A stretch of 64,000 nucleotides of DNA. Source: Kudoa neothunni. Taxonomy: Eukaryota; Animalia; Cnidaria. The translations under genes and the position numbers were made by a program. The stretch is taken from assembly GCA_964304625.1 (NCBI GenBank), contig OZ199839.1, positions 2,420,093-2,484,092 of the forward strand. Direction: 5' to 3'. Below are positions 1 to 64,000 of this stretch, piece by piece. The notes under the pieces were generated by a model, which had not been told where the DNA came from, searched no databases, and was given only the letters and a program-made list of their open reading frames with translations. The first letter of the stretch is position 1. Each line of letters opens with the position of its first letter.

Positions 1-1037
1 ACACAGACTTCTTGCATGTGTAGCATGAAACTCTGGACTTCCTGTCAATATTCCTAGAACAAAGTGTACATCTTGACTGTACTGGGATTAAAGTTTCTTC
101 ATTAGAAATAGATGTTTGCCCGTCCTTGATGTGTTTGTTAAATATGTTGAATCCAAATTTAATGATAGTGATAAGTGTTGTGTTTTGCGCAAGGAAGGAA
201 ATCAGTAATAAGTAATTCCGAAATAGATAGTTGGATAGGTAGTGGTGATCGTAATGTGTTGTCACCAGCGTGGCTCCCCCGCCTACCGACGATTTCCCCT
301 TCTATTATTAGGAGGAACCAATTCCGGATTATGACAATAAGATGTCCTAAACTTTGACGACTCAAAACATTTAGTTTGATTAATTTAGTTACCAGCTCCC
401 GAAGAGATATATTGATTTCCTCGAAAATCTCACGGATAGGTTCTAATTTGTCATGAGGGTGAATCGGCCCATCGATATTGCAGCTGAAAAAAGACTGCTT
501 AAATAGGGGGTGAGTTTCCCAGAGGAGTTTGAAGGATATTCTAGACCCATTACAACGATCAGATGCAATCATAGTACCAAGAAAGGCCATTAATTCTTTC
601 ATCGTTATTGCATTTTTATGTTTATACTGAGTACTTGATTGCCTGTACTTATTAGTGTAGAATAAAATTTTTTCTAACATAGAATCAGAAAAAACCAAAT
701 GGAACGAAGATATAATTGACGAAATATTTCCTGAATTTCCTATGGGACCAGGCTTATCGATAACATGATTGTGGCAACTCATTCGTTTTCTTGATTTGCG
801 GCAATATTTGATCACCGTCGACTTCTAAGTCATCAGAACTATTTTCTGATACCATAACTTTATCGAAAAATTAAATATTAACAAATTTTCATACAAACGT
901 AAATGCACCTGCAGAACCCAAATGACAACGTTACCACTCGTGCGTTTTTGAAAATAATCCCCAAATAATCCTATGGTCCATAGGGCTCGGTCGGTAAAGT
1001 TATAAATATGATTTTTTAGGTTTTTAACGTATTTCAT
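1..1037 (-). mobile_element. Degenerate, internally deleted piggyBac transposase remnant
   Basis: ORF 159-815 has PGBD-type segments (DSMLEKILFYTNKY, ITMKELMAFLG, DKLEPIREIFE). Bases 1-80 on the minus strand read SRCTLCSRNIDRKSRVSCYTCKKSV, a piggyBac C-terminal Cys-rich domain. The catalytic core is missing. Confidence 0.8.
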
Positions 1038-2614
1038 TTTAATTTAACTAGTGCTTTATATGTAAAAATAAATTTTATACTATGTAGTAACCATTACTTA
1101 TCATCATATATAATTTTTGAAGGTAAAGGATAACCTGCGTCATTTTAACAAGTAATATTAAACCAATTTCTTTCAAATTATCTATTTTAAATTTATAAGA
1201 TAAAAATATTAATAAAATTGCGAGATTTGATAAAATATGAATTAGATTCTTAACGTTTAAAAGATGAAATGTTTGATAATAAAAAAATTATCGTCGTCTC
1301 TTATGTTTACAAAATCCATTATTTCAAAAACAGCACAACCGTATAACTTTTTTCTTTGTTTCAGCAAAAATATCCGACAGTCAGTGTGATTTCTATGATT
1401 TTAAAAAGGAAAATAATTATACCACGACATAAACCAACAATTAATTTAAACGATTAGAAAATTTGTTATATCTTAGATTTTATTAGAAATGAACAAATAT
1501 TTAAATCATAAAGAGGTACGGTGATAAAATTATGTAGAATGTATGCTCTCGCAATGATTAATACAAATAATTTTGAAAAACAAATGAAGTACCGCTATAC
1601 AGAAATTAGAGGAATGAAAAAATTCTCGTTTAACGTGAAATTAAAAAATGTTAATTAGCCAAAGATAAGTTTCGAAGATACTAATATAACAAAATACGAG
1701 ACTAGAAAATGCAATTATGAAATAAATAAAACTGAATTCTACAGTTTATCGTAATTAATAGAATGAGTATTACATAAGTCTGACTGAGAATGTAGACAGG
1801 TGTATTTATGGATCATTTGTGGATTGTTGAGGATAATATTAATTGTAAAATTATTATTAGTCCATTTCTAGACGCAACACATAAGAAATCATGTGGGTCC
1901 ATAGTGAAATGAATATACGTATGTTGGTAACCAAGATTAAAAATTCGACGAAAACAACCGAGACCTGATTAACCACAAAAATTGTTAATAAATTTATGGC
2001 ACTATAAGCATATCACTCCATATTCTTTGTGTGAGAAATAGTTTTTGGTGTGGTTGCCGGAGAAAAAACACGCGCAATAAGGCAATTTTGGGGAGTGCCA
2101 CGGGGTATAAAATTACACAATAGCTGATTTAACAATAAATAATCGCGAAGGGCTAGGAGTTCTCAGCATTAATAGATCACGGCAAATGCTATTATGATGA
2201 CAAATAGCGGTTGCTGGAAGTATCCCACTGATGGTGCTACAATGATCAATACTCATTATTAAAGTATTGAACGGGTTAGTTTTTGTACGTTATCGCTGAT
2301 TTGGATATCTATTAATTTGGATTGTGCCAACAGCTTCACAAAAGATTAATGAAGATTATATACAACTAGAATTCGCGATGGTTCGTAATGCGTGCGACTT
2401 CGCTTTAAGGAAGGCTAGGTACGATTTTAAACTTAAATTAATGCTCAAATATCTTAAACCAGTAAAATTTCAACATAATAATATCGCCATCTATACACAT
2501 AATGATTCAATTGATATATGAGGCGGTTGAATGATTCGAGCGATTAAAATTTATCACCTAAACATTTTATTGAGGTGGCAAAGGTGTCTTACATTTTGTG
2601 TGTGTGTAGATTAG

Positions 2615-3374
2615 ATGCAACAGGATACCAAATACAACTACACCAATATCAAAGATAATATAATGCACAGTGGTAACAATATCAATAAACCACCAACAGT
2701 TCACGCGCTACCACCAAGTAAGTTGATGTCATCATTACCCATGTCTCATATGAGAACTCGTGTAGTGCAACAATTTGCTCCGTATGGTCAAGGTGATTGA
2801 AATTTAATTTGTTGTTAAATGTGATGAGTAGTCAGTCAGTTTGTTGATTTTGTTGTGGTTTATGCTCGATTTTAATCAAGTGGATAAATGAGGGACTTTT
2901 TATTGTTGTCAAAGCGAAACCGATATTATTAATCATCTCTTAAACTACTTATTGTAATAGTTGGTGTTTTAAAGGTAATATGGCGCCGCCCTCTTCGGCA
3001 AACACCAAATCAATGGTCAACGATAGAAACGAATTGTTCCAACTCGCAATGGAAGGCTCGGCTGATAATCCCAACTCCTATTTCAATCCCATACAACTGT
3101 ATCCGTGTGGAGTTTGCGACAAGCCTGTGATGGATGATCAGGAAGGCATATTGTGTGAGGTTTCGTGCAATCGCTGGTTTCATCGTCAATGCACCGGTCT
3201 CACCCCAATGGTATGAGATTGTGTTGGGTTATTATTGAAAGTGGTTTCCTTTCCACCGATATATAGAGTTATGAAATGCTGACCAAAGAGGAAAATGCCG
3301 CTTGGGCATGCGACAATTGCATTCGCTATTCTCAAATCCAAGCTAGGTTTCCACGTACATCAACCAACCATTAA
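2615..3374 (+). CDS. pygo: Pygopus PHD-finger protein; 3 coding exons (2615-2792, 2975-3210, 3267-3374), about 173 aa
   Basis: Spliced C-terminus LYPCGVCDKPVMDDQEGILCEVSCNRWFHRQCTGLTPMSYEMLTKEENAAWACDNC matches the Pygopus PHD finger. GT-AG introns keep the frame. An additional upstream exon cannot be excluded. Confidence 0.9.
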
Positions 3375-3649
3375 GAGTTTGTGCGTTGTAGCAACCATCT
3401 TTTGTTTGCGCTCTATTAACCTAGCCTTATTTCATTAACTACACACTATTGTAAGATTGTTTTATTTGGTTGTTTTTATATTCGGCGCATCTTCTATCTA
3501 CACGAAATCATTTCGCTTAATGTCGGCTAATTTTAATCGAGTTTTATCTTCACCCTATGGGTGTAGAAATTTTTGTTATTTTATACCTGTACGAATATTT
3601 TTTTTTGTTTCCATTAAACACTAATGTAAGCTTCTACAAATAGATGATG

Positions 3650-3705
3650 TTACCGATGACGTCATTATTATTCTTAGCAAAACGTTCCTTCTTACCGGTA
3701 TATAA
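3650..3705 (+). promoter_or_regulatory. Putative external (type 3) Pol III promoter of the RNase MRP RNA gene
   Basis: TATATAA at 3699-3705 lies about 29 nt before the P1 5' strand. TTACCGATGACGTCA at 3650-3664 is near the expected PSE position. Confidence 0.5.
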
Positions 3706-3727
3706 CTTAACATCAATTCCCGCACCT

Positions 3728-4270
3728 AAGTCGATTGGCGGCGTCAGAGGCTAATGCCACTCCGGTTGTTCCACGTTGGCAATCGGATATTGCATTGCGC
3801 GTCGTTTGCTGGCTATGAGAGAGTCACTCAACCATTGACTCGGTTTTCTCCTTTCTGTCTCCGGGTGTGTTGGATTGGGTGAGGTGACCCTCGCTCGCTC
3901 CCCTCCCCCGCCCGGTTGCAAAATCGGTTGTTATATCTTGTCGATGGCTCGGTTTCTCCCTTTCCTCTGAGGAAAGTCCCCGTGCTCGACGCGACTCATG
4001 TTGACCTGACTCGTTGCTCCTTGGCGCAAAGTGTGTCGAGTGTGTTGCGTCTGTCTGTCGTCTACACTGCAAGGTGAGACCCTAAAAAGGTAGTGTTCCT
4101 GGTGGGTGCGAGCTCTCTCAATGATCACTGGCAATCAATCTGCCATGTAGATTGTCGCACTAGCCGGGAATATTAAGCGTGGAATCATCGAGTCTTGCCG
4201 CAAAGGATTGATCGGGGTCGTTTTAGAAGGGCCTCTACCGTCCTTACAGAGTGGGGATTATAATCGACTT
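3728..4270 (+). ncRNA. RMRP: RNase MRP RNA (RNase P/MRP family), expanded to about 540 nt
   Basis: P1 AAGTCGATT(3728-3736)/AATCGACTT(4262-4270). P2 GCGGCG(3738-3743)/TGCCGC(4196-4201). P3a TCAGAGG(3744-3750)/CCTCTGA(3964-3970). CR-I GAAAGTCCCC(3972-3981) pairs with CR-V ACAGAGTGGGGATTA(4246-4260) to form P4. P19 AAGGA...TCCTT. Upstream TATA box, terminal TTTT, and GC-rich in an AT-rich background. Confidence 0.88.
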
Positions 4271-4499
4271 TTACTATAGATGATCGATGATCCATTAAGT
4301 AAGATTGTGTAACATTGAAATTTAAAAAATGTGTTTAGTATTTTTCGAAAATGTCTCTATATAAGCTTAAATTTTTAAAATTATGACAAAGTTGAGAAAA
4401 ATACAATAATTTTTGAGAAACGCCATAAGCAACCCAATAAACTCCCGAGTAAGTGCATGCGTAAAATAAAACACAAATATATAATTTATTAATCAACTT

Positions 4500-6173
4500 T
4501 TTTTAAATATATTTATCCGAATGAAAAGTATTTGAATATTTAAGATGAAGTCTCGACGAATACCCCTCACAATAGAGGTACGTTTTGTTGGCAGCACTCA
4601 CAAGTACGACTCCAGAATACATATTCATTGAAATATTCAGCGGTGATCGAGACCTTTTCCTCATAATCTAATCCCTTTATGGAGTTATTAGACCGGCAGC
4701 AATTTCGCGTGTATGTTGAATTAATGTTATTGTAGAGTCATTAAAGTAGCGTATTATTTTCTATGAATTGGTGACACACATGGAAATAAGATTAGTGAAT
4801 AATGGCCAGTATCATTTTTCACCCTTTTATTTTGATTCTGTAGTTTGCAATCGCGTTATCAGCTACATCGACACCTCCCATATTCGCATTGTAATCACCA
4901 ACAATCTTTGGCTGTGTTATGTTAATGTACATTTTTTTCTTTTTTTGGGAATCTTTTAGCTGATCCAATGGGGAAACACGACATAAAATTACTCATCAGT
5001 ATCACTGGTTTTGTATTGTTCCATTGAACACTAAAAATACCTTGTTTATTACTATAAACATCAAAAACGCCCCTTAGCAATTTGGAAAATTCTTTTGGTA
5101 GCTGAAATGGATATCGATTTGTCCATACAATCATTATTGTTGAAATGGATGTATCTTTTTATTTCTTTAAATTTTTTGTCAGTTTTTTTACAATTGTAAC
5201 TCTGGAATCTTCATTCGTCCCAATACATTTTTTAGCTTGGTAGAATATGATAACCTGAGAGAATTAAAATCCCAGTGAAGGTTTTCAATTCGGACAAAGT
5301 TAGGTTGAAAGAACCGTTATTCTTCTATCGAGCATATAAATTCCACTGTTTTACAATATGCAATAGAACACTGTCATCCAAAAATTTTTTGAACGTTTCA
5401 AATGAACCTAAATATCATCAAAATTAATTTTGAAAGATATCTACCTTTATATGCACCGTCTACCTACCGAGGGTTTCGAGATAGGTTTATTAACTGTTTC
5501 GGAGGTAGTGGTTGGTAAAACCTTTTCCCATTTAACATTGCTGTATTTAACAGCACTTTTGACCTCATGCTTTTGTATTTTAAACAATTGGGCACGCCCA
5601 GAAACATCGGGGATGTCATTATTTTCGAATATATTATCCTGTATGGCAGATAAGTTATCTTACAAATCAGTAAAGGCGTCAACATTATCGGGAGGAAGTG
5701 CTACTATATCTGGAACTTTTTCGAAAGTATCTTCGCTAAGTTCACAGATTGCTTCACTTAGTTTAATGTACTCAGTAACGTCAGACGTGTTAATCCTACC
5801 TAGCATCTGCATGTCTCGAGGGTTTATCGTTTCCATTTCGGCTCACTACTGTAACGTGAATATTAACTGATATTTATGTATTATTTTCTATTACAGGCAT
5901 TTGGACGGTTAAATGACAATATGTTTTAAGAGAACAAACAAAAATAAAAAAATTTCCCCGATGTATAACCTATTTTATGGTTCTATTATACGCAAATGTA
6001 CTGGCCAATAAGAAGAGATGTATATTAAAATGTTTAGAATTCATAAATAAAATACAAATAATATTTAAATAATAGGACCACGTATATTTTTATATGGAAA
6101 TTAACTAGTTAATAGTCGCAATATTAAACCCTATAGACGGCACCTAAACAGGGACCCAACAAACATTAATGGG
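4500..6173 (-). mobile_element. Decayed piggyBac element
   Basis: ORF 4922-5134 (GVFDVY...QWNNTKPVILMSNF) is piggyBac core. A Cys-rich remnant lies near 4570-4610. One end reads ATTAATGGG-TTAA at 6165-6177. The other end is unclear. Confidence 0.7.
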
Positions 6174-6503
6174 TTAATAATTAGTTAGTCCAACACCCCT
6201 CAATATAATCCATATACAGTAGGATCTCAATATGAGGCGGTTGGCATTTCTTAAAAATTTCTCTACTCTGCTCGACATTGTAAAATTTTCGATGTATGTA
6301 ATCTTTAGTTTAACGTTGTACCACCAGGGGTTGACAAGCTAGACCGGTCAGTTATCTATATCCGGCCTACCATGCATTAACTAAATAATTTTTGTTTTTC
6401 TAAATATTAAAATGATGTCGATGTAAATATTTAAGCGAATAAAATTCATTTTCATTAAATCAGAAATCCGAAATAATTACGACCGCTAAAATAAAGTTTA
6501 AAA

Positions 6504-7584
6504 TCTGCTATATATATAAAGCTGAAGTGTCCGTGTGTGTCAAATTTTTTTAAAATCACAATGTTTCGAAAAATTTTTAATTCATTTTCACACTACCAAA
6601 TGTTCCTAAAAATGTTTAGAAAATGGTGATTTTGTCGATTCAATGTTTGGTTATCAGATAATTCGAGTTCAACAATAGGATTAACACCTGCTTATGACCT
6701 TATGACCTGCTGATGGTCGGTTGATGTTAACTTTCCTCCTCATATGTTTTATCAAATTTAAATTAAGCCATAACATCTGACTTTTTATATAAAGATGGCA
6801 TGTTGTATATTTGGAGTTTTGCGCGTATACACTCCTTATTTATGGAGTCTAACTTATATATGACGTTATAAATATATTTTAAAAGTTCTATTAATAATTT
6901 TAGATATGATAAAAAATCTATATATGTTTCATGAATAACGAATCGATGGAGAACGTTAAAATTACATCGATTGAAGCATTATATAGGAAATACTGTGTCC
7001 GTAGATTTCATTGAAATCGTATGCTGGGTTTGACTTTCCGTGATTAAATTCAATGTAGATGGTGGAACTTCTACTACATTCGATTATTCAAATTGTTTAT
7101 GTTGAAGTCGACGACACTTGTGGCCGTTTATGAGAAAAAGCGCATTAATGTTTATGCCGGGTCAAAGAATATTTATTTAGCAATAAAATTTAATTGTCTT
7201 ATGTTTTTTTCTATCTCTATATATTTTTTTATCTCCCATGAATAATAGTGAATGAACTTTCCAAGCCGGGCCAAAAAATAACGTTTTAGATAACACTCTA
7301 GCGGGATTTAAATAATTCGAGAATGAAAAAATACTGTACTGTAACAGACCATAAATTATTTAGCGTTGGTGCCGAAACACAAAATTTTTAAATTAAGGCC
7401 GGGAGTGGAACACTCCATCACAAAAATGATCATAATTTAAATTTCGTTAATGTATGATGCTTAAAATTTTTGAGTTATTTTGCATCTATGGGTTAATTCA
7501 CGGCTTCAATACATTTTTTGAATATTATTAAGAAACGTATCTATGCGAAATCCTCTCCAAGCAACGTTGGGCAGTTCCCGCTAA
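6504..7584 (+). mobile_element. Non-autonomous Helitron-like element
   Basis: 5' end A|TCTGCTATATATATAAAGCTGAAGTGTCCGTGTGTG. 3' short hairpin CCAAGCAACGTTGG followed by GCAGTTCCCG-CTAA|T (CTAG variant). Inserted between A and T, with no TIR or TSD. Confidence 0.5.
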
Positions 7585-9577
7585 TATTTTTAAAAGGCCT
7601 ATAGCTACATTTCATGTTATTTGACTTAGTCCAATAAATCGTTCATTCACAAGTCAACACGAGTTAATTACACTGTTCTGGCAAATTATTAGAATACAGT
7701 TGGTAATCGATTCTGCACACTTTTTTCCAGGCACTCTACTACTCTGTTGGTCTATTATAGCATTATTCGCAGGAAAATTAGAAATTCAGAGATAGGCGAA
7801 GACAAAAATACAACAACATTAGAAGGAAAATAAAAAATAATAAAATACTTCAAAAATCTTCCATGAATAAACGTTAAGATAGTTACGGTGAGACATTTCA
7901 ACATATCAAATATAGCAATATAAAATGGTCTTGTTGAAAAAAGAATCAAAATTTTTCTAATTTAAAAAAGTTTAGATCATTTCCGATAATTCTTAGAGTT
8001 GGAAATTGATTTGTATGTCATCGCGGGTCAAAATATGACAAAAACCTAAATTAATGATTTTTTTTGTCTGTTGTAGAATTTACATTCGTTTATACTATTT
8101 TAAAAATGAAGCATCAATTTTTCTTCTAAATTCCAAAAAAGGGGATATATATAATTATGTGCATGCGTAAAATCGATTACCCACTGTATAACAATTTTGA
8201 TTTGACGTTATTCTAGAGTTTAAATGATTTTATAAATTCTTATTTATGTATATAAATTAAAATTAACCTTCTTGTTATTATTTATTTAGCGCAAGAGAAA
8301 TAGACTTATGGGTAATCGATAAATATCAGATTTTCTAGCGTGGTTATCGTTATACTATTTATGAATAACAAAACTATTATTCATAAAAGGGATAATCCGC
8401 AACACTTCTAATGATTTTTTGGGCATGATACATCCCACTCTTTTTTCCACTATATTTATTCATAAAATAATTGTAGATAAACCGGTAGAATTACAAAGAT
8501 TTCTATCGACTATTTTTACGACAACCCGACAATAATTACACTAAATAATCCCCTTAATCTGAAATATGAGATGAAGATAGCCTCGGATTCTTTCGCGCAA
8601 GAACATTAAAATTAAGTGGCACAATAAATACTGTTTCCCCGATAGGACCACTTTTAAATTACGACTTCTTTAACGATTACAAAATTTTCTGTTTATGTTC
8701 CGTATAATATGTTTCCCAAAAAATATTTTGACCAAAAGAAACTAAAAACATTTAAAAATAAATTTAACCTTTTGATAACAATATGCCACTGGCCTGAGTG
8801 ACCATTCATAATACTTTCAATCGAAGTTCTCGATGTAGAGGGCATATTTGAATTACACACAATGCGACTCTTACTATTCAATGATCCGTCAATGATATGG
8901 AATTCGAAAGAATCTTTCGAATTTCCAGAAAATCTTAAATATTCATTCAATTCCCTACCAAAAGATTGATTTCCATTGTTGTAGGCTTCATAGCTGTTCG
9001 TCATTGTTAATGAGGAACATGTGAAAATTAAATTTGCGAACCTCAGACATCAAATTAATTAAAATATAATCGATACAATTCTCTTAAACTTTTTTAAAAC
9101 AGTGCACGCGCAATAACGCTTTTATTAATTGAAAAAAATCGGTGGTGTATTACACCCCAAAAATCCTTAGAAGATATTTTTTTATGTACTTATATAACAT
9201 ATTTCTCCCCAAAAATTACAAAAATGAAAGTTCACATTATTATACAAAAATATTTCGAGTTCAGTCGTGTTCAACTGGCAGAGGAAAAAAGTGTAAACTG
9301 GCTCAAATATTGTTTGGGGCGTAACACATCCCAAATTGTTAGAAGGTTAAGAATAATTTAACATTTTAGTAGATTAACTTTAATACGACCTGTATTGAAG
9401 TTAGGGTATGTCTGTTCGGCCGTCACTCAAAAAAACCTCGAACCCCCTTGTATATGAAATTGGACGGTCAAGTTGCGCCAGAATTGCGCGTACGCGAACT
9501 CTCGTATGATATCTTTCGATCAAGTTGCAAGTCACTTGCGTTTTACAGTATTAGTGGTAGTGGGTGTAGAATAAAAC

Positions 9578-9808
9578 ATGAAAAAATTATTGCTACCACA
9601 TCCATATTCATCGTTTTTTAATTCAACCGAAGAAAGTTTTGCTCAACTTGAATCCGTAGTAAAAAGTAGACAGCCAAAAAAATGTGAAGACTTGATTGAA
9701 TGTATCGAGAAGGCCCCAAATAAGATTTCATTGACATATTTCCAAAATTATTTAAAACATCCTGAATCTAGTTTAACTTTACTTCCATTCTTCAAAAGAA
9801 AAAATTAA
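9578..9808 (+). mobile_element. IS630/Tc1-type transposase C-terminal fragment
   Basis: LPHPYSSFFNSTEESFAQLESVV resembles the LPPYSPxLNPIExxFSxLK motif of the DDE_3 family. Confidence 0.7.
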
Positions 9809-10049
9809 CATCAGAATTATTTTGGAGCATACAGGTGGTTAATAATTTTTTTTTGTATCGATTCGAGAAAACTTTTAATTTCGCGAGAAATTTTCATGTT
9901 TTACTGAACATTACTGCAGCTTAATCGAGTACAATTACAATATAAGCCAGCAACTTGCAACTTGATCAAGAAATACTGTATATAATCGCCAGTCTGAGCA
10001 TAAAGTCATGAACCAAGAAATTAGTACTGATTATACTATTACTAAAACG

Positions 10050-11398
10050 AACAAAAATAATGACAGACTTTTTTATAATAGGTTTTTTTATAATAAAGAT
10101 TATAAAAAAACGTTTGTCAATATTGGAGGTGTCAAAAACGGGGATGTAAAGGTAGACTAAGAACATTTCCGGCAGAACAGATAGAGAGGTTGTATACGTT
10201 AGGTTTTCATAAGCACTTAGTATCGGAGGAAGAAAAAAACAAGCAATTTTACGACGATAAAATCGAGAATATCGCAGAAAGCATCGTATTATATCTAACC
10301 AATAAAGTTTGTGATATTGCAACTGATCAAGATGTCAAAAAATTGCCGAATATTCCCCCAAAAAAGTCCGTTAATCAAGTGATTCGAGACATAAGAAAAC
10401 GAAAGAGCATCGATGTAAACCCTGAAACAAATCCAAATCTATGCGGATCGGTAATGACTTTAGGGAATAAAAAATTTTGTATATACGATTCTGAATCCGA
10501 GGGTAATAATAGAATTATTATTTTTTTCAACAGGAGAAAATCTTTCGCACTTAAAACATTCAAAATTTTGGATTTACGATAGAACATTTAAGGTTGTTCC
10601 AAGAACGTTTTCCCAAATGTTTACTATTCATGGCCACGTTTTGAACAAAATATTACCGCTGGTGTTTATATTAAGGTTAGATAAGATGGAGAAAAGCTAT
10701 AACCGTGTTATTCAAATTATAAGGGATAAAGGAAACCAGGAACTTCCCCAAAACGCTATCATAGATTCTGAGGTGGCTGCGTATAATGCATTAAAAAAAC
10801 AAACAAACATAATATGTTCTTCTGCTAGTCGCACCTTGGTCAGTGCGTTAGTGGAAAACTGCAGAAATTGTGTCTATCAAAGTGGTATCAGGAAAATAAC
10901 GAATTAATACTCTTTGTCAAGTGTATTATTTCGGTAGCATTTGTACCAAAAGATTGCGTAAAAATAGAATTTGAAAAATTGCTTTTTCAAGCCGAGAAAA
11001 TTGACATAAAGAATTTAAATTAATTCCTGAGTTATTTTGAGAAGAACTTTATTAGTAGTAACAAATACCCTGTTGAATCATGGAATGCTCGTTCTCGAAC
11101 CCTTAATGGAATTCCTCTAATCTCCAATAGTGCAGAAAGTTTCCATAGACCTTTCTATACTAGGTACGATCAACCTCATTCAGGTCTATTGACTTTTATT
11201 AAAAATTTACAAGAGAGACGAAGCTCGGTTGAAAAAAAAGCCATGTTTTATTTGTGTGCTCCTAATAACGATCCTCGGAGCAAAGATGTTAAATTAAAAA
11301 CGGATAATCTGAAAGCTTTATGTGAGCGTTACCATCGGTATTATGATACAGTCTTTGTTCAAATCATTTCGAAAGAATATGACTGGTATATAGAATAA
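10050..11398 (+). mobile_element. Mutator-like (MULE) transposase pseudogene
   Basis: Frameshifted ORFs join to RIIIF...HSKFWIYDRTFKVVPRTFSQMFTIHG...LPLVFIL..KMEKSYNRV...IIDSEVAAYNAL, and later YPVESWNA...NSAESFHR. These are typical MULE domain motifs. Confidence 0.85.
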
Positions 11399-11433
11399 CC
11401 AGAATTTTCACTACTTGCGTTTCGCTTCACAAC

Positions 11434-11600
11434 ACAATGACTTATGGGTCGTGCGTAATCAAAAGGGATGGCAAAATCACTGCGTACGGACAATAACCAC
11501 GCGACACGTAACTTTGCGCATGCGAAAACAAACAAAAATTAGGTTATATTTTGACCAATTAGTATCTTTCTTTAATTTAATATTTGTAGTAAGTTTTAAT
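11434..11600 (-). mobile_element. Solo terminal fragment of the CAGTGACTTATGGGTCG MITE family
   Basis: CAATGACTTATGGGTCGTGCGTAATCAAAAGGG...TTTGCGCATGC aligns with the reverse complement of 23700-23850. Confidence 0.65.
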
Positions 11601-11683
11601 GCAAAATGATTTATAATTTAAAGATACGCCAGAAATGTGTTGTGTGAAATTTTAAAGCTTATTATGAAACCATAAACCAACCA

Positions 11684-14170
11684 CGGTAACTTATGGGCCG
11701 TGCGCAATTATGCCCCGAGTGTAATGATTTTTTTCATAAAAAAGAAAATTACGGCTTGTGCCTCAACAGCTGGTAAAACAATTCCAACTCTAGCCCAAAG
11801 TTGAAACTATAAAATACAGTTGAGATTCGATAATGCGTAATTTTTGGACCCAAGAAAAATTACGCATTATCGAGACACGCGAACGCGCCTACAAAAACAT
11901 ACTTTATTTAAACTTGTTTTACAAGTTTATCTTAGCTCTAATCAATGTTATTCAATTATTTCATATATAAGAAAATTATTTTAAATCAAAAACAATAAAA
12001 ATGAAATAATTTTAAATTGATGCCATTTTTGAGATGATAATTTAAATATTCGATTCATTATTGGATGGAGAACAAAGATTAAAGATATAGCTTCTTGAAC
12101 AAATGCCTTTCTTAATATACGTACTGCCTGTCTAATATCTAATATCTTTGTTGGAAACTTTTTTTGTACATCGTCAGGTTCGATTTCACTTTGAATTGGG
12201 TTTTTGTGGTTGATGCGATTTGTAATTTTCGTCCTCACATTTAGGAACGATACCATCATCAAAGCTAACATTCCTTGTTTTTTTATCAATTATAAACGTT
12301 AAAAGTTTGGTTTTAATTTATAATTTGGTCCTTTTTACAACTGTTAGCATCTCTTTCGATCTCCCCCATCCTATCACCTTAGATTAGATATAATTTGAAA
12401 TGTTCACAATAATTTCCGGTGTGATGCAGTTCGAGTTTTTTGGAGTCGAAATTGCATCAAGTAAAGTGTATTTAGAATTTGATGAATCATCTCATAATAT
12501 CATATGATTACACATTAGTGTTTTATCTAAGTTTAAGACAATGAAATCACTCCTAGATGGATTTGTTGGAAAATAACTGTTGTATTTTTAGTTTAAAAAA
12601 TCTTTATATCGCTAAAACAAACGATTTTTTTGATGTTTTGAGCATTGGCTCAGCTAGATTAGCATTTTTATGTTCTTTGCCATCATTTTGGAATTTAATT
12701 TGTTCATTGCCTAAAAATATAGCAAAAATCATCGAGGAATATTTTGGAGCTCAACACGCATAGGGTATGTTTTGACCTCCTTCCAACACCTAGGATTTTA
12801 GTAGTTTTCAATTATTAATAATGGCAACTTTTCTCCACATAAAGAGTGTGATACCGAAATCGTTATGTTTTTTTGATAACTTTTATCCTTATGTCACTTT
12901 CCTTCCTTTATTACGTAACTGCTCATAAAACATAGAGGTATCATCAATGTTTATTACATCTCTTGGGTTATAGGTGTTTATCAAATTTTTATTTTGATAG
13001 ATCCACGAATTAATAGACGAAAGAATACTGCTCGCAGTTTTACCATTAAAGTGTTTAAAAATGATTCCAAATCTTTTTTAAACATCGTTACACATCCTTT
13101 ACTTTCTTTATAAATTTAAACTCTATTCTTTCTTGCAATGATAATAAACATTTTAAGAATAAGTCTCCAGAAATAATGTGATCCTTTGTGAGATTTTTGA
13201 TAAACATCTTCATCTGTGCTGATGATCTTTTATTTAAATGCATTTTCCTATTTCCTGCAATGTCTAAATTTTTGAGCTTTATTTCACGGTAAAGAATCCT
13301 GTCAAACATGGAATGTCCTCGAATATATATATTCAGATATAACAAAAATAACCATACCATTAAGTATAAGTTTTTCAACCGCCATTTTTATGGCACCATT
13401 TATTGTTTTTAATGAAATTAAATACCGTATTACTCTAATTTTCTCGAAAATATCACACTGTTTCCTTCATCTATTGAAGATAAAATTATGCAATATCGAG
13501 TCATTGATTTTTTCGTTACACAATACTAAGTCAGGGACACGTAGAAAAAATATTTTTTATGTTTATTGTGAATTACTAATTTATTAAATGAAATAATAAT
13601 AATAATTATTTAAAATTAATTTCCTATGTAATTATTTTCATAACGAAAATCTTAAATTACGCGATACCAAATCACTCAATATCCAATCTCGACTATATTA
13701 TCAGAAGTAGAGAATAAATCAAACGCTAGATTTGAAACAATGAAGATCTTTGATGTAGAAATAAGATTTTCCTTGAATATTATTATAACCAAACAGACTG
13801 TTTGTTTTAACATTATGAAGATTTTTCTATTTAAAAGCAGTAAACTCTCAACGGAAGAAAAAATGGATCGAACTGATGAGAGAAAATTCTCAATATATTT
13901 TTATCAGCAAGGCTAATGAATTCCTTATGATACCTCCAAATCAATACCTATGTCTAATAGTTGGTTTATGACTGTATAAAAAGATTAAACATTTCGTATA
14001 ACACATTCTTACTGGATTTTTAAATTTTAAATCTCGCCCCATTACAAATAATTAAAATATTAAACTAAATAAGTATGTTAGTTGGACAAAATATAACCCA
14101 ATTTTTAAATTTTTGTTTGATTTCGTGTCGTGCATAATCAAAATCATTACGCACGACCCATAAGTTATTG
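11684..14170 (+). mobile_element. MITE (Tc1/mariner-type ends) split by a nested Tigger-like element
   Basis: TIR CGGTAACTTATGGGCCGTGCGCAAT / ATTACGCACGACCCATAAGTTATTG. Segments 11690-11816 and 13696-14110 align colinearly with the uninterrupted copy at 23140-23850. Confidence 0.75.
11817..13695 (-). mobile_element. Degenerate pogo/Tigger DNA transposon
   Basis: TA-flanked imperfect TIRs CAGTTGAGATTCGATAATG / CAATATCCAATCTCGACTA. Minus-strand remnants include CENP-B-like HTH (IISGDLF), YNPRDVINIDDTSMFY, NTTVIFQQIHLGVI and TLLDAI. Confidence 0.75.
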
Positions 14171-14439
14171 TATGTTTTTTGTGTTTAATTCGTATTCTGT
14201 TGTATAATAATTCACCTTCTTTAGTTCTATCTTCTAATAAATATAAAAATTAATAAAAATTGCGATCTTATGCAAAAAAACTATTTCGATTACCGATTTT
14301 TACGCCCAAAATCGGAAAACCTTAGCATGCGGTTAATGGCAATCTTCCTATTTAATTCATAACACTAGATAAACGAAAAGAAGTTTATATGTATAGATAT
14401 TAAATATACATATTATTTTAAACCAATTACGGTTGATTT

Positions 14440-14880
14440 CCATTAAAAAAACATCAACCAAAACAGGTCTCCGAATGCTGAAAATAACCTTTTAGATTAT
14501 ATTCAATCGCCTTGTTTGAAGCGTATCTACTATCTCCTCTAATAATCCTTTTGGGTGAATTATTAACCTTATATTTTTTAATAAAACCACTTAATGTTGA
14601 CCCTGGAATCCCTCAATCCTCGGAAACTTCTTTCTGGTCTTTTCTTTTGTCAGTGACAAGATGACAAGCAAGTGCCCTTGTATCTTCAGGATTATTCAAT
14701 TTTCTTGGCATCTTGGATGTCGTTTAATTTAGATTTAGTTTCAATTTCATTTTCATTTTCAACGGATCTAATTTCAAAATTGAAAAATCTAGTTAAAATT
14801 ACCGCGAATCCTTTTTTGATTCCAATGAATACGGATTTTGAAGCAAAAACCGATACTATAACGGCATTACTCAATTCATA
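14440..14880 (-). mobile_element. Tc1/IS630-like transposase N-terminal (HTH) relic
   Basis: Minus strand reads KDQKEVSEDxGIPGSTLSGFIKKYK, an HTH-like segment, and is interrupted by stops. Confidence 0.4.
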
Positions 14881-15476
14881 ATTTTTACATTAAGAAATTT
14901 AAATATATATATTTCCATCAAATCATTTAATTTTTTATAATATTATGCTTCATTGCCTATATTTGGTTAGATTTTTCAATAATTTCCAAAAACAATTATT
15001 ACTGGGAAAGATTACATCGTGGTTAATATTTTATTTTATTATCAAACTTAATCGTTTCTCAGTGCGTAAAAATGTTCATTATATATTTTGAAAGATAGTT
15101 AAATTAATAAATTAAATATACATTTAAATAATTATAATAAAAAATTTAAACAAAAATATTTCTAGTAGGTTTGGATTATGTATTAAAACAAAATAAAGTC
15201 TGTGCAAACTCCATCTAACAAATCGGGGTTCCATAAGTAAAAAAAATTAAGATCGACAGATTCAAAACCTTACCGAGAATGAGAATATTGGAAAAATACA
15301 TAGAGAAATAGCTATATTGTCTTGGTGTTAATTTTAGTGCACAATAGACGCTTAAATCGTCTATTATACGTCAGAACTTTCCTCGGAAAATTTTATTATT
15401 AATTTCAAAATATACTCAAATAAGGAGTGAGAAATTAATAGGGTGGATCTATCTGCGCGCACGCGCTGATAAATAT

Positions 15477-16166
15477 ATGGATGACGAACAGTTGAAACGA
15501 TTAAACCAACAAGCCAATACATGTATATTGGCGTTTTTTGAACGAAGAAAAAACAACCCAACTATAGTGGTTCCTCCTTCTATGCTACCAGTGTCTCCAC
15601 CTGTACGTGAAAACCAATTCAGATATAAAATGGACAACAGCTGTCTAGTTAAATCAACCACATCGGGTGTTATTGGTTATGCAATGGGTGGATTGTTCGG
15701 TGTGTTTATGTCGAGTATGAGGGCGGATTCATCTATGCATGTGTCCGCCGACTCTTCGCCATATTCCCTAAAGGCCATGTACAAAGAATTTAAAATGAAT
15801 GCTAAAAGCACCGCCAAAAATTTTGGGCAATTTAGTTTTGTGTTGGTTGGTACTGAATGTATGATTGAGAAGGTGATTAGAGGGATGGTGGGTGTGTTTG
15901 TGTTTTTATTGGTTTTTTAAGTATCGCGGAAAACATGACATCACCAACGAGATATTGGCTGGTATATTGGTTGGTGCAGTGGGTGGATTACGTGGTATAT
16001 TAATCTGGATTTTTTGGGTGGTCGACAGTTGAGTGTTGACCCCATGTGTGATTCATTGATCAAGTCTTGATTGTTATTTTTAGCAAGTCCGAAGTTGGCT
16101 ATGTTTGGCGGTTTGTCATTGGGTCTGTTTACCGGAGTTATTGGCATGTTTTTGGCCGGACATTAA
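15477..16166 (+). CDS. TIMM22: Mitochondrial inner-membrane translocase Tim22; exons 15477-15872, 15922-15994, 16084-16166
   Basis: DNSCLVKS..GYAMGGLFGVF...AKNFGQ...GTECMIEK|YRGKHDITN..AG...GGLR|ASPKLAMFGG. Both conserved Cys are present, with canonical introns. Confidence 0.95.
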
Positions 16167-16330
16167 TTTTTATGTTTTATACCCCCCATAAACAATACTA
16201 TTGTTTTTGTAATCTACTTAATTTACTGAACTAATGTATTCTGCGCAAACGCATTCCTATTACTAGCTAGTGATTTAACCGATTTTTCGATTTGAATAAG
16301 TTTTTCATTGGAGTGTTTGATCCTGCCAAA

Positions 16331-16788
16331 ATGAAAATAGTTAGTGCTATTAAATGGGCGATAAAGGGTGACGCAATCTCATCATTGTACACCCAACAGC
16401 ATCAGATAGGAGATTACGGTGTGAATAAACTATGGAAAATATATCAAGGTGTAACCATCTCCAATGGCCAAGTAATGATAAACAGATAAAAATTTTAGTT
16501 GGTTTGTAACTGCTCAATTATTTTAGAAAGTTGGTATTTTTGTTCTGCAGAAATCCTCACTAAAAATATATCCCAAAGAAAGTCGTGAATATTACCTTTC
16601 ATTAATGGCTAAGAGTGTGGATATGTTGAATACTCAAATTCATAACACAATGCTCAAAATAATAACACCTTTTACCGAGACGAAGTATTTTTGATTAGTA
16701 TATTTTCTATTTAAATCATAAGTCCTTAAATTATCATTTAAATAAAAAAAACGCAATACGAATTCAATTTATTAACAGACTATATAAA

Positions 16789-16819
<31 letters not shown>

Positions 16820-19800
16820 GTGTGTAGTGAAAATAGGTAATATATTTGTTTTTCGCAACTCTTGTAGACATTAAATTATATTATCAAAAATGAATTAATT
16901 GTTATTAAATATTTATTTAATAGGAATTCCCTTAAAAAAATTAAGCTAAAATCGTACATAATTAAAACTAATAATCCAAGCATATAAAAACAATTTTCAA
17001 ATTTGCAATATCGGCGAATAATGACAGTTTCATTGATCATTTGAAAGAGGTGGTATTGCGCAATATTAATGTATATCATTTCATATTTAAAGTCGGATAT
17101 TCCTAGCGTTTTATAAAAATAACGCTCTCGGTATTTCATAATTTTAAGCTTAAATGAAGAAACGCACAATGTATTTATTCTAATAAATAATTTAAGTTAA
17201 CCGAAATATTGATATTCTACAGCAACGGTACCACTATTTGGGCCGCCATGCAATTTTTAATTCTGTTCTATTGTTTGATATTCGATTTCTTTCTCTTTAA
17301 AATTTAAATTTAAAACTTTTTTGTTACTAGCCAATCGACAATGATTGATTTTATTTATTATGCTATTTAAATTGTCTAGGAGGTTATTAATAAATGCCTC
17401 TTAGATTATTCTCATAATTTACATGCTTCCTCCTAGTATAAAGACCGATTGGCATTATTGAGCTAATTTTTAGTATATGAAGTATTAAACTGTTCAAAGT
17501 GTGGATACTCCAAACTATATAACAAAATGTCTTTAAAAATATTATTAATTATATTGGATAATTAGTAATATTTAAATTTTTAAAGGTAAAGTACTCATAA
17601 AAAATATTTTGAGATTTGATTGTCATTTATATTAATTTAAACATTTTTTTATTAAATTAACCAATTAACAATCGAATAACGACAAAATATTAATACAATG
17701 ATATCACTTCAGTTTCTTGATAAAACAATCTCATTAGTTTCAATTTAAAAATTAACCACATGATCAGTTATAATTTATGATGTATCGAGGTTTGATACAA
17801 AAATATTGAATAACGTGTTGTTTTGTTGATTGAAATAATATGTATTTGTTAGGGATAGTTACTGTTTTGTTAGCGAGCCTGTGATTGGTACACTGGAGAG
17901 TTTGATCCGATCGAATAAATTAAAACAGACAGTTGTTGAAGATAAACTAAAATATGGCATTTATTCGTTGGCCAAAGGTCTCCATCATTTAAACAGATCT
18001 AATATATTTTCTTCAGTGTTTGACTCCTTGTGAAATTCTTGTGACTCCTGAAATACGTTGGAAAATTGGTGGAGCTTTGTTCGCTACCAACGCAACCAAT
18101 ACAGCGCTTAATGTCGCCAAATATAATAGCGAATGTTCTGCAATTATAAAAATACCTTTTGGTTATGTGTCGCCTGAAAATCTCGCTAAGGACGGAATCG
18201 CTAGTGGTGCGGGGGACGTTTTTTGGTTAGGATCAATTTTAGTCACTATATTCAATGCTTACTATCCTAACGGTTGTACAAACTCTTTGGTTACTACTGA
18301 CTTTAAAGAATTTGAGTCTAATTTGAATCAAGTATTTCTTTTTAAACTAAGATATAAAATATGATTTGATTAAATCTCTCAAATGTTTGTTTTATTTTAG
18401 TTTAATTTTTCAAATCCTCCCTGCCTCAATGTTATACCTTCTGAAATTTACTCGTTGGTGAAAAAATGTATATCTGGTGACAAATACGGTAGAGCTGATT
18501 TGGACGATGTATTAAATGTAATTTACCGCCAAAATAAAAACATTTATTTATTATTTCCATTCCGAAGAATGAATACCTCCATAATATCAATGTCGTTACA
18601 ATGATTTCGGTGGATGTTATGCCCGCAATGACAGTAGGTGAACGTAAAAAGTTTCTGTTGTCACTTCAAAATACTTTGACTTCAATTTCAGTCGTAAGTT
18701 TTATTTATTATTATTTTTGATTTGTTATTCACTGTTGTTACACGAATTTTTGTATGGATCAATGTTTTGAGGATAATAAACTTTTAAATTTAGGACACTA
18801 TGGCCACATCAATAATCCCCATGCTATTGGAGTATATGTATGAAGACGAGATGACAGTTATCAGTCTTAAAAATCTGATAACGCTAATTCAGCATAACGA
18901 CTTTAAAGTGTATCCAGGGCTGAATTATACAAGGTTGAAATATTTGGTGGATTCTCCTGATTTCGAGGTAGTACATTTTGAAGTTTACCCGAAAAAAAAC
19001 AAATCAAATTCTGATTAATTTACTCATCACTTCTACCAATTTTAAATATCTAAATTTAGGTGATAGCGCTAATAATAGAAAATTTCGGCGAACTTAGAAA
19101 ACATCCTGAAACAATGCTAGCCAACAACTACGCTAAGTTGATTTGCAAAGGGCTCGAATCCAACCATATTCAATGTCAAGTATGTCTTTGGCTATTTTCA
19201 ACTACTCTAATTCAACAAAATAACAAATTATATTTAGAAATTAGCTATCGATTCATTGATGGCCAAATTAGAAAACGAAGGTGTCAGCTTTGTGCCTACT
19301 TACACCGATATTATTCCAAGCGTCGGTCGTCTTCTTTCCAATAACAATGTTCCTGCTTATGTATTTTCTTGTGTTTAATTTTTTTTCTCACCGCCACCAA
19401 GATCCATATTAACGCTTTTATAAGTCTCACAAACTTGGTCAGTATGATCGATTATAGAAAAGTAGAAAATCTGATATTTCCAATTCTATTTGTCGTGACC
19501 AACACGGACGTGGCTTTTCTAATGGCCTGTCTTGGTATGTTGATTCATAGTTGTTTTTTGAGATGTGATGTTCCACCACATTTCCAGGGCTGATGCAAGC
19601 AATCTACAAGAATCATGGGAAGAAATTAGATTCCACAATACTGCTCAGTCAATTGATTCCAATTTTACAAAAAATGGCTTTGCACCCAAATTTTAACCAG
19701 AAACAAGTAACATTGAAATATTTTATTTTTGCATAAAAATCATCTTTTTTTAAGCTGAATGCTTTTAAAAGCACAATATTTTCGTTGTTAGATGCGGCTT

Positions 19801-21436
19801 TTTGTGAGCTGACTCTTCTTCGACCAACTGGGTAATGTTTATGTTGAGTTTATTATTGGAAACAAAATTTTAGACCGGAAAATACCTCTAATACTCCTGG
19901 AAACGAAAACTGTATCAATGACTTTATTTCTTTATTTCAAACGTTTTAGTATCGAGGGCCAGCTCATTGCAGCGAAATGCTTCGAATGATAACTGCCTGA
20001 AAGCGCCAAAAAGACCTTCTTTCAGACCTAAAATTACAGATAATCCCACTCAGTCTGTTTTTAGTACTCCACCGCCTATTGCTTCAGATCCATTCGCAAC
20101 CATCTCTCCTGTGTCCACCAAACCAGAAACATCTTTCATAACACAAGTGGTTTGTTTGTATTCTCTTTTATACATTGTCATAATTAATTAGAATGCCACG
20201 GGAAATTCAAATGCCCCTAAACAGTATCTTTATTGAACTAATTTAAGTAATATAACGGGTTTGTTTTTAAATATAGGTTGGGAACGTACACTCCGCAAAG
20301 GCCTCAAGAAAATATTTCTACAACTTTTGATCCTTTTGGAATGTAATTTCATTTTCATAAATTTTAGTTGTATTTCAAATATTTTTAAGGTCGAAGAATC
20401 AATCACCACATCCCAATCTAAATCAAACCACAGGGACTCCAAATAAACCAACTAAAATGGACACCCCGGTTCCTACATACAACAATCCATTCAAATTCTC
20501 TGAACCATCTCCAACAAACCAACCAAATAAAACAATTCAAAATTTTGGAGGGCTGAACAGTCAAACTGGAAAAAGTTTTCCAAATCCTGATGTTCTACAA
20601 AGTCAAACAAATCAAAATAAGGGATTCTTCGGTAATCGCCCTTCTCAGCAGGACTTCCATAATTACGACGTCCCCAAAAGCCAAACCAACTCCACTACAG
20701 GATTCGCAAACAGTCAACCTAGCCAAACCAACTCCACTACTGGATTCGTGAATAATCAACCTACTCAAAATTTCCCCAATTATAATACCCCCAAAAGTCA
20801 AACCAACTCCACTACTGGATTTGCAAACAGTCAACCTAGCCAAAATTTCCCTAATTATGACATCCCAAAAGCCAAACCAACTCCACCACTGGATTCGTGA
20901 ATAGTCAACCTACTCAAAATTTCCCCAATTATAATATCCCCAAAAGTCAAACCAACTCCACTATTGGATTCGTGAATAATCAACCTAGCCAAACCAGCTC
21001 CACTACCGGATTCGTGAATAGTCAACCGAGTCAAAATTTCCCTAATTATGACATCCCCAAAAGTCAAACCAACTCCACTACAGGATTCGCAAACAGGTCA
21101 ACCTAGCCAAACCAACTCCACTACTGGATTCGTGAATAATCAACCTACTCAAAATTTCCCCAATTATAATATCCCCAATAGTCAAACCAACTCTACAACT
21201 GGATTCACAAAAAACCAAGCTAGCCAAAATTTTCCAGTTTACGACATCCCCAAAAGTCAAACAAATCCAAACCAGGGATTTTTCGGCGCGGGGACCAATC
21301 AAAGCCAACCCAATTATGATGTATTCGTAGGTCCAACAAATAAAAACTATGCTGCAATGGGAAATAATCTAATCAAAATATTCAAAATAATCAACCCCGT
21401 GACGCGTTAAAGGACCAAAGTAATTATAGTTATTAG
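16331..21436 (+). CDS. SCYL2: SCY1-like pseudokinase 2 (multi-exon; kinase-like domain, HEAT region, repetitive tail)
   Basis: LWKIYQG..|KVGIFVLQK...PFTETK|DSYCFVSEPV, LTPCEILV...WKIGG, YVSPE, DVFWLG, followed by HEAT-like exons. The tail has 1-nt frameshifts, so the stop is at 21410 or 21436. Confidence 0.9.
16789..16824. repeat. Compound (TG)n(TA)n(TG)n microsatellite in SCYL2 intron 2
   Basis: Seen directly in the sequence. Confidence 0.9.
20655..21265 (+). repeat. Coding tandem repeat of alternating 33-42 nt modules (SQTNSTTGF[AV]N[SN]QP and [ST]QNFPNY[DN]IPK)
   Basis: About 9 copies of CAAACCAACTCCACTACTGGATTCG and about 7 copies of CAAAATTTCCC(C/T)AATTA. Confidence 0.95.
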
Positions 21437-21749
21437 CTTCGAGAGTTCGATGATTGATTATTGTTACACTTAGAAAATCCGTTTTCGTATGGAAACCAAC
21501 ACACATTAAATTCCAACTCAAACTTTCCATTTTAGACAGATTTTTAAAATATTTATAAATGTGCTGACTGTAGTTGTTTGGAGAAATTTTTTGGATAATT
21601 TGTAATTTTATTGCGCAAAAGAAAAATTCAATCTCATATATATAATATTTTAACACATTCTCACATGAGAGAAACAAATAGGGAGAACAACACAGCAGAT
21701 ATTGTAGTATGTAAAAAGAAATGTTATAGAGGTAAATGATTCAGTCGGA

Positions 21750-22662
21750 TCAAGAAGACTTTTTATCAACAGCAGCATCTTTTTCTTTCGAATCAGTCTA
21801 AGTCAAAATATATCATTACTAACTCTTTCAAAATAGTTGGATTACCAGCATTTCATATTCATCTAAAAGGCGATCATATTCTCGCTTCAGTCCTTCGGAT
21901 TGAGTCTTCATGGCGGCGTGATCTTTTCTCAATGTTTCCAACTCTAAATATTTTGTATTTATACTAAAAATCGATCGAGATATTAAAACCTTGTTCCAGT
22001 TTGTTGTATTTTTCAGAAGACATTCCATCATTTGATTCCAGATTCTGTTTGAATTGTTCAGAAGTGTTTAGAGCCTGTTTTAACGTGGCTTCATGTGAGC
22101 ATTCCAATCTCGCCATAGAACAAACAAGTTTTGTCAAACGATAGATAACCCTAAAGAGGCACACATATTACAGCCACATTAAAATTGAAATATCGATCAA
22201 CTGGCTCACAGGACCAAAAATAACGATAATCCACTTATGTAAAGGTTGCGCTGAGATCGGAACATATTCATTTTAGCTGAAGTAATTGAGTGAGCATTGA
22301 TGTTTCCATCAAACTTGAATGAGCTAAAGGACTATATTTCTTGATTTCCATAATGGAATCTAAACAACGTTCATTTTACTGTAACAAAACAAATTTTGCT
22401 AAAGATCAAGCTACCCGCCAAAAGAAACAACAGGAACAACAAATAGCTGAGAAACCACAAATTTAAGAAGTTTTTAGTTTTCTTCACGAAATTCGATGTT
22501 ATTATCCAATACATCCTATTTAACGTAGAAATCCAATTAAATAAATGGTCGAAGATTTGACAGTAAAATATATACCGTTTTGGTGGAAAGAAACAACAAT
22601 ACAACCACCAAAACAATTTCTGCTGCTAAAAGATACGACGCTGAAAGCATAAGAATAGCCAT
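21750..22662 (-). CDS. BCAP31: B-cell receptor-associated protein 31/29 (5-6 exons)
   Basis: MAILMLSASYLLAAEIV..., DSIMEIKKYS, KMNMFRSQRNLYISG, AMKTQSEGLKREYDRLLDEY, and C-terminal DKKSS* (KKxx ER retrieval). Two apparent 1-nt indels near 22588 and 22329. Confidence 0.92.
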
Positions 22663-23139
22663 TTTGACAGCTTATCGGCAGATATCGGCATGCGTTGCGC
22701 GCATATGTTCATCCTTCATCATGTGGCTACCTTCCCTATTTAATATCGATAATTCATTACATTAAAAATCAAAAATTTTTAATATTTCAAATCACTTAAC
22801 ATTAATTCTATCGTTAATCACACATTGTTGGGGGATTATGTGATTAAAATTCAAATACGTTTGTTAACCTTTTAATCCAATAAACGAACTGTTAATATTC
22901 CATCACTCCAAAATATTAAATTTTATTTATTCAATACAGTTTGATATTTTTTAACTTTCTTTTCTAACGAAATGATTATCTACAAGAAATTACAGGAACT
23001 TATGGCCTTACGTAATATTGCAATATAACATAAATTAATCAATTTCTAGAAACGTTAACTTACACTCTATAAACTTTATAACATTAGCAACTAATTAATT
23101 CAAATTGACTTTAGAAAAATTACATATCAATAGTTTTTA

Positions 23140-23849
23140 TACATTTTATGTGTCGTGCGTGAGGATTTTTTTCATAACTACGAAGAATATGGCTTGCGTG
23201 TCAACAGGCAGTAAGAAAATTCTAAGTCTATCCCAAAAGTTGAATTAATAAATTTTATCAACAAGCAACGAGTAAATCCACTGCTAAATTTGAAACAATG
23301 TGGAACTTAGATGTAAACCAAGATCCGCCATGAATATTATTATAAACATACAGATTAAATGTTTTGACGTTATAACGACTTTACTGTTTCAAATTAAGAA
23401 AAACTCGCAAAGAGAGAAAAATGTGGAAATTGATCTACCATTGAAAGATTGGCTTGAATTGATGAGAGAAAAAAATGAAGGATTCTCGATAAGTTTCTAT
23501 CATTTAAGCTGATGAGTTCCTTATAAGTTATTAGTTATAACTTATAACTAACTTTAACTAATAACGTATAGCAATTAACACCTGCATTTACTAATTGGTT
23601 TAGGCTTTATAAAAAGATTAAACATTTCGCATAATACATTTTTTTGGATCCTCAAATTATAAATCGCATTTCATTAAAAATTTCTTCAAATATTAGACTA
23701 AATAAGTTTGCTAATTTTCCAAAATATAACTTAATTTTTTCTATTTTTATCTATCTTTGCATGCGCCAAGTTTTGTGCCGTACGTAAATAGGACTCTTGC
23801 GTAGTGACTTTGATTTCCTCTCTGTTTAGGCGCGACCCATTAGGCACTG
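23140..23849 (+). mobile_element. Uninterrupted MITE copy of about 700 bp (CAGTGnCTnATGGGTCG family)
   Basis: Right end GCGACCCATTAGGCACTG-TA. The body is homologous to 11684-11816 plus 13696-14170. Confidence 0.75.
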
Positions 23850-24721
23850 TAATAGTTTACTGAAATGAATTATGGATGCCTTTTCAAGACGTATTTTAAC
23901 TTGGGTGATGTATATATAACATTCCATAAAGTTGATTGAACGCAAAAGTATCTATTTTGTTAAAGTCTACGTACAAAAACCTAATATTGGGGATTAAAGA
24001 TAAATATTCCATATTTTAATCTGATTACTTTCTAGATATTTTTAGGTGAAACAGTTTTGCTGAGGGATATTTGTATGTGATCAGAATAAGAAAATTAATT
24101 GCGTTGAATGAATATAATTATTTTCAATAATAATGCCTTTTTATGATATACAGGAAACCCCAACTACTTGCGGATCACTTACCTACGATAAATTCGTGTG
24201 AATCTAAATTAAACCAGCTTATTAATTTCAGAATTGCATAATAGAAATGAGTCAAACACAACTGTGTGATTCTCCATTCAAAATCACTTTCTCCGGGTCG
24301 ACTACCTCGATTAGATTGTGATTATTGCGACGAAAAATTTAATATTCACTAGAATATACGCCTGCATCTTCATTAGAAATCAACTAAGTACGTCAACTAA
24401 CAGGTTTTAAGTACAGTTAATTTTTTAGAATATTATATTTAATTATTTCTGAATCACAAGAGGGAAGAATTAATTTATTCTGGCAAAAGTGAAAAAATTC
24501 AATGTATAAACAGCCTGCGAGTTAGAGTTGATAGTTGGCAGGATTAAAACTTTTCATTACAACACAAGCGTAAACGCCTTTTAGGATTTGAATTTACCGC
24601 GTAAAAACCTCTATCATAGCAAAACCAATATAAAACCTTTAAGGAAATATGAATTTAGTTTCCAGGTTAAAGGGATGAGTTTGGATTTTTCACCGGGCTG
24701 AGGGGGTAGATTTAAAGAAAT

Positions 24722-24736
24722 GGTTGAGAATCCCTG
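24722..24736 (-). mobile_element. Solo hAT (Charlie-like) terminal repeat
   Basis: CAGGGATTCTCAACC on the minus strand, adjacent to CTCTAAAT (Charlie-type target). No partner end was found. Confidence 0.35.
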
Positions 24737-26318
24737 CTCTAAATGCTCCAAACCACTTTGCGTTATTTTTACAGGAATTAATCTTAACTGTGTTCAAAGG
24801 TGTTTTTTATCGATAAGTTAAACGCATATGAAAATCGAATTTTTTAAAATAACAAATAAATGAAAAATTACTCTTATGTTAGTAGTGTTTGTCAAAAATT
24901 CTTGTTGCAAGAAATTTATGATTTTATGTTAATTTTGATTCAAATTGTTGACAGATTTTGTACTTTGAATTCTTATATAATGTATATAAATGATTCAAGA
25001 TTAGTCTAATTTTTCAGGAAAAGTTTATTTTCTGACAATAAATAATATTAAACAAAAAGTTTAAAAACAGCTCAATTATAGCAGAATTTGGGCTTTACTA
25101 TTTGAATCAATATAATATTAATTAAATAATTATTACTAATTATAAATTTAAAACTTTATTCTTATAATTAAAATGTTTTCATGAGATAGAATGTGATACA
25201 TTAAAAACTTAATATCATAAAACGGTTGTGGGATAACAATATTAAAAAGTTTCAACGATATACAATAAACAATCCTAAATAATAATATTAGCATATTTAT
25301 TATTCAATGTTATAATTGTTTTTACACGAAGTTTGTAATTCATCTACACCTTACAAAGACGTAAATTACTTTTACAAAATGTCTATTTTTTATTATATTT
25401 AAAAAAATATATTTAATTGAGAAAAAAATGCTTATTTTAATATTGTTTTCTACAAAATATTAGGATTTCACATGGCATCGTGTATATTTTAAATAGCTTT
25501 ATTTAATTCACACCATAATCAATCCGTACTGTAATATTCTATGTTTAGTTGAAAATATAACACACCTAAAAACATAAATAATAACTTTAAAGTAATTAAA
25601 TTATGAAGATAAATCCGAATCTCGATGATCCTTACTTCAAGAGAGATTTTCCTTAGAAATTAAAAATTAGTTTGAAATTATTTTTCCCTATAAAATGACG
25701 AATGACTATACTAAAATAATTAATTTAAAATATTCTTTTTTAATATTTAATTATATTTATAAATACTAAAATTAATGCGATTTTGGATTTTATTATACAA
25801 GAATAAATCATAAGTAAATAACTTAAATAAAATAACCTTATTCAAAAGAAGAATTAATTCAAATTAAGTAGTTATATTAAATAACTTAAAAATAAGCCAA
25901 GTTTATCTTTTTAATAAATTTTAAAATTCATTTATAATAAAATTAAAATATTAACGATACAAAATCTTATTTAGTTTTATAAGCGTTTATTTATTCATAT
26001 TTACTTTGTTGGACCCCGAAACTAACTGACAAATTAATTCGATTATATATATGCCATGCGAGTCCGATAATAAATTAGAAGACAATACCACAAATTCATA
26101 ATTATAGCCTAGTATAATATTAATCGTTGAACTCAGAGAATATAAACAAACTAGTTACAACACTAGAGCAAATTCATCAATAATCACATTTACATCATAA
26201 TTTGAGACTGGAGATTGAATACATTTAATGAGATCACTTCTTAAAAAAAGAAATAACAAGAAAAAATTATAATTAATATGACAAAATGTGTGCGAGATAT
26301 CAAAGTAGTATAACAATT

Positions 26319-28310
26319 TTAATCAAAGAGTTGATTAATGATTTCTTTGTTGCATTTGATTTGGTTGTCAACGGTTTTGTAAGCTTTTAGAAATGTGTTT
26401 TCAACCAAGTTTCCATCTCTAAGGTTGCCTACCAACTCATGGTACTCGTGGATCAGTTGGAGGTCCTCTTTGAGAATGGAAATTTTTTTCTCATGCTAAA
26501 TAACTTTAGAGAAATATTTCAAGCTTAAGTTGGTTACATCTGGTTTACAATCTGGGAATATATCACATAAACGAGAGTGCATATCGTCGAGTCGTTTCAT
26601 GTGAGTACTTACCATGGTGTTTAACGATGCGAATTTATCATCAAAACTGTTTCTTTTGATAGATTTCAACCGGTAAGAATCCACAATTGAAACCATCTCT
26701 CTTAACAATTCAAGTTGGATTGAGCATAAATCATCAAATTCCTGAAGATATTCAAGCAGATCATCGACTTTTCCTTTGTGGTTGTTATCCTTAAATAAAA
26801 TAATTAAATTAAGATAGTAATATTTAATAATTACATGTGAGCTTAGAGCTTTGGTTCGTGAGACAATCGAAACGCTGAATAGCACAACAAAAAATATGAA
26901 CGAAGCATAATATGGTTTGAATAGAAGAAACAATGAGTTGTAAGAGTACACGATTTGTATTTTTGTCTCTTGTGCAGGTATCAAATTACGAGCTTCAATT
27001 CTAAGAGTGATTCTCCCTCGCATATCCATATAATAGTAGGTGTTGTATTTGGTGACGTTGAAATCGATAGTTCGAGGAATATCAAAACTAACCACTTGAG
27101 CACCTTCTGGTAAAATAATTTCCAAAATAAAATTGTCAATCGATACAATATCTTGACACGCCCCCAACAAATTTATATTCAACTGACGTAGAGAATCAAT
27201 TTGATTGGATTGTTTTTTGATGACTTTGGTTGCAGGTCGTTTATATTTGATGGTGAATTCGGTGTTCCAACCGCCCATCAATGGAAAACGTGGTGTAACA
27301 TCCATTTGTAGAAAATTTCGCGTAGCAGACAGTGTACTTGTGGATATATTGCCAACCATATCACGGTAGTAATAATTGTAAGAGTCTTTCGGTAATCGAA
27401 AGAGGACACTGTTGATTATGTGAGAAGTTTTCGATAGGCTCGAGTCGGCAATTCTATCGCGAGAAAATTCTCCAACCAATTTGTTCGCTTGATTGTGAAT
27501 AATGTGCGATTCCACAAACTCCACATCGGCATACTCGGACACATAAACCTTCCTATGTAACAGCGAGGTGGATGTGTAACGAACAGACGTTGAAAGATGG
27601 ATCCAAAATGGAATGTTGCTGAAGGGAACTTGCTCGTTGTTGATAGAATATTTCAACTCGTTTCTATTAACAACTTCTGCGCTTTTCTGCGGGGTGTAAG
27701 AAATCAATTTGCCATCTTTCAATTTGTATGTTGTTGTTTGAACCTTCACTGGGTATATCGATAACACATTGACTGAATCTTCAAATACATACATCGGCAT
27801 CACTGTGAGTTCAAGTTCTAATGGATGTGTAATCAGTCGGTTGGTACATATCACTGTGTACACAACAGCAACACTCTCTCCACTTCTCAATGGATTCAAC
27901 AGTGAAACCTCATACACTTGATAGGAGTTGATGTCTTTGGTGTCTAGATTTTGGTTGGAGAGTTGTTGAAATTGAGATTTTTTTATAGTTTCTTTTGGTG
28001 CAACACCTTCTTTGTATGAAAAAACAGCTAGATGTTTGTAGTCGGTTTGATTCAACATAAAATACACGTTTGTCTGTGTTTTTGCACCTGTGTTGCTATA
28101 GGTTATGCGAAATGTTGAAGTTACAAGGCTGTTTTCAAATAAAACCTCTTTCTCTGCCCCTATAATTTCTACTCCTTCGAGTACTGGAGCAATCTCTTTC
28201 ATACTAATAGTGTGATCTGCTCCAGGAATAGCAGTGTAATTGAGGGCACAAAACACATAAAACATGCCAATAAAATCATGGAACGACTAGAATTTTCGTG
28301 TAGAAGCCAT
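26319..28310 (-). CDS. RPN1: Ribophorin I (OST subunit 1); introns 26790-26834 and 26496-26537
   Basis: YYYRDMVGNISTS, TPRFPLMGGWNTEF, IILPEGA, YYYMDMRGR and a TM helix. The last exon is HEKKISILKED...QLFD*. The start and signal peptide region (28265-28310) appears frameshifted. Confidence 0.95.
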
Positions 28311-30953
28311 AGATTATTGAAAACGGAACCATTTATTCAAATGATTAATCTACTATAAATCAGCACTAACAAACAAGGTTGAAAGTAAATACGCATGTGC
28401 AGAAGACAATCGTGAGTCAGCTGTTTTACGTCACACTCGCACTCTTTTGCGGGTTTATCTTTAATTATATACTTTCTGAAAAATTTATTATTTCACAAAA
28501 TTCTGTAATAAGATATTGATAATCTATTTTAAAAAAATGATCGAATATCTATTGTTAATCCCCTCGAGTTGTTTTCTATGCTTTAATGAGAAAGTCGCAC
28601 CTTTTAGAGCTCATTTGATTCTTTAAAGCTCGCAGATTACCTAATTGACCATCGTATGTAAGGAATTTTTGTAATTTTACATGTATCAATAAATGTTCTC
28701 TATTATATTCGACAATTTAAAAAATTTTTACGTTTACATTTGTTGTTTAGAAAAATATTAACCAATCACATTGTATTGATTGTGTTGCATAATTTTTGTA
28801 TGCGATACGTATACGTGTTGGATTAACAATAAAATATTCATTATTCAATATAAAAATAAAATTATGTGATATTAAAATGTGAGGATTATTATAAAAATGC
28901 TTCACCATTTTAAATTTTGAGCTTAGTATGTACGGAATTTTTCGTATTTTGATTAGTTCCACGGATTTGTCATATGATATATCTAAAATAATAAGGAAAA
29001 AAGTTTAAATAGCTTATTGAAATATGCGATATTTGGGAATAATAATATTGAGTATGTTAATTGATATATCTTCGGTACAAAATAATGAGTTGATCATTAA
29101 AAGATTATCACTCAACAGTTACTAATATTTAAAATATTTGGAGATCATTTGGTAATCAGGAAATAAAGGCAGAGGCTATTGGGCCGATAAAATTTAATCC
29201 TAAACGGCATGTACGCCTGGCACAATAGAAATTTGTTAAGCTCAGCAACTTTTACTAAAAAATTTTTGACAGATATATTTCCTTAGAATATGTTTTATTT
29301 AATTATTTCTGACCCATTACTTCACCCTATGGGGCCAGAAATGATTAAATATAGTCAAAATTAGTACTACCTGAATATTATTCACGTGTCAATAACCACT
29401 TCCGAAATAATAAGGGATTGCAGAAATGGACCAGTCGTACGTAACTTTTTCCCATTAACCGCATGGTTTAAAATAAGCGTTTTTTCTTTTTCTAAACCTT
29501 TTAAACAATCGCTAAGTTTTTCTAGTTACATTAACGTGACAGAGGCTAAAAAACGAAGGATAAACATAGACACGTGTTGTAGGCACGTAGTAGGTTGGTT
29601 TTACAAAGGGGTTCTCCTCAATTCATAGTAGTAACATTGGCGCAATGATATCTCCCCTTAAAGATTTGGAAATGGAAGATAATTTTATTGATTAAATCCT
29701 GAACCCTTCAAAAACGGCGTTATTTTACTTAGACGAGCTAGGCAACTAGTGTAAACATCATGGCTCAAAGAAGCGGGAGTTACTATCTGATTCGATTTCG
29801 GATATTTTTTCATGTAATATTTAGTTGCAGCTAGTTTTTGTGCGCGTCGTGGGAATAAGTAGGTACAATTTCCTTATTCCCATGCGGATTACATACGACC
29901 GATCCATTACTATATTACTAAAATGTGCACATGAACCAAATCTATTTAGTGCATAAAATAGTTTATGTAATTTTTCGTTAAATAAGAAGGGGAATAAAAT
30001 AGGTGTTAGAAATATCATATCAAAATGTAATCTCTGTTCTTGCCGAATGAAATAACCTTAAAAAACGTAGATTATTACAATGCTTAGATAATGAATATAA
30101 TTCTTATCGAAAAAGTTTCTTAATTCCGTTCGAATTTCAATATTAATCGCAAAAAGTTGTTGGAAATTTATTTTTGTTAGAATTGTCATTAAAAACATTA
30201 TTTTATATATAGATTTCCAGGTAAATATTTTTTGAAGATATAAAAATTAATAATGGTATTGCTAATATTTTGAAATATGGGCATGGAATAAATATTATTT
30301 TACTAAAAAATACAATGGATTTAATTATCCCATTTCGATTAATTTATTGTAAAGTACATTAATCATTAAGAAAGCTAACAACCGTTTTAAGTTTAGATAT
30401 ATTTTTTAATTTAACACATATAACATTTTGAATTAAATATATTTTATTAAAAATTTATTCCTATTTTAGATTTTAATCGCAAAAATTAAGGCTATTTTGA
30501 TAATATTATTGATGATGAGTAAATTTCAGTTTATAGCTCAAAATTACTATTTCAATGAATGTAATGACAACTAAAAAATATATTATCTAATTGATTTGTC
30601 ATACAAGATAAAAATCTATTATAAAATTTTCAATTTAATTAAGTTATAATTTAAAATATTCTACTTTTAGATTATTTTATTATCATAATTTTTATATAAA
30701 TTATGTCAATTATTAGGTGTTAAAAATACGTTAAACCCTTTTTCCGAACTGAAAAATAATAATTTTATTAATGAATGATTAGTTAATTCAAAAAATATAT
30801 TTAATCCAAAGAGTTTTTTGTACGAATTAGAAACACCTAATCCTAATATGTAATTTCATTTCGAAGGTAATTTTCGAATAAACATGATATTGATTCGTCT
30901 ACAAAATTTTAAATTTTAATATTTATATTTTTTATATAATTAAAATCTTCTTT

Positions 30954-30996
<43 letters not shown>
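30954..30996. repeat. (AC)n(AT)n microsatellite
   Basis: Seen directly in the sequence. Confidence 0.9.
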
Positions 30997-30999
<3 letters not shown>

Positions 31000-32049
31000 T
31001 GATTTGTACAAGGCTACAACAACCCAATAAATCCGTGGTTTTGAGAAACAAAGACTTCAAGAGCAAAAATTCAACGATATATAGACTACGAAATTAATTA
31101 TTTACTATACAATATAGATATTATCAATACGGCTTTAAACTACATATTTCAAATATAATTTTGTTCGAAGATTAATTCTATATTTAGAAACATCATGTAA
31201 TTTTCAGCGAGTCGTAAACAGCACACAAATCCCTCATAGGTTAATAAAAATATGAGCATTAACCCATGGACAATAATAGAATATAATATACGGAATAGTT
31301 CGAATAGAATAATGAAGGTAATTTATTGATTGAGGAATTTTGTTACTGATACAAATTGAAAGAAATTTAGTATTATCTATTATAATAAAGAGTGTGAAGA
31401 TTACATTTGAATGCAAAATTTAAATAAAACACACTAATTATAAAAATTAACACATATTTGATAGTTGAAAAATAAAAATAAAAGCTTTCAGTAATTCATC
31501 CATAATCAACCTATTATTTGACATAATTGAACGCCGAAATATTATTCAATATCGTAGTTCAAACGTTCTACTGAGATATGATACAGAATTGCGAATTTAA
31601 TACGAAACAATTAGGACTTTTTATTCTATCAACGACAACTTATCAAACATGAAAATATATCACTCGTTAATAAAACAACAAAACATAAAACATTTGCGAA
31701 AAACCTAAATCGCGCAAGCGCTTAATAATAATAATAATCATCAAATATTTATTCAAAGTACGACAAAACTATTCTTAGATTTAAAAAAATACAATTATCA
31801 ACAGTTCAAAAAAATTATCTTAAAATTCAACTCAAAATTAATTATATCAAAAGATACGAGTAAAAAATATAAGCTTGTTATTGACAAATATTCATGTAGC
31901 GAAGTATCGATCAATCAACTAAGTAGAAAAATCCGTATTCATAGCTGTAAATAATCGCAATAAATAGAATATTTGACAGATGAGTTAGGGCTGAAATGTT
32001 AACCGAATATTTCCGAATGAAAAAACCAATCACAAATTTGTCCCATCTA

Positions 32050-32460
32050 TACACCTGAATTGAAATCTCAATCAGATGTGGATCGCAATAGAATCGACCA
32101 ACTATTCAACAATTTTGGCGTATTCTCGATACCATAGAAGAAGAATTAACCCCAAATAAGCAATTTACGCAGGACACAAGGATTAAAATTGGCACCGAAG
32201 ATCCGCGACTTAAAATACGTCTATGGTGTCCCCACTGGTGGGTCTATCTTTCAGTCTCAGCTAGATAGTTATCAAAATAACTCTGAAACATCGAGAATAA
32301 TGATGGGCAATATCATCCGAGTTATCTGGTTCACCCAGAATAATCCAGTTGGCACTTAACCTCAGGTAAAGTTCGCAGTAACCTCGGTGATACGCCACTG
32401 CTACCCCCTATCTGTATTGCTATTTCCACTGGGTGAACTTTCCAAAATCAATTGGCAGGT
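32050..32460 (+). mobile_element. Non-LTR retrotransposon reverse-transcriptase relic
   Basis: DLKYVYGVP/HWW (cf. DLxxAFxxVPHxW) at about 32207, and VIRHCYPLSVLLF (cf. GIRQGCPLSPLLF) at 32387, in the correct order and spacing. Confidence 0.6.
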
Positions 32461-33721
32461 TACTGAGGACGGAAATAAAGATAAAGTTTTGAGATGTAAC
32501 CCTTCAAACATGCGTACGCAGTCATCTCATAGGGTCCAAAATATTGAATGCGTAGGAAATATTTCAACGCGGCAATCACATTAATAACTAAATGTATCAC
32601 ACAATCCACGAAAGTGTATTCTCATCATTCAATAAATCACTTTTAGGTCGATTGAAATTTGTGGTATTTTGACATATATCCACCACTCGCTTAAGACCAA
32701 CCAACTCACATTTGATAATTAATACAACAACTCAAAATAGAATCAACCCCATTAGATATTAGCTGAAATTGTGCAATAATAAATGGTGTTTCACTTTAAA
32801 AAGTTGGTTACAATGATACCCGACTTACATTCAACTACAGCTGGCACTTTGTATTGTTACGCCAGTTTTAGTTGTGCGATGGATGTGGATCCTCCTCTTC
32901 GCCTCGATTAATCCACCATCACACTGACGCTGTTGAAATTACTAGCTGGATTAATGTTGATATTCAACTAATCCATGTATAGAACCTCGTTATTGATCGC
33001 TAATTGATGTGGATATTGACGTGACACGATGTCGATCAATCTGGGTTGGTTTTGACGTTGGTAGATACCGATCCATCCACCCACCAATAACAACACATAT
33101 TGGTGTTGATATTATTCAACTTATAATATAATATAACAAGCTGTTGGCTTTTGGTTGATTGAATACAATGTACACATTGTTTGGTGGGAAATTAAACACC
33201 AGCCGATGGTTGAATAAGATAGTGTGCGTAGGTGGTAGGTAGGTTTTGTGTTTTGGCACACCTCCCCACCACCATAAATAATGTCTCATTACAACCATAT
33301 TCCACAATTGTTTATTGTCATGGATGTTGTTGTGAACTGTTTTTACAACAGCTAATATTGATTATCTGCAGATTAAAGTTAATCTGCCAATGAGTTCCTT
33401 TTAATGTTTCAGCTCAATGCGTAGGCACTGTAAGCTGGTGTGTGCTTTGAAGCATATTTTTGGGATTGTGTTGGGTGGTTTTTGTGGAGGCTGCTCGTTT
33501 TCAGAGTGTGGTTACGTTGATAATCCACCACAACTCGCTATCGTATTGTCGCTCTATTCATCCAGTTGATAATAAACTCCAAGGATTTGAATAGGCAGGT
33601 ATCACCATTAATACCTACTCGATAATTTTAATACCGTTTAATTACGTATTTAATCGCTGAAATAACACCGAGTTAACATCTGTGAAAAACATTCCTGGGC
33701 GATTCTTCCACACTATTTGGT

Positions 33722-36025
33722 ATGCTTGCACGTATGTTGAATAGTAGAAATAGAGAAGATACTATATCACCGCTTGTCGACTCGTCGACAACCACCAACA
33801 ATCTCTGTTTACCAACCACTGCTACAACTTCCACTAGCAGTAACCCAACCACCAACAGTCTTATTCATCATTCATCAAATGATAATACCACAACCGATCA
33901 GGATCAGGATCAAGACCAGGAACAGGATCAGGACCAAGATCAGCTAGATGATGAGGAAGATGGGGCGGATAACTTCTCACCGCCATCAAATCCAACATAC
34001 AAAATTGAATCCAACCCAATTTCGTCGTTTTCTCTATCCACTTGTGATATTGCCAGCTTTGGTAGTGATTTTTTGAGTGGTGGACAATTCTCCAACCTCT
34101 ATCAATCCAACCAGTCCACAGATAAATCCGATCTAACATTGATGGATTCATCTGTCAAAATGGCAGCTTTGAAATTGAAACACCTGGAAGAATTGTTAAT
34201 GAATCTCACCAACTCCCAAATCAACCATCTTGAAGTCAATATCAATAACACTAATAATATTGGCGATGAAACTCAATTGGATTTGTTTCATCTCACAAAA
34301 TCTATAGTTCAGAAAATGAACTCCGACTCACCCCATCTCACCAATCATGCTCTTTTCAATGTCGATAATGGTCATTCGTTTTTGGATCGTGATAATTCTA
34401 TCAATCCACTCCAAAATTACATTCCAAATAAGGCTGTCGAGAATTGTATGCAATCCCGAAATGTGGCACCGATTTTATGTGAATACGTTGCCGCAAAAAG
34501 TCTCTTGTCGAAAAAGTTGAAATCATCCCTGGCCAATGTAAACGCTCTCAGAAATGTCCTGTTGAAATTGGACTCTCCCAAAAATTGTATATCCATTCCT
34601 ACCAATCAAAAAATGTTGTTTGGAAACAACTATTCTCGCTTGAAGAATTCTCCTCCTGTGAATGGTTCACCCCGCCAAACTCACCACCAACGGTTGTAGT
34701 GGTTCGTCGACTGTGAGCTCCAACTCCAACTTATCAAATGAACCGACAGAATCTGTCACAAATTTTCCAAATCGTTTAAGAATGTTTGATTGCAACAGAA
34801 AACATATTATTATGACATCACTCCCTCACCAGTGTATCAGAATGTTTAACAAACAAGCACATGTCAACTCTAGAAAAGCAGCATTCCAAAAAAGGACTCA
34901 TATTAACGATATTCACATCTACAAATTGTTTGATCGAATCATTGAGGATGTGCCGAATGGTGTACCGTTCAAACCGATGCATCGTGCTCGAAAACGACGC
35001 TCATTTTCCCAACTTATTTGGATGGCTGATTTTAACGACTCCACTGTAAATAACACCAACACACAGCTTTCCAATCATAACAATTCCACAAATGGCGTTA
35101 TTGGAATTGAATCGTCGTACAAAACCGAAGGCGCCACCCTTAGAGCCAGATCTTGTCGTCGTGACTACAGCTCACTTTTCGATTTGAGCTCCAATGATGA
35201 TGATTATGTGGGTCGTGATGATCAACATATATTGGATGACTTCGATTCTGATTCTATATCTACTGCTAATGATGGTCGTCGTCTTTCTATGTCCAACTCT
35301 CATATCAGGCGTCTACATCATTCTTCCGCCGTCACACATGGTCCTCGCAAAAGCTATCTCTCCAGATTGGATAGCTCCCTCAATTTGAACCACCACAAAT
35401 CTAATATTTCCTCCCATCTGCTGGATAACAACTCCAAAAATGGATCACTAAACAAACAACCCCAACCCAAAAGTGTCTATGATTATGTGATCCTTCCCGC
35501 CGAACTCATGCCTGTTGTGCACATTGAACCAATTGTATATAAAGAGGTTGTCACTCCGATGTGGTACACGGTTGATGATAGTCGAATGGATTGGCTGAAA
35601 AATTGTCTCAAAAATAAACCAACTCAACCTACCACCACAAATCCATCCACCCCTACTACCAATACCAACAAAATCGATTCAGATACACTCACCGATGATG
35701 AACACTTCAATCAAATGCACATCCAGTATGAGAACGCTGAAAAAGAAAGACTCCTCGAGAAAGCTCGTCAAGAGAGTAACTCTTCCGACCCCAGTGTGAC
35801 CGCTGTTGAGACGTCTGTACCAGCTTCAATAACAACCACCCCTACCGATATTGTTTCGTGTAACCTTTCGAAAAAAGTTGTAAGGTCTAGTAATGGCCGT
35901 TTTACCAAACTGTCCACTGGAGAAAATTAATCCACCCCACTTTGTGTAAATTTGAAAACACTGATGATCTCCTGGCAATCAGTGATAGTCTATCTATGGA
36001 CTATTTTCTCGCTCACCATAGATGA
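33722..36025 (+). CDS. KANSL1: KAT8 regulatory NSL complex subunit 1-like (PEHE domain); one long exon split by an apparent +1 indel at about 34670
   Basis: YDYVILP...HIEPIVYKEVVTPMW...LTDDEHFNQMHIQYENAEKER is a PEHE domain, and LRARSC resembles the ARTRP/WIN motif. The stop is at 35930 as assembled, or 36025 if one A is missing. Confidence 0.82.
33896..33943 (+). repeat. Coding hexamer repeat (GAYCAR)n encoding DQDQDQ
   Basis: Seen directly in the sequence. Confidence 0.85.
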
Positions 36026-36354
36026 CCGATCATCTTCCTTAGCTGTTAGGATACCCACAAATATGTTTCTTTTTATACATGTCTTGATTTTTATTGGTCG
36101 TTTTTTGCTGTTTCGCGATTATTCATTCTAATTGGTCATATTATTAAATGTCGTGCGATGAGTTATTAATTGTTACATGTATTCTGTTGTTTTTGTGTAT
36201 TATAGTGAAAACTATAAGTGTGTTGTTTAGTGATAAAGTTATTATTTAACGTTTGAGTCGGGATATTTATTATGTAATTAAAAAAATAGATCGATATTTA
36301 ACTTTAATTAATGACAGAGGTAGGTTATTGGCACGGTATAATTTAGTATTTAAC

Positions 36355-36526
36355 CAGCGCTTCCCAACTAAAACTGGACTCGCATCCCCATTTTTTGACA
36401 AAACGAAATTCGCACCTCTTTCTTTGCATACGGTAAGGTGTAACTGATTTAAAATTTATCAAAAATTATTTTCAATTTTGATGAGGTCTCGCACCACCTG
36501 AGACCCAACGTTTGCAGAAACCCCTG
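36355..36526. mobile_element. Possible small hAT-type MITE
   Basis: CAGCGCTTCCCAA...TTTGCAGAAACCCCTG form degenerate TIRs. The TSDs do not match. Confidence 0.3.
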
Positions 36527-37374
36527 TCCTAATCGGAATGTACGCTTGTGCACTGGAAGTTTTTAATCTCACAATCTCTTACTTACAAGCTTTTTACAGA
36601 TTTAATTTTTTAGAGTCCGCTACATTTAAATATTATTAGACTCTAAGAGCGAATCGGTGGGTCATAAATAATTATACATAGCCAAACTAATGTTACTTGA
36701 ATATCTTTAACCGTTCCAATAGCCACTTTCTTAATTGAATTATAAGATTTATGAAATTACTCGAGATATAATAATAAATATTAGCTGTTAAATTAATTGT
36801 TAAAAATTTCAAAAAAATTAGGATGGGTGAAATGATACGACTGACCTTAATGACGCGAATAAAATTATATTCTATTTGTAACGTGAAAATAGGATTAATT
36901 TTTACACATTTTTAAGTTATGGTTTAACAAAAAAAATGGGAATATTTTCTAAAAAAAGATTTCTTTGATTTGGATAGCCTTCGTTTTGATTAGATTTTAT
37001 TATTTCTGCTTTATATACGCGAAACCATGGATCAAGAATGATCGTTGCGCACGTGTAAAATGCCACCTAGGATTAAATCGATTCGTGAATTGTTATTTAA
37101 AATGCAAGTATCGAGACCACTCGAGAATTGAAATCAGGAGACCGAGAGGATCATACGAATTTTTTGAGGGTTAGTTAAAACGTTGTACGCCCACATCCAC
37201 TCACTACAGAGAAATAGGCTTTGGGTAATGATTTTAATCTCCCATTTGATTCTACGAAATACATAAGTCACTCGATTTGAAGATGTAACTTTAAATTTAG
37301 AATAATAGAAACATATTTTAAAACATTATAATCTGTCTTTTCTTTTAAAACGGAATAAAAAACTTATCTATCTG

Positions 37375-37451
37375 GTACATGCGTGCTCGTGTTATGCGTC
37401 GTTAATTCATGGATTCTGCGTAGTAATTTTGATTTCCCTTTTAATGATGCA
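37375..37451 (+). mobile_element. Terminal fragment of the same CAGTGACTTAT MITE family
   Basis: TGCGTAGTAATTTTGATTTCCCTTTT...ATAAGTCACCGTA aligns with 23795-23851. Confidence 0.55.
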
Positions 37452-38598
37452 AAATAAATAAGTCACCGTATGTAAAATTTTGTGAAAAATGTCCGGCTAC
37501 GCCTGGAATCCAAACTATGCTACATTGAAAAATCTCTTAACGCCTTTTCAAAAATACACTAATCCTCTATATTAAACCAGCGAAGTATGTATAGATTCCA
37601 CAAATTGTATAATAGAAAACTTAAAATACAATAGTTATTTGTTGGAAAATATACATACAATTTGATTGGTCAAACTTTTTACATTTAATAAGCAAAATAC
37701 TGATATAGGCAGATGCTTATTGCACCTGTTTAATTTGTAAAACTTACCTTATCGAAAGATAAATACTAAAAAATTAACTGATGAACAATTTTTTTACAAT
37801 TTATGATTCTAACAAATTCAAAAACTTGGTCATATTGTTATTATAGGAATCTAATGATATAATTATAACGATAAAATTATTATAACTTTTGCTGTAAATT
37901 AAATAATTCAACAAAAAAAACTTATAAACTAAAATATCTATTGATTAATTTTACTTTGGTTTTAAAAATTTCGTAGTTGACATTTAGTTATTGAAAAAGA
38001 GCCTAATTTATAATAGGACGCGTATAGTTTGTTAAATGATTGAGTCATGTTGAAAACAGGAAATAGGAAATGTTATGAAATTTTTATAAAAAATAAACTT
38101 TACTTAAAGGTTAATATATAAACCATAAAGTGTGTTTTCATTGGTTTTTGTAAATTTGACAAAGATTTCACTTGCGCTGAAGATTTTATATTCGGGATTT
38201 AGTATCAAAATTAAAAATTATCATAATTTCCTGAATTCTTGCCACCGCTATACTTTTATTATGAATTATCACGAGAAAACGTTGCAAAAAGGGGATGTTT
38301 TTTTAGATGCCTAATCCTACTCTGTTACCTCTCCTAGAACTCGTCTCTTCCGATATGAATAAATATTCATTTATCTAAATTTACGTAAATATAAAATTTA
38401 AAATATAGTTATAAAATATGTAATTAAAATATCTACTATGAACAAGGTACAGCTATAGTTAACTAAATCCTAGGCATTATTTAATATTAATATTTTATTC
38501 TGGACTAGCGCTATCAAAAAGATCACTCAAACAAATGTTTAGTTTAAATCGTTTATTAATACATTCATAAAAATGTTTAACACATGATATTGCTTTAA

Positions 38599-39486
38599 CA
38601 CTCTAAGGTTAAGGTACACAACAATGACTACACTCCAAAGAACTTGGGGTCTTTTGGACCCCAAGTTTTTATTTTACGGTAGTTAATAAAAAAATATTTC
38701 AAAATACCATACAAACATTAAGAAATTTCTAATCACAGAATTTCGAGAAAAATGTGATTCATTGAACCGGTTAATTCTACAAAATTCTATTCGGTAGGCT
38801 TATATAACGTTTCGTCAATTTTCGTGTAAATAAATCAACAATCTTTCATACTATAGAGAGAGAAATAAACATAAAGGAAACAAAAAATTTTTGAATATTG
38901 CAACTAATAGATTTGTATTTTGAACACTGATTATACTTACTCGAATAATGAAATCGACCAAAATATCGTCACCACTAATGTAATGACTAATGAATCGAAT
39001 AGTTTTTATTTATCATTTTGGCGAGTAAACATTTGCAGAATACTTTCTTAAAGTTTGATTCCATTATTTCGATTTCTTAGGAACAATATGAATCGGGTGT
39101 TTTAGTTACATTCTGGTCCTTTGATTGTTAACAAGTAATGGTTAGTAGAAACATAATAAACATTAGATTGCTTAATTTTAAACGTCCAAGATTGATTAAA
39201 AACCTAAGAATTAACATTCTAAACATGCAACATCTATCACTCTTTATATTATCGTTCAGTGAGCTTCTACAAAGTATTATATTAACTTGTCCAATGAATC
39301 ATCTTTTTCTCATTTTTTTGTTAACTATCGTAAAATAAAAACCTGGATCCAAAAACCCCAAGTTCGCTGGAGTGTAATTTTTTATTTCAATATGAAATTT
39401 TGTTAATTTTTTTTTAAAGTTTAATAAGTAACATAACCAATTTAATACTACTTTGGGTTCCAAAAGACCCCAAGTTCGTTAGAGGG
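38599..39486. mobile_element. Non-autonomous piggyBac-like element
   Basis: Inverted repeats GAACTTGGGGTCTTTTGGACCCCAAG (38640) vs TTGGGTTCCAAAAGACCCCAAGTTC (39453) and a second copy at about 39342. Ends are TTAA-CACTCTAA and TTAGAGGG-TTAC. Confidence 0.65.
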
Positions 39487-41380
39487 TTACTGAAATATTT
39501 ATATGCAGAAAAATCACACATCCGGATTACGTCGAGTATTCTTAGATAATAAATGTTTTATTTTAAAGCGGCGGTTTAAAAGATCAATATTGTAAACTAC
39601 TTATGACTTTTATCATTTTATCAACAATTTAATAGGGATGAACCATTTTTTCCTAGTGGTTTTAAGAATCTCCTCTAAAATAAATAAGTCGAATCTCGGG
39701 CGAAGCTGGTTATCTCGTGATATTATTAAGTATTTTGATTAAACTTATCACGGTCGTAAAAATGATATTTTATAAAATTATGAGTTTAATTTTTTCATCA
39801 GCGATCTAAACGAGGGATTAATTTATTCGTTTAATGCTTCAAGATGTTCGTCTATAAAAAATAAGCCCAGTTGAAGTCATGTTTTCGCGCTAATGTATAT
39901 GGCGTTCTAGTTTAAATTTTTACATGCCAACAGACAACGTTTAATAAATATATTTTAAAAAGATCAATACAGTATTTCAAATTTATTTCTTCAAGTTTAC
40001 TTGCCCTGTTTGATCGCGTCACTCAATCATAATAATCGACAATAATAATTATGAAATAAATTTTAAAAAGCCTTTTTCTTAAAACATAACTATATTTTTC
40101 CAAAAAATAAATCAACTAGAATTCAATAAAATTACTAAAGGATAAAATTTAAAAGTAACGCCGCGGTTAAATACTCATACATTCATAAAAACTGATTTTT
40201 CATATACAATCTAGTTTTTATATTTTGGTAATATAGGTTAGGTAAAATTAAGAATTAAATTTAAGTTAAAAAAGTGCGTTTTACAATAATTCACACGCTC
40301 CAATGTAGATTAGTGTGTGTTCCGACTACGCACGAGTTTCAAATTATTGTTCGCAAGAATTATTTCCTGATAATTATAAAACGGAACGCACAAACTTGGG
40401 CACTCAATGAATTTTTTTGTGGTCCGCGATGAACCCTAATTAAGTTCAGATTAATAGTATGTTTCTAAATGAAATGAAAAAAAATTCGATTATTTAATTG
40501 CAATTGATTTATCTAGTTATTGAATATTTCGAGAATATCTAACGAAGTTATTAAAAAAATTTATTTGAGTTTTTTATTATATGCGAACCATTAAGAACGA
40601 AACATCAAAACACTCTAAGTAGGCCAAAAGATTTATTGCTATTAACCACTTCACTATGTGATATAGAAAAAACGTTTATTTTATTCGAAGTTCGTGTAAC
40701 AATATTAATTATTTCTCCTTAAGTGTGTATGGAGGAGAATAAAATCATACAGACATTTGGTGGATTTACGATTTAAAAATTCGCTTGACAATGCTGGTCC
40801 GAATTTTTAGTTTAGTTAAAATAAGATTAATAATTAAAGTACGTTTATAAACTATGTGAATTAAAAAAGTATATACATTGTGTGTAAAAATCAGAGTCTC
40901 TATAAGAAAAAAAATGAAACGTAAAATAAACTTTGACAAAAATGATAAACATCGTTTAGAGCCAATAATGAGCACATATTAAGTTAAGGGGAAATTTATA
41001 CTGCACTTCACATATATCCACGCAACTATTTTTCACACCCAAAATATAGCTCATCTTTAATTTAGGTTATTTCTATTCTATTACTAAGCTAAAATGATTG
41101 AAATTCGAAAAACAAAAGTAGATGATGAAACTCTAAAATTTAATGACGCCTAGACAGAAAAATATTTATTTTTTTTCAACAGGGACGAAGATTATTTGTT
41201 TGCTATGTCATTAGTTATTCAATTTAAAGCATTTAGTAAACTTATTAATTATGAATTATTTTGAATATGATGTTTCGATATTAGAAAATTTATCAAAAAT
41301 GTGAGTTATAACTTTAGTTTTAAATTTTCTGGCGTGAATGTTTTAGAAGGTTAAAGGACCCAAAAGTTTGTATACCACTG

Positions 41381-43374
41381 TTATAAAGCCTGTGACATCT
41401 GAAATACACCTATCTCCGCATCGTTTTCGTCACCAATATTTTTACGATTCTAATTAATAAAATAAATAAATAAATATGACGTGCAAAAAATCAGCTCCAA
41501 GAAATAACTTCAAAATATTCGCCAATCCCACTTCGAACGCCATCGTCCCCACATGTAATCTCCCTTATGTTTGCAAAAACTTGCCAATTTCATTATTTGT
41601 TACATATTTTAACTAACTTATTAGTTATATCCAATCACTTAAATTATTTTTTACATAATCTTTTGACCATCAAACGAGTTTAAATGTTCTATATAATGGT
41701 GTTTTATTTTACAGACTGAGCAAATAAATCTGTTCATACCCAATTGATGAAATATAAATTTGATTGTTATTTTTATGTTAAAACAAGATGTTTAATTTAT
41801 AAATTTTGTTGGTAAATATTTATTCATTGGTTAAAATCAACCATGCAAAATTAAAATATTGTTTTATTTTTAAGATTGACGTTTTAATGTGTCCATTATC
41901 TTCTACAAAAATTATAAACTATTATTTTTGTCATAAATAAAATACAGTAGTCATCAAAATATAAAATAGACGGTTATTAAAAATCTTGTAGATAAATCCA
42001 ATCAAGATGCTCGTACATTTTTAAATCATTTTCTAAACTACTGTCATTTAGTAAGTGTAAAAAATCTAAAACGCTAAAAAACATTTTGAAATATTATTTA
42101 ATAACTTATTTTATGTGATTAATTTTCATCAAATTATCTTCTGATATATTTTCTAAGTAGACATGAACATTTGCTTATTTTGCTATACGAATTATTTATT
42201 TTAACTAAATTTAGAAAACGTTATGTTTAAAAAATTAATATGTTTAATGAATTCGTAAATAACGAATATAATGTTGTTGGAATAGTACTTTCACATGTAT
42301 GTTAATCTCGATTAGTTTTAATATAGAAAAATAGACTAAAATGTACATATTTTCAAAGATAGCTTTGTAATAATCTAACTAAACTAAAGACAATTACTGA
42401 TAAAGTGTTGTTGACAAGATTTATTTCTTGACACATGATAAACCAGCACCATTCTTAAATCAAGTATTCCTTAGGACATAAGAATGATACATCCGTTCTG
42501 TAAGTACCTTATTGAGTGGTCGATCTTAACATCATCATACCCAAGCTCACCTATATCATTATAGGTTGGCCATTCGTCACTGGATATGATTGACCCTGTT
42601 GAATTTCTCTATTGATAATAGTATAGGCAAAATTTATTTATTTTTCGATGGGTGATTGGAAACCTTATCATTTTTGTTGGAAGATGAATGGATTAATTCA
42701 CGCACCAAAGATAAAATATTTTAAAAATTTTGATGTTAAATTTGAGACGGACCACCTATAAGAAAGTTTGATAGAAATGTTTCATATTTGAGGTAAATTT
42801 TTACTTTCTACTTAAATATGTGAAAGCATGATTCACATTATTTCTCTCATGCACAGACTGTTTAGATATCGGTCTGATAACATTTCTGTTCCGATTTCTC
42901 AGGATCAAACAATTGATATTTCTACAATTTTTGCAGCTGTTTTGAACTCTATGTATTAACCTTTATAAAAAATGTATAAAAAAATATTTCATAATCAATA
43001 ACGAACAAACAAAGTTATTATTGCTTTTAAACTTAGAAATTACAATTCGGAATAGCATATGATAAACTAAACGAGTAAATAGTTAATCCTGTTTATTTGT
43101 TGATGTAAAAAAATAATTAAAATGATTTGGTATAACTTATATGTTAAAATATGTAACTAATAATGAAATTGGTAAGTTTTTACAAACATAAAAAAGATTA
43201 CACATGGGGACGATGACTCTCGATGTAGGATTTAACTAAAATTTAGAAGTTATTTCTTGGAGCTGAATTTGTACACGCCATATTCAATTATTTTATTAAT
43301 TAGAATCGTAAAAATATTGGCGACAAAAACGATGAGGAAATGGGTGTTTTTCAGATGTCACAGACTTATCATAA
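41381..43374 (-). mobile_element. Merlin (IS1016/ISXO2-type) DNA transposon with TIRs of about 280 bp and a decayed transposase
   Basis: 41381-41660 is an inverted copy of 43100-43374. Minus strand 42490-42600 reads TGSIISSDEWPTYNDIGELGYDDVKIDHS (cf. GSxIxSDxWxxY...GYxHxxVNHS). Confidence 0.85.
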
Positions 43375-43517
43375 TCCAATTCCACTTTCGAGAATATATT
43401 TAAATTCAAAAAATAAACGGATATGGATATGCGGATTTTTAGGTGTCGACGAACTTACAAAAAGATGTGTTTTTGAACGACGGGTAATCACAACAACGCG
43501 CGCGCAAAAACATAAAA

Positions 43518-44755
43518 ATGACTGAAAGTTTTATATTCGATATTTGTCACTTATTTGACCTCACATTAATTAGGTAAGGATACAATATTAGAATTGATGA
43601 AATCCACAAGTGGAGTTAGCGGTGGATTCCGGGAGGTAATCGACCTTCTGGAAAAGAATCACATAGATGAAAATGGGACACCTAAGTCTATTTCCGACAA
43701 ACTATCAGATGTACTAATGTTGCATAAATTTATATACGTAGGATTTAGAATATTTCAATGCTGTCGGAAAGCAAGACCGAATATCAATGCAGTTTGACGT
43801 TGGTTCAACTAATTCAACAAATCAATCTCCTTTTTTTATCCAATTCAAACATTAACACCACGCACAATAACAAATATCAAAAGTAATACAACACGAAGGT
43901 GTGACATTAAATGTGTGTAGTTTTTGGATTATCTAAATCAACAAATTCGAAGGCATGATTCGGACATCCAAAATCCAATCGAATTGTCAAGCTCCGAGCA
44001 TGAGGTGATTAGGTTTTAGGTTGAAATAGTAGCCACTAGTATTTAGGAATTTGAAGAATGGATAACAACACTTGTGGCTGCTAACATCGAGACAATTTTA
44101 AAGAACCTTTGTGATATCAATGGAATTAAAAATTCTCTCCGTGACAACAAGACCGAAGGTGCTTTCTCAGATTATATACTCTATGTAAACTATTATAGAT
44201 GATAGTAAGAATCATCGCGAATTTGCCCCACCATTGAGTGATCAAAAAAGACTTAATTTGGAAAAAATTGCAGATACACTTTGGACACATGTCAATTCCA
44301 CCAATAATCAAATTTGTGAGAATAAATCCAAACTTGACGAACTTCAAGAGTCCAATTATTCAATTAGAACTCGTTTGAAAAACTCATTGTCTCATGTGGT
44401 AACACAGACCACACCCATTCTTGACGCCTTGTCAAAAAGTGATTCCTTCTATAAAAATATTCATCTGCACATTGAACACATGGAGACAAAAGTTGAGTAT
44501 CTACAACTTAAAATGGAGCTCACCAAACAAGAACTCTACAACAACACCTACGATGAAGAGAACCTAAAAGCGCTTAACAATGTCAAAAGTCAACTGGAAA
44601 GAAAATTGTATGTGGCAAAAAATAAACTAGCTCATTACAAACGCTCGTTAGACACATACAACAACCTTGGAGCCGATTTCAAAACTATATGTGACAAATA
44701 TACCGCTCTACAGAAACAATATGACAACAAAAAATGGGCTCTTGATTCGTTATAA
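43518..44755 (+). CDS. HAUS4: HAUS augmin-like complex subunit 4 (multi-exon)
   Basis: C-terminus TYDEENLKAL...LDTYNNLGADFKTICDKYTALQKQYDNKKWAL matches HAUS4 (SYEVLGEEFDRLVKEY...ENKRWAL). The 5' exon structure is approximate. Confidence 0.85.
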
Positions 44756-45950
44756 AAATGATGATAGATTAATTTATAAATATTGATACAATTGTTTTTT
44801 TTCTGCATACTCTTCTTTTTGATACATTTAATGAAAAGTTTAAAGCTAAAACATTGTCCATTTGAGTGTTATATGCATTTATTTTCCAAATTCATTCGCA
44901 TCCGTGTACTCCAATTAATCTCTCAGGGACACATCTAGCTTGGACTGTGACTGTACGGAGGTCTTATAAGTAGGGCGTGCAATTTTAAACGCTTTTATGC
45001 ATAAAGGAGATTATACACTGATCTGCCTAAAAATCTCTGTGCTCCCAAAACACAAAGCAACTTTACATGTAATATAATAAAATTATATTTTAATATAATT
45101 ATAGTAGGATAGAGATTTTTTCTCTCGAAAAGATGTTCTCTTATCCGAAAGATCATACCTGGTCTCCGAAAAATTTAAATTGCCATTGAAGACAACTACA
45201 GTAGGTAACCGATTTTCCGTAACTTCAGCGCGCAATAAAAATAAACCTATTTTAAAAAAATTAATTTCATTTATACAATCACCTATTTTTATTGAAACAA
45301 TATGTTATTTCTAATTTTATTTTTAAATGTGTACGTCGTAATTTTATGATGTTAACCCCATTATTTCGTCCAGATAATCAATTCCGTCTCTGTCTTATAT
45401 TTCTCCTGCATGTTTAAACATTTAAATGAATCTTTTGATGATATAAATTCTACCACTTGTTCATCTTCAGTTTCAAAATTAAAAGATTCAGTAAACAAAG
45501 AAGTAAGCTCGTCAATGTGTTTTGATGTAGGCCTAATGAATTCCTCTTGAATAACCTCGGAATTTCCAGCTTAGAATACTTTATTTGCTAAAATTAACGT
45601 TTGATGAACGCTCGCACTTGTTGGTTGCAGGAAACTCATATTTTCTGAAGCAGTTAAATACAATATCCTTTGAAACACCGTCCCATGGTTTTTTCGATTA
45701 GGAATAATGTTTATAGCGAATAAATAATAAATATACGAGTTATTAAAAAATGCTAAGGTATCGAACCGGAATGGATCAAAGACACACGAAATACCCTCTA
45801 ACACACAAACACAAACACGCACACATACATATACAATAAGCACAATGACTATTGTTTTAGAGACAATGCCAGATATTTTGGAAAAATTACAAAAATTAAT
45901 TTATAGCTACCTTCTGGTAATGAAAAATGTAATCAATTGTAGAATTCGAG

Positions 45951-48900
45951 TTATTGTCGGTTGGCGTCATTTCCGTTGTATGGTGATTGGTTTTGATGAG
46001 CATTACCAGGACTTTGATATGATTGTGTTTGAGATTGAGATTGAGAGTAGCCGTGAATTGAGTTATCCTCGTTGTAAGAGTAGTTACTATATTGAGGATT
46101 CGAAGAGGCCTGCCACACATTGTCATAATTGGATGTTTGCGTATCGTTAATACTAGCAGCAGGATTATCATGAACAGGTCCGTAAAAACTGTTGAGTTGA
46201 TGTTGATGCTGATTGGGAGCAAAAGATTGAGAGCCGAAATTTGTAGGTGGGGCGTTGTTATGGTTCAATAAAAAACTGGGGTTAGACGAATAAGATAGTC
46301 GTGGATCTGTGGAAGAAACATGCTGGCTGGAATAATACATATTAGGTATGGGGAAAGAACTGTTATTTGTGTTATGGGTCATATCAAATAGCCCAACTCC
46401 CATGGTTTGCAACCACACAGGAGGAACAGGTGGCATATTTGAGACGCTATATGCGATAGAATTTCGCGAAGAAAATGTATTCTCATCGGTCAACGAAGAA
46501 GAGTCTTCCTCGTTATCGTCGCCAGAAGATTCCAAGTAATTTGAGAGTACTTCATCCTCGGGGGTCGCCAGTAGTAAATGAATTTTCACTTTGAACGTTG
46601 CGGACAAATTTTCGGGTCGTCCGTAGAGTTCACGGTTGGTGCCTACAATTAATGACGCTCTCTCTGCTGCCATGTTTAACAGCTACACCTTGGCCATTAC
46701 ATAAACGTTTTCCACTCCTGATGCTAAGTTTGACATCGCTCTCGGTGGTGTTGTTTAAACGAATCCTCTGTGCCATCATTATTGGTAAGTATCACAAGTC
46801 TACAACACACATAATCATCAACCACCTAGTATGAATAAGGTAAGAGAGTACTTTTCTCGATAAAATTCACGTTCTTTAAGAAGTTCATCGATTTCTCGTT
46901 TCGAGGCACAATATTGGATCTAAGACAAAAATATTTTATTATTGTCAATCAAATCCATTACGAATAATTTCTGTTTTTCATGCTCCAACTCATCAATCTA
47001 AATAATACAATTAAATAAGAATATTAATTCACTTGAATAGGTTATTTGGTAGTTACTTTTTTCCGCAAATGTGTGACTTGACTTTCGTTTTCGGAGATAT
47101 AATCGTCGAATTTCCGCCTACCAATTTCAAATATAACCAATTTCTACACATGGAACTATTACTGTATAACTTCAGAAGGTTGAGAATTTTTTTGGCTTAA
47201 TTGAATGGTAAGTTCTCTATTTTTCTGTTTGAATTCATCGATTTCTCTATTCCAATATCAATCCACATATCATCGAACCACCATCAAAAATAAAAACTTG
47301 AAATAACGGTCAGCTTGTTGATTATGAAGTTTTTTAATTGAAGCTATTTCAACTTCTAAAAGTTCATTCTTCGCTGTCAACTCAATACAACCATCTTTGG
47401 ATTGTTTGTATTGTCGAATTAAAATTTTCTTTTTCTCCTACAATCAATTAAACATCATATAAAATCATTGTTGAATACCCTTTAAAGAGGAGATTTTTTC
47501 ATTCAACACAAAATTTTCTTTTTCATATGTAGAACTTCGAACATCAAGTTCATTATATGTTCGAAGCCACTGTTTAATACATAGATCAATCTACAATTTA
47601 CTAACAAATACGAAACTAAATACATTATCGAAAAATTTAGTCTTGTTTGATTTGTTGGCGTTATCCAAAGTGAAAAATGTTGGTAGATCGGTAGAACTTA
47701 TGTTGTTATCGGCAGGTGGTTCCGTGGTAGTATCATCAGCAATGCTATTGTCAGTCGGGAAAGAAGCGATTTGTTCTGCTAACAACTACATCGCCAATCG
47801 CCAATAGGAATTATTATAAACTACCGCAGTTATTTAACACAAAATTGAACCTTATTAGCGAATAACTGATTTTTATATAATTGGTTGGGTTTCTTCTTTT
47901 AATAAAGTTTCTTTTTTCAATTTTTCTTTTATTTTTTCACATCTATACAACAATAAAAACATAGAGATTAGATTTTTTTAGATAATCAATCTAACTCGAT
48001 TTGGGAGTCATTTTGAGCTTGTGCCATCTAACACAAATAACCTCAGAATTTGTTCAGTTAATACAAGCAAATAAATACATGATTGATTTGATTTGTTAAA
48101 TCAGCTTCAATTTGTTTTAGCTCGTTTAGTTGGTCACTGAATTCAGTATTTTTAGCCGAAACTCGCTTGAGATTTTCTTTTAGATCATTGAGCTAAAATC
48201 GCCAAATAATAAATGATTTAAACGTTTGTGTGTGCTCAGAATTGTTATATTAAGGAAGTTTATCATTTTTTAATTAGCTACTTTAAAGAATTTAATCTTA
48301 GATGAAACATTTACGAAACTAGCGATAAATAAACCAACTAATCTATAAGAGCAAATTACGAATAAGATAAGTATACTTTTTTATGCTTTGATTCTGCTTC
48401 TTTGTTGGCTTTATCGGAATTTTTGCTGAGCACCAAATTTTCTTGATTCAACCGATCAACCAACGCTTTATAATTGTTAACTTCGGTCTAATGCACACAA
48501 TTGTGAAACCCAAATAGAAAATGTTAATAGATCACTTCTAAATGATCAACTTGATCCATAGTGATAATCTCTCATTGTGTTGGCACTTTCTCGGTGCTGT
48601 CGAAAGTCTTCTTTCAATAATTCGTTCTCGTTACACATATTAGAGTGTAAGCCTTTCAGCCACTCTATTCGATTCCGTTGAACAATATTTGTTACTATGA
48701 ATGGAAAACACAAAACAATGAGGGTGTTGAATAACCGATGGAGAGAATTTACACTGAACAGCTTCACAGATTGGATCAGACTTTTTTGAGGATTGCCGAT
48801 CGTAACAATATCTTATCACGCAAATGGTGAATTTTATATTTGTGTACAAAATGAATATGTCAATCGCAACCAGAACCGAGATTTCATATATCTACAATAT

Positions 48901-49260
48901 CATAGAAAATTCACATAAAATCAATCCACCCCAACCAAACCATCAAAATATATAAAAAACTAATTACAGTTAAAGATTGGAATAATTTGTCGAAAAAAAT
49001 GTCTCCAAATACAAAAAAATCTTCAAAAACTGTCGAAATTCGTTTGTATGAATTTCCAAATGACATTCTCAATCTCCAAATATCGTTTACACCGAATCTA
49101 CACAACCGATACAGACAATGTACAAAAACACACCACATCTCATTGGACTAATGTAATACTTTACTATGGCGTTCATTTTTCTGATCAGTGGATGTGAACC
49201 TTCGTCTATCGACCCAGCAGATGGGGGGTTGATAGTGGTTACATTAAATACTGTCTCCAT
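45951..49260 (-). CDS. Multi-exon membrane-anchored coiled-coil protein with a low-complexity Pro/Ser/Gln tail; TANGO1/cTAGE5 (MIA3/MIA2)-like
   Basis: Hydrophobic segment near 48820-48890, many short coiled-coil exons, then EDSFKQ...HQEWK...MAAERA (cf. MIA3 ERSFKNQ...HENWLKARAAERA) and a PPVPP-containing tail. The gene is likely real, but its identity and exon structure are tentative. Confidence 0.45.
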
Positions 49261-51932
49261 CCTACTGAATAAATCGACGCATGCTCATACGAAATTTTTA
49301 TTATTTGTTAGGTGTTTATATTTCTCACATTACAGCTATCACAACAATTTTAGTATTTATTTGGTTATATAAAATTTAATGAGGTCAACAATGATAAAAT
49401 TACATCGAAAATAGTAAAAATATATTTGAAAATTATCTACTCGCTTAAATGAGATAGTAATATTTCACAGTAATAAAATCATTCGTAAATGTACGTTAAT
49501 TTATATATTTAAAGATAAATTATTAACAGTTAAAATTAATTGTTATTATCTACTGGAGGTGGATTTTGCGATAAAGATGTTTGTTTGTTATTGTGGATCA
49601 AAATCACACTTTTTACATCCACAAAGTGAAAACTAATCCATTCCATTATTAAATATTATCAACTAAATCCAAGAAACAATATTACAGAGGATCGATAGTA
49701 TTATTCCATCTTATCCATCAGGTGATGAATGATATTGGCAAGTCAGTGGTAACATGTTTAGATTAGTTAAATTTTATGATATTAAATTTTTATAATCAAT
49801 CAAGAAAATCATAAAATATCGTCATTAATAAGGATAAATATATGGTTGTGGACAGAAATTATTGTTTAGAGGATTAACAAACAAACCAACAAACTTGCGC
49901 ATGCATCCTCGCCATTTTAGTGTATGAGATAGCGCTTCATATTCCAAATCGCACTGTCATAGTGTTAATGATCAATTTAATTATATCATTCGTTTTAAAT
50001 TGAAAGCAAATGTCAATGATAAAATAATACTCGAACATTCATAATCAAGTGATGTTAATCTATTACTTAATTAAATATTAAAATTAGTTGTTTTACAATT
50101 CGCTTGAAGAGTAAAATTGATTTTTATTTACCATTAGAGTTTTTATAAGGTATTTAACTTTAAAAAAGACACGTTATTTTTATGGTAAAATTTAATTGTA
50201 CATTAATTTGCGCATGCGCATTATTTTAAATTCTAACTATTTTTCGCTGTAACTAGTGCGTGAGAATAAATATAGTCATAACTAATTTAATGTGAATATC
50301 ATATGATTATGAATTATGGTTGGGAATAGCATCTGTCAATAAATAAAGATTAGGTTTCGATTAATAGATAAGATATAGGAGTAGAATTTATTTTTCTCTA
50401 CAATACTCATTTTAAAGATTATTAACAGTATAATTCTTTTTTATTTTTGTCGCTTAAATTAACGGATTAAAAGATAAAGTCACTGCGGATTTTGGCCGAA
50501 AATTTTTTTAAATAACGAAATTATTCATACATCTATTATGGAAAATTAAAAAATATAACTTCAAATTCATTACTGTTTTTAAAATTCAACATTAAAAGAA
50601 AACAAAAGGGTCGTGTAAATTTGATTAATTCCATCTTGGGTCCACTCACGATGAATTATCGCATTCTATCTAGAAGGCTCTAATTTGATACTAAAACAAT
50701 TCCTATACTACTAACACGCTCTATTATTCGGAATGGAGATCATTTTAATGAAGAAATTTATGATTGTATTATAATTATCGGGTTGTTATCGTCCTATTTG
50801 GAAAGTTGATTTTCAAGCTAAGCTAAGCTTATGAATTATATTAACTAATTTATTCAAATGAATGCCCTATATAATTTTCATATTAATATTTAGGGATGTA
50901 GTCATAATCAAATTTCTTCAATTGATTAGTTTACTTCAACATTCTTATCATTATTCATTAAATGAAAAATTAAATACAAGGTTATATTTTAGTGGGCATA
51001 ATTAATTATTTCCCTTATTTAATAATTTTTGATTTTTTAACAATACTGTGAATTTAATTTTTCATATTTAAATTAATATTCATAAATAACTGTTTTGTTT
51101 AAAATGAGGTAGAAATCTATAAATCTCTTAAAATAATAATTAATAATCTCTTATACATGATACATGACTGCAGAGAATTGACATAAGATTATTATTCTTA
51201 TAATTTACCGTGTTTCACCGAATATAAGACCTAATGATAATTATGAGCTCGTTTATCGCATTACACCTAATAAAATACTAAAGATCTGGTTGTTATAAAT
51301 AAATTATATAATAAAATATCTCGTGAAATGTAGGTTTTATTGACCATTTAATAATACTAAACATTTTAAAGTTAACACACCCCATTAAGCACGATGATTA
51401 TTGGATTCGATTGTCATCTTATCGCTAATTTAAGAGAAAAAATATCATACTCACCGAATTAGTGTTCCCCATCGTATTTCATTTGTTCAAAAATTTGTCG
51501 ATTAAAAATTTGTTTTAATCCTTTTAAACAAGATAAATAAAGCAAAGAAAGTCACGTATGTTACAAAGACAATGACCTAATTCCCCCTTTATTAAATCAA
51601 CAAAAAATTTAAGATTTTTCTCATATTTGTTAAAAAAAAAGTAAATTAATTTAAGAAGTTTTTATGAATTCATTTTTTTGGATTTTGAATTAATCGAAAT
51701 TTTCTCTAAACTCAAAAAATTCGTACACTGCCTCTTTAAAGTATGCCATTATCCAAGACAAATCCGTTACGTTGTTTTGATTAAATCTCAGACGATTTAT
51801 AGGTCATAATCGACATCTCCCGCTTGATAAAACCATTAGTATGGACAACAAATATTAAATAATGAACATTTAATTAAAACATAATATCATCTATGGATCT
51901 TCAATTCCAACTATGAAAAAGCATTTTCCCAA

Positions 51933-52078
51933 ACACACACATATATATATATATATATATAAATAAATATAAATATATAAATAAATATAAATATATAAAT
52001 AAATATAAATAAATATATAAATAAATATAAATATATAAATAAATAAATATATATATATATATAATATATATATATATG
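51933..52078. repeat. AT-only mini/microsatellite (TA)n + (AATAAATATAAATATATA)n
   Basis: Seen directly in the sequence. Confidence 0.9.
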
Positions 52079-52959
52079 ATGACATAGTTTAGAATCAAAC
52101 TACCAGTGTCATTAGATCTGACATATTTTTAATTGTACTGAGTTATCTAATTATTTTACTCAAACTTTTATATTTATATTTTTATACATTAATAAATCTA
52201 AATTTATTCATATTATCGAATCATAAATTTTAATAAGATATACTTGATTTAAATATTGGAGTACAATAAAAATGTTGAAAATATTGTCAATGATCGGTTT
52301 TACGCATTTACTTGCGCATAGCGTGTAGTAATATACGTAGCTATTTAATTGCATACATTTAAGAAAACAAATAATTTTTTTTTCAATAAGAAATAAAAGA
52401 ATTAGTTGTTTTGGTCACCAAAAATTCGGCAAAATATTTAAATATACGTTCACCCACTGAGATCATGATCGGTCAATCTTTTTTGTCAAACTTAGATAAT
52501 GTTTTAAACTCATTTTAATAAATTCGAAAATGAAGATAATAATCGATTTTTGTCCAATCATTTAAAAAATTTTATTTATGTTTTTTAAGGTGTCATCGCA
52601 TCGAGATTGGATATGGAGGATATGTTTGGTGTTTTATAGTAACAAATAAAATTTGGCTGCTTTAGGGAAAATACTGTGGACGTATTTTATTATTTTATTA
52701 TTTCATGTTGAATTTGATTTTTATTCATTTCATTAAATTCTTTCGAATATTAAACAAAATTCATCTATTTTTATAAAAAAACGATCCGAAAAAGTTAGTA
52801 AATCAGTGTCACTGACCATATCTAGAAAATGTAAATAATGTATCCCGCTAATTCCGAAGCTACATTAAAACGTAGAATGGGAGGAATTAGAGGATTAATT
52901 TTTGGCAAGGGTTTGGCGTTAAAAAAATCAAAAATTTAGACATATAATGACATAGTATT

Positions 52960-54446
52960 TTAAGTGGTAGACGGGCACAATTCACTAGGACCGTTCATGC
53001 TTTTAAGTTTGAAATCGAGGTAATCCAGCGCTTCAATTATTCGAAAATGAAGCCAACATGGTGTTTCGTTAACTCGTTGACGCTTGTAATTTTCTCCCCA
53101 ACCCCTTCACAAAACTAACTTCGATACTGCCGAACGAAGCCAAATCTAGAACATCCTTATAGTTTTGTTTGTTACATTTAGTAATCGACGATTTCTTTGA
53201 ATTTATCCACGTCAAAAATCTTCGAAAAAAATGAATTTTAATTAAACTCGCAAAAATACTTTTATGGATGTTTGATCGTTAAGTCGAGTGACATACATGA
53301 AATGTTTTCCCTCTATGTAGTTGATAAAGGGTATGTGCACAAATAAAGGAATAGGTGCACATAATGTGATGAAAACCATTGAACTTCGACGTTCCACAAC
53401 AATGCCATTTTTTATTAGATTTTTGCATGAAATCACCTAATAACAAAAATGTATCTAGTTAATACACTTACATGTATCCAAAAAACTTGTTCATTTTGAT
53501 GAGGACTGTACACAGAAGCCAAATTGAGAGTGTCAGCATCCTCAGTTTGAAGCCCATTCATACACAAGATCCTGATAGAATTTTGATAGTATTTCCGATT
53601 GTATATCAAGTCATTTTTTCCCTCGCAATAACTGGCACATATCCATGGTCGATGTGTGTCAGATGTGGTAGATGCTTTGAGCATATATTCTGTAGAGTCT
53701 TAATGTTATAGCGTAATTAAAATATATGGATTGAAAATATTACTGGGACTTCCATTTGTGGGTACAAGAGTGTAGCTGGGCACTCGATAACTGAAAAATG
53801 TCTCTAACGATAAGTACTGTAATGAATTCATCTTTGACCTCCTGTTAAATGTTACCATTTAATTCTACCTCAATAATACCGGAAATTATTTTTACTTTAA
53901 TTTTAAGAACGAGCCATCACACTCTAAAAAGAACTATTAATTCGCAACTCATAACATGTTTATTCACACTCTATACCTCTTTTTGAGTTGTAGTAGTAAT
54001 GAAACGGATTTATGCAATAGTAATGATGAAACATTTGATAACTGCATCCACAAATTGGCTCCTGGAGTCCAACATGCAAGCACATTTTTACTTTGGGGTT
54101 ATTGAACATGTTATAACTGTACATGTGCATACCCCAGCAGCTATTCATCATTATAGATTCGGTACGATCCAGTTTTCGTTCTACCACCATACATGCTTGA
54201 ATATCTATTAGAGTAAAATCAGATTATTAAACATGGGGGGGGGTAATTGTTGATCGAGTCTACTTCTTGAGCTAATGCCCTCAATAAATTGACCCACGTC
54301 TAAGCATGATGCGATAATTTCCAAATAATTGGAAATTATGCTGTTTTTGGTGATAATTGGAATTGTCTCGTTACTGGAATTACCATATTGATGATGATAC
54401 AAATGAGTTTCTTTAAGTTGTGATTATTGTAACCATGATTATCCAT
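52960..54446 (-). CDS. SMAD: Highly divergent SMAD (MH1 + MH2), R-SMAD-like; about 6 exons
   Basis: MH1: ACMVVERKLD...H...CGCSY...YCINPFHY. MH2: PWICASYCE...CKNLIKNG...LFVHIP...SIK|IFD...[25 protein letters not shown]...ALDYLDFKLKSMNGPSELCPSTT*. Apparent 1-nt indels near 54402 and 53183. Confidence 0.9.
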
Positions 54447-56390
54447 TGCAATAAAATAAGCAAAATTGTCGGATATAAACACGCTAATTTAAACCTGCTT
54501 CTAATACAATTCTGTAAGCGATAACTTTTGAATCTTTTTGATGATTAGATCTTAAATTAATCTAAGTGTGTTAATAAACAAATACTTAGGGGACCATATG
54601 AATGGGTATCTAACGGATAGAAATCACTATTTTTTGGCTTGGTTAATATTCCTTTTGATTCTTGTTAATTTTTAATTTCAAATCTCACTTGGAAATAAAT
54701 TTTTGACAAATTTTTGAGTCATATTTTTGATTATAATAAATAGTTGGTAGCAATTTAAGTCGATTAGACCAGATTGGAGCACTAATTTAAAACAAAGATT
54801 ACTGCTACCCAACAAATTTATAGTGACAAACCTCACTTAAAAATTAATATTTTATGAATATTTTCTTAAGGTTACATTCTCCAGTCAATTCAAATATTAA
54901 TGAGGTGACATTATTAATTTTTAAAACCATTTTTTGCTTTCATCATTTAAGGAATTTCGACATGACATCAAAATTGAATTAGGTTTCTTTTCAGGGCACT
55001 GGCTATTGACAAGGAAGTTTTTACTCCAAACGGGCAACTACGCTTGCGCAGTGCCAGTTCTTAATCCCGGCTACCTCTATTTATAGTCGATCTATAAAAT
55101 TTCTTTTTTAGAATCTGCTGTATTTTAATTATTTTTCACCCAACGCTGACTAACATATTGCGGTAATTTCAATTAAACACATTTAAAAAGCAGTTACATT
55201 ACTTACGTCTTAAAATTTAGACAATCACTAATACTGTTACTCAAATATATGCACCGAAACGATTACTTCTAGTCGTTTATTGTTACAAATAAAATCAGTG
55301 AGGGATTCCAATAACTTACCTATTGCTGTTTTTAATTGGATATGTTGATTAACTGTTTACCATTCATAAACTCAGATTTAAAATTAATCATCGTCTACAG
55401 TCAGGGTAATAAATGAATGATGTCTATTTTTGTTAGAGCATAATAATTCCCCAATTATGCATTAACACTGAGTCGGTAATCTCAAAAAAAACTTAACTAA
55501 TCATTTGTTGATGCGTCATCATTCAAGGATCTGATTGATTATCCAGGGATTTTCAATCAGAACCGACTCTTTTGCAACGAAAGTAGACACCTACACAATC
55601 CGTGTTGACATCTCAGCATTTAAATGTCTAATATAATTATGACTTATGTACATTTAATTTGTGGACTTTATTATTTTATTTCGAAAACCGCTTTACCAAT
55701 CTGCCAGATATTGTACATTGGAATTAATCCCAACATGAACTGTTGTTTTATTAATACGATTCAAATATGCTTGTCATTTTGGCGTACATATCGTTCTCAT
55801 AAAATACCAAGACTCTGTTCAAATTATTTTACAGATATTTATAACCCAAAATTAGCAGGTATTGGGAGAGAACCCACAATTACAGTAGGTGACGGCTCGT
55901 GGGCACCTGTCATGATTTAATGACTTACACAAGACTGTTACTAATTGAAGTAAATCGAATAAAAGCATAGCAATTGTAATAAATTATTAAAACCTTAGTT
56001 TTTGTTTTAATTCGCTGTAAATAAGAATTAGCTCAAATTTACAACTCATGGGCACTTGAAGAGAACCAAGAATTTTCATTCTTTGAAAGATAAAGTGGAT
56101 ATAATGCCATGTTATGAAAGAATATCAAAAGGGGAAAACAGAAAAACTAAATTTCTCAATTGTTATATTTAGAGTTGCATCGATATCACATTTTTAAAAA
56201 CGAATACGAGTACTCCAAATTTCAGTACTCGTCGATACCGATACCCATTCCAACACCATGTTCTACACATACCCAAATTTTAAATTTCAATTTTTTTAGA
56301 CTCTTGTTATATTCTTATGAGATTACGCCAAAATTTTTAGTCATTCAAAAAAAGAGTTTAATTTCTCTAAAATTGACTGATGTTACTTAA

Positions 56391-58767
56391 CCCATTCCGG
56401 GTCCAATATTTAAATTTCCTTAAAATTCAAAATATATGTTTACATAAATCTTTTAATAGCGAAATTAAATTATTATTAATTAAAAATTAAATTTTAATAG
56501 GAAAATAACAAAATTACCTAAGGGCCGGAAAAGAAAACAAAACCCACCAACGTGATCTTCTAATTGAACGTTTTGTTGCAGAATGCGCGAAAAATTAACT
56601 ATTTTATATCGAGAACAGAGTAAACTACTACGGATTATGAAATCTATCGGGTCCTTAACGAATATAATTTTGACAATTTTGACAAAAGTAGATAGTCTTC
56701 TTTGTATACACAACACATTCTTCGTCTCTTTTTCTCAGCATTAGTACTCTTCATAGGCCGGCTACACAAAGACGTAGCACGAATATTTTCGATGGATTGT
56801 TGACGGGTTTGTTTTTTCAGAATTATTTATACTTGCCAAATTGGCTACGATATATCTAATGTGATTTAATATTTAAAAAAGCTGATTTTTTGTTTGCTTC
56901 TGTAATTAAATATTCTCCATGAATTAACTGCTGCGAGCGAGATCATGTTAGTAAAAAAGAGACCAATAACATTTTTTTCGAGCGAATTCTTGTTCTGTAG
57001 CAAGATACACAATTGTCTACGGTATCAACACCACCCGTATAGTTGTTGTACATATGACAAATTTGAGGCTGTTCGATCGATACATAGCGCTTTTTGGTTC
57101 TGCAGTAACGTTTCACATGTTGAATTGGTTCAACAATAAGCAAATTACTAACAAAAGTAACAGGGTTCGTATCATTCCGTTGAATACAGTTGATTTCAGT
57201 TATAGAATCTTTGAAATATTCATGGTAGCCTTGGTGGTTTTTATTCATTAATTTCGGAGTCGTCAAGGGACAGTTCGACGTTCGGTTCATCCTCACTGTT
57301 CCAGTAGCAATAACACCCCTTCTTTTCAATTCAACCAATAATTTGTAAGAGGTGGAGAAATTATCGAAATACACATGGAGCATACTTCTATCCTTTTGCT
57401 CGTCGACAAAATTTAACACGATGCTTCCACCTAGGCCAAAATTCTTGTTGTAGATTTTTGTCTTACTTGTATATACACTAAAACTGTACACATATCCTTC
57501 AGAAGACTCCAAAACCCACTGCTTGAAACCGAAACGGACGGGGTTACCTTTCATATACATTTTGCGGGAGTGGTGGTCCGTATATGGAACCATCTGTTCA
57601 TCAGCAGACAAGTTGTCGTGGAAATATCCAAATTTGTTGAAATTTTATAAAATTTCTGATTTATTGGACTTTTCTTGAAAAATTTATCGTCTTTATCGAG
57701 TCTTGAATTATTATTGAAGTGGAGGTGTCGTTTTATCAACTTGAATCTTTGATAGATCATAGACTTTTTACAATTTCAACCCCAGAATCCATTGTAGTTT
57801 CCCAATACGTATGTTTCTGAGATAATCGATTGTAACCGATAATAATAAAATACCAATAAAAGATTAAGTTCTTTTACAGTTAAATGAAACGTGTGATCAT
57901 TCTTTTGTCGTGCATAAATATTTTATTTCTTTAACAATATGTAAGAGCAAATTTTCATCCAAAAATTATAGGAATGTTTCGTAGGATTCACATCTAGTGG
58001 CTGAATCATCGCGTATAATAATAATATATTTATTTTGAGAAACTGTTTGGCATTCAGTGGCAATTTCAGATGAATCATTAGATTGAGATATTTCACACCA
58101 TGTAGCACAAACATTATCATTAAATGATTAATTTTCAACATATGAGAAAGTTTCTATTATACCTCATATTTCTGGGACGGTTCAAATGCCAGTGTCGTCA
58201 CAATCTCTTGAAACGAAGGGACCTTCTTCATCAATCAATACATCAAAATTATCTGGAGGTAACGTCACAAAATCAATTGGGTTCAGAATATCATCGTCAT
58301 TTTCATTATCATAGACGGTATCAATTAAATTTTTGTACCTTATTATAACGTTGTAAGCACAAGGTCAAGTAAGAGATTAATTGGAATTTAGCACGTCAAT
58401 GGGTTTTCGTTCTCTTTTAGGCACCGCGCTGTATTTTTTATATTTGTTACCCGCAATGACGATTCGATCTAATTTAAAATTATATCATTTATCTAATCTT
58501 TCGGAATTATAACTTAGCTTAGAAACTCTAAATTAGCCATTTTTACGAAGTTACTGTCCTATTTTCTACCCCAGGTATACCATAATTACTATATAATACG
58601 TAATCTCAAAAGATATAAATTCATCATTAGATTTTAATCTTTAATTACATTCCTAATGGATAAATACGTGATATATATTTTGAAATAATATTCATCGACG
58701 AATTATTACAATTTCTTAGAGAGGCAACAATGAGGAGCCGAAAAGGGGAACGAAATCCCGGAATGGG
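56391..58767 (-). mobile_element. Full-length piggyBac element (2377 bp) with inactivated transposase
   Basis: TTAA|CCCATTCCGGG ... CCCGGAATGGG|TTAA. SADEQMVPY, YFDNFSTS and YNNYTGGVDTVD give the D-D-D triad, and a Cys-rich C-terminus (KTIYFCQNC) is present. The ORF is frameshifted. Confidence 0.95.
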
Positions 58768-59846
58768 TTAATTGTCAACTAACACTGTCTTGATATTAAG
58801 TTTATTCTATTTTCATTTTCATGAAATGATCATTTTTTTATAGATATATCAAAAACCTTTTCTATTCGTTCGTAAATTCAACCGTCAGAATTAAAATTTT
58901 ACTCTCGTTTTCGATAAAAACAATTTAATCTACGTGTTTTGGCCGAAAAAAGTGCATATTATCGGTTAGTCAAGTGATATAACCGATTGGAAATTTCCTT
59001 GTTAAATTAAAAAAATATTATAAAACGTTTTCACCCAATACAAACATTGAATATGTCGTCATCGTATCGATGAAAGTGTGTAATATCGGCTGCATATTGT
59101 ATTAGGTGACACCATGGAAAATTTTTAGAAGGACTCACCCGTAACTTCCGCAGAGTTTTCGTCACGACCCCCATAGTTTGATCTATTTCCATTCGTCATC
59201 GCTCTACTTTACAATTAACGCTAATTCTAGGTCCTAATAGCCGCCAGTGCGTTTACTAAATATGTCCAAAATTGAAGTAAATATTATATGAAAATATATA
59301 TACGTTATAAATATTTAGATACGTTTATTATAACAAAAGTTTTAATTTCCAACGATAATTTAGCTGTTTTATAGTTTAGTTGAAATTTTTAAATTATATA
59401 GGTATCTGTTTTAAGTCTTGACCAGTTTTAGTAACTATCAAATACTTTTTAAAACTACATCGATGCTATATTACTTACATCTATGTTGGGGTTTTATTAC
59501 TCCGGCCTAATTGACAATTACGTGCCCTGGAACAAACACTAAATAATTCAATATTAGTGTTATATTTTTTCGTAATATACTGGATATGCTAGTGAATTTC
59601 TCTTTTTTCAGGTACTGGGTACTTATAGATGGTTAACTTTCGACCCGATTAAACAAGTCCGTGAAACATTCTTCTTGTAAAAATTCCACTCTCTCATTGA
59701 AAATTATATTTACGCTGACGAATCCATTATATATAAGATTAATTATTTTCAGAAATTTGAATGAAGATTTATACAAAGTAGCAATAAAGGAATAGAATAA
59801 GACCTACATGAATCAACATGACTGAAATCGCCTCCTTATAATGTGT

Positions 59847-60315
59847 CTTATTGCCGGGGACAGATAACACATCAGTGTGACACTCGGACTCAGAACCCTG
59901 AGGTAATGGGTTAGAATCCGCTGGTAGTCAGTCTACTGCTTCCGTGTAGGTGGGTCTCTATCCCATATTTTAGAGTTGTGGTTAAAGTGTACTAAGCTAG
60001 CTTGTGGAGTGGTGTGGTGTGCACTAGCAGCCAAATTCGCGTGAATGGGAGTTTGAATCTCCGGAATCCAAAGAAAGGAAAGTAATTGCAGCCCTCACAG
60101 AGCCATCGTCCTTAAAAGGATAGTGTTTGGAGTGGTGGTCGCCCCGAGACGAGGATGTTTAGTGGTTTAAAGTCCCACACTACTGCATAAAGATAAGGGA
60201 GGAGGTTTCATGCTACGTCCTACGGTGCCTAAAGCGTTAATGGAAGAGGTCTGACCAAACAGAATTCCACAACCTAATAAGTTGCGCCAGGAGTTTTACC
60301 TTGAAAACAAAAAAA
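59847..60315 (+). mobile_element. tRNA-derived SINE, about 470 bp
   Basis: 9-bp TSD ATAATGTGT (59838-59846 and 60316-60324). tRNA-like head with anticodon-arm-like CTCGGACTCAGAACCCTGAG and B-box-like GGTTAGAATCC. A-rich 3' tail and raised GC content. Confidence 0.8.
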
Positions 60316-62923
60316 ATAATGTGTAATGCATCAAAGATTTTCTGAAGAAATAATAATTCATATCAACTAACGAAAAAACGAATTAAACTAATTTAACGTG
60401 AACGTGAACGTAAAGTAATTATGTTAGTATGATATGGTTAAACGAGATCGGATAGCTGTGGGGTGCCCTACTCATCCAAAAGAGGAAACGGAGGGTCTAT
60501 AGAGCGAACGTACGACCAAAACATTGCTAGGTGTAAATTCGCGTCTCTATGATTAAATTATTAAATTTTCTTAAAACAAAATAAAGCTCACTCTTTTCTC
60601 GAAAGAGAATCTGTATGGTTGTTAAATTTGAAATATTGCAAGAAATTAGTGGAACATATACCGGCGGTATTGCAGTAGACTGAGTAATCATTCTCCATAT
60701 GTCTTGACCTATACTCATTGGCGATTTTTCTAGCTTGTAACTTACACTAAATAAAAATATGGTTGGTAATATTCTATTAATCAGTTACATTTATTCTTTT
60801 TATAAGATCCTGGTTCTTTTCCTCGCAATAAAACAGCATCACATTTCTTGCAACATTTTCTGTCGGAAATAAGATGTGGTTAATTTTTCCAAAGTACTTA
60901 ATATATATCTATAAATATGGAGAACAAATTTTTTTTACTGCACATAAAACACAATTCATCTCGTATTCGTTCAGGTTGACTAAAAAATTAACCATGGTAA
61001 AATGGATACAGTTGTTAAATATAAATATTCAATTTTTAATAAGTAAGAGGAATGTCTCTCATTAATTGAATATGTTTAAAAATTCATAATAACTTGAGTC
61101 ATAGAAACATTTTCTCTGACCTTCACAATACTCTCTGTGAATTGTAGACATGTTAACCAACGTCTCAATCGTAACATTTATTAATGATATACGACGACTC
61201 TAAAGAATTTTAATGAAAATATTTCAACTATTGTACTACATCTAGTCTATATTTCATTTGACTACGCGATACCATGGCTTGAGTACGATCTATGAGTATG
61301 TTTTTTGTTTCATCGCCGAGGCGACGGTAATTAGGAGGAGGAAACTAAAAATTCTCAACTTTAATAAAAAATATTATGAACTTACAACAAAATGTGAAAC
61401 AGATTCATTTGATTGAAAGTTAACGCCAATCACCCCTAAACCTTTTAAATGCTGTTAACACAAGGAAATATACAGAAAAAGATAAAAATTGCAATCATCT
61501 CCAACTATTTGTTATTTCTACCGGGGGAGTTGCGACCCTATTGTATTTAAAGTGATTTATCTTATGTATTTGTATTGAATAATAATTTTTTTTATCTAAA
61601 TCATATTTTAAATTACAGTGTAACTTAATTCTGAGGTTATTTTGAAGCATGGATCCGTGACTTTGGTTCCCAGTTACGTTTCATACGTGAAAAAATAAAT
61701 TGATGTTAGTTCAGCAGGTTATTTAACTTAGGAATATTTTTTCATATTATACATTTAAACGTGTCAAAACTCGCAGAAAACTCAAATATTAGTATATTCT
61801 CATTGTTAAATCAATTAACTTCATTCTTTATCAATTCTGAATAAAACGTTATTTTAGTTATCAAAAACACAAATTTCGTCACAGTTTTTGTAGAATAAAA
61901 GTATGATTAATTTAATCTCTATGGTTTAACTGCAGAAAAATCGCCAAATTTATCGATTAAAGATTATAGGAAGCCTCATTATCGACCCATAAATGGTAAC
62001 CTTAGGTTTCCACATGCCTAATGCTATACTTTATCTGTTAATCCTACCTTGTTAAATTAGACTGGTTTGACGCTCCAATTTAACAATTTATGGTAGGAAT
62101 GATAGCTCTTCATCGATCAAGTTATTTTAGATAATAATGGGTTAAAAATTTTACACGATAAATCAGTTAATGTTTGTATATAATATGAAATTTTTATATT
62201 TTAGATAGGGAATTATAAAAACCAAGCGTTTAAGATAGGTTGCTACAAACCTACAAGATCGTAGTTTGCTCCATTCAATTTTAATGTATTAAATGATGTT
62301 ATACCCTATCGATTCATTGGTATGATCAGTTGAAATAATTACGAGGTGCTGGGTCAAATATAATAGATGACAACAACTATTATACATATAACATTGAATG
62401 AAGATTGTAAACTATTGATGATGCAACACTGATAAATACAACAAAATTAAATAATCCGTATGGTAAGTTTTTATCGTTGTTCCTGATCTAGGTTACGGTA
62501 ATTATTCAGCAATTTAACCTATTTATTATTTTTTAGTCTCATAAAAATTATTCTTCACGCACGTAACTCATTTAATATTGATTTACCACTCAGCTGAAGA
62601 CTAAAGTATATTCTTTTTAATACATTTTTGACAACTATCGTAAATATTAATAAAATTATAATTTACTTTTATTTAGAAATTTATTATTACATTAATATCA
62701 AGTCAATTAGTAAGTAAATATTAAGTATCGTTACCTACAAAATTTTTCTAAAAGAAAGCATTAACGTATTTATTATTTATAAAATTATTTTAAAAAGCCA
62801 AATTTTTTAATCTCATATAATAAAAATTTATTCCCATATTCCTATCAAAGCGTGAATAAAAGTTCAAATATTCATTCAACGAATATAAAGGATACTACAT
62901 CTATTAATTATATATTTAATTAA

Positions 62924-63435
62924 CCTTTCGACAGTTTCCGGGACCAAATTGACCCCTGAGCCTATTGTATTACAAGTTTTCCATATAAAAAGTATTTCAC
63001 AATAGTCATATCTAATTTATTCTCTTTAAAAATATAATATTTTATAATTAATTAATTAATAATAATTGGAAACAATAGAATAAGCAACGATATAAAGACC
63101 TACAATAAATTTGATGCTTTTGGGGTCAATTTGAACCCAGGGTTTTTATTGCTTGAAGTGATAATGAAATATTTAATTAGATGAATTTTATGGACAGAAT
63201 ACAGTGAAAATAAGGAAAACATGTATACGAGATCATACTTGATGGCAGAGATGCATCTGTTTTATCACGCCGTTACCACGAGTGACCCCAAATATGCCGA
63301 CAAGAGTCTAAGGAAGACTACGATGAGTTTTTTTACATTGACTCTAATAGCGATGCTAACAAGATATTTTATGTCAGTCATTCTAGCTATGGAAACTCAA
63401 GTTCTGATGGATTTGATGATAATGATGAGTATTTG
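62924..63435 (+). mobile_element. 5' end fragment of a piggyBac-like element
   Basis: TTAA|CCTTTCG start, palindromic subterminal repeats GGGACCAAATTGACCCC and GGGGTCAATTTGAACCC, then an acidic N-terminus-like coding remnant. Confidence 0.5.
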
Positions 63436-63457
63436 AATGTGTTTTGCGAGTTTCCTT

Positions 63458-63499
63458 GGGTTAAGCTATGGCCCGCGGGTTCGAACCCCGCCTACGACA
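63458..63499 (+). pseudogene. 3' half of a long-variable-arm (Leu/Ser-type) tRNA
   Basis: GGGTTAAGCTATGGCCC (variable-arm-like hairpin), perfect T-arm GCGGG-TTCGAAC-CCCGC, then CTACGACA. No 5' half lies upstream. Confidence 0.5.
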
Positions 63500-64000
63500 A
63501 CTAATTAAATCGATATACAATAATTCTCTTTGTAAGCTTATCCTTTAACATCAACAAACTATATTTTTAATTTGTAAATAAATTGATCTTTATTATTTTA
63601 TGGATCAATTTAACCCTTTTAACTAAAACTAGCGGAAAAATCTATCCTCCAGGGGGCTCGGGTGAAAAACACCACTGACTTTTTTTGTTTAAAGTTATTC
63701 AAAAAATAATTTTGAATTTATTCGAGAATGTTTAATAGATTCTATCGATAAAATTTGGAGCATATTTACATCTATTACAAAATTTAATCTGACTAGACCC
63801 AATCATTGTGGACTATATTCAACGAATGATAAGGCCTTGCGTTAAGTAGTGTAAAAAACTAGTTATTATCTAATTCACCTGCCAGAACGGTCCAACTAGT
63901 CCAAGCTTCTTGCTCAAATAATCCCATTTTTCTACATAACCCAAATTGGCGCACAATCAAAATATAATATCCTAGGAAGTATTCTACAACATTACAATTC

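Follow-up and report, generated by a model that had tools for sequence, protein, structure and literature searches.

The window, by which we mean the whole stretch of 64,000 nucleotides of Kudoa neothunni DNA that was analyzed, contains at positions 3728-4270 (+) a locus that very probably encodes an RNase MRP RNA. With 543 nt this RNA is about twice as long as the human one of 265 nt (PMC3001073), in agreement with an earlier note on the same DNA, which had estimated about 540 nt and twice the human length. We are confident, if short of certain, of the complete explanation given here, according to which the locus holds this myxozoan's only gene for RNase MRP RNA and the P3 domain of the RNA is a tolerated peripheral expansion.

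The helices P1, P2, P3a, P4 and P19 all close in MRP order, and coordinates and pairings re-derived from the sequence (Table 1) reproduced the topology proposed in the earlier note. For P4, the seven base pairs were confirmed, but the first two letters of the 5' strand that had been claimed are unpaired. The MRP RNA has a minimum free energy of -204 kcal/mol (z -4.22), and none of 100 shuffled sequences was as stable. Its GC content is 52.7%, compared to at most 44.8% in the other 543-nt stretches of the window that were scanned. Genome-wide searches covered 40.26 Mb, i.e., contigs of 17.15, 12.04, and 11.05 Mb plus about 18 kb; the K. neothunni assembly has been described as comprising 40.2 Mb, with the mitochondrial genome, which is circular, in addition to three chromosomes (PMC12239612). 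In this genome the MRP locus is single-copy. The CR-I decamer occurs 19 times, which is about the frequency of its control, and among these copies only the one in the window is GC-rich and combined with an upstream promoter element and a full downstream CR-V. Therefore, the genome lacks a further MRP gene of ordinary size that carries this CR-I.

Table 1. Features of the RNase MRP RNA locus and its upstream region (positions within the window)
Feature	Position	Strand	Remarks
Pygopus-like PHD gene	2615-3374	+	three exons; upstream synteny marker, outside the RNA; PF27108 PHD_Pygo in relatives of its middle exon
Upstream promoter element (PSE position, CRE-like core)	3656-3668	+	42 nt before TATA; core and spacing as in U6 and RNase P
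TATA box, type-3 RNA polymerase III promoter	3698-3705	+	+1 lies 30 nt on (31 in U6, 31 in RNase P)
RNase MRP RNA, predicted transcript	3728-4270	+	543 nt, U tail to 4272; fold, GC content, orthologue on contig L027
P1	3728-3736/4262-4270	+	nine Watson-Crick pairs and a G-U pair
P2	3738-3743/4196-4201	+	
Expanded P3 domain	3744-3970	+	227 nt; besides P3a, a side hairpin at 3752-3797 and an irregular long arm at 3817-3962
P3a	3744-3750/3964-3970	+	7 of 7 pairs, here and in the orthologue
CR-I and P4 5' strand, MRP type	3971-3981	+	motif, fold, identity in the orthologue
P4 pseudoknot	3975-3981/4253-4259	+	7 pairs, CR-I with CR-V
P5 to P10 region	3982-4190	+	209 nt: short P5, long P8-slot hairpin, hairpins, P10/P12 stem
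GCAA-capped hairpin	4060-4080	+	
Small hairpin	4081-4090	+	
Long P10/P12 stem	4091-4175	+	
CR-IV and P2 3' strand	4191-4201	+	CR-IV of six nt, AGUCUU
P19	4203-4245	+	fold with constrained core: pairing probabilities of 0.94 and 0.99 for its two helices
CR-V	4246-4272	+	stretch holding CR-V, the 3' strands of P4 (4253-4259) and P1 (4262-4270), and a Pol III terminator of four T (4269-4272)

The Rfam model of RNase MRP RNA (RF00030) matched neither the locus, nor its 3' part, nor any other site in the genome, and Rfam scans of the locus, its 3' part, and the orthologue described below returned chance matches only. The earlier note had expected a covariance search to match in pieces, and Rfam gives no match whatsoever. 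The Rfam test likewise failed on the accepted MRP RNA of Trichoplax (PMC2655684). No match was obtained in a metagenome scan for close relatives. As the core architecture is common to both ribozymes, it would also fit a second RNase P RNA. We nevertheless assign the locus to MRP, as the earlier note had done, because P4 is of the CCCC/GGGG form, a separate RNase P RNA gene is present, and there is no other MRP candidate. In addition, P5 would adjoin CR-I in either of its predicted registers, CR-IV has six rather than eight nucleotides, and no P-type CR-I/P4 was found at the locus. A better fit to RNase P had been named as a refuter of the MRP assignment; the nuclear RNase P model RF00009 has no match here, compared to 28.9 bits at the true gene. 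A second RNase P RNA at this position is thus hardly credible.

The TATA box that had been placed at about -29 is present (Table 1), with its letters TATA beginning at 3699 (-29), and a nine-letter upstream element is located exactly 42 nt before it, as is also the case in the U6 and RNase P genes of the same genome. Going by base composition, a genome of this kind should contain 0.04 chance occurrences of the element combined with a TATA box at fixed spacing; the combination was found before U6, RNase P, and MRP. A stricter pattern of element and TATA box matched only U6 and the MRP locus in a genome search. This pattern had been built from U6 and MRP, and independent support therefore comes from the RNase P gene and from the orthologue, in which 12 of 13 positions of the promoter element are identical and a TATA box is present. 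With its upstream element, TATA box, and T-run, the MRP locus has the appearance of a stand-alone Pol III gene. A palindromic CRE-like element 42-43 nt before the TATA box characterizes the promoter sites in the window (3656-3705), in locus L006 (U6), in locus L001 (2095-2046, RNase P), and in contig L027 (964-1014). This myxozoan type-3 promoter might be used to locate other Pol III RNAs, namely 7SK, vault, Y, and telomerase RNA.

Relatives of the Pygopus-like gene upstream of the promoter were sought in public read assemblies with its middle exon alone. Contig L027 (run SRR31175926), which comes from a distant relative, carries an MRP RNA gene behind Pygopus and is syntenic with the window in this respect. 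The ribophorin of the same run is 41% identical to that of Kudoa and is its nearest relative in the databases. The comparison of the two RNAs was based on anchor blocks, a global MAFFT alignment being unusable in the middle. At the 5' end 19 of 24 positions are identical, and in the block from P3a to CR-I (3961-3983) 20 of 23, a score that none of 1000 shuffles reached. All seven P3a pairs are formed in the orthologue, with one compensatory change from G-C to A-U and one one-sided change from A-U to G-U; covariation was assessed on P3a only, L027 being a single orthologue that ends before CR-IV. The contig covers the first 262 nt of the RNA and stops where the P10 stem closes; together with the following 95 nt of the window this gives about 357 nt. 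The P3 of the orthologue has 74 nt, in which a second arm already accompanies a side hairpin; long stems are found in its P5-P10 region as well, where GARAR is absent. A promoter in common with U6 and RNase P and a syntenic orthologue with the core and a compensatory pair indirectly support the earlier claim that the RNA is functional. The echo of human RMRP that had been noticed in the octamer CCCUUUCC (3958-3965) is weak evidence because the octamer overlaps P3a and is lost in the orthologue, which keeps only its pyrimidine-rich character. Of the remaining contigs with Pygopus, L028 stops some 330 nt past the gene and shows neither a promoter element nor visible synteny with MRP, L038 stops at the Pygopus gene, and L029-L032 have a different gene downstream of it.

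The separate gene for the nuclear RNase P RNA, which the earlier note had presupposed, is located on another chromosome (G000:C1:3428794-3429324 (-), corresponding to locus L001 1492-2022 (-)). It has the P-type CR-I/P4 and a CR-IV of eight nt. The RNA comprises about 531 nt, as the promoter sets its start about 220 nt upstream of the part aligned by Rfam. Since Rfam covers just the last 304 nt, annotation would truncate this RNA. At its ends, a P1 of 5 + 6 pairs closes with the 3' end, followed by a P2 of 10 pairs and a P3a of 7 pairs. Its P3 measures 213 nt and is predicted to fold into a side hairpin and a long branched arm. This layout is similar to that of the MRP P3, without detectable sequence similarity between the two (467 of 1000 shuffles were as good). 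A common origin of the insertions in the two RNAs was rejected on this basis. The U6 RNA of the same genome has normal length.

In human MRP RNA, P3 has about 55 nt. The description of the Kudoa RNA as greatly expanded holds: 543 nt with a P3 of 227 nt contrast with a P3 of 74 nt in the orthologue. In total, about 185 nt are extra in the Kudoa MRP RNA compared to the orthologue, 153 of them in P3, and as far as the two sequences tell, the expansion is mostly one of P3 and lineage-specific. These 185 nt were either gained in Kudoa or lost in the relative; from a comparison of two sequences we infer a gain, because P3 is short in other animals. The fold of P3 has a z of -2.4 against mononucleotide shuffles, and its inner structure is an energy prediction. 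The MRP P3 contains two copies, 80% alike, of a pyrimidine-rich stretch of 20 nt; this repeat is marginal (99 of 2000 shuffles were as good). Growth of P3 by duplication of the P3 end together with CR-I was rejected, 220 and 627 of 2000 shuffles being as good.

The k-mer coverage of the K. neothunni assembly is near seven (PMC12239612), which would be compatible with an insertion that is absent from the working RNA, either as an assembly error or by removal after transcription. However, the inserted sequence is unique, GC-rich, and structured and lies neatly within P3a, an equally placed insertion is present in the RNase P RNA on another chromosome, and the assembly was made from long accurate reads. 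We regard such an artifact or processing event as very improbable.

We propose that RNA polymerase III, as suggested by the RNA family and the promoter, synthesizes the 543-nt RNA, which would fold into the catalytic pseudoknot of P1-P4 and P19-P2-P3. By analogy to the family, it would bind POP1, an RPP20-RPP25 pair on P3, and the remaining proteins common to RNase P and MRP (PMC8509007, PMC6049500), and the particle, like its counterparts elsewhere in eukaryotes, would cleave single-stranded pre-rRNA within ITS1. Insertions might have grown the side hairpin and the long arm, both outside the anchoring P3a and pointing away from the active site. The growth of P3 is then most likely to be read as a tolerated peripheral expansion segment. 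Since the proteins that bind P3 are the same for both RNAs, this arm would have had the same freedom of growth in RNase P. In yeast, an altered P3 end causes no noticeable defect (PMC8509007). With respect to rRNA, the sole 18S match in the Kudoa genome (L004, G000:C2:5424779-5428248) consists of a 3' fragment of myxozoan appearance followed by ITS1 and 5.8S and borders on unrelated, AT-rich DNA; a strict search of the genome did not reveal a full rDNA unit.

The near-equal sizes of the two P3 domains (227 and 213 nt) and their similar layout on different chromosomes, in a genome with a U6 of normal length, might alternatively point to an adaptation common to RNase P and MRP, i.e., to a large P3 selected as a protein-binding or scaffolding platform that offers extra RPP20-RPP25 sites or RNA in place of lost subunits. 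The 20-nt repeat in the MRP P3 would fit such a platform, but it is marginal, and the two P3 domains lack sequence similarity. Moreover, the relative gets by with an MRP P3 of 74 nt, and the growth of the two domains may or may not have coincided, as the size of the RNase P P3 is known from the Kudoa genome alone. This reading, which differs from tolerated expansion solely in why P3 grew, is possible, though we consider it doubtful. A bolder version is unlikely: that under common selection the Kudoa lineage grew matching P3 domains of 210-230 nt in RNase P and MRP as a new RNA platform and, in addition, rewired the periphery of the MRP active site without GARAR and possibly without RMP64/RMP24.

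A short P5 beside CR-I, a P8 with a GARAR pentaloop, and a CR-IV of six nt have been named as the three signatures of MRP RNAs, and the pentaloop and A7 of CR-IV have been termed highly conserved (PMC13184271). In the Kudoa RNA, P5 can form in two registers, 3982-3984/4186-4188 (-77.4 kcal/mol) or 3982-3986/4176-4180 (-72.6 kcal/mol), which are within 5 kcal/mol of each other and both adjoin CR-I. No GARAR was found between CR-I and CR-IV; the P8 slot is occupied by a long hairpin, close to the tip of which the variant CAAAG is located (4027-4031). CAAAG is a listed variant (Tetraodon), and GARAR is nearly universal rather than strict because it is missing from several accepted MRP RNAs (PMC1796607). 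CR-IV (4191-4196) is placed directly before P2 and begins with A-G-U, and its last U may pair in P2. At its position 7, U (4195) replaces the A conserved in the published comparisons (PMC13184271, PMC1796607).

Of the protein partners, POP1 is encoded in the genome with a match over the Pfam cut-off. Its N-terminal exon (L037 1498-1614; G000:C1 near 3683484) appears in a provisional alignment to have Tyr at the presumed substrate-anchoring position, where human and yeast POP1 presumably carry the anchoring His. A Tyr is an allowed residue at this position (PMC13184271). Two weak Alba-family matches were below the Pfam cut-off (L034 1639-1806 (-) and L035 1408-1677 (-)); judged by eye, these exons could be RPP20 and RPP25. 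The Rpp20 model had no match in the genome, and searches of the PDB yielded no confirmation of the Alba matches or the first POP1 exon. RMP64/NEPRO and RMP24 were not found with the NEPRO and C18orf21 models in searches without positive control. Missed subunits are to be expected because myxozoan proteins are very divergent; the Kudoa ribophorin is 27-30% identical to those of non-relatives.

With two of the three MRP-specific RNA signatures altered, GARAR absent from the orthologue too, and RMP64 and RMP24 not found in these uncontrolled searches, the locus might encode an MRP-derived ribozyme with a changed substrate that no longer cuts ITS1. Against this, accepted MRP RNAs vary in GARAR and the listed variant CAAAG is present (PMC1796607), CR-IV retains the MRP length of six nucleotides, and there is no alternative MRP RNA for the task. 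We consider a changed substrate improbable. The missing features would weaken a description of the RNA as a textbook member of its family, not that of an orthologue working like MRP. The Kudoa RNA also offers a natural test of the claim that MRP catalysis requires the GARAR loop and the adenine of CR-IV.

Broken remnants of piggyBac-type transposases are located in the window at 159-815 (-), 4819-5134 (-), and 56943-57611 (-), with PF13843 matches, and in L033 at 1157-3028 (-). Such remnants are found just downstream of the MRP gene and, by eye, of the RNase P gene. A GC-richer stretch of the window has two overlapping long ORFs of 325 and 422 aa (33722-34699 and 34662-35930 (+)) without Pfam match at an E value of 0.1. 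Ordinary genes of the window include those for a Tim17 family protein (15477-15920), ribophorin I in a single ORF (26496-28265), and HAUS4 (44234-44755).

In the literature searched, we found neither a P3 of 200 nt nor an animal in which both RNAs have grown in this way; key surveys were outside the scope of this search, which may therefore have overlooked a long P3 already in print. Nor was a description of a myxozoan MRP RNA, full myxozoan RNase P RNA, or myxozoan type-3 Pol III promoter found there, and the K. neothunni genome paper does not mention RNase P and MRP (PMC12239612). The Kudoa RNAs would indicate that in an animal the P3 protein-docking arm can become three to four times as large, and this in both sister ribozymes, within the tiny genome of a fish parasite known for gene loss.

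Compared to the RNase MRP RNAs known from human (RMRP) and yeast (NME1), the Kudoa RNA is alike in P1, P2, P3a, the MRP-type P4, a predicted P5 beside CR-I, the long P10 stem, P19, CR-V, and a six-nt CR-IV, and also in being encoded by a single-copy gene with upstream element, TATA box, and T-run. It differs from them in its length of 543 nt, the branched P3 of 227 nt, the lack of GARAR on a short P8, the change of A7 to U in CR-IV, and the lack of a match to RF00030. With the nuclear RNase P RNA (RF00009) it has the catalytic core and the P3 docking arm in common, whereas the P4 sequence and the length of CR-IV differ. Long P and MRP RNAs and extra P3 helices are already known from fungi and protists, and the RNase P RNA of Candida glabrata, with 1149 nt, is a precedent for very large insertions (PMC3001073). 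Among MRP RNAs that are long or bear a P3c, those of Pezizomycotina, Cryptosporidium, Dictyostelium, Anopheles, and Brugia resemble the Kudoa RNA in peripheral growth, an extra P3 helix, and, in some lineages, loss of GARAR (PMC1796607). These long MRP RNAs, however, have grown in P10 (> 200 nt; PMC1796607), whereas the Kudoa RNA, which comes from an animal, has grown in P3 and is matched in this by the RNase P RNA of the same genome.
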